A DNA stretch of 63,325 nucleotides, counting the filler, from Rhabdomonas costata (lineage: Eukaryota): NCBI GenBank assembly GCA_019059605.1. It is 46 parts of 46 records of this genome, joined end to end, with 100 filler letters (N's around TTAATTAATTAA, not from the genome) between each part and the next. Parts side by side here need not be neighbours in the genome. Positions count along the whole stretch, not along the records: positions 2,759 to 4,037 come from JAHMHO010020871.1; 45 more parts are not named here. The stretch is one strand, 5' to 3'. Under the pieces are notes generated by a model that worked only from the letters and a program-made list of their open reading frames with translations, had not been told where the DNA came from and ran no database searches. Every line of letters begins with the position of its first letter. Within the stretch, counting starts at the first letter, position 1. The position numbers and the translations under genes are program-made. Below are positions 1 through 63,325 of the stretch, one piece after another.

Positions 1-111
1 TGTGGGTGCACGACATAATCTGATCTCACCTCTTCCAATCTTGTCTCATTACTCATCGGATAATTCTGTTCCTGAAATCATGTCGTGCACCCACCTTGAA
101 CACACCCCTAC

Positions 112-1232
112 CTTCTCAGCTTTGGGCGGAATCCCCTTGATCCGAGCGTAGAACAGAAGGTGCTCCTCCACGGAGAGGTGCTTCGACCACAGGATGTCGT
201 GCTGCGGGCACAGCCCAATGCTCAGATGGACCTCGTGGATCGAGGTGCGGATGTCGTGGCCGTTGACCAGCGCCGTGCCCGACGTCGGCTCGAACATGCC
301 GCACAGCATCGAAATCGTCGTGGTCTTCCCTACGTAAGACACACGAATTCAAAAAGGATACGATGAAATAATAATGGCACATATAAATTAGATGTTGGCA
401 CACCTGAAGCGCTGCCACAGTGCCAATTAACATTTCATTTTGTGCTAGGCCAAAAAGGCGCCAAAGTCCCTAAAAGGCCTTCAGGGCAAGTGTACACAAG
501 CATTCTGGCCCGCTTTGGTGCCAGCTCAAAGTGCCCATCAGGTGCTCCGGCTCCGGCTCCAGTCCCAGGAGGGGCGCATTTCGGAAGTCACCTGGCGAAT
601 AGGGTAAAGCTTTCAGCCGGTTTGCACGCTCCACTCAGTTGTAAGCGCCGTTTCCCGATGAACAAAAGTGCGAGAGGATAAGTTTCTTTTGCACGTGACA
701 TGAATACCCCTCAGAAGGGCGCAAAAAGGTTACAAAAGGACACAGCATCACTTGCAAGACAACAATTGCACACTAGCATTCAAAACAAGCCTGACGCGCG
801 CGGCGAAAAAGCACCAAAAGTAAAAGGCAGGAAGGGGGATGATTCTATATGCCATGACAAGACATGAGGCTAGAAGGCTGCCAAAAGACTTAAAGGAGAA
901 CCAACAGCTCAAGTTGAAATTCCTGTGCAAGGTCCTTCATTCGAGCTACGGTGGTTAAGGGGTTCCGGAGGTCACCCAGAGAATAGGGCGAATATTAGAG
1001 CCCAAACAAAACCGTCTCCATGATGCTGGGTATAAGACTGGCGATGATGGACATCAGTATATGCCTGTACAAAAACACTTCAGAGCTCTTCGCAGAAGAC
1101 AAGAATCAACTTTACTACTTTCCAAAAGCTAGCGATGAGGGTGTGTATGTGGCGCCGCACACCGGCCCCGTTGGGCCCAAGCAGGCCGAAGCAGCAGTTC
1201 TTGTCGATGCCCAGGCTGAGGTGCCGCACGGC
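112..1232 (-). CDS. ABCA-subfamily ABC transporter, nucleotide-binding domain (2 exons, partial)
   Basis: Exons 1232-1163 ([24 protein letters not shown]) and 329-112 ([10 protein letters not shown]...[11 protein letters not shown]...[15 protein letters not shown]) join across an 833-nt GT-AG phase-1 intron to rebuild Walker A GPNGAGKTT and the ABCA CPQHD Q-loop. Confidence 0.93.
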
Positions 1233-1279
1233 GGGGCATCGACAAGAACTGCTGCTTCGGCCTGCTTGGACCCAAAAAC

Positions 1280-1379
1280 NNNNNNNNNNNNNNNNNNNNN
1301 NNNNNNNNNNNNNNNNNNNNNNNTTAATTAATTAANNNNNNNNNNNNNNNNNNNNNNNNNNNNNNNNNNNNNNNNNNNN
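1280..1379. other. Artificial contig-joining spacer N44-TTAATTAATTAA-N44 (first of 45, recurring about every 1.38 kb)
   Basis: Identical 100-nt spacer with stops in all six frames separates 46 contigs of near-identical length; adjacent contigs are unrelated in content and composition. Confidence 0.99.
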
Positions 1380-1880
1380 GGGGGGTGTGTGTGTGTGTGT
1401 GTGTTTGCACGCGCACCAGGATGATTAGCCCAGAACGGATTATCAAAGGGAGGGAGGGAGGGAGGGAAGAGGAACACGTTATCGATTGAACTATTGGAGA
1501 GAATGGGGAAAGACGATTGTATAGGTAGTATAGGTGGGCACAAACACCTCAGGAAAGAACTGGCCCAAATGCTTGAGGATCTCAGCAAAAAATGTCTTCA
1601 GCAAGATTTTTATCAGGGGGAATTCACCAACTTGGGTCGTCGCACCCCTGGGCTCTTATATTCAAACGACCTTTTTTTTCGCCACTTATACTCCAAGGAA
1701 ACCCTGTGAACGCGGTCTCCTATCTTTCCCGAATCAAAAAAAATACACAGAGCCCCGATGATGCCACTCCCTCTGTGTTTGTGTGGGTGTTCTTAGAAAA
1801 ACCAGTGCTGAGTTTGGTCAGGAAATATCTCTCTCGTTCTCGTTCTCTCACACATTCCCCAACATTTCGGCTTTGCACAG

Positions 1881-2658
1881 GCGCGGAAAGCCCGCCTCAC
1901 AGCGGTACCACGCGCCCTCCACGCCCCCCGCCGCAACAGAGGGGCTGGTGGGGGAAGCCAGCACCCCGCCCACAGACCCCACCGCGGCCCTGGTGGGCGT
2001 AAAGGCCCCGGGGGAGGTGGTAGTTGTGGCCCAAGCCACTGCTCAGGCGGACAAGCCGGACAAGGCTGCCGTGGAGCCCCCTGTGTCCCCATTGGGGGAG
2101 GGGCCTCGGACGCCGCCTCCTCCATCCTCAGGTGTTGCGCGGGAGTGTGTGTGGTCAGAGCATTTGGCAAGCCTATCCCATCGATCGGTCCAATTCCAAC
2201 AGTCCAGATCAGATCGGGGGGGGGGGTTTCACTCAAAAAAAGAATTCCCCGCCGTGCCTTGTTATCCATTTAGTGTAAAAGCCCACGGCGCGGCTTAACA
2301 AACGGATGAAGGGGGGGTCATTTATTAATAATGAGATGATTGTTTTTTGTCGAAGTTTTCAAGCACTTGGTTAAGTTAAGTGTGCATCCACTGAATGACC
2401 TTATTTTTGGGTTAGGCATCCTGTACACTGCCCCCTAGATGACCATTACTTAAGTTTAAAATGTTTCGACCGCTTTGCGGTGTTAAACGTTCAGCGCGTT
2501 TTACGAAAATACAACACCTCCTTGTTCAGAAGAGAAAGTACCCGGCTGTGATACCTGCGCCCTAATTATGCGGTGGCATTTCTTCCCTGCTTCGCAGCTC
2601 CCGGTGCAAGCACCCCCGGCCCCAAGGCGGTCCCCACCCCACCAAACACACCCACCAC
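1881..2658 (+). CDS. Pro/Ala-rich low-complexity protein fragment (2 putative exons)
   Basis: AG/GT-bounded GC-rich exon 1881-2131 and a phase-compatible exon from 2598 (APGASTPGPKAVPT); no recognisable domain. Confidence 0.4.
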
Positions 2659-2981
2659 NNNNNNNNNNNNNNNNNNNNNNNNNNNNNNNNNNNNNNNNNN
2701 NNTTAATTAATTAANNNNNNNNNNNNNNNNNNNNNNNNNNNNNNNNNNNNNNNNNNNNGGTTTGGTGTAGAGAAGTGCGCTAGTTTTATTGCCGAATCTC
2801 ATCTTTTAAAGGGTCAGTGAAGGAGAGAGAGTGTTTGGGTTCGACTGCCCATAGGTTGCCATTGGCGCGCAACTTCCATGAATGCTTTGCAGACTCCTGA
2901 ATGCAGAAGCTGAATCCAAAGATGACAAGCCTGGACATGAGCGTGGAAACCGATTTGGAAAAAAGCCGGGGGGCACCGAAC

Positions 2982-3846
2982 CTCGTTGTAGTAGGCGAAG
3001 ACGGGGTCAGCCTCGCGAGAGCGGGCCAGCACGTCCTTGACAGGGCCCATGCACATCTCAAAGTGAGGCCTGCGAGGGGAGCGAGCCATAAATTAAAATA
3101 AGCTCCCGTGAAACTGCGGCAGCCACGCCCACGCCCGCACCCTGACAATTCCGTGTGGCACTAAAAGCTTACCACGCGTTCGGGAAAGCTTCCTTGGGGG
3201 TGGGGGCAAGCCTCAGAGTGGATCTAACCTTCCAAAGGGGGAGAAACTGAGGCAGGATGCGGGTCCAAACAATGTGCATGTGTTAATTTCACCCAGCGTG
3301 GACTTTACAAAGTTTTGAATATCCCTCGATCCAACCTTATCAAATGCCACCCCACTGGGAAATCGATTCCATGTATCCCGTACGGCATCCTTCTGCCTCC
3401 CAACCCCTCCCCGCGTATTATTTATTTTCAAATTCGACTACATTCGCATCGGATCCGATGGAATGCTCACACAGGCGGTACAGATCACACAAAGTCCTTT
3501 TCTTTCTTTTTCGCGTCCATCCTTCTTTATTATTGGACCAGGCACTGCCTTGAAAGCGAAACGCAACTCTCGAACCAATGATCTGCCACTGCAAACCTTT
3601 GCCATACGGACAGATCGGCAAATCCTGCGGCCGTCAAGGCTGTGCCTTTCGTTTGAAAAATCACAAAGAAGAATGAGCCACCCAGCAGACAGACCAACAG
3701 ACCAACACAATCAGCGGTCCCCAGGGGAGAGACCTGTTCAAGCGGGCGGTGCGGACGGGGGTCTTGGCCACCACATCAGCGACGGTGTTGTGGTTATGGA
3801 TGAACTCCAGCTCCCCAACACAGTCCCCAGGCCCGAATTCGCACAC
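2982..3846 (-). CDS. PKAR: Protein kinase A regulatory subunit, C-terminal CNB-B domain, trypanosomatid-type (2 exons, partial)
   Basis: Exons 3846-3734 and 3069-2982 splice (phase 2, GT-AG) to VCEFGPGDCVGELEFIHNHNTVADVVAKTPVRTARLNRPHFEMCMGPVKDVLARSREADPVFAYYNE, closely resembling the recalled trypanosome PKAR C-terminus (GELEFLNNHANVADVVA...KLNRRHFEMCLGPVIDVL...YEYY). Confidence 0.88.
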
Positions 3847-4256
3847 CTGAGATCAGATGAAAGCATCACCGAGCATGGCAAAGGGTACGCGTTATCGCAG
3901 AAAGCATAACGAGCGGTTTGCCGGTGGAAAGTTGAACGGGTTTCTTCGCATATTGACGACTCCGCCCAAACTGACGAAAATGTCACCGATATGAGCAAAC
4001 CAACTGTGGAAACGGCGGCCGCTGCCCCCCCCCCCTTNNNNNNNNNNNNNNNNNNNNNNNNNNNNNNNNNNNNNNNNNNNNTTAATTAATTAANNNNNNN
4101 NNNNNNNNNNNNNNNNNNNNNNNNNNNNNNNNNNNNNGTGGTGGTTGAAACGCTGACCTTCCACGCTGTCCAAATTGGGAGAAAGGACTGAAACGAGTCC
4201 TGCGCTGTGTCCAAAACTTCGCCGTGTGCCGGTTTGGCTGTTGGGCTTCCTTCCAG

Positions 4257-5303
4257 AAAGTTGTCCGCGAGCTTCGGCAGCAGAGCCAGCTAAAGCAGCA
4301 GATGGAGCGGATCTGGGCCGACGCAGACCCCAAAGATAAGAACGAGCAGTTCTTAAGGGAGTATGTTTCGTGTATTTGGGGGATTTCTGCTTTTTCGAGC
4401 GGATCCAAGTGCGAGCGGGCGTGCCGATTTCCTTTTTGCACCACTGGTCATGTGGTTTTGGTTGAGCTTGACTTAATTTGGTATTGGTATGGTTTTGTTT
4501 TGTTTCCGTTTAATTTGGCCTCGTCTGAAAATTTTACCTCCCTATGTGCACCACCCGTGGTCACAACCCTTCTACAGTAATCCCTGCGACGGCTTGTATG
4601 CAACAGGTTTTTCTGCAATGAGGGCTGGCTGCCGCGGAAGCAGACCTCCGCTTCCTCTTCCGGCGCCGCTGTTGCATCTGAGGATGCAGAGGTTAGCGAC
4701 GTTGTCCCTGGTGCATTCTCTGAAGACAAATTTGATGATCTCTTTGCTCTCCCTCTGTGACCGGAGTGTCCTGTCACCACGGAAGAGAATATCAAGAAAG
4801 GAAGACTGAGGGCGGGCGCCGGGCAGCACTCGCGTGACGTTGCATTGTGTCTTCCGTTTCGCAGTTGCAATACACCGGCAGCTCTACTAGAACCTGGGGT
4901 TGGGTTATCTGCATTCAGTAGGAACCCCATTTCCCTGTCTTCGTCTTGCCGTTTGGGCGTTCCCTGACTTGTTTTACTTGCGCAGAAACCCGACGTGAGC
5001 GCAGCGGAGCCGATCCAGTTCCGGCATCAGGAAGCGTATGATGCGTTGTCTGAAGCAGGGGGGCGGGAAAGGGAGGCATCGTTTCTGGAATTGAGAACTG
5101 AGATTTTGCAGGTTTTTCCAGTGTAAGTGTTTTTGTCCCAACCCATGACAGTGCAGTTCAGTGCAGCGCAGTGAATGGCGCTGTAATGGCACTGCATGCG
5201 GCTGTTGCGTGCATCTGTTTCCCCCTTGCTTCAACTACTTCAGGGCATCTGCACCGGCGACTAAGACGCGGTACGCAGAGGCTTTGGCGTCCTCCGTCCG
5301 CAG
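4257..5303 (+). CDS. KRI1: KRI1-like 40S ribosome biogenesis factor (4 exons, partial)
   Basis: Exons 4257-4360, 4607-4691, 4986-5035 and 5244-5303 are all GT-AG and phase-compatible. They give EQFLREFFCNEGW and IQFRHQEAASAPATKTRYAEALASSVRR, matching KRI1 motifs ExFLRDYILNKxW and YNFRFEEP...YPRSIASSVRR. Confidence 0.75.
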
Positions 5304-5650
5304 GTTCGTGGCAAATGACTACTCCCACCCTTACCACCCACATCATACGTTCACCTTTCACACTCGCTCATCATTCATTCGCTGGGCAGTGGGTAAAGGC
5401 GATCGGCCACCAAACCNNNNNNNNNNNNNNNNNNNNNNNNNNNNNNNNNNNNNNNNNNNNTTAATTAATTAANNNNNNNNNNNNNNNNNNNNNNNNNNNN
5501 NNNNNNNNNNNNNNNNGTTGTTGGTGGTATAATTAATATTAACTGACATACATTTTGTCCTTATTTATAAAGTAAATATTAATGTCAGAATTGCTGTAGA
5601 ACTTTGGGGGTTGATATAGCAAAACTAACACATCTAAAAAAAACATTTAT

Positions 5651-5678
5651 AAAAACGCTCACCTTTTTTAGGTGGGCG
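5651..5678 (-). terminator. Putative Rho-independent terminator
   Basis: Minus strand CGCCCACCT-AAAAA-AGGTGAGCG hairpin (one mismatch) followed by TTTTT, about 80 nt downstream of the two AT-rich minus-strand ORFs. Confidence 0.5.
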
Positions 5679-5758
5679 AATTCTCTTTACTAATTACTAA
5701 CTATTAAAATAAAACATTACTTAATACTATCTTATTGGTCTTACTAAAGCAAATTGCT

Positions 5759-6118
5759 TTACGCTATCTTCTCCTTTTCAATCGCCTCAAATTCAACAGG
5801 TTTATTCTGTAGATAACGCTGTATTAAATCTGAGGCTTCTGAGGGTGTTGAGATTTCACCTATATAGTTAATTCGATCTACTACATTAATACCAAAAGCA
5901 CAGATTAAATCTTCGCTGAGCGAGTTTAATTCTTTCTTCGATAAAAGCAACATACTGTAGCGTCTATTTGTGCTTGGAACTTTAAACGGTAGCGATATAA
6001 TTTTTTTATCTTGTTCTTTTTTCAAACACCTCAAATTATGCTCTAGAGGTGAGAACCGAATTAAGTAAAGCTTATAAAGTTCCGATTGTGTTTCTTTGTT
6101 ATCTATTATGTTATCCAT
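5759..6118 (-). CDS. Hypothetical protein, prokaryote/phage-like (119 aa)
   Basis: Intronless AT-rich ORF whose ATG overlaps the upstream stop by 8 nt (ATGGATAA), an operon-like layout. Confidence 0.55.
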   Translation of the reverse strand: MDNIIDNKETQSELYKLYLIRFSPLEHNLRCLKKEQDKKIISLPFKVPSTNRRYSMLLLSKKELNSLSEDLICAFGINVVDRINYIGEISTPSEASDLIQRYLQNKPVEFEAIEKEKIA

Positions 6119-6662
6119 TGCTGTATCTTCCCTGACTGTTTTGGTTGATGTTAATTAATTCATTAAAAACCGAAGTTCCTTGTTGAATACAAGTTGCTCC
6201 TAGTTTTGATACTGCTAACTCTACAAATTTCCTACACTTTTCTTGTTTATTTCCGATAACTATCCATTCTTCTACAGTTGGAAACAACTTTGTTATGTGT
6301 TCTGCTACGTGAGGCAGGTTATAAACATCCAAGCCGATTACTACTGTAGCTCCTGTTTTTTCATGGATTTTTGCTCCAACAACATAACCTTCACATAAAT
6401 AGGCTTTAGTTTCATTCCCTTTTATGTAGAAAAATCCACCCTGTTTTTTGCAGCCTTTTTGAAATGAGCAATTACCATTAATGTAAAAGCATTGATAGGT
6501 ATATGGTGTTAATTCGTCTAAAATAGAATTGCTGGTAGCTTTATAAACAGGCATTAGTATTACTCGTTCAGAATTTACCCTTAAGCCAAACGATCCCACT
6601 TTGTTTCTCGCAAAGAATGGGTGAGTTTTTGTAGCTGGCGTAGAGATTGCCAATACTTCCAT
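6111..6662 (-). CDS. Degenerate Toprim-domain primase-like protein (plasmid TraC / phage type), probably 5'-truncated
   Basis: KGCKKQGGFFYIKG...YLCEGYVVGAKIHEKTGATVVIGLDVYNLPHVAEHITKLFP...WIVIGNKQ follows the Toprim primase pattern (EGYATAxSIxEATGxxVxxAFDAGNLxxVA...IIIAADND). The frame stays open upstream to the fold-back near 6724. Confidence 0.7.
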   Translation of the reverse strand: MEVLAISTPATKTHPFFARNKVGSFGLRVNSERVILMPVYKATSNSILDELTPYTYQCFYINGNCSFQKGCKKQGGFFYIKGNETKAYLCEGYVVGAKIHEKTGATVVIGLDVYNLPHVAEHITKLFPTVEEWIVIGNKQEKCRKFVELAVSKLGATCIQQGTSVFNELININQNSQGRYSNG

Positions 6663-7482
6663 TGCTTCTTGTATAGGGTCAACATATCCAGAAACTGGCA
6701 GTACATTTGGTTTTAAGTTTAAAGGTAAATTCTGAACGAGTAATACTAATGCCTGTTTATAAAGCTACCAGCAATTCTATTTTAGACCAAAAACANNNNN
6801 NNNNNNNNNNNNNNNNNNNNNNNNNNNNNNNNNNNNNNNTTAATTAATTAANNNNNNNNNNNNNNNNNNNNNNNNNNNNNNNNNNNNNNNNNNNNTCCTT
6901 CGCGGTCGCGATGAGGGCCGTCTTCACCAGCCCCTCCATCCTTCTCCTGGGGCTGTGCCAGTCCCTATTTGAGGTGCCGACTCGCCTCCCATCTCCCATC
7001 TCCGTCTGCTAGCCTGCCTGCGCACTGTGCCCTTCTTGCATTTCTTGTTGCACCACCCCCCCCCCCCAAGCATTTGGTTCGACAGTGGCTTACCGGTATG
7101 ATAGAGTTTTTTGCTTACGTGTGAGCGAAAGGCCCGCCAGTCTGATTCTCGATGCATGGACCAGGGGAAGCGCATGGCGCTGCACTGCCAAAGGGGTCTG
7201 CCGCAACATAAAAATGAAGGGCTGGTCCATTATAATTCTGGGGACCATGAGGGGTCCCCTTAATTTCTCGTGCTGTGGTGGTCTTGGTGCCAGTGAAAGG
7301 AGAGCATTCGTTTGCGTGCTATGGGTCCGCCAACAAATTAGGAGTCCTCTTTTGCGACTTTAAAGAGCTATCCCTTGAACTCAAGTTGCGCGCGTGGGCA
7401 AGGGCGGTTTCGGACAAGTTCGGCTTGTTCGTCGCTTGCCCCGAGGAGACACTTGTCGTATATGGGGGGAGTGGGTGCGTTG

Positions 7483-7908
7483 AACGTTTAGCACTGCTAA
7501 ACGTTTAGGTCAGAACGCAAGGGCGATGAACGGTTCCCAAGAGATCGCAATACAAAAGGGATTCGACTATTTTAGGTGGGAAGGCCAGCGCCGCGGAGGC
7601 CAGTCCGCGGAGCGGCCGGAGCGGGCGCATGGGACGTTCCAATGGGGTGGGCGATGCTCCGTTTAGCACTGCTAAGCGTCTAGCGGTGCCAAACCTCCGT
7701 ATCAGACACATTTTTTGGGATGTTATTTTTAGTACATAGAGGTTAGGTAAACTGTGTCAACTATCTCTAAATGCATTTTTTATACCAAAATGGGGTTATT
7801 TAGACCTAGTAATACTGGTTTTCCCCTTAGACAGACATATTTAAAATTGAGGGGGTCAGGAAATTGTGACTGTTTAGCAGGGCTAAACGTTTTGCGGTGC
7901 AAAACGTT
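7483..7908. repeat. Cluster of related short palindromes (GTTTAGCA-C-TGCTAAAC family)
   Basis: Perfect AACGTTTAGCA-C-TGCTAAACGTT at 7483-7505, with variants at 7660-7678 and 7872-7908. Confidence 0.7.
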
Positions 7909-8661
7909 TAACGCCCCCCCCCCCTCAAAAAATACAAGAGGCTCTTTGGCTCTTTTTAAACGTTGTATTCATGGGGAGAGATGTCCTGTCTGAAGCGAGA
8001 TAAAACCCACTGGATGCGTGCTCTTTCAACTCGGTTTTCCTTTCTTGTGCGGAGCCACAACTGTCGAGGGAGGTGAGCGGTAGATGCCACCCTTGCGTCC
8101 TTTGTGTTGAGGCTTTACCGCGTTTGTTCCTGTTATTCAGACGATTGTGGAGAAGGATAACCCTCAGCGAGCCCCTACCAACCCCCNNNNNNNNNNNNNN
8201 NNNNNNNNNNNNNNNNNNNNNNNNNNNNNNTTAATTAATTAANNNNNNNNNNNNNNNNNNNNNNNNNNNNNNNNNNNNNNNNNNNNGTTGGTTGGGTAAC
8301 CTGAAAAACTTCCTCAGGACAGGTGGGGGATGCTCTGCTGACCCTCTGGAAAGCTCTGTGAAGGAGTTTCAGTGGCGATGGGACCTTCTGCACAACTCCG
8401 GTAATTTTTTTTATTTTCCATCCGGCAACATTGGAGTGGTGGATAAAATTTCTCTTTGATGTTCACCCATTGCCCATTGCTGTGACACAGGCTCATGAGT
8501 GAAATGTAAACAAGAAAAAAAAAGCAGAAGCAGAAGCAGAGCAGAGAAACAAACGACTCCGCCCAGGTCTTTGGATCTCAGGCAAGTTTGCTCCTTTTCG
8601 GTCGATCAGTTGAATGGTACAGGGCAATAAAACTGCCGGCAATCTGCACGCAAGGAATGAC

Positions 8662-9389
8662 CTGAGCAGCCTGTCAGCGAGAAGGTCCCGTTGGAGGCAT
8701 TGCACGCCACCGTGGGGAACCCACTGAAGCCGGACGCGCAAGACAGCCCCCCACAGCTCGCCGCAGGCACGGCGCCCTGACAGCTGTGGCCGTCGTAGCT
8801 GTACCCCGCGGGCAGCAGGGTGGGCAAGGTGCACGAAGGCCCTGTGTGAGCAAAGAGAAGGGCATAAGGCAAATCCCAATCCCGTTGATTGAGGACTGCG
8901 GACGGAAGAGCTGGGCTCCGGCTGCTTCTCTAATGCGAGTATGCGTATGACACACAGGGACCACCGGGGAGGGGGGATATACCCACAGTCTGCAGAACAC
9001 AACTAGTGTGCTTGGTTCACAAGATGGCCGGATAGTGAGGTACACCTCACCAATACACTCACACACACACAACAAAAGCAAATTCAAATTGGGAGCGATG
9101 GCACAGTTTGACCAATCCCCTTTACACTCTACCAGTCAGGGGACCGAGATGCCTTGGCAATAGTTATCTCACCCTACAGAAGGTTTGGGCCGACTGACAG
9201 CCCACACCTTCCACAGCAACACGGGCGAAGGTCAAAGAGCAACGGCTGGAAATGTTTTGTGGTAGAACTTGTGAGGACACACACCTGTGCAGCAGTCGGT
9301 GTCGTTGCATCCGGACGAAGGGCACGGCGTGGTGGCGTTTTTGGCCACGTAGCCCGAGGGGCAGGTGTAGTTCGCACAAGTCCACCCGG
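8662..9389 (-). CDS. Cysteine-rich modular extracellular protein (2 exons, each one module)
   Basis: Exon 9389-9285 (105 nt, GWTCANYTCPSGYVAKNATTPCPSSGCNDTDCCT) and exon 8841-8662 (180 nt, GPSCTLP...AGY...SC...SC...SCASGF...VAC...FSLTGCS); both AG/GT-bounded, phase 1-1, six Cys each. Confidence 0.72.
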
Positions 9390-9715
9390 CTGCACAGAAG
9401 AAGAGAAAGCCTCAAGCACACCTATTGGTGGCACAATGAAACGCAACCACATCCGACCCTTTCCCAAACACACCCTGCCACATGAAGATGGCGCGTTATG
9501 CACAGAAATGGCGCGATCTACATTTCATTTCCGGCCACCACCAAAACGACCACACCCAACACANNNNNNNNNNNNNNNNNNNNNNNNNNNNNNNNNNNNN
9601 NNNNNNNTTAATTAATTAANNNNNNNNNNNNNNNNNNNNNNNNNNNNNNNNNNNNNNNNNNNNGTTGTTGGGCTTTTGTTTGTAATTTCGCTCTGCTTCT
9701 TACTTCCTAATACAG

Positions 9716-10192
9716 GGAGGTTGCTGCGGAAACTGCTCCGGCCGCCTCAGCTGCGGAGGAGAAAGCTGCTGGGCCTTCCGCTGGGAGGCAGAGCCCCGTC
9801 CGGCACCGGCCGTACATCTTTCGTGGGGAGAAAGTGTGGGTGCGGATTGGCTCTCACCCCTGGTGGCCCGCTCAGGCAATGGCGGTGTGGGCACTTGTGA
9901 GCCTGAGCGTGTCTGCCCCTCCGTCCCTCCGTCCCTCCTGCCCTCTCGTCATCTTGACCTCTTGACCTCTTGTTTGCTTCAGCTTCATTGAACAGACCTC
10001 TGGACATTGCCTGCTGTGGACGTGGAGGTTGCCGTGTATCTCCGTCAGTGCACCACTTCTCAGAAATTATGCTTCCCCCCCTCCCTTCCACATCCAGGAG
10101 CGCGACCTGAATATTGTACCCGGGGAGGTCATGGAGGAATTCCTTGCGAGCGGGACGGACACCCTTATGAGGCTGTACAACACGCATGAGTG
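9716..10192 (+). CDS. PWWP-domain chromatin protein (partial)
   Basis: Exon from 9716 reads ...YIFRGEKVWVRIGSHPWWPAQ (PWWP at 9858-9869, likely donor at 9885); exon 10098-10192 reads ERDLNIVP...TLMRLYNTHEW, consistent with the following strands of the domain. Confidence 0.7.
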
Positions 10193-13180
10193 GTGCGCGC
10201 CTGCTTCCTTTTTTGCATCTGTATTTTTTCTGTGCTGCGTCGAACGGTACAAGCGAGAATAGGGAACCACAGTGTTTCGCTTTGGATGCAAAGCTAAGGA
10301 GTCGGTACTCCTTTTCAGCGAAGTTTCCTTTATTTTCTGCTGATATGTCTTCTGAGGGTTTTTATGACGCTATCTCGTGCTAGACACATTTCTGGAGATA
10401 TCCACACAACAATGGAGACTTGAACAACATATCCACACAACACACACAACACACACAACACGCAACACATATCCATACAATAACTGAGGGTATTCGAATT
10501 CTCCGAGATCATGATTCTGCACCTTGCCATTGCCCAGCTTAAGTTGGTTATGGCTTATGTTATGTTGGTTGGCATGATGTCCGTGTCTCATGGGTGGTCC
10601 GTCTGAGTGCGTGTGTCTGTAAGAGCGCAGGGTTCCGTTCCACCCCATTTCTATTCTGGGGATCCCACGGCAGCCAGTATTTCCTATACTTACATCTCCT
10701 GACAGGATTTGGACTTTTGTTTTGCGTGACAAGCTTTCCAGAAGAAATACCGTCATGGGGTGAAAAGGACGATCCAAATCAGTATCCGGATCCCAGCCTC
10801 CCCCATGTCCTCTCGGCGTCGACCGCCCTGTTTCGGCGCATCCCATAACTACCTCGTCAACCCCTCCCCTCTCATTCCTCAACCCTACCGCTATCCTTCT
10901 CACCACCTTTCCCTCCCTCTTGCCCTTCACCCCCCACCAACCNNNNNNNNNNNNNNNNNNNNNNNNNNNNNNNNNNNNNNNNNNNNTTAATTAATTAANN
11001 NNNNNNNNNNNNNNNNNNNNNNNNNNNNNNNNNNNNNNNNNNTTTTTGGCCCATTTTTGACACATTTTGCTTGTGTTTGCCCCATTTTAGGGCATTTTTC
11101 ACCAAAACTTCGACCTCCCTGCCCACGTATGGTCAATGTTGGATCGGAAACTATGGTGGTAGCATGTTCCCGTCCCTGCAATTTTTCGGGACCGACATTG
11201 ACCGGCGGTGGAAGGTGGTAGCGAGATACAGAATTATTGTCCATTTTAGCCCCTTTTTATTTCGAGTTTTGTCAGTTCTTTAAGCATTCTTTATACGCTC
11301 TGTTTGCGCAGTTGAACTCTCACATTATCATTCACTCGCCTCTCAATACAAATGTTCTCCAATGCTCGGACAATGTTGCATCACAATTGTTTCTACTTAA
11401 TGAGATGCCGCACAATCTTTCAAAGTGAGATAAACGAAGCGATGACAACATGTTTACAGTCAACGATCCAACTCCGCCTTTGCCTTATCAACAGCTCTAA
11501 GATGTGCTCAGACTTATATCAATAGAAACTCTCGATACTCGATAACGCGTCAAACGCTCCTAGTGAGAAGATGTAAAAATTGAATTTATAAAGCGCAAAA
11601 ATCATATCCACAACTAAATAGCACAAGGTTAAAATTTAAATCCACCACAATGTGACGTGTTGTTTTTGTTATCACATCTCGTGCACGCGTGAGTAAGAAG
11701 AGAGTGAGATGTCGTTACGTTTTTATAAACACAGACAACGTTTTGACAGTACACCAGTTTTATCAGTTAGATCACGTTTTCCGTTTACACGTGCTCTAAT
11801 TTGTAATAACAACTCTACTGCAAAGTACCTAATGAATGGTATTGTGATGCATTAAATGTGAGTTCGTTGTAGCGACCACGCAGACAAAATACTGACATTG
11901 TGCTTAGAAAATGCTAAATTTCACCATTACTGCAAATAAGCATGTTCAAGAGTCACCGAACCAAATGTTGACTTCGCATTTCAGCAAGTATTAGTAACAC
12001 AAAAACTCGTTCAGAGCAACTGCAAACGTCTGTACAACAACGTGTAGTTGTAATGAAGACATGTTATATAATTTTCTCAAATCACTGGACGTTGCTTGCA
12101 ACGATAAATACGTCGAGATACAGAACCTTACATTTAATCAAATCTCCGCACTGAACATCCCACTGAAACTTAGAATTAATAATTCAGAATTCGTGTCCAA
12201 AGAGCTATAATCATGTCATTTGCTGAAGCGTTTTGGTCGGAATCAACTTGGTTTTTAAACAAATCTCCATGCTGTCTTTGTTTATATGAGAGCTCTACAC
12301 AAGCAATGCTACTTACAAACANNNNNNNNNNNNNNNNNNNNNNNNNNNNNNNNNNNNNNNNNNNNTTAATTAATTAANNNNNNNNNNNNNNNNNNNNNNN
12401 NNNNNNNNNNNNNNNNNNNNNATTGTTGCACAAATGCGAACCTACGTATCAACAAGTGCTCGTTTTTGTGGGAAGTGAAATTCTTGGTCGACGAAGTTCG
12501 ATTGTTCAATCCAAGCAGTCTATCACCCAGTAATGGCATGCGCAATGGAAAAAAGTTCATGAAGTTGGCCGTTTCGAGGGACCCACCACATGTGCACTGT
12601 CGTTTCGTTTCACTTGAGGCGCCATCGAACTCCTTGCAAGAACACTAACGGTTCCCATGGACAAGCGTATGCCCATGTCCCATCATGCCCCGCCCTCCTT
12701 TCTTGGTCGCTGCGATTTGGACCGAGGCCGATACACTCACTTGTGCTGCGGGGGGGGGGGGGACGACCTGCAAAAATCGCTCTAACGCTGTTTGATATAC
12801 TCTTTAAATCCCTTTGGAGGCGTTTGGAGGCGTTGGTCGGGCGGACTTTTTATTGGCTCTCCCAGGAATGGTTCCTGTTCATGAGGGGCTGTGCTCCAAC
12901 CTCGTCTTCCCTCTCAACGCTATTTTACCTACCCCCCTTTTTCATTTGTCACATCACGTTCTTGCAAAGAACACTGCTGTTGAGCGGAATCAGCATTGCA
13001 ACCGAGCTTCCTGTGTTGCGTCATCGTCTGCTGAAGTGGGCAGAAGCCTTGGGGGGTTTTGCAGCAGGCCTCGGGAAACGCTGCGTGGCAGGTCCTTGAG
13101 GTCAGGGTTATGTCATGACAACCCTGGAAACCCGCATATGCACAAATGGCACAGACACAGAGACTCGCACAAGCACATGC

Positions 13181-13342
13181 CGTTGGCGATCAGAGCATGG
13201 AGGTCTCGGGTGCGGCTGTGGTTGACAGTGACCCGGAGCTGCTCCTCGAGGGCCTTGTCCGTGGGAAGGGGAAGGGGCTCCCGGGGCGGAGGAGTAAGCG
13301 GGAATGGCGGAGCGGCCCGCGCGGGAGGTGCCGGGGATTGTC
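13181..13342 (-). CDS. Putative exon, unknown protein
   Basis: GC-rich open frame (..PLPTDKALEEQLRVTVNHSRTRDLHALIAN) after TTTTTGCAG; best donor is GCATGT (GC-type). Confidence 0.4.
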
Positions 13343-13935
13343 CTGCAAAAAATGGGGGAATGGCTCATAAACCCGCGAAAACAGATTTCCTTTTCATATT
13401 TTCATAACGGGGGATACCGGCTGGGTGGAAAACCAAAGCAGGGTGCAACACGACGCGCAAAAGCATGCGTGTAAGCAAATTCAGTCTCCAATCTGGTCCG
13501 CTAACCATGACGCATTGGGTATCCCACCCTAACAGACATGATTCGGGCCGGAATGTCTAACCTATCTCAAACGTGCTCCCATGCTCCATAAACACTCCGC
13601 CCAGAAAGAGGTGGGCGGCGAACTCGAATAGCTCCCACTTCCTCTTCCCTGTCATTCCCGCAGTACCGTGAGTGGCTCCCTCCCAGAAGTGGAAGGTCAG
13701 GCNNNNNNNNNNNNNNNNNNNNNNNNNNNNNNNNNNNNNNNNNNNNTTAATTAATTAANNNNNNNNNNNNNNNNNNNNNNNNNNNNNNNNNNNNNNNNNN
13801 NNATTGAGGGGTAGTAGTGATAGACATATCTCCTGGACGGGATGGGGGGATTGCCAACCCTTGTGAGACCGAGAGTCGCCGGTGGCGTGGGGAGGGGTGT
13901 TGGGCTCGTTTGGCTCGTCCTTTTCCTCACCGTAG

Positions 13936-14457
13936 CTTGCTGACGGACTACTTCTTCAAGCGTTCCTTTGCCCGGGCCCTGCTGCAAGTGTACGATCTCG
14001 CGATCTTCCCCGTAGAGAGCCTGCGCACCCCTCCCACAGTGCGGCTTCGCCGCCAGGGCCTGGGCGAGTACGGCGTGCAAGTGTTCACCGTATGCTCTGC
14101 GCAGGACGAGCCCCCACTCTCCTCTCTCCCCGCTGCTGTGACATTCCCCTCCCGCGCAAAGCGGGTGCTGGGCTGGGGAAACTACTACAAAGAATGGTTG
14201 GTATGATGCTCTTTCCCTCGGTGCCTGTCCGTTTTTCCAGGCATGAACATAATTGTGCGTGGCATAGAGGCTCTTCCGACACTTTACTCAGCTCATCCGA
14301 TAAGTGACATGACCACTTGTTGCACTACTCGTTCACCGCGTTGCTCACAAGCCCTTTCGCTTACCATTTCGGACCCCAGGTTCCTGCCATCGTGGAGGAA
14401 AGCCTCACTTCGGACGACACGGGCATCTTACAAACTATCCTGCGTGGCTTTCGCAAG
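13936..14457 (+). CDS. UBR1/PRT6-like N-recognin E3 ubiquitin ligase (2 exons, partial)
   Basis: Exons 13936-14089 and 14380-14457 give LLTDYFFKRSFARALLQVY...LGEYGVQVFTVPAIVEE, matching the UBR1 region YKKLFAxxFVKYY...LSVQMFTVPTLA; the splice rebuilds QVFT|VP. Confidence 0.6.
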
Positions 14458-16569
14458 GTGGGCGGAAGTTTCGCACCTTATTTCTGCTGAGCATGTGGTG
14501 CCTCTGCCCAGACCATCTCCACTACACATTATACGGGCGTGTCTTCCTTAATAGGGCGATGGTTGGCCTGGGTTCGCCGGTTTTTACGGTCTTCGATAGA
14601 GGTACGCAAAAGAAGCGCGAATTTCAGAGGCCCCGAAAATTATTCAGAGGCCCCGAAAATTAAAAGAGACGTCAAAAGGTCGCTGTGAAAACCGTACAAA
14701 AGATTACAAGAGTTAATGCAATGCGGCAGAAATCGGTGGAACGGTGTGAATTCTGTTGGAAACGCGTCGACCGTATACTCAACTGTTCTGACTCGATCTA
14801 CCGTGTTTTTTCTGTTTCTTTCCTTGCATTTTTGTTCCTGCTCTTTTTTTGTTCGCCCCTTTCAGAAGTACTGAATAATGGTCAAAGTCATAGTGGAAGG
14901 CTAAAACATAAGAAGAAGGCGTATCCCCCCCCCCCGAAAACCTTACAATGGAAAGAAGTTGGCAAACAGAGATTCGGTCGATTTTGTTCAGTAAGTTTAT
15001 AGGCTTGCATCCCTTCTCATTGAAATAGGCTGCAGACAAGTTAACGGTGACGGTGCACTCCCAACACAACCCCACCAAACCNNNNNNNNNNNNNNNNNNN
15101 NNNNNNNNNNNNNNNNNNNNNNNNNTTAATTAATTAANNNNNNNNNNNNNNNNNNNNNNNNNNNNNNNNNNNNNNNNNNNNGGTGTGGGTGTAGGTGACC
15201 CTGAAAATCTGCAGTCTCAGACCCAACTGCAGATGCAGAAAAGCTCAATCCAGGAAGGAAAAGCATGAAGAGAACCCTTAGTAAGACCACAGCTGCGATG
15301 TAAACCACTAGATGATGGCAACGAAAAGACCAGAAAAGGTACCAGTGAAGCGAGTTCCATCATCGCGATCGTGATTTCTCCCTTTGTCAATGCACTGACG
15401 GAGCGAAAAAAGAAGGCATTGAAAGTGAAGGACACAGTTCTTGCTCGCAGAGGGGAACCCGGCGCAAAATCCATTTCACAGAAAGGAACTTCAACAAAAA
15501 GGGCAAGCTGCATAACACTGCACACTCCGCCGAGGAACCCTTCAGCCTCGACTCTAGCTTCGTCCAGTTTCGCACAGCGTGTGCCTCAAAGGACGCTGGT
15601 AATATGAGCTGGAGTCCACATAGGACCGCAGCTCCATAGAGTGCAACCACTCATAAAAAGAAAGCACAACCACAAATGATTTGCGCCGAACTCTCTACTG
15701 GGTGGGCAAAAAAGGCTGCGCCTGTCATTTCAGAATGGTTCACTTGCAAGTGTTGGAAAAGACTTGACCGGGGGTGGGGGCATCATCTTATACTCCGCTG
15801 CTGCTGTTCAGTCACCCTCAACGCTCAATGCACGAACAAAAAACGAAAATGTCTTTTCAGTGCTGGGGCGGTTGTCATGACCTCCGCCCCTCTCACCGCA
15901 CGCAATTGCGCATCCAATGTCCAACGACTTCTGACTTTTGCTCTGCCTTCGTCATCATTATTACAGGGAAAACAAATCGCTCCCTTGAATAGCACAAGTT
16001 GCGATTAGTTAAAACCTCAACACAACAACCACAATTGATTGCACCGGGAAGAGATACCTCAAAAAGTGAAACTCGTTCTGCTTGCTGGTATCAATTGCTT
16101 CCGCCTAAGAGCGAGCAGAACCATTCTGTACAAAGTTCAGCACAATTTCTTTCTGTTTGTAGCAAAAAGCTACCCAACCTCTCCCCCTCTCCACACACAC
16201 AATACAGAACAGCGTTTCAGCTCACGTTCCAGGCATTGCGACAAACACAAAAACACACCACCCACTGGCTATCAGAACACTGCCAGAAAACCCCCGCAAG
16301 CACCAGATCAAGGCCGTTTGTGAACTCATGTTACCCTCGAAACCCCGTTACGAGGAAGACCCTGTAGTGAGCTCTGTACTGAAAAAATGACTACCCTTTT
16401 CCAATGCTCGGGAATGAGCACAAGGACTGCATAGAAACACGCCCACCCTCCGCTCACAACNNNNNNNNNNNNNNNNNNNNNNNNNNNNNNNNNNNNNNNN
16501 NNNNTTAATTAATTAANNNNNNNNNNNNNNNNNNNNNNNNNNNNNNNNNNNNNNNNNNNNGGTTGGGTT

Positions 16570-17200
16570 GGAGTCGAGATCAGCACGTCGGCTGGGCGCT
16601 AGGAGCCATCCAGACCTGCTAGACGGCACTCGTCGGCAACCGCGTTGCGGAGGCGGTTGCGCCTGGCGTAAAGGCCACAGGTTGAGCATCCAAAGGCAGG
16701 GTCTCCCAAGGGAGGCAGAACAATCTCCGCAGTGGTATCCGGATTGAAACGACAATCCGCAACTGAAGCACCAAAGCGCCTGCCATTAGGAGGGTGAGAG
16801 AGCAGAAAGAGTGTAGCGGGCGCCAGGGAGAGCTTCAATCCAGCTCCCCGAGTGGGGCGCCGACTGCAAGCGTCGGACTTGAGGCCTCCTCGTGGAAGCG
16901 AGACACAGCGGCCAAGTCCAGTTTTTCAGCCCAGGACTTCTGACGCCCCCAGAGCTCATCCTGTGGATGTGAAACTACGGTTGAGAGGTCATCTGCCAGC
17001 CAAAGAGCTGCCAGGCTGGGTGCAACGATGAGTAGGCTGTTCAGAACTTCCGAGTCGGGGAGCCGGCGCGAGAACTTAAATCCTGAGACATCTCCAGCGA
17101 CCAACAAGTTGGAAGGCAGCGCAGAAGCGGAGTGCACTTTGGTTGAATCTTGAATCCCGAAACCCCCGTTCTTGTGTGGACCGGGGACAGAAACGCTTTG
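16570..17200 (-). mobile_element. Decayed non-LTR retrotransposon with restriction-like endonuclease (CRE-like), 3' part
   Basis: Successive frames give PHKNGGFGI (RT thumb-like), RQKSWAEKLD, FLLSHPP, CSTCG...RRNRLRNAVADECRLAGL and DGS*RPADVLI (RHN-like and RPAD RLE motifs), with stops and deletions. Confidence 0.7.
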
Positions 17201-18956
17201 TAATATTGCAGACATGTGCACGTTTGTTTCACCGATGACGTTCTCTTATGTTGTTTTCTCGCCTTGCGTGCACGCTTGACTGAGACGAAAAGGCAACCAG
17301 CACAAAAAGAAGATTCATTTCATTCATTTTTCCCTCTTAAAAGGCTTCCCTACATGACTCTGCTCTTTTGGGGGACAATTTTATTGAGTAGGGAGTTGAA
17401 ATCTATGGACTTTGTCGATCGATTTGAACAGTATTACATTGGAATAAGCCAGCCCGCGGTGCGGCCCGACCGTAAGGTTGAGGGCACCCCCCCCCCGCGA
17501 CAGACGCCATACGTCTCTGCGCTGGAAGTACACGTGATTAACGGTGACGTGCAGCGGCATGGGTAGCACGCAGGGGTCACCCGATGGCCGGAAAGAGGAG
17601 GCCAGGCCGCTGCAGACCGTGGGGCAATCCCCGAAGAACCGCTTCTGAGGCGAGGAATTCAGCGGGGTGTACCTGCGTGAGTGGTGGGAGGGGGTTTCCA
17701 TAGAGGGCCAGGCAGACGAGGGAGGGGGTGTCAACAGCACGGACACACAAAGCTGAAGCCAGGACCTCTCCCCAAAACGTTGCCGTCATCAAAAGGTCAG
17801 TGCACATTCCATCCGCTGCGGCAACTGCATACCACCACANNNNNNNNNNNNNNNNNNNNNNNNNNNNNNNNNNNNNNNNNNNNTTAATTAATTAANNNNN
17901 NNNNNNNNNNNNNNNNNNNNNNNNNNNNNNNNNNNNNNNTTTTGGGTAAGGTTCCGAAAGATGGAGATTCCAGCAGAATCGTTTTGTGCACGCGGGAATC
18001 CCTTGGCAAACCATTCTGCTGGAATCTCCATTTTTCGGAACCTTTCCCATTCTTACCATTGAAGGAAACAGCAACTTCTGGACGGGAAGCCACGGTTTGT
18101 AGCTCCCATTACAAAGTTGTAGCTGAGAGAGGCATCCCTTTGCTGCCGAGTTTTTGTTTTGTCCTTTTCCTGCGGTTGTGGCGCTCTGCCACTCTGCCCT
18201 CCATTTGCACAGCGGAGTGCTCCCCCGAGGCGCAGCCTGCGGGGGCGGAGCTTGACGGCGACGAGGCATGCTTTTTTCCTTCCTCGCGCCCTGAGTTTCT
18301 GTTTTCGGCACCATTATGTTTCTCTCAGTCTGGAGCTGGGTTATTCGATCAAACTGAAGCAAGGTTGCTCGATGGGTCAAGTTTCGAAGTTGACGGTGGG
18401 GTTACATGGCTCGCGAGCTACCGTTAAGCGACAAGAATCAAAAAACATATTTTTTTTTTGCTAATGCGTTCACTTCGGCTTCTGGGGCCCGGCGCTGCGC
18501 GAGGCCTCTGCCCTAAAATAATTCTGTCCCAGTTGATCGGCAGTGACTCGGGCTGCGCACAGCAAATATCACAAAAGAAATATTGCTGATGCTTCCGGAT
18601 TAACGTTGTTATACGGTGTATTTCTGGTGTGTTAGAGCGAACTGCACATGCAGGGTGCTGAACGGTTCCCAGGAGATGGCGCAGTTTTTTTAGTGACGAA
18701 GGCCGCCGCTGCTGCCACCGGAGCAGACGACTGAGGAACGTTGTTGGGGTTGTTGGGGGAGTGCGGGAGTTGTCGTAGTCAAAAGCGACACAAGAAGGGT
18801 TTACGGGTGGTGGAGACTTTCGGCATAGTTATGTACCTCACCGTCTCCCCACCACCACCACCACCAAAAAATGCTTTCGGACCCACGTGCATTCTGCTCT
18901 CACCTACTCCGCCCCCTCCTGTCCTCCTGTCCTCTGCTGCTGCGATACACTCGCAG

Positions 18957-19154
18957 GAGTGCGGGCTGACCTCGCTGCAGATCTCCCCAGTGGCTCTGGT
19001 GAACGCGGCGTGGAACGACCAGAGGCTGGCCTACACCCTCCTGGAAAGCGGCGGGGTGGGCGTCAACGAGAGGGACTCCGCGGGCCACACCGCGCTGATG
19101 AACGCCGCAATGCGGGGCTGGGAAGAGCTCGTGCTTCGCCTCATGCAGGCCAAG
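18957..19154 (+). CDS. Ankyrin-repeat protein exon
   Basis: 198-nt AG/GT-bounded exon containing VNERDSAGHTALMNAAMRGWEELVLRLMQAK (GxTALxxAA ankyrin motif). Confidence 0.82.
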
Positions 19155-19320
19155 GTGCAGTGGCCTTCTGTGTGTCAGTGCCACACATGTCACCTATGCT
19201 ACACATCAGTCACCAAACNNNNNNNNNNNNNNNNNNNNNNNNNNNNNNNNNNNNNNNNNNNNTTAATTAATTAANNNNNNNNNNNNNNNNNNNNNNNNNN
19301 NNNNNNNNNNNNNNNNNNTT

Positions 19321-20597
19321 GTGGAGGCCCCGTACCGCCTGCTGGGGGTGGTAGAGCGAAACTTATTCTTGGTCTCCCTGCAGTCCCTGCTGGCCTCCGT
19401 GGTACGCTCGACCTCTGGGCAGATGATGTACGTGGTGGACCTGTCCGGCATCGTGGTGGGAAGCAGCCATACGGGAAACGTGGTGTGCGCGCAGGCCTAC
19501 TTCGTGCATGATTTTAATAGAAAAGGACCCCCGCACAACAGTCTCTCTCATCTGGAAGGGTTTGCTGATGATGGTCCCTTGGCTGTGGTCTTCGCACATT
19601 GACTGTCATTGTATTGACTCGGCAATGGAGCTCGTCTGTCGCTCTTTGGATGAAAAGGGGGAGCAGCTCTCAAGGAAACTTATATTGAGAAGGTGCACTC
19701 ATTGGCTGGTATTTGGCTTGCCTTCCGTTTTGATCTTTGTTTCGTCTCGCGCGCGCGCGCTTGTGTGAGACGAAAGAGCAATCACCGCAGAGAAAGGGGA
19801 CGGGTTTGTCAAAGCGTGTTTGCGGGAGTCTTTGTCTCAACTGAAGGAACGGTCCCGCAGAGCTTTTTGTAATTTCTGGTGCAGTCTGTGTAAGCGTAGG
19901 CATACCGGCAACGTGACTCTCTCCCATGTTAAGTGCATTTTGAGGACCCGCTCCTCTATTTACGGCGCAATTTCCGGACCCTACCTATTTATGTGTTGAG
20001 GGTGTCTTGCGCTTCTTCCCCCTTCAGGCAGCTTGTGGTTCAGCCACCTGAGCCCCTTGGGTATCTTCTTGTAAGTCCTAGACATGCATTAGTTTCCGTA
20101 AAATTCACCTGAAGGGGGGGGGGTCCCCAAAATGTATTTGATGGGGATTGCCCACAATTCCTCATCGCCAAGAAATGGTATGGCAATAATTTTAATTCGT
20201 TTTGGCACGTACCAATGACATATCGAGACATTCGGGACATTATTGTCTTTGCTCGCACACCTATGACCATCCCTTTCTTCTTGTTTCTTCACATCAGAGC
20301 ACCCCTATGATCAACGTGCTCAACTTCTCCGAGCCCATTGTGAGCCAGTCTGCGAAGTGGCTGCTTGAGTGCCATGGCAGCTGGTCCGCTGTTGCCAGCA
20401 ATGCCTCCGGCTACAGCTTCGTCTCCATCACCACAACTTTTAGGGGCACCCCCACGGAGTTCATTGTACAGGCTCGGGCGGTGCATGTGCTGAACCTGCG
20501 GTGGGTGGCCGTTGTGGTGACTCCATCGACTTTTTACCTGGGGCGGCTTCGGGCGCAGCAAGCACTGCTTTCTGCACAAGTTCGTAACAACACACAC
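19321..20597 (+). CDS. Cache-like extracellular sensor domain of a receptor protein (2 exons, partial)
   Basis: Exon 19321-19482 (LLGVVERNLFLVSLQSLL...GQMMYVVDLSGIVVGSS) and exon from 20298 (...LRWVAVVVTPSTFYLG) show dCache-like GV...L..L...G..Y.VD..G..V and W..VVV.P patterns. Confidence 0.6.
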
Positions 20598-22237
20598 NNN
20601 NNNNNNNNNNNNNNNNNNNNNNNNNNNNNNNNNNNNNNNNNTTAATTAATTAANNNNNNNNNNNNNNNNNNNNNNNNNNNNNNNNNNNNNNNNNNNNGGG
20701 GGGGGGGGGAAGCCGAACACGTTTGATTGGGTGATGGAGCGGAAAATCCGGAATGAAATAAACGATGCGAGGTCAACACAAGGCTTTGAGTTCAAAGGGA
20801 CAAAGCGCAATACAAGCAAATACATGCTCTTTGCGGTGGTTGAAATGGGGATAGTAAAGAGTACATGGGGATAGGTAAGTTGGACTCTATAGGTAATTGT
20901 GGTTATCCATATCCGAGATTGCAGCTTTACGGTTGGTGGGAAGAGGGAGGTGCCTTGCCACGCACCGTTCCTACCATAAGCGCGTGAAAGCCATAGGTTT
21001 AGTTTACTCTGGGGTTAGGTCCTTGGACCGTCGTCACTGCTCTGCCCCATAGGAAATGACAGAGCTGCTCAAACCTGTTATTGGTTCTCCGGAGGTCAGG
21101 ACAGCGGCTGCAGAAGGGATCTACGGGGGAAAGGTGCCGTCCTGGTTCATCGCGGATGACTATGAACAGCGGCAAAGGCCTGCCGCTGATCCCGCCGCTG
21201 CGTCGTCGACGCCCACCTCGCCCTAACTCCGGCGTAGTGGTTTCCCACAACACCCAAGCTGCCTTGCTTTTGTGTTGCCGCGAAAGCTAAGTTGATTGTG
21301 GAAGTGCGAGCATTTTATGTGTCGTCTTACATTTGGCATAGCCGGGCTAGCCCCAGCTGGCCACAGAAACGACCTGTGTGTGTTTGACTGGCGTCTCGCT
21401 TTGGACTGCTGCGGCATCCTCTGATGTTTCGTAGAATAATGGCTGGGTACTCCCTCAATTATTTTGCGGGGTTTGAACCGTGCTGCTCTAATTTGCGTGG
21501 CTCTCTCAAGGCGATCGATTAAAGGGCTGAAAATGTGCACTCTCTTTCGCATCTTGAGGGATGTCTCATGTCAAAAGGCTTTGTTCCAGTGGTGCGGGCA
21601 AAATTCTTTTTCTTGACTTTTTCCGAATATGGGTGACAGTATAGCTTTGGTTTTTTGCTTTGTCACATGGGCCGTCATTGCCAAATGCTATTTCACACCC
21701 TTCACGCTCCCAGATTTCCGATACCCAGCGCTCGTTTTTCTGTCTGGTGTTTTATCTGCGTTTTCTTGTGAAGGCTGAAACTGGTTGGATTTTCGTACTG
21801 TAGAGATTCTGTTGGGTTGCCCTTTCCCAAGATGGATTTTATGGATGAACAGACCCGAGCGCACTTCGTTTTCCTGCAGCAGTCTATTGGTCAGAACTTC
21901 GCCTCTGTGCTTAACAACCCTCGCGAAAGTCAGACCAAGAGTTGGGCGGAGTGGCTGGGGGATGCCACACCCACAANNNNNNNNNNNNNNNNNNNNNNNN
22001 NNNNNNNNNNNNNNNNNNNNTTAATTAATTAANNNNNNNNNNNNNNNNNNNNNNNNNNNNNNNNNNNNNNNNNNNNTGTTGTTTGTGTGTGCCTTCAGGC
22101 AAACACCTAATCGAGCATGTCAAACCGTGATATAGATTCGAGCCGACTTCGGTATCTCTTTGTATCCGTAACAGTGTTTTGGAGAAAGCTGAAATCCTCT
22201 TGTCCGAATATGGGTCATTGGCGGGGGGATTTCTCAG

Positions 22238-22998
22238 GAGTTCGGCACGGTTGTTCTGGTGGCCGAGAATACCTACCACCGCGCTGCCGACCTGTTCGTG
22301 TTCCGCAAGATGGGCAAATTACGGGTGCCGGGGAAGGCCGAGCCCACCGCGGTGTTTGAGTTGCTGTGCGAGCAGGGCGTGGTGAGTGGAGTTCCCGAGG
22401 CGTACACCACGTTCACGGCGGACGAGTGCGTCCAGGCCTTGCGTGCGATCCCTGGTGTTCCCCTGCCCCCACCTGGATATATCGAAGCACAGGGGTTGGT
22501 GAATGGGTGCTGGGGGTTGGTTGGAGTTAGAAAAGGTTAGATTTATATGTCGGTAAAGATTGTCGTGAATGTGGTGCAGATTTTGGGGCATTAAGTTGCT
22601 TTTTGGGCTTCCTAGAACGGCGTCCTCAATACACTTACCGTTTCTGGGGGGTTCTTCTGCGTGACGGAGAAATTTTTGGTTTTTGGAAATTTTTTTTCGG
22701 GGGGAGGGTAGCATTTTGTTTTTGAGTTTGAGGCTAGCGTCCTTTCGCTTCCTAGCGTCCCACGTCACGTCTCAAGTTACGCAGGTTCTTGAACGGCACG
22801 ACACTCCGCAGCTGCCACCCATCCGGCCTGCCCGCCCGCCTTTTGGTGCCTGCACTCACCTACCACGTCCACGTACGCACACACACTCACCCACTTTCTC
22901 GCTCATACACGCAATGCACAGGGGCGCCCGACCTGTTATTTCGCTGGCAGTGGGTGCACAAGGAGGCCGTGGTGGCGGTTAAGTCTCTTTTTGAGAAG
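22238..22998 (+). CDS. Class III adenylate/guanylate cyclase, end of catalytic domain (partial)
   Basis: Exon from 22238: EFGTVVLVAENTY...FVFRKMGKLRVPGKAEPTAVFEL matches YGTxILVSExT...RxLGxIxVKGKxEPVxVYEL; a likely further exon lies at 22951-22998. Confidence 0.8.
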
Positions 22999-23976
22999 GT
23001 ACGTTGCCACCACAGAAGCTGAATACTTTTTTGCAACAGAAAGTCAATCTTCTTTAGTTGCGGATATAAAGACCCCCGCTGGGCATTGAACTCAGATTTT
23101 TTGGGAAACATCCACTGAACTGTCAGAGCCATGTCTATGTGGCTGTACAAAAAAAAGGGGGGGGGGATGTGGACTACGTTTTGCCATCAAAGAAGGGCAG
23201 CTTGCCTGAAAAGCTGGGAGTAGGTGATGCCATGCTGTTTTGTCTCGTATAGTTGTTTGTTGCACACGTAACCAAACAACATCTGACGAAGTCCCCGTTT
23301 GTTTTCTTGTCTTCAAGCGCTGTGATTCTCGCGTGTGTGTGCAACCCCCAACACNNNNNNNNNNNNNNNNNNNNNNNNNNNNNNNNNNNNNNNNNNNNTT
23401 AATTAATTAANNNNNNNNNNNNNNNNNNNNNNNNNNNNNNNNNNNNNNNNNNNNGTGGGGGTGGATGCAGGGCACCGTATTGTGGCATTATCACTTTCAG
23501 TAAAGAGTGCAACACCTCGGATTCCGATGGTTGAGGAATGGGAACTGTCCCGTAACCCCAGGTACACCACTAAAACGAACTTTTACCTTGAGGCTGGACG
23601 TCCGCAAAGGTGGCAGTGGTTGCTCTTGGGCCAGATTACAACACCTCTTCAAAGGAGTCCGGAAATCCTTTTCTAATCAGCCCCAGTCAGTCCAGAGCTC
23701 AAACAAACCCAAGAACAGTACAGGATGTCCAGGTCCAAAGCGCTTTTGCAGTCCAGAGACGCAAATCAGTTAATTTACTAACGAAGGACCAAGTTAATAT
23801 CAGAACACTTCATACATATGGTCATGACAGAAACCGTCAGAAGCTGTCCACTATAATACCTTATGTCCCACTCGCATCGTCATTCGCACACAGCAAGAGC
23901 GATGAGTAGTCGACAAAACCAACACATACACATGGGAGGAGAAAAGGGTGAGAGTGGAAGAGATGACGAGATGCAC

Positions 23977-24180
23977 CTCGTACAGCTTCTCGAAGGTGAG
24001 GTCCGAGCTCAAGTCGGCGGGGCTCAACCTCATCCATGCCGCCATCCTGAACTTCCCGGGCAGCGTGGCCACCACAAACCGCAGCAGGAACCCCACCCGC
24101 TGGCTGAGCTCTTCGCACTGCCGCCTGAGCGCGGAGACCGCGGCAGCAGAGGCGTGGGGGTCCCACTCTGTGGAGTAATC
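23977..24180 (-). CDS. Putative exon, unknown protein
   Basis: AG/GT-bounded, GC3-rich frame ...SALRRQCEELSQRVGFLLRFVVATLPGKFRMAAWMRLSPADLSSDLTFEKLYE. Confidence 0.45.
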
Positions 24181-25486
24181 CTAAGAGAAAAGGCAACGGT
24201 ACATGTGTGTGTAAGTGCTGAGGATGTGTCGGGACCAAAGATGTCACAATGGAATCAGATGGAGCTACAGTGACATTCCACGATCGCCGGGGCACACAGA
24301 GTTTTTAGTCGATGTCGGCGGCATAAAATTAGGGGAAAATATTTTTGCTGAGCTCCACAGCACATAAAAGTTTGCATAAGTTTATCCTGCGGGCTGGTCC
24401 AGAACCAAGTATATCCTGCGGCCAATCCAAAGTGAACATATTGGACACATGCATTGCTAACCTAACCTTTTGTAAAGTTTGTATTGAAATCCGCCTGCAT
24501 TGCGGCTGACCGCAGAATAAACAACAAATTCCATTGCAGTTTGGAACAATGGGCTCCGCAAAACGTGCCAAAATTGATTCCGATTTTGTTCAGAAGTGCC
24601 TCTCTAGCACTGTATAAAAACCACAACCCAACTAATTCGCTCCACGTTTCATCGTCTTATTGTCATAGCAAACAAGGTCGGATGGAAAAGAACGTCGCAC
24701 CTGATTCGCAAATTACCTTGTAACAACAACCACNNNNNNNNNNNNNNNNNNNNNNNNNNNNNNNNNNNNNNNNNNNNTTAATTAATTAANNNNNNNNNNN
24801 NNNNNNNNNNNNNNNNNNNNNNNNNNNNNNNNNGGTTTGTGGAAACGCTCCTTCTTCAAAACAAGCCATCCTCAGAATGTCCCAACATACGTCTCTGTTG
24901 GTTTCCTTTTGAAAGAGGCAAAGAATGTCAGCCGCACGCTACCCAACACTCCCAAGCCGAATGTATTTATAATACTTTAGAATTTGTTTGTTGATATTTA
25001 AAATATCCTAAATAGGATATACTTGATTTTGGGTTTAATTGGTGCCAAAACGTTGCCATCATGTTGATGTGAAAAGGAGGGAAGGAATGAGGGAATATAC
25101 TAAGACAGATCTGCACAAGACAGAGAGAAAAGGCAAACAACAGCGTGATCCAGCCGGTACTCCTTTTAAGTTCGTGGTTTTTGTGTGGCATGTGGGTTGT
25201 ACCTGCAGCTCATCCGTAAGGGAGAGCATGAAAGTCTGGCTTCAAACATCCCGATAGACTAAAAAAATGCTTTCCTTTCAACTCTCAACGATTCCCCATT
25301 CAGCAGGAGTTTGGAGAAGGTTGTCCAAGCTGAATGGCTATCACTGGCGCTCCATACAACGCATTGCATGTTTGCACAGTTGTGCTTTTGTTGGGTCAAT
25401 TGTAAGCTTGCGCTTGACCGTGTCACTGTCTCGCGTTTGAGTGTAACCACAGAAATGGTTAGAAAACGAAGAAAATGAAGAGAGAC

Positions 25487-26079
25487 CTGCAAAGAAGCAA
25501 TCTTCACCATGAGCTCCAAAAGACGCTGGAAAGCAACGCGGACACCGCGAATCTGCTCCCCACCTTTTGTCAACGTGTTCAGACGACATGGCCACTTGTA
25601 AAGCCCACTCACAACCTGTCTGGAACTCCATCAGTCTGAACACCGGCAACCGAACACCGGCGACGTTGTCGTTGCGGATTTGAGCCTTAACTGCGGCGTT
25701 TTTCACACTCTCTACGACAGCCATTCTGTGAAATTAGAGTGCCGTTTTTCAAGTGGGCTCCAATCCATGACGACGGTCAAGCACGGGCCGATGAAAAACC
25801 ATACGAGATGTTGTCTCCCGCAGTAAATTTAGCTTCCGCAATCGAGAACAGCGCCTTCTTCATTTCACCCATCATTTCCTCCTTTGTCTGCAAAGACATT
25901 CAAGTTTCAGATGCTGGTAACAAAATAACGACAAAAACCAACCAAACAGTGCACGGCAAACCGTCTTCAGCTCCTTTAACAGCTTTCGAAAACGTATGAT
26001 GAGGGCGTCTGCCTTTTTCTTCAGCAAGCTGTGGCCTTTCTGCGCTCCTTTAAGTCGATTCTTGAATGCCTGCAGGGTC
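25487..26079 (-). CDS. VMA8: V-type H+-ATPase subunit D (partial, multi-exon)
   Basis: Exons 26079-25962 (RLKGAQKGHSLLKKKADAL), 25887-25805 (FSIAEAKFTAGD), 25725-~25613 (DNVAGVRLPVF) and ~25572-25487 (GGEQ...LMVKIASLQ). Confidence 0.95.
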
Positions 26080-26838
26080 CTGAGAAATGTAAGAACAAAA
26101 TGACAACACAAANNNNNNNNNNNNNNNNNNNNNNNNNNNNNNNNNNNNNNNNNNNNTTAATTAATTAANNNNNNNNNNNNNNNNNNNNNNNNNNNNNNNN
26201 NNNNNNNNNNNNACGCTAGCGGGTATTTAAATGAGTGAGTCGTGAGTCGCTGCTGGTGCAGTTCACAGACGATTCCAGTCATACGCCCACATCGGGGCAC
26301 GGGCACCTACATCTATTGTATGATCCTCTCCTTCTATCCTTGCAGTTCCGTAACCTCTTCATCAGCCACCCCGGTCTTCTCCTGTTTTCTTCAGCAATTC
26401 CTGCAACGGCAAATTGTGTTTCCCTCCTCATGTCTGCCGTGTAGTGTAGCGTTACCCCGTTCCGTATGCTTTCTATGTCCCTGTGCTCAACTCTCCTATG
26501 TTTTGTGCCCCGCGCGCTGAGGGTGGTTACTTTCTGAAGAGTATCCTAAATCATAAATTCGTAGAGTTATTTTCTGAGAATACCTGAGCATATGAGAGGA
26601 CATGTTTTGGTTGGGAATAGGAGTTCAAACATAAATGGTTTTAGTTTACTTACAAGCTTACTGTGAAAGACGCGTTTGACGTCCGCAGAGATTTTATTCA
26701 GCGTCTTTTTACTCCTGTTGCGAAAAATGGCGTTCAAAAGGGCAGTGCTCCCTTTCAGGGACTTCGGTGGTCAATTGCCTTGAGCGAGTGTCCAATGTCT
26801 TCTCCGCTGTTGGTGTGTGGTTCGGGGCGATTTTTTAG

Positions 26839-27158
26839 GAGACGACGAAGACCGAAGGCAGGCTCAGCAGCGGCTCGACGCGTGGCGGCAACAGCGGCAG
26901 CAGGGTCATGTCCATGCCGCACCCACAAAACCCGCCTTCGCTCCAGAGGCGAGCCATCACTGCGATGCTCACTGTGACGGTCATGGCCACGGGCACGGCC
27001 ACGGGCATGGACATGGACACCCTCACGGCCCAGCGCCCCAGGATGACGACGTGGACGAGTTTGAGGACGAGGCTGGGCTGGTGCCCAGCCGCCGGAAGTG
27101 GAGCCTGGACGACGAGCAGGACTCCGAGGATGACATTCAGATCCCCGTGTTTGCCCAG
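26839..27158 (+). CDS. Exon resembling DDX46/Prp5 DEAD-box helicase N-terminus, with a His-rich insert
   Basis: RRQAQQRLDAWRQQRQQ...RKWSLDDEQDSEDD resembles DDX46 RKERVEKWREEQ...KKWSLEDDDDD; AG/GT-bounded 320-nt exon. Confidence 0.5.
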
Positions 27159-28151
27159 GTGTTTCTCTTGTCCACCCCCGCGGCCCTGGCGCATATTGCC
27201 TCCTTTTTGCAACCTAATAGAGATCTGAGCCTCAATAGATTTTGAAGTCGAACACCCACGAATCACCCTTGTCAAGCCATTTCCCTTGGCATTTTTTTTC
27301 GCTTGCAACTCATACAGCGCTAACGCTGAGACGTTGCGTGACAGGGCATTGCAGGCAAGCAGCCCTTCCACTTGTATCTTTTGTGGGCACCACCGGCAAC
27401 TATGTTCGACTCAATCTCACACGTAGTTTTCATCTTTTCCAACCCTCCCATGTTTCGTTTTGGCTCATTGTGGGGTGGCCAGCGTCCAAAANNNNNNNNN
27501 NNNNNNNNNNNNNNNNNNNNNNNNNNNNNNNNNNNTTAATTAATTAANNNNNNNNNNNNNNNNNNNNNNNNNNNNNNNNNNNNNNNNNNNNGGTTGTTGT
27601 GCATACCGAGAGGGTCATATTGAACTAGAGGGAATGCAACGCAAACTCGGACAGCGGCACACAGCAGAATTTGCTCTGAAACGTCCATGGTGTCTTCTTT
27701 GATAGAAATGCTGCACACCCCATCACGGAAAACACCCAAGGACCAAAACGCAGCTTAAGTTTGGATAGGGCTCATCCATAAGTTCAGTGCCACATGAAAG
27801 GTACGCGCCCTCATGGGATCATCATCTCGTAATGTCGGTATTTTGGGTCTCTGAGTGCTGATCGGTTGCCGTTTGCTATTGCTGAGAGGGGAGCGATCGA
27901 GAAGGTAGGGAGCCGGGGGGGGGGGCACACTAATGTCATATTATCCGGCATTCAGGGAGCACCTTCTCAGCCTGGACCTTGGACGTTGTGGCGACTCAGC
28001 TTCCCTTCCTTTTTCCTTCCTTGAGTACAAATCACACGTACCCATGTTCCCACCTGTCTTGAAAGACGATTTAGGTCCATGTCGCACAAATCACGCTTGC
28101 GACTTAATAAAAACCATATACACAAAGACCCATTCCAAAAGTTCTATAAAC

Positions 28152-28318
28152 CTGTGAGCTGCTGGCCAACTCATCGCCAGAGGAGAACGTGGGCAAACCC
28201 TGAGCCCGATTCATATTGTTGATCGTATCCAGCATCGTGGGGTCGTCACAGCGCAGCACCACCGAGTCCAGGTCCACCGTGTTTCCGGTCAGCATCCGCA
28301 TAACCTCCAGACCAGTGC
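28152..28318 (-). CDS. Putative exon, unknown protein
   Basis: AG/GT-bounded frame GTGLEVMRMLTGNTVDLDSVVLRCDDPTMLDTINNMNRAQGLPTFSSGDELASSSQ. Confidence 0.45.
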
Positions 28319-29031
28319 CTACGAAACATTTGAGCTACGGCACCGTATTGCGAGGAAGGGGGGGGGGCGACAGGAAGTACGCAGTGGAGGGCTCTGTCTG
28401 CTTGGCGGCACCCCATCCCCTTATCCGTTTTGTGTGCTGGCGGTGTGTAGATCTGCACCGTGCTGACCATTGAAGAACATTCCGTCCCTCCCCCCATATC
28501 AAAATCCCTCGAAATGCTTTCGTGATTGACGCAGGCTCGCGACAAAGGCTTTTGCAGAGATGTGAGAAGACGACGCAGATGCGGGGCGTGTGTGTGTGTG
28601 ATAGTGCAATGGTTGGATAGAGGGCGGGGGCTATATGGTTAGGGTTGGAAAGCGCTTCGGATGGTATGTCAACTACACAGGCCGCCAAAACGGCTAAACC
28701 TGAGCGACCGTTGACGGGAAGGGAGACTTGTTCTAACCCCCACTCCCCACCCCGCGCCTAAGTGCAGCCACCCTTATTCAACTTTCATCCTGCTTCAGTC
28801 AAACCGCCCGCATCAAGCTGGCGGCTTAAGACAGGTATGCTTTCAACTCACTGGAAGTGCACCACCAACANNNNNNNNNNNNNNNNNNNNNNNNNNNNNN
28901 NNNNNNNNNNNNNNTTAATTAATTAANNNNNNNNNNNNNNNNNNNNNNNNNNNNNNNNNNNNNNNNNNNNGTGGTTGTTGTATATTTTTTTATCTTTCAT
29001 TCTGTTTAATCAATTAAAAAATTATAAATCA

Positions 29032-29379
29032 ATGACTACTATATTGAACCATAAAGAAATACATGCGAATTGGTTAAACAGAATGAAAGATAAAAAAATA
29101 TACAACGAAAACCCGAACGTAATGAAAAATACAAAGATATATGATAAATGGAATAAGTTTATAAATAAACATAAAAAACATTTTCCAGATAATGAATATA
29201 TACCTGTATGTAATTACTATATAGATACTGAAGGTTATTGTTCTCAAGAATATGGAAATATAGATGAAATATATGAACTAACATATGTCATATTAAAAAA
29301 TATTATCTATAATTTATTTGGTAAATATGACGATGAAAATAAAATTAATGACAATATAATAAAACTTTGTCGACAATAA
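29032..29379 (+). CDS. Hypothetical protein of probable giant-virus (NCLDV) origin, 115 aa
   Basis: Intronless ORF on a very AT-rich contig; K/N/I/Y-rich. VMKNTKIYDKWNKFINKHKKHF resembles the MKxxxIYxKWxxFIxxYKxYF repeat I recall from giant-virus helicase-associated proteins. Confidence 0.55.
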   Translation: MTTILNHKEIHANWLNRMKDKKIYNENPNVMKNTKIYDKWNKFINKHKKHFPDNEYIPVCNYYIDTEGYCSQEYGNIDEIYELTYVILKNIIYNLFGKYDDENKINDNIIKLCRQ

Positions 29380-29408
29380 ATAAAATAATATATATTATTT
29401 TATTTATT
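29375..29408. terminator. 34-nt perfect AT palindrome between convergent stop codons (Mimiviridae-type polyadenylation hairpin)
   Basis: AATAAATAAAATAATATATATTATTTTATTTATT is self-complementary and contains the + stop (29377-29379) and the - stop (29406-29404). Confidence 0.6.
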
Positions 29409-31890
29409 TAAAATATGCTTCATATTCGTTTATAAATCCAGTCCATATAACATCTTAAAAATTTATTTTAAACAATAAAGTAATACAAATAACGTTAATA
29501 ATACCAATTAATTATAAGCAAGCAGAAATATATAAAAGAATTATTTATTTAATATAACATATTTTCTATTTATTGTAATTAATAACGATATCATTCACAG
29601 GACTTGTACCAATAAATACACCAACACATAAGATAATTATTGCTTGTAATCTTTTTTTAGTGGAATTATAGAAAAAGGATATAGTAAAAAAGAAGAACCA
29701 CAGATAATAAATGAATATATAAATTTTTTTGATTGTGTTATAAGTGGTGGTTGGATGTTTCATTATGAATATTCATCACAAAAGATCATAGATACTTCCA
29801 TTATTTTAATTGTTGAAAATAAATTAAATAAATTAAATAACGAAACTTTTCGGATTTCTTGGGATTTGAAAAATGATAATGTTACAATATTGAATTATAA
29901 CGATGATGTGTTTGTGAAAAAAATCGATTTAACGTAACTATATATGTAATTGAATATGTCATTGAAAGTGTTATTTTCAATGATAAGGTTTATTTTAAAT
30001 ATATTTACAGAATATGCTCAAATATATAATCAGAAACGTAATCAGAAGCATGAGTAAAGATAATTATACTCAAAACATAATTAGATACATAAGTAAAGAC
30101 CGGAAATGAGCATGGCCTTTGGCCATGCGAACCATAAACATATCTAGATACTTTAGTATGGTTAATTTTGAACATATTTACAAAATATACTCAAAAACAT
30201 AATCAGAAATATAATAAGAAACATGAGTAAAGATAACTATACTCAAATCNNNNNNNNNNNNNNNNNNNNNNNNNNNNNNNNNNNNNNNNNNNNTTAATTA
30301 ATTAANNNNNNNNNNNNNNNNNNNNNNNNNNNNNNNNNNNNNNNNNNNNACGAAAACACAATTTATTGGGGTTTGTGGCATCGTGGACTGCCCCGTGGTT
30401 CTACTTCTAACTGTGTAATTAGGGCCAGGAATGGCCTTGAAAAATACAAAGTAAAATGCAACAAAAACGTGTAACCATAAAAATGGTGCACAGCGTACCA
30501 CATAGCACGAAGGCAAACAACAGCACATCCAAGCATCCAAAGCGAGCATCTTTAATATTAAAATTTCAGGTTCGGTCCCACCATACCACAGTAGTCCAGA
30601 ATCCTTTGCCCCAATGGGCTCATTCTGTATATATGGCAACTTGTGCCGACTGGCTTGTTGCGGTTCTTATTCCTGTTGCATTTTGCTTCTTGGAGGCCGC
30701 ATGGAATGGCTTTATACAATTGGCAACGCCATGGAGGATTTTATCCCAATCTATTGTTTAGTATTGGACCGGGCAGCTGTACGCATCCCTCGGTTTTAGT
30801 TTCCGGGTATCCGGGCTGAGCATCAATCCAGGTATCCGGTTACCAAGCCAATTCGTGAAAGTGTGTTCTTTGTACGCTATGAGTAAACCAGTCTTTTTCT
30901 ACGACAGTGTTCATCCACATTTTTGAACACGTTATGAAGATTACAAGGGTTGTCGTTGCTGACAGTAGAATTAAACGGACACACACACCGTTTCATACAC
31001 CAAAAATGATCAATCATCAATCAAAAACATTATCACAATCTTTACGGCCATAGACATTAGACCTACTTTTCTTTGGGAGGAGGCGTGGTAAAAACGCGCT
31101 GTCGTTGTATGGCAACGGTATCACTGGAAAGTTCTACGAGTTTTGAACACAGCCAATTATCACACAGTAACTTGCAGACTTTGAGCTGCTACTCTGCTTG
31201 TGATGCATTTGCCAGTGATGTCATGTTTATTAGAAACTAATGATCAATATATGGAGGAACGCCGGAGTGGATGGAGGAAAAGTAATCATGTTCTTAAGTG
31301 GCTGTAATTTGCGTGTGTTGCAGATTCACGAATTTATACGTTTCACTAATTCATCGGAATATTTACTTTGCACTGAGGATGTCATGTCAGCGTTGTGCCA
31401 AACACGCTCTGGCACTTTTTCTTGCGATATGGTCACGTTTGGCACGTTGAAAACACCAGAGCAACAGGTGACTGAAGATGGGATGTTCCGTTTTGGAGTT
31501 TATTCCTATCGAATTGAACAGTAACAGTGTATCATCAAATGAGTAGCTGAATGACTGATCACTGTAATATTGAAATGTATTGCGTTTTCGTCCCCCGCTT
31601 AATTGTCTCGTTGAACCACCAACAACCNNNNNNNNNNNNNNNNNNNNNNNNNNNNNNNNNNNNNNNNNNNNTTAATTAATTAANNNNNNNNNNNNNNNNN
31701 NNNNNNNNNNNNNNNNNNNNNNNNNNNGTTTTTGGGGGATTTCCGGAGGGTCGATTTTTTCACCCTGAAAACCCCATTTTCGACCCTTTGCAAGGACCAC
31801 TATGTGTCTGGCAAAATAGGAGAGGGTGCGCTGATCCCGAGCGAGCACACACACACGGGCCCATCTGCTGGAGTTGGTGGTTTCGTGCAG

Positions 31891-32881
31891 GCTTGCCTGG
31901 AAGGTCGCCCCCTGCCTGGCCTGCGGTAACACCCTGGTGCTGAAGTCCTCGGAGAAGACCCCGCTCTCCGCACTGCTGTTTGCGAAGCTCTGTCACGAGG
32001 TGTGTGTGTGTGTGTGTGGTGGTGGCGTTTGGAGTTTGCATCAGTTCAAAATTTGATGCTATGACACTGTAATCTAAGTGCACACTTGTGCGCAGCATTG
32101 CTCTCCAGAAGGACATTGCATTTTTTATGGATCGGCAGGGCGCATTTTTCGTACCCCTCCGGTTATTTACGGATATTTTGGTCGTACCCCGGGTAATTTG
32201 GTATTTTTACGGAAGTGATGCGCTGTAGTTGATTTTTTTCTTTTATTGGATTTGGTTCTGCACAGGCTTGGTCGTTTTAAAACTGCCTGGTTTTAGAACG
32301 AGTTTTAGAACTCCGTTTTCTTGTTTTCGTTTTTAAACGTTCTTTTTCCTATCCTGGTTTTCTTTTATCGTGTAGATTGGGCTTCCGAACGGAGTCTTCA
32401 ACCTGGTCTCTGGGTTCGGTCCCACCGTCGGGGCCCCGCTGGCGTCCCACAAGGATGTGCTGAAGATTGCCTTCACCGGGTTGCGAATCTTATCTTTCGT
32501 GAACTCAGCTCGATAAGTGTTTGCGTTGTTCTTTAGTGGAGTTTTCTTCCTCTCGTTTTCCTGCTTTTTTTCGGCGCGTCCCAAGGTGCAATAAGAAACG
32601 TCGAAGCCGAAGCAGTCGCGCTTTTTTTTTCCGGTTTTAAAGAAGCCGAGTGTGGACCACTTGTTGTTCTTTTGGTTTGCCGCAAACTCCACTTCTATTT
32701 TTTATTTGTGTGCAGTTCGGGGCCTACCGGCCGAACCATCATGAAGCTCGCGGCGGAGTCGAACCTCAAGAGAGTGACTCTGGAGCTCGGGGGCAAGTCT
32801 CCCAACATTATCTTCGACGACGCTGATCTCGACGTAGCCGTGGCTGGGGCGGCTGTTGGAATCTTCTTCAACCACGGCCAG
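31891..32881 (+). CDS. Aldehyde dehydrogenase, ALDH1/2-like (3 exons, partial)
   Basis: Exons 31891-31999 ([27 protein letters not shown]), 32376-32479 ([14 protein letters not shown]...KIAFTG) and 32716-32881 ([25 protein letters not shown]...FFNHGQ); all phases compatible. Confidence 0.96.
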
Positions 32882-34487
32882 GTGCGGACGCGGGCGCCTG
32901 TCCGTTTTCTCTCTCCGAGCTGGTGAGGTCGTGACCCCTCGCGACTTGCTTACAGTGCAGCCGGGATTGCTAACATACACTCAAACAAACATTAACATCA
33001 ACCAAAACANNNNNNNNNNNNNNNNNNNNNNNNNNNNNNNNNNNNNNNNNNNNTTAATTAATTAANNNNNNNNNNNNNNNNNNNNNNNNNNNNNNNNNNN
33101 NNNNNNNNNGATCGACCTCACCAACCCCGGCGTCAGGGTTGGCAGAGAGACAGAGAAAGAGAGCGGGGGAGGCCAGCTACTCAACGACAACCGACGCAAA
33201 CCACCGATGACAGTCTCGAGAGAAGGAGAAAGCGCTAAAAGACAAGCCCGCAACAGCTCGGTTCGCCACTTTTTCAATCGGGCCGTGCAAAACGGCGTAA
33301 ACTGCCCCTCAAAAAATCATGGAGGGAAACAAGAACAAAGTCAGGACAGGATGGAGAGAGCAGCATGGGCTCCGACCTGCCCAGCTCACACAGGAGCGGC
33401 AGAGCTGCCGTCACAGGGAAGCTCTGTCCCTCACTCAAATCCAGTGAACGCATTTGGTGGTGCCTCCACCATGGGAAAACTGAACTCCCGCCCTTTCTCT
33501 CTGTGTACGCCCTGGGATGTGTACAATGTCTGTTACGGGAAGGCGCCTGCGCGCGCGAACGTACGTTTGTGATAAGTCACTGCAAAAGATAGAGGTGGCC
33601 TCTCACCCCACAGAACAAACCGCTGGGAGGGTGAGCAGCCACACAGACACACAGAGGGAGGAGAGTGTCGGGGGACAGGAGACAGACTACTGCAGCCCAA
33701 CATGGAGAGCAAATTGCCAGCGGTCTGCTGGGGAACAAAGCGCTGCCAACACAGGAGAAGGGTCAACGCGCGAGGCGTGTGTCTGACGGGAAGGGACCCG
33801 CCAGAGACCAGCGCCAGAGAGCGGCAAGCAAACGGTCCCTGTGGGAATGCCTCCGAAAGTGTAGGGCTTGCGTGTGTATGAATGTTTGTAAGGACGGAAA
33901 GGGTGTAAAATACTCTACGGGGTGGGGTGGGGTGACTCCAAACGAATGAAAAGAACAGAGAACCAAAATTCACTTGTAGTAAACTCGGTACCCAAGGAGA
34001 AGGGGGATGGGGGAAGGGGAGGGCGCCAAAGGAGGGTCCGGATCGAGACGGAAACTCCGTCACCAGGACCGCAGGATCAGAGGGGGCGAGTCAAGCGCAC
34101 CGTAAGCAGTGAGGTCCGCCTGAGAGAAAGAGGAAGGGCTTTCCTCCCCTTCCACCCACGTATACCATGTGGTCGACTTCGCTGCCAGAGGCGTCATGTC
34201 CAGACCCCAGGGGCAGCAAGAGCCACACACATAATCCACACAAACGCGCAGACGCAGTTCCTCCCACACCCGCTCTCCTGCACTCAACTGGCAAAAGGAA
34301 TAAATGGAAAAAAAAGAAGTTCAAAAACAAAGCCACAAAGAACACGCGAAAAGAAAGGGACACCAAAAACCAAACACACCCAACACANNNNNNNNNNNNN
34401 NNNNNNNNNNNNNNNNNNNNNNNNNNNNNNNTTAATTAATTAANNNNNNNNNNNNNNNNNNNNNNNNNNNNNNNNNNNNNNNNNNNN

Positions 34488-34550
34488 TTGTTTTTGTTTT
34501 TGTTTTTGTTTTTGTTTTTGTTTTTGTTTTTGTTTTTGTTTTTGTTTTTG
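34488..34550. repeat. (TTTTTG)n microsatellite
   Basis: About 10 perfect copies at a contig start. Confidence 0.9.
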
Positions 34551-35063
34551 TTATTTGGATCGGAAATAGAGACCGCCTTGCCCATTTCTTTTACCATTAA
34601 TTCGTTTTCAACCCTAAGCTTGTAGTACGACGACCCAAAGCGAGCTTTCAAAAGAAGAAAAACGTAGTCCCCCTGATTAAAGAAAAACTCAAAATTGGTT
34701 TCTGCAATCCGTCACATAAACCTGCATCGGCCTGTTGTGCACTTCCGACTGGGGTTCAGAAGGTTGCTTGGGGAACGCAGGCTAAGTGTATGCTGCCGCT
34801 AATTGTGAATGATGCGGACACCAACCCGTTATGGAGCGTAGTTTTACATGCCTCTTTATTTCTTCTGTAGACTTCGCGCTGTACCCAATCCTATTCTCAC
34901 TCGCTTTACCACCTATCCAGCGGGGATCTTTTTTCTGCACTCCTTGCAATGGTCGATGCATGCAATGGGGTGATATTGGGCTACGGTTTTGGTCTTTCGG
35001 GACTGGACCCCTTTCTCAGGGGGAGAGGCATTGAGGGAGCGAGAGAGGGCTGTGCTGCTCTAG

Positions 35064-35214
35064 GTGGAGAAGCTGGAGATGGACGACGAGATTCTGGCGA
35101 AGATCCACGCTGAGATCACGAAGAAGGGCATCGAGGTGGCAGAGCGGCAGATCCGCCAGACCAAGCTCGCCGACGAGGAGCAGCAGAGCGTGATGCGCCT
35201 GCTGCCCCTGATCG
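35064..35214 (+). CDS. Putative exon, helical/coiled-coil protein
   Basis: Strongly GC3-biased frame VEKLEMDDEILAKIHAEITKKGIEVAERQIRQTKLADEEQQS after CTCTAG; 3' boundary uncertain. Confidence 0.5.
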
Positions 35215-35915
35215 GCCCGCTCACTAACTGGTTTCTCTCTCTCTCTCTGATTGTATACTCTGCTCAACCGTCACCTCCTCTGCTCGCGTCGCCCGTCGCC
35301 TGGTAGGACGGAGCGCGGATCCTGTAGGTGCAGGCAACTGTAACGATGGCTGTGGCTCAACCGCGGCTAGGAGGATGAAAAACGGGGTGGTAGTGGCCCC
35401 AGGCAGGGAACGACCTCCACATCCGCAATTGCCACCGCGCGCTGAGAAAAGGTAATTGCGAGGTGCAATGGAAGTTGGTGGGATGTGTGTGTGTGTGGAA
35501 ATGGTAGGTAACCGTTACCAGTGGTTACAAAGTTTTCGTTGGCAGCACAGAAAGTCGCTATCAGCTCCAGGTCGCGTCCCCTCCCAGGCCGTGCTGCAGC
35601 TGAAACTAATGCTAATCTAAAATAATGCTGTCCCACTCGTCCGGCCATATTCCAGCCATTGGCTAGTCCTCAGCCAGCATTAGTTTTCAGCTGTTAAGGA
35701 GAGCAGTCATCCGGGGGGCACTGGAAATGCATTCGTAAGGCTAAATCATACCCAATGGTTGCGGGCTNNNNNNNNNNNNNNNNNNNNNNNNNNNNNNNNN
35801 NNNNNNNNNNNTTAATTAATTAANNNNNNNNNNNNNNNNNNNNNNNNNNNNNNNNNNNNNNNNNNNNTTGTTTTTGTTTCACTACAGCTGTTTTCTGCTC
35901 GTTTTTCTCTTCCAG

Positions 35916-37033
35916 ACGACGTATTACATGGCTGGGGTGATCCCGTTCGCAATTGCGATGGCCCGAAGCTTGCCCATGGTCACCCTGCAGAACTATGCGG
36001 GGTATGCATTGTGAGCATCCCGGGGAGATGCCGAGGAGGACGGGGGTGGGCTGGTTTGGCGGTGGATATTTCGGTTACCTACGGTTTCTGTCGTCATGAG
36101 TTTTCAGTTCTCATGAAGTCATTAATATTTTCGCACCGCACGAAGTGGATTGTCAGGTTTGAGAGATTCGAAGACATCGAAATTTTCGAAGTTTCGAGAC
36201 AATCAAAAAAAATTTCAGAAAATTTGGGTTGAAGTGGGTGCAAAGCCCCCCCTTGCGTAGATCAGCCCACCGAGGTGTCAGGGATGGTTTCCATTGAACA
36301 CCAGAAAGTGCCACACCCACGCACCAATATGCTCAGGTCCCCCGTGGCAGCCTCGGACGAGTCCGTCACCGCGGCGCTGTCCACGATCGAATTCGACTCC
36401 AACCTAGACGCAGGTGAGTGCTCCCACTTTATCCGCGCATGTTTGTGAAGCTATCGGTTGCTTCCTGACTTAAGCCATGTCGCTGACAGTGTTCCTCCAA
36501 TGGCGAGGTTAGTTTTTGACTCAATGAATTAGAGCGACCTTATTATTGACAGGAAAGGACTTCCGGGCGGCTTTACCATTAGGCATTGGCCGACCCATAG
36601 CGGTCCTTTTACATTATACATATCTTTATCTTTGGCATTGTTTCGAAGCAAGCTCTGAGAATTTTTATGATTAAGAATGTGACCCGTTTTGATAAACTAG
36701 GCAAGTCAGCGACTGTATAACCAGATCAACATATCGAAGTGGCAATGATAGCCCCCATAAACACTACCTGTCTGGGTACTGAGCGTTTGGTCCGGATGCC
36801 AGTGGACACAAAGGTCCACGACAACAAGCTTCTGTGTTCTTACGCGCAATAACACAATCACACGTAAAGCCCACAGAATACATGCGCACACACGTGCAGC
36901 GGTGCTGGACAGCCACGCCACGCAGGCTTACCCGATTGTCCTGCTAAGTCGCTTTTCGATGCCCGTCGCCACGCAAACCACGGTGTCCAACCCTTCGCGC
37001 TGCGCAAAGGCTGCGGCCGTGATAAAGCTTTTG
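35916..37033 (+). CDS. PstS-like (type 2 periplasmic binding protein fold) domain (3 exons, partial)
   Basis: Exons 35916-36001, 36337-36413 and 36900-37033 splice in phase to ...LPMVTLQNYAGSPVAASDESVTAAL...AVLDSHATQAYPIV...CAKAAAVIKLL, matching PstS LxNxAGxxVxPxxESxxAA...AYPI...xxKFF. Confidence 0.7.
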
Positions 37034-37585
37034 GTGTGTGACCTAGGTCCCCACTCCACCGCTCTCACCTCCGCAGCACAGCGGCTGCCAACCAATAGGA
37101 AGGTTGTCCGTCCTCGTCTTTCTCATGTCTCACCCCCCCCAACCCNNNNNNNNNNNNNNNNNNNNNNNNNNNNNNNNNNNNNNNNNNNNTTAATTAATTA
37201 ANNNNNNNNNNNNNNNNNNNNNNNNNNNNNNNNNNNNNNNNNNNNCACGACCTTCACCTCGCAGCCGGGTGATCCTGAGTGGATGCGCCAAGTCTGGAAT
37301 TCTGGCAACAATCCCGGGGACGCCGGCGGAGCTGTTCGAGTCATTCCTACCTATGCGTTGAAGATGAAGCCCTCGGAAACCGCAATCAGGGTCTCAGTGT
37401 GACTTGTAAACCCATACTGCGATTTTTTCCACCGTTGCCGTCAATAGTATACGTTCTTTCCTTAGCCACTGTGTTGGTATAGAGCAACAATCATTCTCAC
37501 AGTTCTTTAGACGCCTTGTTTGGCGGTTTATTTTCTTTCCGTGTGCCGTCTGGTGAGGGGTGTGAGTCCCTTCGCTTTGCGGTAG

Positions 37586-38075
37586 GAGCTTGAGCTGCTG
37601 TCCAAGTGCTTGGAGTGCACGTTCATTGTCAAGGTGCACTGGATCTACAGCGAGGGAGTCTATAGCTTCCTGGCGATGGAGTGGGTTTCCGGGGGCAGCC
37701 TTGCTTCGATCGTAAAGGCTCGTGGCCCCTTGCAGCCAGCTTCCATCCGGCATGCTTTCGATGTTTCTGGAGGGGAGGTTGCCATTCTCTGTGCCATTAT
37801 TGCTGACGTAGTGCTGACATTCGGTTTTTGGGATGGCAGTTTTCATTCACCCCTCAGCCCGTATTAATCTCTGAATTTGTTTTTGCCACGTACCACCAGC
37901 AACTGACTAGCAACGCAGGTATCAATCCCTGTGCGAACTGAAACTCCGGCTACTGTCCCAAATTTCCGACTGATAGACCCATTCTTGTCTCAAACTCACA
38001 GGAAGTATACCGAGCACATCCTCCGAGCCCTTGACTTCTTGCACTGCAAAAATATCTTGCACTCGGACGTAAAAG
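37586..38075 (+). CDS. Ser/Thr protein kinase, STE/MEKK-like, non-RD (2 exons, partial)
   Basis: Exons 37586-37749 (FLAMEWVSGGSL...GPLQPASIR) and 38002-38075 (KYTEHILRALDFLHCKNILHSDVK); joined by a 252-nt GC-AG intron. Confidence 0.9.
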
Positions 38076-38633
38076 GTGGGGCCCGCTGAGCTCCCTCGCA
38101 CCTTCCCTCTTCCCTCTGCCTTTCCCCCACCCCCATCCCCAAGCGGTAGTGTGGGGATGGGCCCAGCACTTTCGGGAGGTTGATATCTTCTGCCGCATCT
38201 TCTGTAACTTGAAAACAAGTACAATTTATGCACCAATGCCTCGAATCAGTCATTGTGAAGAGCGAAAGTCTTTCTTACTCTGTCTTTGTGCCGTTGTTGT
38301 CAAATTGTTTTTTATTGAGGATTCGGCGTGCGGGAGATGTTTCTGAAGTGCGTGATTGTTTTCGTAAATCCATGTGCTGTCCACCGCCACCAACCACCAA
38401 GAAGTACCAGTGAATGTTCTCTGTCCTTTCACTGGCAGTTTGCCTTTATGGGCTTGTGCCGGGTACTGAATTTTTTCTGCTTCTCGTATAAGGTGCCAAT
38501 GTGTTGCTGGATGCACAAAACACNNNNNNNNNNNNNNNNNNNNNNNNNNNNNNNNNNNNNNNNNNNNTTAATTAATTAANNNNNNNNNNNNNNNNNNNNN
38601 NNNNNNNNNNNNNNNNNNNNNNNGTTGGGTGGT

Positions 38634-38656
38634 GTCCCCTGGAGTACTTCGGCTGC

Positions 38657-38687
<31 letters not shown>

Positions 38688-39328
38688 GCCCACTTATGCT
38701 TTTCTAGCCACATCTCACTGTGTGACGGTGGTTATGATGATGGATGGTATGGAGAATGCCATTTTGTGCAGCATTTTCTTCAATCAATTCACAGGCCGGG
38801 TTGCTGGAAGTGGCGTCATCAGCGAAGTCTTTTTAGAGGTATCCCAAAGACCGAGGGTTGGGGCTCTCACCGAATAACAAATAATAAAAATGTGCGGGCA
38901 GGTCCTTTCTGTGGCTGTGGGCAGCATTTCTACAGAGCCTCGAGCGATCGTATCTTGAAGGAGAGAGGCAACACCGAACGCTACTCCGCTCTGTTCCTGT
39001 CTCGCCGCTTCCGTTCAACTCAAACGACTCCCATATTGACACTCATTCCCTGGCTTCAATGCACTGGCCGTGCTCGGCTTCCACTCCGACTTGGAAAATG
39101 GTCGACCCACATTACCCGCTCCTGCCGTCTTTCCCATTGGCTTATGCGCAGCTCCGGTGTGCCGGGTGAGCTCCACCCCCGCGGGGTACGTGACCCGCTG
39201 TGCTGTGCTTCTGCCCGGGGAGCGGTGCCCGGAGGTGAGTTGCAGCCTGGGCTACGCCGCGGTGGCCTCCGCGGAACCCAAGATGGTCTGCAGCCTGCAG
39301 GGGTCGAAGGTGACCTTCTCGGGATGCG
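38634..39328 (+). CDS. Cysteine-rich modular protein (same long module type as 8841-8662)
   Basis: Module tail PLEYFGC ends at a phase-1 donor (38658). Exon 39152-39328 (alternative end 39343) reads PVC...PAGY...C...RCPEVSCSLGY...MVC...VTFSGC, phase 1-1. Confidence 0.62.
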
Positions 39329-40495
39329 GTCTGCCCCGCCCCTGTGTGTGAGGGGGGGGGCGTGCAAAAGGAAATCTGATTACACATGTTAGATTAACAC
39401 CAACTTCGTCCACTCCCATTTTCGTTCTACTTTTTTTTCCATCTACTTTGACTTCCCTGGTCTTTCCCTTGTTTTCTGCACTGAGTGGACTGTACTGGGT
39501 GGGAGCTGGTTGCTTTTGTTGGGCTTCGGCGCAGCTCTTTGCGGATGTGGTCTGCCGGCAGCTGTCCAAGCGGCTCCTGGTGGTCCCCCCCTTCCATACT
39601 CAAGTGTTCCCTGTCACCACACTTGTTCACTACACATTGCCACACTGGTTCACTAAAGCGAAAATACAATCCGCGTTGCCCAGCGCCTCTGCGCAGTCCA
39701 GCATTGCCTATCGCCCACCTTGCTGGATGTATAACTTGGGTAAGTGGAGAGCGGTGGACCGCCCAGGGAACCCTTCTTTTGTCGCTGGCGCTGTCCCCAA
39801 GAATAAGACTGTTTCGAGGTTCCATCTGGGGACAGCGAATTGGGTCCGTTCTATCCCCTTCTGTGTGAGCTCTTTCTTTCTCTTTCTTTCCCACAAAACC
39901 NNNNNNNNNNNNNNNNNNNNNNNNNNNNNNNNNNNNNNNNNNNNTTAATTAATTAANNNNNNNNNNNNNNNNNNNNNNNNNNNNNNNNNNNNNNNNNNNN
40001 GGGTTTGTGGGTTGTCGAGTTTTCGGGAATGGCCTGGGGTGGAAGAGATTGAGTTGAAAGATGCTCGCAGCTGTCAAACAAAACCGTTTGTTTTTCTCCA
40101 AACACGGAAGAAGGGATTTATGTGGTACGTTTGAAAGCACCTAGAATATTGGGCCGCGGAGCGTAGCGTAGACAAACGGACATGTGCTTCCTCTCCTTAC
40201 CCCCTGCAAAAGCTTCTATTAGAATCCCTGGGGGCATGCGCATCGCTACGTATACCTCCTACCTTCCCGTCTTTAAGCCCAAGAAATTGAGGCGGGGGCC
40301 AAAAATACAGTTGACCCGGAGAGAGGGCAGAAACCAATGTTGTGCCTCGCTCTTACTCCGTGCTTCTTTCCTCCTTGTTGGGAAAACCCCCTTAGGTGAC
40401 TGACCAAGGTGGCTCATGTTGTTTTCGCTCCCAACCGAACGCATTGTGGGGGTTGCCATGGCGAGGGTGGCGGAGTTGTTCCCTTGCTTTCTCAG

Positions 40496-40655
40496 GCAAC
40501 AGCAGTGTATCAGCGGTGTGCCCCACGGCCCTCGCGTTCTGCTCCACGGACGAGCGCTTGCCCAGCCATGACCTCCTTGCGGGGCCCCCAAAGCCCTCCG
40601 TCGCCGCCCGGCAGCCGCTGGGGGCGAGGCTGCTCCGCTCGTCTGAAGGACCCAG
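40496..40655 (+). CDS. Putative exon, unknown protein
   Basis: GC-rich segment bounded by TTTCTCAG and GTACGT; frame ambiguous. Confidence 0.33.
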
Positions 40656-41987
40656 GTACGTATCCCCTGTCACTGCTCCGCGTGCGTCTTCCGAGTCCCC
40701 TCCCCCTTTTAAGCCAGTGTAAGGAAGCTCATTGAATTGTTGGTTTAAAAGGAAGCCTATGCGATGGAATGATGGGGTGAGTTGGGTACTCCTCCCCCTG
40801 GCATGGCCCCGTTGGGAGTGGGCTGGTTTTTTGCAAGTACAGTCCGTTGTGGGTTCTGTCGTAAGAGACGTGAGCGGGGCATTTATTGGCTATCATTGGC
40901 TTTTTATCTCTATTCAGAACTTGGCGTGGGTGCCGCCTCGAGTCAATAAAGGGGTTACTCCAATTCAAGTCCTGAGAACAGCAGAAAATGCACATTTGCA
41001 TACGATGTGTTTCACCGTTTTTATGAGCTTCACATGATATATTTAACCGTGTAAAGCATTAGATTAGCCTTAGAGAGTGTTTTATCCATAACTATGAATG
41101 ACAGCACGCGTCATCCCGCCCCTCTTTGCTAGATCCAACATCCGTCACTGTGGAAAAGGGACACGGGGTGCCCACAAGCCCCTCGCATCCTCATGGTTTT
41201 CCTGTATAGAGTCCAGCAAGCTAAGAGCAGCCCTGTACCCCGCCGCGCTGCCCCTCGGCCCCCTCTGTACACCACAAANNNNNNNNNNNNNNNNNNNNNN
41301 NNNNNNNNNNNNNNNNNNNNNNTTAATTAATTAANNNNNNNNNNNNNNNNNNNNNNNNNNNNNNNNNNNNNNNNNNNNTGTGTTGGGGCCGACCTGGCTA
41401 CCCAGGAGAAGGTGGGAGGTGGGGGAACTCTGGCTTGGGAGTTGCTTCGCCCGAGGTGTCCCGCCACTCCCTTGGCAGCAAACCCTAGCTGAAAAAGAAA
41501 TTCTTATATAAGAAAGCTAGGACTGCACTTCTAGAGGTGGAAGCGCAGCGCAGACCTGAAGGCGAGCGGCGCCTTCCCGGAAAGGACTTGGTCATCCTGG
41601 GTGCTGTCACCGTGTCCTTGCGGTCTTATTGTCGAAGCCCAGAAGGTCCTGAGAGCAAATCTTGTCCAAGAAAATGGCATTCAACACCTCCTGGGGCCAA
41701 TTGTCCCCTGGAACTGCCTCCAAAAAGTCTTGTACCCACATTTCTGGGCAAATCTCACGTGATTTTGCCACGAAACTGCCAAATCTGCTGACCATGCCGC
41801 AAAAGGCCTTGACGACTTCATTGTAGCGGTCCATATGGGACGCCCGCCCGAAGCAGGAGGGCCAATTGTCTCGCAGTGTTAGAAAGTTGCCGCAAAGAAC
41901 ACCATCCAATCCAATCGAAATTGATGCAATTAACTGGTCGGGGTGGAGCATATGCCTTAACCCAAAGGGCGCACGTCGCCCTCTTGC

Positions 41988-42428
41988 TCAATCGATGGGT
42001 ACTCTTAATCCTCTGTTGAATTGATCCATGAGAAGGCAGTTGGCCACGGAGGTCGGCGCCTCAACGTACCATTGTCCTTCCAAGTACAGCGGTTGCTTCC
42101 AGTACTGCCGATCTCGCCTCAGTCTTTTCAGCTTTTTATACCACGAAGCATCCGGCCAGTATGGTGCAACCAACAGTACCCTGCTACGGTCAGCGAGGAT
42201 TTTGTCAAGTACCTCGTTCAACAACTACCAAGGAGGATTCGCAAAAAGGATTTGGTCCGGTCCACAGTGGTAGTTGAAGGCGTTGTAGCCCTCGGCCTGC
42301 CGGTCCTCCGGATCAGCTGAATAGTACCTGCTCAATTGGTGATGTTTTCGGCTTGCAAACAGATCCACCTGAGGAACCAGATAAAAGTTCTGGCAGATTG
42401 TCACAAACAGTGTGGGACACAGCATCAC
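41988..42428 (-). mobile_element. Decayed retroelement-associated N6-adenine methyltransferase-like domain (DIRS1-type MT domain)
   Basis: PQVDLFASRKHHQLSRYYS...NAF...LFANPPW*LLNEVLDKI...VLLVAPYWPDASWYKKL matches DLFAS...DAF...YAxPP..LI..VL.KI...LVAP.WP...W; single in-frame TAG at 42227-42225; no introns. Confidence 0.75.
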
Positions 42429-42769
42429 ATTCTCCTCAATTCAAAAGCTGGGATGCGGTTCCCATGCAATCTTCATGAGAGTGGAACGGTCCTGCTGAGT
42501 CAGATCGCGCTCCCCCACTGGAAGTGGACTAAACCGCTGTGCAAGCGGCGCACAGTCGCTGGATAGTACCAATCCCATGCATTGCTCCCCCACTGGAAGT
42601 GGATCAGCCTACTACGATGGGTAGGGTGGGAGCTGAAGCACAATTACCTCCCGATCNNNNNNNNNNNNNNNNNNNNNNNNNNNNNNNNNNNNNNNNNNNN
42701 TTAATTAATTAANNNNNNNNNNNNNNNNNNNNNNNNNNNNNNNNNNNNNNNNNNNNGTGTTGGGTGTGC

Positions 42770-43406
42770 TTGGTTGGGGGGTGATTTGCGACGTGGTCCT
42801 GGGCCACCTGGAGGACACTTCCTTGTGCTGGGTCCCCTTCCTCATCGTCGCTGTGTGCATTCAGGTCGGCATGTGTGCGTCCCTTGTTTTCACTATTCTA
42901 CAGCCGCAATCGGCTCGGGCGCTGCTCCGATTATCGCGGATTTAGGTGGGGGATATGTGGGTCATCGTGGGTGATACTCTCTGACGTTTGCGATCCATAT
43001 CCAACCTGTCGGTTTGCCGGCCCTTTCCGTGCAGGCCTCTCCTCTTTTCCTGTGTCATTCGTGTGTCTTGGTTGTTGCCCTTGCTCTTCTTTTTTTTGCG
43101 TGGCGTTCTTCAGGTATTTTTGGCAAATTGAATGATTGAGCTGAAGCAACCGCCCAGGGCCTGCCACGAGTTCCGGTCCCGCATGAAAGGAGACAATGCT
43201 TGTGCGTTTTTGTTCGAAGAAGGGGTTGTGCCATGAGTGGACTTCTCTGTGTGTGTGTGGGGGGGGGTATTCCATTGCTCAGGAGCCACGCCTATGCGAG
43301 GACGCCCTGCGGCCGTTCATCTGCCACGCCTGGGACGATTCCCGGTCGGTTTGGCACAGAAGAGTGGCCATGCAGTACGTTGCGGGGCTGCTGGCCTGCC
43401 TGCCGA
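42770..43406 (+). CDS. Candidate RRN3/TIF-IA RNA polymerase I initiation factor (2 exons, partial)
   Basis: An exon ending 42864 and exon 43283-43406 give DTSLCWVPFLIVAVCIQEPRLCEDALRPFICHAWDDSRSVWHRRVAMQYVAGLLACL, aligning without gaps to recalled RRN3 THASCHVQFFMFYLCS...QDPSNPAIIRQAAGNYIGSFLARA. Confidence 0.48.
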
Positions 43407-44540
43407 GTGGGCCCAAGGAAAACTCACACGTATCTGTATTTGTATACCTTGTGTCTGAGGAATATTTTTTGTATCCGAGGCGAGGAATGGGTGGGAAAAA
43501 ATTGCTTCTATGTTGAATGTTTCTGTTGGCGGTGATAAGTCTTCGTAAAAGAGACTGACCCTGAATGGATGACGGGAACTGGGTTCTCTCAAGCTAGTAT
43601 GCTGGGTCGGTTGCCTGTGGCCTTTCAATTGGCTGGCTGGCTTCTTGGTCATCATACCCTGCCTTAGGAATTCCGTTTAGGTGGGGCTTACGACCATTTT
43701 AAAACGCTGCCCCCTTTTTTTGTGGCTTATGACTCCCAGGGGGCTGACCCGGGAAAGGGGGATTGATTCCCGTTTCGCCAAAGCCAAAGCGGATTCTTCT
43801 ACCAAGACTAATACTCACAAGAAATATCGATTGCTCTCTAATTTTTCGGAAAATATTATAAAATATTTTTTCGAATATTTTCATTATTTTTAATATTCAA
43901 TATAAATCAATTTGGCGTACCTAAACTTGACCTGTACACAGCAGAAGGCTGAACAAGACTTTGGTGCAGCCAGCACTCCATATTTGACAAAAATAGCTAT
44001 CAACTTCTCATCATCAGAACACAAAGTTTCCAAANNNNNNNNNNNNNNNNNNNNNNNNNNNNNNNNNNNNNNNNNNNNTTAATTAATTAANNNNNNNNNN
44101 NNNNNNNNNNNNNNNNNNNNNNNNNNNNNNNNNNTGTTGGGTTTGTGTCAACAGCGACATATTTTTTTTTGTAATAGTTTTCGCTTGCCTCCACCCTTCT
44201 CAGCTGAAAAGATGTTGACTATCAACCCGCGCAAACTTTTGGATTGCCTTTTCCATCGCATCATTTTTCACTTTTTTGTTCACTTTTTTACACTGCAATT
44301 TCGCATCTTATCTGAAGGGAACTTATCTTATCTGAAGGGAATCTGAAGGGAATTTTTTGTTGTCCGGGATGTGGCTCGCCTTGATGCATTTTTGATGACT
44401 TCTGATTCAATTCGGTGTTACTAGCTTTACGGTAGGACAAGAACTTTTCACCGCGTAACCAAGTTTACCTGCCAGCGTGGTTGTAGTGACAGGAGTCGCT
44501 CTCCCAGCATTTTCACCCACTTTTTTCCACATTTTTTCAG

Positions 44541-44645
44541 GCACCACCACCTGCGGTACCTTTGACTGCCCCATGGGCTACTCCTTCAAAGGCGGAAACA
44601 CTGTGTGCTCTTCAAGCTCATGTGCTGTCTCCGACTGCTGCTCCT
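44541..44645 (+). CDS. Cysteine-rich module exon (same short module type as 9389-9285)
   Basis: 105-nt phase 1-1 exon TTTCGTFDCPMGYSFKGGNTVCSSSSCAVSDCCS. Confidence 0.72.
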
Positions 44646-47138
44646 GTATGGAATTTAGAAAAAGAGAACCCCCCCCCACACACACACACCTCCTGGTGGT
44701 GGTTGTGGGGGCTGGTGCTGTGGGTGGTATTGCTGCCGTGGTGGTGGTTTTTTGTCCAGCTGTTTCTTATGTTTGGAGAATCACCTCTCATTTAGCTCCT
44801 AGTCTCCTAGTTGGCCCGATCCGTCTCCTTCAGGCGTCCTTCGACGCGGTTGATTCAACGGTACTTTTTTGCGGTCTCAGAAATGAGGGAGTTCGTTCTT
44901 GTCTCAGAGGAGGCAGGCCCTCCTTGTTCCATTTTTCTTTACAACAGAATCCGGATTTGAGCCAGTATTACCTCTTCTAGGGCGTGGGTCAAGCATATTT
45001 TTGGTGTCAATCCGCTTTTGTCTTTCATTTTCCTTCAAAGAACGTCAAAGTATCTTGTCTCAAAGTCACAAGCTCAAGGGTGTCGTCTGAGCATAGTTGC
45101 GGGCGAAGTAATTGCCAAAACCCCAATACTATACCATTGTTCGAGGGAATATTAAAGCCCGCTGAGGCGTTGCAGGTGGCGCAAGATCAGTCAATCAGAA
45201 TGTTGCTGGAGTTCGCTCAGGACGGGGCAGGTATGACTCGTTCGGAATTCTAGCTTCTATTTCACCAACTGTCTTTTACTTCCGCCCCAGTGTTGGGCAT
45301 CTGGGAGGGAGCGAGCAGAGAGGATTTCGCATTTTCCTTTAAGCCTGGGACCCGCGGGGCTGGTGGGGGCCTGTTGTCCTGAGCCGGCACCCCTATAGGA
45401 CCCCCACCCCACNNNNNNNNNNNNNNNNNNNNNNNNNNNNNNNNNNNNNNNNNNNNTTAATTAATTAANNNNNNNNNNNNNNNNNNNNNNNNNNNNNNNN
45501 NNNNNNNNNNNNCGGGTTTTGTTGCGGAGGTTGTGTAATTGCTGATTTTGATTTGCCTTATATCCAATCACGACGAAGCCGTCACAATAACGAGCCATCC
45601 ATTCCAGAGCGCCGCTTCCGACTGATGCTATCGCAAATGGATATAAGGCAAATCAAAATCAGCAATTACACAACCTCCGCAACAATACAAGTTAGAACAC
45701 GAACGGGAACTGAAGCGGTGCACTAAGGACGGTAATCAGAATTCAGAAAGCAGAAGCGAAGCCATTCCAAGAAGCACTGGTGACTTTCCAGACCCGGAGA
45801 TGAAATAGCTCCACATGAAGGCTCAAAAGCAGCAGTGTGAGAGAGGCATGAGTTTATTGGAAATTTCGGTGCTGCAAAGAAGTGGGCGAGGTAGAAAAGG
45901 TTCACTCCTCAACGGCAGAGTTCGGAAGGACCGCAACGTTGCTGTCCGTGGACCGACCCCAGTCATCAGAGCTAAACGCGAAGAGCCGAAGTGGGCTCAC
46001 TAGCTTGAACTCCAGCGTATGCACCTGCAAGCACGAAGGCATCCGGAAGCTGCCAATGCACACACCGATTCCAGTCCTCCCGTGATACCGCGAAATTTCC
46101 ACAAAAAGGCTCTTTCACAAAGATGAAGCAGTGCTAAGCACATCGGACACCATTTTGCAGGGTGACAGATTCTAGATTCTGAAATCAACACGCTGACTGC
46201 TGAAAGGGGAGGCCAAATGAAAGCATGTGGAATGTGTAAAAAGAAAGGGCACACGTATAAATGTTAACGTATAAGTGCATATGGCCGAATCGCCTGGGCG
46301 AAGTAGGAAGTGGGATAGAGGAAAGCAAAAAGCACCGTCTCGAAGGCTCGAAAGCAGCAGCAGGGCTGCCGCAGAGGAGGCTGGCGAGGGGGAAGGGCAA
46401 CAAAGCCGGGCCGGCAGCCTCTCGAGGCCATCCCGTGACACCCCACAGGACAACCCTGAGCGCATACGAATGCACTCGATGCAGGATATGATGTCACTTC
46501 CCGCCGCACGACAGGATCGTATAATTCAGAATGGCATCATCGGGACACACTGTCCAGAAGCGAAAAAAAAAGGGGGGGGGGGCGAAAACTGGCGAAACTG
46601 TCGTGAACCCGTGCCGCTGCAACATTAATGCCCAATGCCAACCTGGCGAACGTCCATCTCATTTTCTTTTGGCAAGCCCGCATGTTTACGGTGGAGCTTT
46701 GACTCTACTTTGATTCAGTGCGAACACCGGATCCTAGCTGCCCACACCATCACACCATTTCCCCCGTTCACCATTCTCATACCAACACAANNNNNNNNNN
46801 NNNNNNNNNNNNNNNNNNNNNNNNNNNNNNNNNNTTAATTAATTAANNNNNNNNNNNNNNNNNNNNNNNNNNNNNNNNNNNNNNNNNNNNTTCCGAAGGA
46901 AACTGAAGTTTTCGTCTTATTTGCAGCACATTGTTTTGTTTTTGCCCTGCTTTTGGACCTGTGTGGAGCTGCTCCACGCTCCCGTTGTCTCCACCACTCC
47001 ACCACGACAAGGGAAAATCCCACCCAAATTGTACTTTAAGCTCGAAATTGTAATATTTAATGCTTATCGAGTGAAAATTCTCGGTTTTGAGGTGCCGCGG
47101 GGAGAGGGCGCATCTTCTCTCCTTTCCCGACTGTTCAG

Positions 47139-47397
47139 CCTGCTCTCCAACTCCATCAAGTTCACCACCAGTGGATCAGTCAGCCTCAGTGTTGGCTTGC
47201 GTCTATGCCAGGACCTCTCCGGGCCCACCGTGCCCTCCCAGCCCCCCGCTGAGGCTGCTCAGATCACGCTGGAAGTAACCGACACCGGGCTGGGTCTGAG
47301 TCCGGAGCAGGCAGACATCCTCTTCCGGCCCTTCGCGCAAGCCTCTGCGTCAACCTATGCTCTCTACGGGGGCTCTGGGCTGGGTCTCGTGATTACT
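47139..47397 (+). CDS. Sensor histidine kinase, HATPase_c domain exon
   Basis: N box LLSNSIKFT, G1 VTDTGLGL, F box LFRPFAQA and G2 YGGSGLGLVIT on one AG/GT-bounded exon. Confidence 0.93.
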
Positions 47398-48812
47398 GTG
47401 GTGCTGGTGGGAGGTCGAGGGTTGTGTCTGCATGGAAGGATCTGTTTCAGTGGGTTGGCAAATTGGATTGGGTGCTGGTTTGCTATCGCCGACGCTCCGA
47501 CGGAAGCAATTGCTCTCGGTGATTCGAACCGCCAACGCAAAAGCGATCGAACCCTGACCGCATTTGCTATCGCACCGTCAGGGCTTTGGGTCGGTAGCAT
47601 TTGCTACCGAGCGGGGCGGGCCTATACCGCATCGGTCCTCTGTGTTTTTTCCCCGACTGACATCGCCTCCTTGAGGATATGCCCCCGGCGGGGTTTGGGG
47701 GGCTCTCATGTCCTGTTGGTCGGCATCACTCTTACCGACATCGCCACTACCACCATTCCCGCAATGCCCCGATCGCACCTGAAACCTTGCGGGCTCAGTG
47801 TCGAAAGCTAAGGCTGGGTTCGTTCAAGTATGCGATAATGCCATGGAAAACATGCATCTCATATATATAGTCATAGCTCCACGGGGAAAGGGACCGTGGT
47901 ATTGCATGAGCACAAAGTCAGTTGGATTTTTAATCTCTACAAATAGAAAGTGGCCAGAAATTGGCCATTCTGACCTCTGGAAGTTTCTCAATAAAATCAG
48001 CGCCCACCTTACTCGATTCGACACAGCCCTTGGTGTTTTAGGTTTTGCAGCGGAATCTGAAAAAAAAAACAATCAACTGCGTCACAACAGTTCAGTTGCA
48101 AAAACACAGAAATCACAGAGAAAAGTGGAACGGAACGGGCTCACCCAACCACCCAAACACACCCCCACNNNNNNNNNNNNNNNNNNNNNNNNNNNNNNNN
48201 NNNNNNNNNNNNTTAATTAATTAANNNNNNNNNNNNNNNNNNNNNNNNNNNNNNNNNNNNNNNNNNNNGAGTTTTGGGATCATCGACCATAATTGAGTTT
48301 ATCACGAAACCCAGATTGCTGCTACATGCCCATACTTCCGACTCTTGGTCAGCATTGCTAACCGTTCGGAAAGATATTAGCGCAGTGAGATGGCGCACGA
48401 CAAAACAGCGAAAGGCACTGCGGCGGATGAGTGAGCACTGGGCGACACCGGAGCACAGAAGAAACTGAAAATTTACAGAAGACTCCTCAACGTGATAACC
48501 TCAATTATGGTCGATGATCCCAAAATGAGAAACAGGAAGATTTTTAGCTTTACAAGATTCCGCAGGACGTGATGCTGCAGAAAACACAGATAGTCACGGC
48601 ACTGCGTCGCAGCAGTTCGGGTGGCACGACAAAACAACGAACGTGGAACGAAAGTGGAGAGGAAAAGAGACGCGGGTAACCGCCAACAGGGGTTCGTTCG
48701 GTGCATACAACCGTGCAAAAGGATCTGTTCTTATAGGAAATTGGATATATCTTCACCTCGCATTCTCTGAGGGATGATGCACGCGTTGGGACACCCGCGC
48801 TTGCGTTTGCAG

Positions 48813-49023
48813 CGGGGTGGGATAAAGCCGATGAATCTTCCGGGCACCCCGACAGGGTGGCTGGCGCTGGGCGTGGGGCTGCCCCGGGTGCTGGCCCAGC
48901 CCATCGTGGTGTGGCTTGGTGGGGCCAGCCGCGGCGACAAGATGCCTTCCTTCCACATCGACCTCCACTCCGGGAACCCCCGCAGCGAGGTTGAGTTCCT
49001 TCATGGCGCTGTGGTCCGCCGCG
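48813..49023 (+). CDS. Ketopantoate reductase (ApbA/PanE) C-terminal domain exon
   Basis: RGDKMPSFHIDLHSGNPRSEVEFLHGAVVRRG matches the PanE S-M-x-x-D...G...E-x-x-x-x-x-G-x-x-V motif; bounded by TTTGCAG and GTGCGT. Confidence 0.75.
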
Positions 49024-50071
49024 GTGCGTACGCAACGCGCTGCCTCCCTCCCTTCCTTACTTACTTGGTTCTTTCGTTCAAGGAAGAGTTTCGATGCAAA
49101 CTGCACAACCGAAGAGTGTTCGGTGTTCGGAGAGCGAATCAATCATCAATCAAAATCGGCAAGATTAAATTATAAGGACAGTTAGACTCCGAAAATCAGG
49201 GGAATGTATGTGACCCATTCAAACCTAGTGTCCTCTGACCCTATTGTTATGGCCATCGTCTGCAGCAGGATGATCCTGTGAGGCCCCCTGTCCTTTTTGT
49301 TCGCATCCGTATCAAAGAAACGTCTTGCTTTGTGTTGTCACGCGCCGAAGGTGTCAGAAATAAATATTTCTGATTGGTGAGCATTACACATTTGAGAAAC
49401 TAAGAGATCCCTGGTTCTCAGTTTAAGGATGAGGGGTGGAGGCTTGGGAGATTCATCGAAGACGAAAGTGTGTGTCCCAGGGTGTACTGTGTACTCTTTA
49501 TCCCTCGGACACACACTTTCGTCTTCGATGAATCTCCCAACCACCCNNNNNNNNNNNNNNNNNNNNNNNNNNNNNNNNNNNNNNNNNNNNTTAATTAATT
49601 AANNNNNNNNNNNNNNNNNNNNNNNNNNNNNNNNNNNNNNNNNNNNGGTGGACCCCAAGACCTTGGCCCACCTTGTGCAACCCTTCAGCGAGATGTCTCT
49701 CGCACAGGTAATGGGAACACTCGGGGAACCTTGGTACCTTTCCGAGTGTTTTGGTTGGTGGGGGAAGCGGTCATCAGCAGTCGCAATGCTTTCCACTTGG
49801 TCAATTTGATCAACCGGCTCGTTCGTGGTTCGTGAAAATGGACCTGTTAGTTTCGGTTTCGTCCGATCATTTTGATGAATGCACTGTCAATCTTAAGTTG
49901 ACTGAGGCGATCAAGGCTTTTTTGTTTCTTTCTTTGTTTGCTTTTTTGCAGAATTAGTAAAGTAAAGTAAAGTCTTTGGGAATCCGCAACGACCATTATT
50001 CTTCTGAAAATCTTTTGCGAGTTCCTACGAACCTATGACTTCAAAATACCCCCCCCCCCGCTTCACCACAG

Positions 50072-50756
50072 GTGGTCAGGAACTTGAAGGAGCTGGCGCG
50101 GCGGAAAATTGTCAGGCACATGGGCTCTGAGCTCGACCTGTACGTGTTTACGGACTTCCTGTCCAAAGAGGTCGCATACGAGTTGCTGCTGTTCGAGCAG
50201 CGGTGTGTCCTTTGTATTTTGAGCGTGTGGCGTAGCGTGCAGGTCTGCCAAAAGCCCTGGGCACTAGGCCCTTCCCGCAAATTCGCATTCCAAATTGCAT
50301 CCCCCAGGGAACGATTATGCACGGCATACAACCAGCACGATCGTTGTGCGTCTCGGAACTGACCACGTTACTACGTAAGTCCCATGCTGACGTCTGAGCT
50401 CTCGCACTCTGGGGCCCTCTGAATTAGCTTGGGATAGCAGCTTGAATCGCAGCTTGAGTTATCACCCGCAAGTTATTCGCAACCTCTCAACACACACTCT
50501 CTCTCGCTTGTCCTCGTGGGCCTCCAGCCAGCCTGTTACTGGCTGTGTTCGTTTCCCTTCACAGGGACTCCACTTTGCGTGAGGGCTGGGAGCGGTGTTT
50601 TGTTCATCGCACCCATCGCGTAGGGTTGAGATCCACCGACGAGCGGTGAACTTCTTGCAGGAGTTCGCCACGATAGTCTCGGGCCCTTGGGAGCTGACCA
50701 ATTCGTCGTCCTTCGGCAAAGGGGAAAGCGCGTCCCTCGCTGTGCTCGCACGGCAG
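50072..50756 (+). CDS. STAND NTPase-associated winged-helix region, as in ADCY10-like or bacterial cyclase-NTPase proteins (2 exons)
   Basis: Exons 50072-50202 and 50624-50756 give LKELARRKIV...YVFTDFLSKEVAYELLLFEQRVEIHRRAVNFLQE, matching YxFxHxLxxEVAYxxLLxxxRxxLHxxxAxxLE. Confidence 0.62.
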
Positions 50757-53521
50757 GTGCGCCCGAATCCATGGTGGGCGAACGTTTTTGTTTTTGCTCT
50801 GAAAGCTTGTGCTTCGGTCCTGCTGAGGGGGAAACAAAGTAGGCTCAAGTACGTTATGCGACCCCTCCCCCCTAGAATATCAGTATCATATGCGACCCCC
50901 CTTCACCAAATATCCGTCTCGTATNNNNNNNNNNNNNNNNNNNNNNNNNNNNNNNNNNNNNNNNNNNNTTAATTAATTAANNNNNNNNNNNNNNNNNNNN
51001 NNNNNNNNNNNNNNNNNNNNNNNNTGTGTTTTTGCAGGTGCCTCCTCTTCGGTGGCGGTCATGGGCAACCTGACCGTCATGGGGAAATTCTCCACGGCGG
51101 GGACGTTCATTTTATAGAGCGCAACGCTTCCCCTCTCCCTCCATGCTACGGTTTTACGCTTGAACGTTTTCTTTTTGCGTTCTGCCATTGAATGCGAAGT
51201 ATTCCTTTTGCAAGGCAGACAGTTCACATTTCGTCCGTTTTGTGTTTTTGACACCTTCCCCTCTTTTTCTTTTCGGGGTTCTCCTGTCGACATGCTCTTG
51301 GCATGTCGCATGCTTGGTCTGCTATTTGACTACCATTTTTTCCACGAAACAACTTGTACACATACAATAACAGTAACCGTAATTGGGCTAGTATTAGAAC
51401 TACGATACAAGACTCCCTCCTCCCCCCCGCTTTCTTAACAGCTCTCGCCCATGAGGTTTGAGGGGGGGGACCTCTTCGGTCGTCGCGGTCTGTCGGTTGC
51501 AACAGTCTTCACTCACCCACTCACTCACCCACACCCACCCACTCACTCACTCACTATCTCTTCTCTTCTCTGGCAACCCAACCGCAGGCCAGCCAGGGGT
51601 CCAGCTCCTCTTCTCAAGTCAGCATGGCTGTGGGTTCGCTCGGGGGGTTCTCCATGCAAGGGAGTGCTGCGGGCTCCTCAGGGACTCCGCCCTCGATGTC
51701 CTTCACGTCGGCAACACCAGGTGTGTCCCTGTGAGTGAGCCAGAACATACGTGAAGAATTCGTTGTGGGGACATGAGATGGGATGGGATGGGAGTTTCGC
51801 CCCAAAACAAATTTTAGCAGGCCACACCATAAATCGAGAGTTTACACTCTCTTGCGTATTCAAAAAGAGACAACATATGCCAAAGACCGGGGTCATAAGT
51901 ACAGGCCAAAAGGCTTCAGTTCGAAATGTTACGAAAGGTGTTCTCGATTTTGTGGTGCAACTAGGCTTAACTAGGCTTATTCTAACGACATCGCCACGTT
52001 TGGGCCCGAGCACTGCTTTTCGGTATAGGACCACTCTCACACAGTCTGCTTTGTTTGGGGGCGAAGTTCAATCCTCCGAAACAGGTAAAAGACAAACATC
52101 GTCAGGTGCGCAAGGTGCAAAGGAATGCTAAGGAAATTGCTGATTAGTGTGTGATTGTTTGTGCCATGGGTCCAATACATACACACGCACGTACATGCGC
52201 ACACACTTCTAAGACGCGTGCGGAGTCAGCACCCCTCTCATGTGGAACTGAGTCATCGTCCGCCCCCCCCCCTCTCGTACTCTCTCTCACCAACCCACCA
52301 CANNNNNNNNNNNNNNNNNNNNNNNNNNNNNNNNNNNNNNNNNNNNTTAATTAATTAANNNNNNNNNNNNNNNNNNNNNNNNNNNNNNNNNNNNNNNNNN
52401 NNAACAGTGCGGTGGTGCGGGTACAAGTCTATGCGTCTCAGTTGAGTATTGGTGTGGGCTTGGCCTCCGAGCATACATCCATGGTAGCAACATCGATGAT
52501 GAAAGGCAAAGACAGGCGAAGCGGGGATGCGTTTTGGTTGCTGACGGTGCGGACGGTGGCAATGGGACTGCCCTGCGCTTTGACTCGGTCAATATAGTGC
52601 TCAATTATTACCCCCCGGGTACTGGAGTTTATGGCGAAATGGGGCCTGCCCATCGCAACATCTGACGTGAGGCATTGTCCCAATGTGTGCGTTTCCCCGC
52701 ACGAGAGAAAATCCATGCAGTGAAATCGCCCGTGTAAGAACATGGAAAAAGCAGCCTGTCAATTCAGTCTGGTCACGTAGACTGAATTGACGTGGTTTTA
52801 TCACTGAAAGGCAGAAAAACATCGCGGTGGACCCTTGTGTTTGGTAACCCAAAAAAGATAGACCGTGGCCAATTTCACACACATTCAGCAATAGTTTCTT
52901 GCGTGTAAAACTCGGGAAAACTCAAAATCTGGCAAAATAAATCAGATGGAAAAGTTGGAATATTGAAGCGTGGCATTTAAAAGGTTTAAATCAATAATAA
53001 TCGCGGTTTCGCCCTGTCTCCGGGCTGTGTTGTTGCTGTGGGGATTGCAAACTGGGACGTCTCGCGGACAGAGCTGTCCTTCTCAGGTTGGAACTTTTGC
53101 AGCGGACCGTCTCGGTACTTCAAAAACAAAGCTAGCGTCAGGAATGAGGACCAGGGCCACGTGACGGTCATCAGGTCCTCTTCATTAAATTTCGTTTTGA
53201 ACAAAAGAAGATTGCGTAGGGTGTTGCGTTTGACTCCCTCGTTTTGAGGTGGCATGGTCCACGGGTTCCGCACCCCACCTCCCGCTCTTGATGCGCATTC
53301 CCAGCAGCTGCATTTTTATCTATTCTGTTTTCCTTCCGTTGATCGGTTGGGTTCTGTTAGCAATCTTCGATTTTGTGTGCGCGGGGTCGAGCGGTGAGAT
53401 ATCTCTCCATCCCCCCCACTCGAATGCCTGTCCCCTAACAGAAAGTGTTCGGGCCCGGACGTTCTCGCTCCTCCCCCGCACATCTGCACACTCGCACCCT
53501 TTTGCTGAGGTGGGCTAAGGG

Positions 53522-53680
53522 ATGTCGAAGGCGGCGCTTCAGGCGGCCGCAGTGATGGAGGAGGTTCAGGGCCAGCTCGAGGAGTGCGGCGCAGGCAACT
53601 ACCGCGTAGTGAAGATCTTGGGCCGGGGCTCATACGGGATCGTTTTTCAGGGCTATGACAACATTGGCCAGCGCGACATC
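53522..53680 (+). CDS. Protein kinase N-terminus (CMGC/MAPK-like), truncated by contig end
   Basis: ATG-initiated frame with Gly-rich loop YRVVKILGRGSYGIVFQGYD. Confidence 0.82.
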
Positions 53681-54044
53681 NNNNNNNNNNNNNNNNNNNN
53701 NNNNNNNNNNNNNNNNNNNNNNNNTTAATTAATTAANNNNNNNNNNNNNNNNNNNNNNNNNNNNNNNNNNNNNNNNNNNNTGTTGGTTGTTGCCGAAAGA
53801 CGTGGCCGAATGAAAATCCCAAATTGGGTAACCAAGAACAACACGGAGAATGAGTTTTGCAAAAGCAGCAATGCGCGACGGGCAACCCGTGACAAAAAGA
53901 CCGATTCAACGTGAAAGAAAGAAGGAAAGCAGTTGTGATGCTGATGGTCAAAGCGAGTCGAGCAACGCGGCCATAGTGCATGAAAACCGTTGAGTGAGGA
54001 CAACAGAGAAGTTCCATGTTTCTTGTTGCAAGCAAGGCACACAC

Positions 54045-54797
54045 CTGATCGCAGAAATCTCGCATCTTTGCGAGCCAGACCGACACAACCCGGTCGAAGC
54101 TACGTCGGCTGGTGATATCGTAGCAGATTAGCACTCCGTTGGCTCCTCTGAGTACCGAAACACGGGAAATATCTAAACATCCATGAAAGTTAAGTTGTAA
54201 ACTCAAACAGCATACGAAAACAAACCATCAGACTTAAATTCAAAAAAAAAAGGAACGCAGGTAGGTGGGAAACAAACCAAAAGCAAAATTTCACGGACCT
54301 GTAATACGCCCGGCACATGTCGGCATAGATTTCTTGACCGGCAGTGTCCCTGCATTTAGTGCAAAACACCTCTATCAGCATACTAACACAAAAAAACAAA
54401 TCATGCCCAGACGAGGACCAAGTCTCGTTAGTGCCATCACCATTGCAAGAGGCCCAATGGGAAGGGGGTGAGGAAAAAGAAAAGAGAGAAAGGTGTCCAT
54501 CATGCACTGCCCAATTCCAAAAAAGCACGATCGTAGTCGCGGTTGTACTTTGGGATCGAAAGCCTTACCCCTGTGACGAGGGAGGCCATCTTTCTCACTG
54601 CCCCTCCCCCTGTCCTAAAAACTGCACCAGATCTGAGCAATAATGCGGTTCCCCTCCACCACGCTGGTGTACAGCCTGAAGTCCGCACCCATAGTGGGCG
54701 GGCAGGCGGCGTCGAAGCTGTCGGCGCAGGCTCTCAGGGTGAGGCAGCTCTTCCCCACCCCGCTGTCACCGATGACAATAATCTTGAAGTTTGACAT
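54045..54797 (-). CDS. Rab-family small GTPase, divergent (3 exons, partial)
   Basis: Exons 54797-54628 (FKIIVIGDSGVGKSCL...PTMGADF...QIW), 54349-54299 (DTAGQE...AYYR) and 54147-54045 (GANGVLICYDITSRRSF). Confidence 0.93.
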
Positions 54798-55375
54798 GGG
54801 ATTCCCGTGACCGCTCACTCTGACAGAAGGCGACCGAACCCCCCGACCTTGACCTCACCTCCCACCACACGAACAGCAAGTGCGACTTTCTTTTCTCCTT
54901 CCTGACGCGCACAAAACAGAAAAAAAACCAAAGATCGACCCAGGCCAATACTCACCCAAAGGGAAGCTTGTGTATCCCCCAGAAAACTGAGAGGAGAAAG
55001 ATTCCGCTGAAATTTGGGCTGGCACGGTCAAATAAGCGCTCCAATCTCACACCACAANNNNNNNNNNNNNNNNNNNNNNNNNNNNNNNNNNNNNNNNNNN
55101 NTTAATTAATTAANNNNNNNNNNNNNNNNNNNNNNNNNNNNNNNNNNNNNNNNNNNNGTTGGTGGGTGGTGCGTCAGGCAGTGTGTGCAAGCCCCTTTCC
55201 CAACCATCAGTTCCCTTCTGTATTGGTTGTTCACAGAAATTGAGCATCACACAGATATTACAAATCTTGGCATCCAGGTTTCGTAATATCTGTGTGATGC
55301 TCAATTTCTGTGAACAACCAATACAGAAGGGAACTGATGGTTGGGAAAGGGGCTTGCACACACTGCCTGACGCAC

Positions 55376-55968
55376 CCCACAATGCAGGCGGCAATGAAGA
55401 CCACCGTGAGCAGCAACCCAGCGTTGACCTTCTGCAGCCACAGGCGCGAGTCCGTCCCCACCACCAATGCCCACCGCAAGCCCTGTAAGAAGCAAAGTAA
55501 AAAACAGGCCTGAAGGCATACTTCGAGCCCAAGAAATCCCCCCACCCTGTAAACGGACGTGTGGGTTGATGCTACTGGAACTCTGACAGGGTCAGCTTGC
55601 CAGTTCATACCGTAACAGACTGCCGGTTCACCCAAGATCCCGGAAAAAAGCAATCAAAAGACGCAGACCCATCCAAGCCTCCAACTGTGCACCTGCACGT
55701 TCAGTCGCCGGACGTTGGCGTAGTACCCCGACACTACAAAGGTAGTGTCATACCCGGCAGCCACTACGCCGAACCGGGCCCACCCCGTCAGCGGGTCTGC
55801 AATGCCTACGCTGAGGCGGCGGACAAACGCACTGCTGGCGTTCACTGCGGGCACCCGCTGCCCCAAAGCCCCCACCAGCAGCTGCCCTGGCTCTGAGGTG
55901 GCGAGTAGGAGCCCGGTGTCCACCTCCACCAGGAAGGTTACCGTGCCAGGGAACATTGTACTGGAGAC
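55376..55968 (-). CDS. Cache-like sensor region plus transmembrane helix (2 exons, partial)
   Basis: Exon 55968-55693 (VTFLVEVDTGLLLATS...VPAVNASSAFV) and exon 55482-55376 (GLRWALVVGTD...LLLTVVFIAACIV) parallel the 19321-20597 fragment. Confidence 0.55.
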
Positions 55969-56317
55969 CTGAGAGGGACGGCATAAAGCCCTCCTCAAAT
56001 GAGAGGCGTACGCAAGGAGTATAGGTGAGTTCACGAAGAAATTGAAACTCCCCGGAGACCCCCATGGATGACGCGCTTTCGCTTCTTTTGCCAAAATCAC
56101 CATGAGGGGTGGGAGCACCCAGGGCTGAGGCTAAAACGAGGCATGAAGGCATGTAAGGAAGCATTTTACTTCGGAACAGAAAAAGACCACATAGATACCT
56201 GTTACCACTGACAACCGTTACTACTCTCCAAAAGTAACGAGCTCCCGCCTCGACAAATGCAGCCGAGAAATTGGAGTATTGCATGACATCAATTACAAGG
56301 ACAGAAGAGTACAGTAC

Positions 56318-56435
56318 ACACCACGACACCACACCACACCAAGCATCACCACACCACACCACACCCAGCATCACCACACCACACCACACCACACCAAGCA
56401 TCACCACACCACACCACACCCAGCATCACCACACC
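56318..56435. repeat. (CACAC)-based minisatellite punctuated by AGCAT
   Basis: Four units of AGCATCACCACACC(ACACC)n at a contig end. Confidence 0.85.
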
Positions 56436-56698
56436 NNNNNNNNNNNNNNNNNNNNNNNNNNNNNNNNNNNNNNNNNNNNTTAATTAATTAANNNNNNNNN
56501 NNNNNNNNNNNNNNNNNNNNNNNNNNNNNNNNNNNGTTTGTTTGTTGAGAAAAGAATGACGGAGCCGGGACTGAGCCAGCCCCACAGAGGGGGCACCGGT
56601 CCAGTCCAATGGATGGCGACTGTCATGCCTTTCCAGAGCCCAGAGAGTCCGCTGGGGCTGGAGAATGGCTGGTGCGGTTTGCAGAGGCCTTGAGATTG

Positions 56699-57350
56699 AT
56701 GAATCAGAATCAGGTGGCGACAATGACAAAAGCTCTTGACATAGTTGACACGTTGACATAGAGTACGAACCAGGATTGTGCAGGTAGAGAGACAGTAGCA
56801 CTGAGGAAATTGCAGGAACGTGACACAGAGTTCCCGCCATAAGACGGTAACCCAGAAACTTTCCTACAGTGGATAATCACGGTGGAGGAGAAAAAGATGA
56901 ACCAACGTATTCCTGACCAGGTTGCAATCACCTTTGCGGTCGGAGCAATGGGACCTCACGCCAGAGGCACTGTTTGAAGAGTGGGACGCGTTTGTAGCTT
57001 ACTTGAAAACCAAGTTCTGTTCGGACACTTTTGAGTACAACATTTTTTGTAGATTGGACAAGCTGAGAGTTGACGGGAACTTTCAGTTTTTCGTGTCTCA
57101 GTTCACACTGTGATCCAAGCTACTGAGAGGTTGTCTTTTTGTTCATGACTCGAACTTGATGTACCTATTCATTTAAGGGTTGGAGACAGACATGCAGGCA
57201 GATCTGATGACGAAAACGCTTTTGAGTTTGCAGAAAAACATTGATGCAGCCTGGGAGTTCCACAGGAAACCCACCCAAGGTCATTGTTGTCACGTTGCCA
57301 GCAGAGACAGCGACATCGAAACCGACAGGAATGGAGCTGGATTCCATGAG
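56699..57350 (+). mobile_element. Decayed Ty3/Gypsy-type gag (capsid) pseudogene
   Basis: FPP*DGNPETFLQWI...AITFAVGAMGPHARG / FEEWDAFVAYLKTKF...LDKLR...FVSQF...YLFI*GL...SLQKNIDAA...GMELDSM across stops and frameshifts; typical retrotransposon gag motifs. Confidence 0.75.
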
Positions 57351-58022
57351 TTTCGGTAACTCGCCGTTTGGATTTGCGCGGTACTTTGACCAACCACCCG
57401 CTCGAATTCATTCACACAGTTCAGATAGTGCGGGTGTGGTCAGTTATAGCTCGAGTGACCTGAGTGAGATGTCGGTTGACTGGGGTTGGGACGCCATGAC
57501 GTCAGGAACTTTGCTGGCGGCGATCGCGTCGCCGCCCCTAGTGGTGCTGTTTGTGGAACGTGGAGATGCGCAAGCCAACGCAGTTAGGACCCCGTCACCC
57601 AGACCCCCATCCCCAACAACCAGAGTGTACCACGGTGTGTAAGCTTTTTGAGTAGAGGAAGAGGAGGATTCCACAGAACCGTTTCACCGGTTAGAGACAG
57701 ACCAAGAGTAGGAGGTAGATCGAAGGTGGGACAGAGGGCTATCTCCTACTCTTGGTCTGTCTCTAACCGGTGAAACGGTTCTGTGGAATCCTCCTCTTCC
57801 TCTACCCAAAAACNNNNNNNNNNNNNNNNNNNNNNNNNNNNNNNNNNNNNNNNNNNNTTAATTAATTAANNNNNNNNNNNNNNNNNNNNNNNNNNNNNNN
57901 NNNNNNNNNNNNNTGTGTTTTTTTGAGGAAATTTCTGTCTGGTTTTCTTGGATTACTTCTTTGAAGAGTTCATGGTTTTCCTCGGAACTCAGTTTTGTTT
58001 CGAGTCGGGTCTCTTGCTGCAG

Positions 58023-58865
58023 GCCATTGAAGGCACCTACATTGACCACAAGTGCCCCTTCACCGGGGATGTCAGCATTCGGGGGCGAATTCTCCGAGGA
58101 GTCATCGTCCGCGGCAAGGCAAAGCGAACGAGTATTTGCTCTCCACCCTTTCAATCTCGTGGCGTTCTGCTGCAATTTTGTGTGGAGGGTCTTCTCGCGC
58201 ACGAGAATGCGCTTGGCAACTTGCACGTGAACTTTTGCTTTGTGCTTTAGGCATTGGGCCCTCTTTACAAAGCATTATTTAGGGCACTATTCAGCTCAGC
58301 AGTGATCAATACCCCGTGTCATTCGTGTCTTTGTTCCCGAAGCTCAAGAGAGGGTTGAAAAATTTGTGAGTGTAGTGCGCGAAGTGGTGTGGGTAGAACA
58401 AGTAATGAATGTTCAATTCATGGAAGTGTTCGGTAATCGAACCGTAAATTCGCGTTTGGTGGCATCGGTAATGGATGCTTCCGGGAGTCCTGGAGGGTGG
58501 CTAGGGGGGCTGTCGTCACCGCAGCTTTGTCAGGGGTGCAAGTGTTTTGGTTAGATACTTCATATTAGTTCTATTTCGACTGTAAAAAGCATGCACGCAC
58601 CCTGGAGTATTCAGTGTGCCAAACGAAAACACCGTTTGCACCAAAAATTATGTGTGCGATTGAGAAAATTTACATTTCGTGTCAACCCTGTGAGAGGAGG
58701 GATCGGGGAGTTTGTGTGATGTGCCCCAGTCGTGATCCGCCGCAACTACCTCCACTACGTCCCGAAGTACCAGCGGTACGAGAAGCGGCACAAGCACGTC
58801 AAGGCCCACATCTCGCCGTGCTTCCACTTCCAGATGGGCGATGAGGCCGTGGTGGGAGAGTGCAG
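58023..58865 (+). CDS. RPS11: 40S ribosomal protein S11 (uS17), 2 exons, partial
   Basis: Exons 58023-58131 ([26 protein letters not shown]...KRT) and 58730-58865 ([22 protein letters not shown]...HISPCF...VGECR); phase-1 GT-AG intron. Confidence 0.97.
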
Positions 58866-59993
58866 GTGTGTTCTTTTAGAATTAAATAAGGACCGTTTTG
58901 GGAGCCTTCCTCCGAAAGTTCTCTAGCATTTGCTTTCAGTGTCGGGTGCCAGTGAACAGTTCAGCACGCTCCGCCTGCCGCAGACAGAAAAAGCGAAAAA
59001 GAAGTTCTGTCCTTCCCCGCCCACACCCTGCCCGCAATTCTTCTGTTTTGCACCCGCTAAAAAAGCTGGACATCTGACCTTCCCCCCACTAACCTACCTG
59101 TGAAGTGTGACCCTTCAACACAAAGAGCACCGCTGAGCCACACACAGCCCAGGATGCACAGTGAACTGTAAACGGGGAGGGGGTGAAGCTTNNNNNNNNN
59201 NNNNNNNNNNNNNNNNNNNNNNNNNNNNNNNNNNNTTAATTAATTAANNNNNNNNNNNNNNNNNNNNNNNNNNNNNNNNNNNNNNNNNNNNGGTTTTGTG
59301 GTAGTGGGCCACTGCGGCGTTTCTTTCTTTCTAGGAAGAACTTGGTTTGGGTCAGGATTAGAGGTTTGAATTGATGTGTAACCCCCCCGTCCTGTCCAAC
59401 ACCCAATGTTCAGTAGGGTGTATGTGCGGTGGAAGGGGGGAGGGGTGCAACTGGCGTTTGAAGATGCACCAAGAGTTCATTGTTTTGGGAAAGCATTGCG
59501 AGTGCAGTGTTGGTAGACTGTGGTTTTCCTCTTTCCTCTCGTGGTGCTTGCTTTCCGTTGGGGTCTTCCGTTTTGCGGTCGGATGCACCGTCCCCGATGC
59601 AATCGCGGTGGACACTATTGGGGGAAAAGCGGAAGCTGCACCTTTGTGCCCTCGTCGTCATCGCGCGTCATTGTGCCAAAACTGACGTTCTAACCTTTTA
59701 CTGAGGTTTTTTTTTTGGAAAAAGTTGTTGAACACAACACCTACCTCCTTCCTTGTACCTGCCTCACAGTTTTTTGTCGTGTGCTGACCATGGGACAGTG
59801 AACTATTTGCTGGGGTTGTGTTTATCATATTATTTTGGTACCTTTTTTCACTTTTTTGCTTCTCTTGCTTCGTCAGCGCTTGGAGGGGTTTTCTTTCTCC
59901 TTTCTCTTTGGAGGGCTTTCCTTTCGATGTTGGGGTCTGCCCCCCCCCCCCATTCCCGCCCTTCCCACCCTGTCATCTCTTTTTGTGCCACAG

Positions 59994-60079
59994 GCTTCCT
60001 CACCTCTGAAGCGTTGGATGATGTGCTGGAAAAGCTTGTGGAGACCAAGGGCGACTTCCTGGAGCAGGCTATCACTGAC
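59994..60079 (+). CDS. Putative exon, unknown protein
   Basis: AG/GT-bounded GC3-rich frame FLTSEALDDVLEKLVETKGDFLEQAITD. Confidence 0.4.
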
Positions 60080-60670
60080 GTACCGTCCCCAGCCATCGCT
60101 ACCTCACCCTCTCTTAACCACATCGTTGTTGAATTTACTGTGTCTCATAACGCCAAGCTCCTGTTGGTTAATGGGTTAATGGCAAGCCCCTGTGACAAGC
60201 CCCCTTGTCTAGGGCTGGGAAAAATGAAACCTGCAAAACTTCCACTGTTTTGCATTTTCGACCCCTCCCTTTTCGTTAAAATACACTTTTTATTGCATAT
60301 TTTCGCACTTTTTTTTTTGCAATTTCTATCTTTACATTTTTTTGCATCGCATTTTTGGTCTCGCCAATTCGTATTTTTCCCAGTCCTGCCTGGTCCAGAT
60401 TATTTTTTGATCGATGGCCCAAATTGGCGTTTTACACCGTTTTTTACACGTCATTGCATTTTTACACAGTTTTTTGCAAGCCATGTTGGTTGCGACCACT
60501 TTCCCTCGGTGGCGGTCCAAAAGAAAGTCTAACCGAAATCGAGAGTCCCGTTAGGGTTTCCACACCCCCNNNNNNNNNNNNNNNNNNNNNNNNNNNNNNN
60601 NNNNNNNNNNNNNTTAATTAATTAANNNNNNNNNNNNNNNNNNNNNNNNNNNNNNNNNNNNNNNNNNNNA

Positions 60671-60724
60671 CGGCCTGCGTTCGACGTCTGGGGAAAAATC
60701 GTCAACCTGGCCGCCCGAATGGAG
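60671..60724 (+). CDS. Class III adenylate cyclase catalytic motif (exon end)
   Basis: RPAFDVWGKIVNLAARME followed by a GTGTGC donor; matches (F/Y)DxWGxxVNxAxRME. Confidence 0.86.
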
Positions 60725-62263
60725 GTGTGCTGTTTGTGCTCGATGGTTCCCAGGTTTTTTTGAACTTAGTCCCAAGCGTTCATGCAAATAAGCGGCAGAA
60801 CATGTTTACAGTCCTCCGCAACATAAACATAAATCAGGGTTGTGTGTTATGTGTTCTGCATTGCGGGGAACTCCACAGGAATTTACTACCCTGGGACAGT
60901 GCAAGGATATCTCTCCTCAACTTCTTCTAACTCCAACCTTTCCTTCCGGATCCTCTCTTTCCCTCTCTTTGTTTGGGTGACTGGGACAGTGTATAAGTTT
61001 GAATATATCATTGCGTATGTTTGTGCGCGAAAGAAAACGCGCTCTCCCTCCCGCTCAACATTGGGGCGTGAAATTTCAGCAAAATTGGGAATTAGCACGC
61101 CGCCATGAGGCTCTTCCTCTCTGCCCAAACCGAAAAGAAAGCTGGGAAGAAGTATACGGTTCCCGCCCGTTCTGCGGCTGGACGGCGGGACCGGAAACAA
61201 CTTATCCCCGCCCACAACCCGAGAGGGGCCACGGGCCACCTTCGACGGTGGACATTCATTGGCCTTGATTGTGATGAACCGGTACTCCTCCTAAGGTACC
61301 TCTCGAGAGCACCCAAACAACAGTGAGTCGAGTTTTGTCACCAAAACTTCCAAACTAAAACTACCAAAGACTACCAGGCAGGCAACAGCCAGGCCGCTGA
61401 GAGCCGGTACCCTGTGGCACATTTGTTGCAGAAGGGGAGGTGAGCAGTCAACTAGCGATTGCAGTCCACTGGGCGGCCGACTCGGTGCTCGCACGCTGCA
61501 CACGAATGCTGTGAGGTTAGCACGTGCGAACATGCAGCCACCAGCAAGCTTTCTTTTGGCATTCGTTGAGTGTCGTGGCGTGGCGTGGCGTGCCCTGAAT
61601 CCGGGCGGGGTGCGGGCTCAGCTGGACGGGTGTTGTTTGCTGGGTTGACTTCGTGGTGAGTTGGGGCTTAGCTGGTGGCACGTGAGCGAGGCTGCGTGGT
61701 GTCGAGTGCTGTAACTGGATGATCTGGCGGCGCAGCGTGGCAAAAATAAATAGTGGCTAAGGGCAGGCTACTCTGCTGCCCCACTGCCTCACAAGTAGCT
61801 GGGCAGGGTCAGGGAGATTCGGATTTAGCGTCAGTTGCCCGGAGGCTTCCGAGGACTACTTTTATGAGAGCAACTACCACTGAAAAAGATACTGTCTGCC
61901 CTGTGTCTTTGTGTGCTGTTGTAGCATTCTTATACAGACACAACACANNNNNNNNNNNNNNNNNNNNNNNNNNNNNNNNNNNNNNNNNNNNTTAATTAAT
62001 TAANNNNNNNNNNNNNNNNNNNNNNNNNNNNNNNNNNNNNNNNNNNNTTGGGGTTGTAGGCAAGTTCTGGTTGGTTTCCTAAAAATTATCCGCTGGTTTC
62101 CACTAGATTTCATATGGCGTAATAAGATCCGCCTAAATTGGTCCTTTTCAGCCTTTTCACCTTATCTCAATTAAACCAGCGGTTTTGTTTGTATTCCCAG
62201 TTTAAGATTCCCAGTCTCGGGCACCCCCTGAGCACACCTCATTGACATCGCACAGGGAAACAC

Positions 62264-62507
62264 CACAGGCTCCATCAGGGCCTGCCGCAGCACCTCCACC
62301 AGAGAGGAGTCCAGGCTGCCCTTTCCAGGGGCCACCCCAAGCCCCTTGAAGCCCCGCGCCCCGAGGTGCCCTGGCTCGGGGCACTGCAGCTTCCCAAGGA
62401 TAGTTCCGGAGATCAGCCCAGGGGGTGGGCCCTGGCCTCCGCCCCGCGGTGGCATCGCCGCCAGCGCGGCGCAGAGGACGTGGTCGTCCACGGCATCCTC
62501 TTGAAGA
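62264..62507 (-). CDS. Putative exon, unknown protein
   Basis: GC-rich AG/GT-bounded open frame LQEDAVDDHVLCAALAAM...SLVEVLRQALMEPV. Confidence 0.35.
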
Positions 62508-63325
62508 CTGAGTATCGTCGAAACAAGCCCTGTGGTTGTGGTTGTGGTAGGGTGAGGATGCAGAAACCTGCCGCACAAGGCTTTGCTTCGCAATTGCCAT
62601 GCCGAGGTTTTCTTCCTGAAGCCGTCCATCTTTTGCTCTTTGTTCGGCCTCGCGTGCGCGCTTGAGTGAGACCAGAGGAAACCATCAAGAAAAAAGAGGG
62701 TGCGGGTGCGTCTCATGGCTGCACTTCAGATTCAAAGTCAGAAGCAACGGGAGGTTGTATGGTGCAGACAATAAATAGCAATCGAATGGAAAGGCTTATC
62801 CGACAACGGATCGAGAACTGGTCGAACCACCCAGGAGAGGAAGGGGTATACACTCGTATAAGAAAGCCCAGAAAACATGAAATCGAGCCAGAAGAGAAGA
62901 GACTGGAGAAATGGAGGAACGGGTTAGATTTTAAATAGCATGAGGTGCATCCCAACGACAACACGGAGCCGTGCTCCGTGGAGGTACATTGCGTGCGCTA
63001 TGCGCTCTCAATGTGAAGGTAAACCGCTGCCGCCTGGCAATGGCCAGTGGGACCCCAACACCAGTGAACAAGCGGACACCCATCCCAGTGATCTTCCAGC
63101 GCTCTATGCGGTGCATTAAATTTACAAGCATCTCGAAAAAAAATGAACCGGGCTATCCTGGATTCGGGGAAAGCCTATAGCAACACCTAAAGGAACCGTT
63201 CCCTGAATCTGTCCTCGGTCCCGATGGTGTTAACAATCCAGTAACGGATGCATCCATCTCGCAACAACCCGGAAAGAGTAGCGCCAACTTTCGGACCACA
63301 CGACCACGCCACCATCACCCCCAAC

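What the first reader, a model, noticed from the sequence alone, without database searches (positions are those of the whole stretch)
2982..3846. PKA regulatory subunit with a cAMP-incompatible, nucleoside-type pocket in an intron-rich (non-kinetoplastid) host
Seen: the spliced phosphate-binding cassette is GELEFIHNHNTVADV instead of canonical GExALxxxxPRAATV. The Arg that binds the cAMP phosphate is Thr, the Ala is Glu and the Thr is Asp, and a YY pair follows near the C-terminus. Known: trypanosomatid PKA-R has the same type of substitutions, is not activated by cAMP and binds purine nucleosides; kinetoplastids have almost no cis-introns. Inference: the nucleoside-sensing PKA is present in a euglenid/diplonemid-type organism, so the ligand switch would predate kinetoplastids.
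Basis: partly seen in the sequence, partly recalled or inferred. Interest (0 to 1): 0.7.

Follow-up and report, generated by a model that had tools for sequence, protein, structure and literature searches.

The report
Nucleoside-type PKA regulator in a euglenid
Two exons on a small contig from a free-living euglenid encode the tail of a protein kinase A regulatory subunit carrying the pocket changes that make the trypanosome protein bind nucleosides instead of cAMP, so this switch likely arose in the common ancestor of euglenids, diplonemids and trypanosomes, long before parasitism.

Summary
Confirmed. Window 3846-3734 and 3069-2982 (minus strand) are two GT-AG exons giving 67 residues, the second ligand pocket and lid helix of a PKA regulatory (R) core. 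The best solved matches are trypanosome nucleoside-binding PKAR (E 9e-14; mammalian RI-alpha 7e-4; Euglena's cAMP-type R 0.3). The pocket has the trypanosome Glu, lacks the cAMP Arg, and keeps the Val and the lid YY. The host is a euglenid close to Rhabdomonas and holds about 12 such pockets. All 15 relatives with an organism name (27 looked up) are euglenozoans. Trees put them in one clade with both ligand-tested trypanosomatid proteins and reject a kinetoplastid-only PKAR1+PKAR3 clade (AU p 0.004), against a published suggestion. The same core also sits in a Leishmania STE kinase. Binding and splicing are inferred, not measured. I found no paper stating this; theses were not searchable. The scan noted the tandem build and a hybrid pocket earlier on other contigs of this genome.

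The parts
3734..3846 (-). Coding exon: beta-barrel end of CNB-B with the ribose-binding cassette and the start of the hinge helix (113 nt, phase 0 start, phase 2 end)
   Evidence: (PF00027 E 8.8e-7); the same intron position before VC(E/T)F occurs in paralogous loci L002 and L013
3772..3816 (-). B-site cassette GELEFIHNHNTVADV: Glu at T. brucei 435, His 440, Thr at the cAMP-Arg position (442), Val 443, Asp 445
3070..3733 (-). 664-nt conventional GT-AG intron, phase 2, closed in all three frames
   Evidence: splicing is inferred from in-register homology, no transcript seen
2982..3069 (-). Coding exon: hinge and C helices plus the alpha-D lid (88 nt), followed by a GT donor at 2981-2980
2988..3005 (-). 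P-V-F-A-Y-Y: hinge Pro (T. brucei 480), capping aromatic (Phe for Tyr482), lid Tyr484/Tyr485
2759..4037 (.). The whole 1279-bp contig (G000:C20871); flanking linkers are artificial and no further exon of the gene was found on it

Best explanation
The two exons encode the second ligand pocket and lid helix of a euglenid PKA regulatory core that likely binds purine nucleosides (inosine, guanosine) rather than cAMP, and that is probably the last core of a protein with two such cores in one chain. Shown by sequence: the Glu, the missing Arg, the Val and the YY lid. Inferred from trypanosome structures and mutants: the Glu binds the ribose and clashes with a cyclic phosphate, and the YY helix closes over the purine base. 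Filling this B site, then the A site, would bend the B/C helix and release a PKA catalytic subunit from the RRxT/S inhibitor site. Inferred from trees: the nucleoside-type core arose once, from a duplicate of the cAMP-type R subunit, before euglenids, diplonemids and kinetoplastids split. It was then multiplied into single-core (PKAR1, PKAR3), multi-core and kinase-fused forms, while a cAMP-type R was kept alongside in euglenids.
For: Best solved matches are trypanosome PKAR for both exons. All three residues that Ober et al. had to change to convert site B to cyclic nucleotides (E435, N442, V443) are in the nucleoside state, and the Glu carries most of the effect (1556-fold loss of inosine potency when both Glu are removed). 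The lid YY, described there as found only in trypanosomatids and worth 82-fold in affinity, is present. The B-site Glu is in 150 of 150 non-canonical cores that cover the position (153 rows) and 0 of 30 canonical cores; the Arg is in 2 of 149 against 29 of 30. The non-canonical cores form one clade (54 rows, 100/99). Inside it, 52 rows (100/97) hold both the PKAR1 stand-in and the PKAR3-type protein; both subfamilies have been shown to bind nucleosides or their analogues, so the window is bracketed by tested binders. Window with the canonical outgroup is rejected (AU p 0.005); a kinetoplastid-only PKAR1+PKAR3 clade is rejected (p 0.004). The nearest rows are the last cores of two two-core proteins, Peranema P0008 and unnamed P0010 (98/83). 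Locus L003 of the same genome shows one core ending and the next beginning on one contig. The model of P0008 has two separately folded cores (pLDDT 83.9) that match holoenzyme R subunits (TM 0.68-0.73 by target length).
Against: Only 67 residues of this gene are in hand; its A site, inhibitor site and N-terminus are on other contigs and cannot be linked. Three pocket-adjacent residues differ from T. brucei: H430 is Cys (the commonest state, 68 of 150), N438 is His (32 of 150), and capping Tyr482 is Phe (31 of 146). The lid motif is VFAYY, not (K/N)YxYY. The set behind the 150-of-150 count was gathered mainly with a B-site query, which inflates B-site conservation. A sites are variable: Glu in 88 of 144. 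Leishmania PKAR3 binds nucleoside analogues but was not dissociated from its kinase by them, so binding need not mean activation. In the 29-row tree the window is unresolved inside a 7-row clade that includes single-core or truncated proteins. The AU groups were named after seeing a tree and used LG+G4 without a site mixture.
Confidence: 0.7

Rival explanations
1. A PKAR3-like anchor: the core binds nucleoside in site B as a structural or tuning ligand, but the protein mainly tethers PKA catalytic subunits to cytoskeleton or flagellum and is not switched off by the ligand.
For: PKAR3 binds nucleoside analogues at nM affinity, yet its holoenzyme was not dissociated. The euglenid clade plus PKAR3 clade is not rejected (AU p 0.29) and fits better than grouping with PKAR1 (p 0.077). 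Many A sites in this clade have lost the Glu, e.g. L003, L012 and L020 in this genome.
Against: The two closest cores keep a Glu-type A site and an RRxT inhibitor site (P0008 core 2, P0010 core 2). Direct grouping of the window with PKAR3 is weakly rejected (p 0.041).
Confidence: 0.17
2. The pocket has moved on to another ligand (a modified nucleoside, or mixed use with cIMP/cGMP through a hybrid A site), so it excludes cAMP at site B but is not a simple inosine/guanosine sensor.
For: 18 of 144 A sites carry both the Glu and the Arg, including the closest named relative. The matching engineered mutant responds to cIMP at 24 uM. Cys430, His438 and Phe482 differ from T. brucei. Bachmaier et al. 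2019 note that sequence alone did not predict the ligand.
Against: That same mutant kept nM inosine potency and showed no cAMP response. The ribose-binding and lid residues are intact.
Confidence: 0.08
3. Not a euglenid ancestral trait: the contig is a kinetoplastid contaminant, a horizontal transfer, or a convergent pocket.
For: The assembly is fragmented and holds a second, ordinary SSU rRNA (L010), so foreign DNA is present.
Against: A 1.3-kb contig with one complete GT-AG intron and two further splice sites. An intron position shared with two paralogues. Nearest named relatives come from four euglenid genera. The whole core, not just the pocket, is monophyletic with the trypanosomatid proteins.
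Confidence: 0.03

Closest known systems
Trypanosomatid PKAR1 (T. brucei 6FLO/6H4G, T. cruzi 6FTF/6HYI/6HYQ; Bachmaier 2019 PMC6440977, Ober 2024 PMC10959531)
   Same: B-site E433/E435/H440/V443/D445, no phosphate Arg, Pro-kinked alpha-D lid with YY; same clade of R cores; LRR N-terminus in the close relative P0010.
   Different: Euglenid host with cis-introns; not a PKAR1 orthologue (AU p 0.011); closest relatives have two cores per chain; Cys430, His438, Phe482; A sites in relatives often keep the Pro-Arg of the cAMP pocket.
Leishmania PKAR3 (Fischer Weinberger 2024, PMC11006142)
   Same: Glu-type B site, cAMP-refractory type; a sister relation to the euglenid clade is not rejected (p 0.29).
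   Different: PKAR3 is single-core with a long disordered N-terminus; the L. martiniquensis protein taken as PKAR3 (by length and tree) has a more diverged cassette and HH in place of YY.
Canonical cAMP-dependent PKA-R (bovine RI-alpha 1RGS; Euglena gracilis 6RSX)
   Same: CNB-B fold and tandem CNB-A/B core; a canonical cassette also exists in this genome (L044).
   Different: The canonical Ala, Arg and Ala positions are Glu, Thr and Val here; no alpha-D YY lid; much weaker match (E 7e-4 and 0.3).
Multi-core R proteins of euglenids and diplonemids (EukProt: Entosiphon 5 cores, Ploeotia 3, Peranema 2 and 3, Lacrimia 3, Sulcionema 3)
   Same: Same B pocket and lid; the window groups with the last core of the Peranema two-core protein.
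   Different: Uncharacterised predicted proteins; no description found in the paper searches.

Membership tests
Nucleoside-binding (trypanosomatid-type) PKA-R | Glu at the B-site Ala position (T. brucei E435) | tested here: met
Nucleoside-binding (trypanosomatid-type) PKA-R | No phosphate-binding Arg in site B (N442) and Val at 443 | tested here: met
   Thr and Val; T. cruzi also has Thr there
Nucleoside-binding (trypanosomatid-type) PKA-R | C-terminal alpha-D lid after a hinge Pro, with capping aromatic and YY | tested here: met
   P-V-F-A-Y-Y; the cap is Phe not Tyr, and the strict (K/N)YxYY motif is not matched
Nucleoside-binding (trypanosomatid-type) PKA-R | Descent from the same clade of R cores | tested here: met
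   100/97 clade with PKAR1- and PKAR3-type rows; canonical placement rejected, p 0.005
Nucleoside-binding (trypanosomatid-type) PKA-R | Nucleoside-type A site (E311, no Arg318, V319) in the same core | tested here: inconclusive
   Not on this contig; unlinked A-site exons in the genome are mixed; relatives vary
Nucleoside-binding (trypanosomatid-type) PKA-R | Inhibitor site RRx(T/S/A) ahead of CNB-A | tested here: inconclusive
   Not on this contig; present in both closest cores and on other contigs of the genome (L003, L017, L022)
Nucleoside-binding (trypanosomatid-type) PKA-R | nM binding of inosine/guanosine, no cAMP binding, kinase release | not testable with these tools
   needs ITC and kinase assays
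PKAR1 subfamily (LRR plus single core) | Orthology with PKAR1 | tested here: not met
   AU p 0.011 for window plus PKAR1 clade; the PKAR1 clade holds diplonemid but no named euglenid rows
PKAR3 subfamily | Orthology with PKAR3 | tested here: inconclusive
   Window alone p 0.041; whole euglenid clade as sister p 0.29
Canonical cAMP-dependent PKA-R | Cassette F-G-E-[LIV]-A-L-x4-[PV]-R-[ANQV]-A | tested here: not met
   Consensus as quoted in PMC10354285; the Ala and Arg are absent here
Multi-core euglenozoan R proteins | Two or more cores in one chain | tested here: inconclusive
   Nearest rows are last cores of two-core proteins and L003 shows the build in this genome, but this contig holds part of one core only

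The most novel reading that the evidence does not exclude
The nucleoside-gated R core is an ancestral euglenozoan sensor module behind a whole signalling network parallel to cAMP. The B site and lid switched first. The core was then chained two to five times in one polypeptide, each copy able to hold a kinase subunit and tuned to different nucleosides. It was also grafted, inhibitor site included, onto a PAS-HATPase-STE kinase that Leishmania still carries, making that kinase a second, unrecognised nucleoside-regulated kinase. This contig is the last core of an LRR-core-core protein of that network in a euglenid that makes its own purines.
Probability: 0.35. Interest if true: 0.78.

Novelty: new variant of a known kind. 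Interest (0 to 1): 0.56.

Why it matters
Nucleoside-activated PKA is the one described eukaryotic exception to cyclic-nucleotide control of CNB domains in the papers read, and it has been shown only in parasites. One paper suggests its two isoforms arose early in kinetoplastids. Another leaves open whether it is a purine gauge for purine-auxotrophic parasites or a true second-messenger receptor. Finding the pocket across euglenids and diplonemids, in a genome that also has de novo purine genes and a cAMP-type cassette, argues that it is not an adaptation to parasitism or purine starvation. It moves the question into cultivable free-living species such as Euglena, where both PKA types could be compared in one cell. 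Natural half-converted pockets give a testable order of events for the ligand switch.

Tried and rejected
Expression and splicing: no RNA holder listed. The three runs found are contigs of one sample; they showed no joint across the intron and only adapter-like loose ends. They are not independent support. A search for the gene's own full-length protein with exon 1 found 5 relatives among 8 candidates and no exact match. A search for PKA catalytic subunits in the genome with PF00433 rang nowhere, controls included, so it is uninformative; PKA-C presence was not tested otherwise. The ESM Atlas gave only generic CNB clusters. Foldseek's top eight ranks for the two-core model were Plasmodium PKG (TM about 0.2), which I attribute to both having four CNB domains; they were not taken as a PKG identity. 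Linking this contig to neighbouring exons (L002 as first core, LRR exons L035/L036/L038) was not possible; L002's grouping with Peranema core 1 is unstarred (85/82). Read-through of exon 2 without a further splice would add 55 residues before a stop; this was considered and cannot be excluded. A Pfam scan of 40 of the 155 long frames in the window found nothing related to this gene.

Full report
Observation. The window is 46 unrelated contigs of 1277-1291 bp joined by N-linkers. The finding lies on one, 2759-4037, which is G000:C20871. On the minus strand, 3846-3734 and 3069-2982 are exons of 113 and 88 nt. They are separated by a 664-nt GT-AG intron with stops in all three frames, with an AG before exon 1 and a GT after exon 2; the sum is 67 codons and GC3 is 0.81-0.83. 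Exon 1 alone matches trypanosome PKAR structures best (6FLO E 8.8e-14, 6FTF 1e-12, 6H4G 1.3e-11), then mammalian RI-alpha (7e-4) and the Euglena cAMP-type R, 6RSX (0.3). Exon 2 alone matches 3 of 177,635 PDB sequences at E<=10, all trypanosomal PKAR, at residues 263-288, directly after exon 1's 224-261. The splice is inferred from this register; no transcript was seen.

The pocket. Ober et al. 2024 (PMC10959531: passages, section 9 and the Discussion read; 12 of 26 supplementary files searched) converted T. brucei site B to cyclic nucleotides with E435A, N442R and V443A. The window has Glu, Thr and Val at these positions. It also has E433, H440, D445, the hinge Pro480, an aromatic cap (Phe for Tyr482) and Tyr484/Tyr485. 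[quoted passage not shown] Differences from T. brucei are Cys at 430, His at 438 and Phe at 482, all common states in the wider family (68 of 150, 32 of 150, 31 of 146).

The host. G000 has paraflagellar-rod genes. One exon is 68/68 identical to a EukProt protein of Rhabdomonas costata, with Bodo at 85%, Diplonema at 80% and Trypanosoma at 80-83%. Two further exons match at 38/40 and 46/47, and a fourth at 24/28. I read the host as a euglenid of or near that genus. One SSU rRNA is strongly expanded (1988 nt for 1259 model positions), and a second, ordinary SSU shows some foreign DNA (that the long one is euglenid-like and the other green-algal-like is my recall, not a call). The genome holds 12 distinct B-type cassettes with the Glu and no Arg among the fetched loci (L001-L008, L013, L014, L023, L028; two are cut short and L004/L005 may be alleles). 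It also holds LRR N-terminal exons, A-type cassettes of mixed state including a Glu-plus-Arg one (L022), and one canonical cAMP-type cassette (L044). It has exon-split SAICAR synthetase and a PurH match, so it likely makes its own purines; origin from the foreign DNA was not excluded.

Relatives. Two searches with paralogous exons from this genome and one with the window's exon gave 140 proteins with non-canonical cores and 16 with canonical cores. I looked up 27 non-canonical ones. All 15 with an organism are euglenozoans: Entosiphon, Ploeotia, Peranema and Euglena longa; Diplonema, Lacrimia, Sulcionema and one with an Hpha prefix (recalled as Hemistasia); and two Leishmania proteins. Twelve had no organism. 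The two canonical ones looked up were Vitrella and Nonionella. Across 183 aligned cores, the B-site Glu is in 150 of 150 non-canonical rows covering it and 0 of 30 canonical rows; the Arg is in 2 of 149 against 29 of 30; Tyr485 is in 142 of 145. The A site is loose: Glu in 88 of 144, Glu plus Arg in 18 of 144. The set was gathered mostly with a B-site query, which biases the B-site counts upward. Glu plus Arg is the state of Ober's mutant 4, which kept nM inosine potency.

Architecture. 27 of the 140 proteins were flagged with two or more cores; two are single cores split by an insertion, leaving 25. Entosiphon P0006 has five, and Ploeotia, Lacrimia and Sulcionema proteins have three; most cores have their own RRx(S/T/A/G)-type site. 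L003 shows the end of one core and the start of the next on one contig of this genome. The window's best matches are the second cores of P0010 (LRR plus two cores, unnamed; 87% and 71% for the two exons) and of Peranema P0008 (79% and 81%). An AlphaFold2 model of P0008 (45-row alignment, pLDDT 83.9, pTM 0.51) has two folded cores joined by a disordered linker. Its best superpositions are holoenzyme R subunits (TM 0.68-0.73 by target); ligand-bound trypanosome structures give the highest identity (42-43%) but TM 0.45-0.47, as expected for the other conformation.

Phylogeny. FastTree was run on all 183 rows and IQ-TREE LG+G4 on 62 of them, chosen for names and spread. The non-canonical cores form one clade (100/99). 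Two unnamed LRR proteins whose B site has Glu plus Arg (P0218, P0269) branch first. The other 52 rows (100/97) include the PKAR1 clade (stand-in P0158, E 1e-115 to 6FTF; with Diplonema and Lacrimia), the PKAR3-type clade, kinase-fused cores and several multi-core clades. The window sits with P0008 core 2 and P0010 core 2 (98/83) in a clade whose named members are all euglenids (99/98, 95/90). In a 29-row tree it is unresolved within a 7-row clade (99/97). AU tests on the 29 rows: PKAR1 stand-in plus PKAR3 clade p 0.004; window plus PKAR1 0.011; window plus PKAR3 0.041; euglenid clade plus PKAR1 0.077; euglenid clade plus PKAR3 0.29; window plus canonical 0.005. Groups were named after seeing trees, the window fills 23% of columns, and no mixture model was used.

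Mechanism. Most likely the B site binds a 6-oxopurine nucleoside through the Glu pair, sealed by the YY lid, and gates release of a PKA catalytic subunit as in T. brucei. Both trypanosomatid subfamilies that bracket this clade bind nucleosides or their analogues. PKAR3, however, was not dissociated from its kinase by them (PMC11006142: passages and section 6 read), which keeps an anchoring role open. Shown: sequence, splice signals, homology, clade. Inferred: splicing, ligand, kinase release, multi-core build of this particular gene.

What is in print. Fischer Weinberger et al. suggest PKAR1 and PKAR3 arose early in kinetoplastid evolution and sampled no euglenid or diplonemid by name in the main text; their supplementary tables were not opened. 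Ober 2024 has no mention of euglenids or diplonemids in the main text. Bachmaier 2019 (PMC6440977: passages, 4 supplements searched) has no mention of Euglena or Euglenozoa. PMC10354285 (passages) remarks on a correlation between Euglenozoa-specific cAMP effectors and absence of cAMP-dependent PKA, without showing euglenid PKA-R sequences in the passages seen. PMC12083921 and bioRxiv 2023.11.08.566240 had nothing relevant in passages. Searches found no paper describing the pocket or the multi-core build outside kinetoplastids. The library lacks most subscription papers and all theses. The PDB entry 6RSX, a Euglena R labelled cAMP-dependent, hints that the question has been looked at. Two earlier notes of this scan on other contigs of this genome report the hybrid A pocket and the tandem build; I had reached both before reading them.

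Verdict. A real gene fragment and a correct first reading, extended here by host placement, family-wide counts and tree tests. It is a new variant of a known kind, of clear interest to specialists, and still without any binding data.

Noticed in passing
P0251/P0288 (Leishmania, 2754 aa), residues about 354-650; relatives P0222, P0224, P0233, P0234, P0256, P0268, P0270, P0277, P0280: A large STE-type kinase with PAS (and, in some, HATPase) domains carries a complete R core: a pseudo-substrate RRxAV/RRxGV site and Glu-type pockets without the Arg. Parsons 2005 (PMC1266030, passages) noted the CNB-PAS-kinase build of LmjF15.1200 but not the pocket type. It may be a second nucleoside-regulated kinase; the lid YY is only partly kept.
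   Followed up: partly
P0220 (unnamed, 557 aa): LRR protein at the base of the PKAR1 clade with a nearly canonical cAMP-type A site and a nucleoside-type B site, a near-natural counterpart of Ober's engineered mutant 6.
   Followed up: partly
P0218, P0269 (P0218 unnamed; P0269 not looked up): Earliest-branching non-canonical cores: Glu-type A site, B site with both Glu and Arg, weak lid; organism unknown.
   Followed up: partly
P0247 (Vitrella), P0231 (Nonionella) and others: Multi-core R proteins of the canonical cAMP type also exist outside Euglenozoa, so chaining of R cores arose more than once.
   Followed up: no
L044:1210 (G000:C8911): Canonical cAMP-type cassette in the same genome.
   Followed up: partly
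L009:852-2839 and L010:1-1157: Two different SSU rRNAs in the assembly: one with about 700 nt of expansions, one ordinary, pointing to some foreign DNA.
   Followed up: partly
window 46891-47808 (+), 32537-32923 (+), 17384-17785 (-): Unrelated contigs with HATPase_c (E 2.5e-8), aldehyde dehydrogenase (3.4e-18) and a weak AMPK-beta match.
   Followed up: no
window 116-330 and about 1160-1250 (-): Read by eye as exons of an ABC-A type transporter (Walker A and Q-loop region); the Pfam scan of one frame gave no hit.
   Followed up: no
contig ends throughout the window and loose ends: Low-complexity CA/GT-rich ends resembling whole-genome-amplification primers (recalled, not tested).
   Followed up: no
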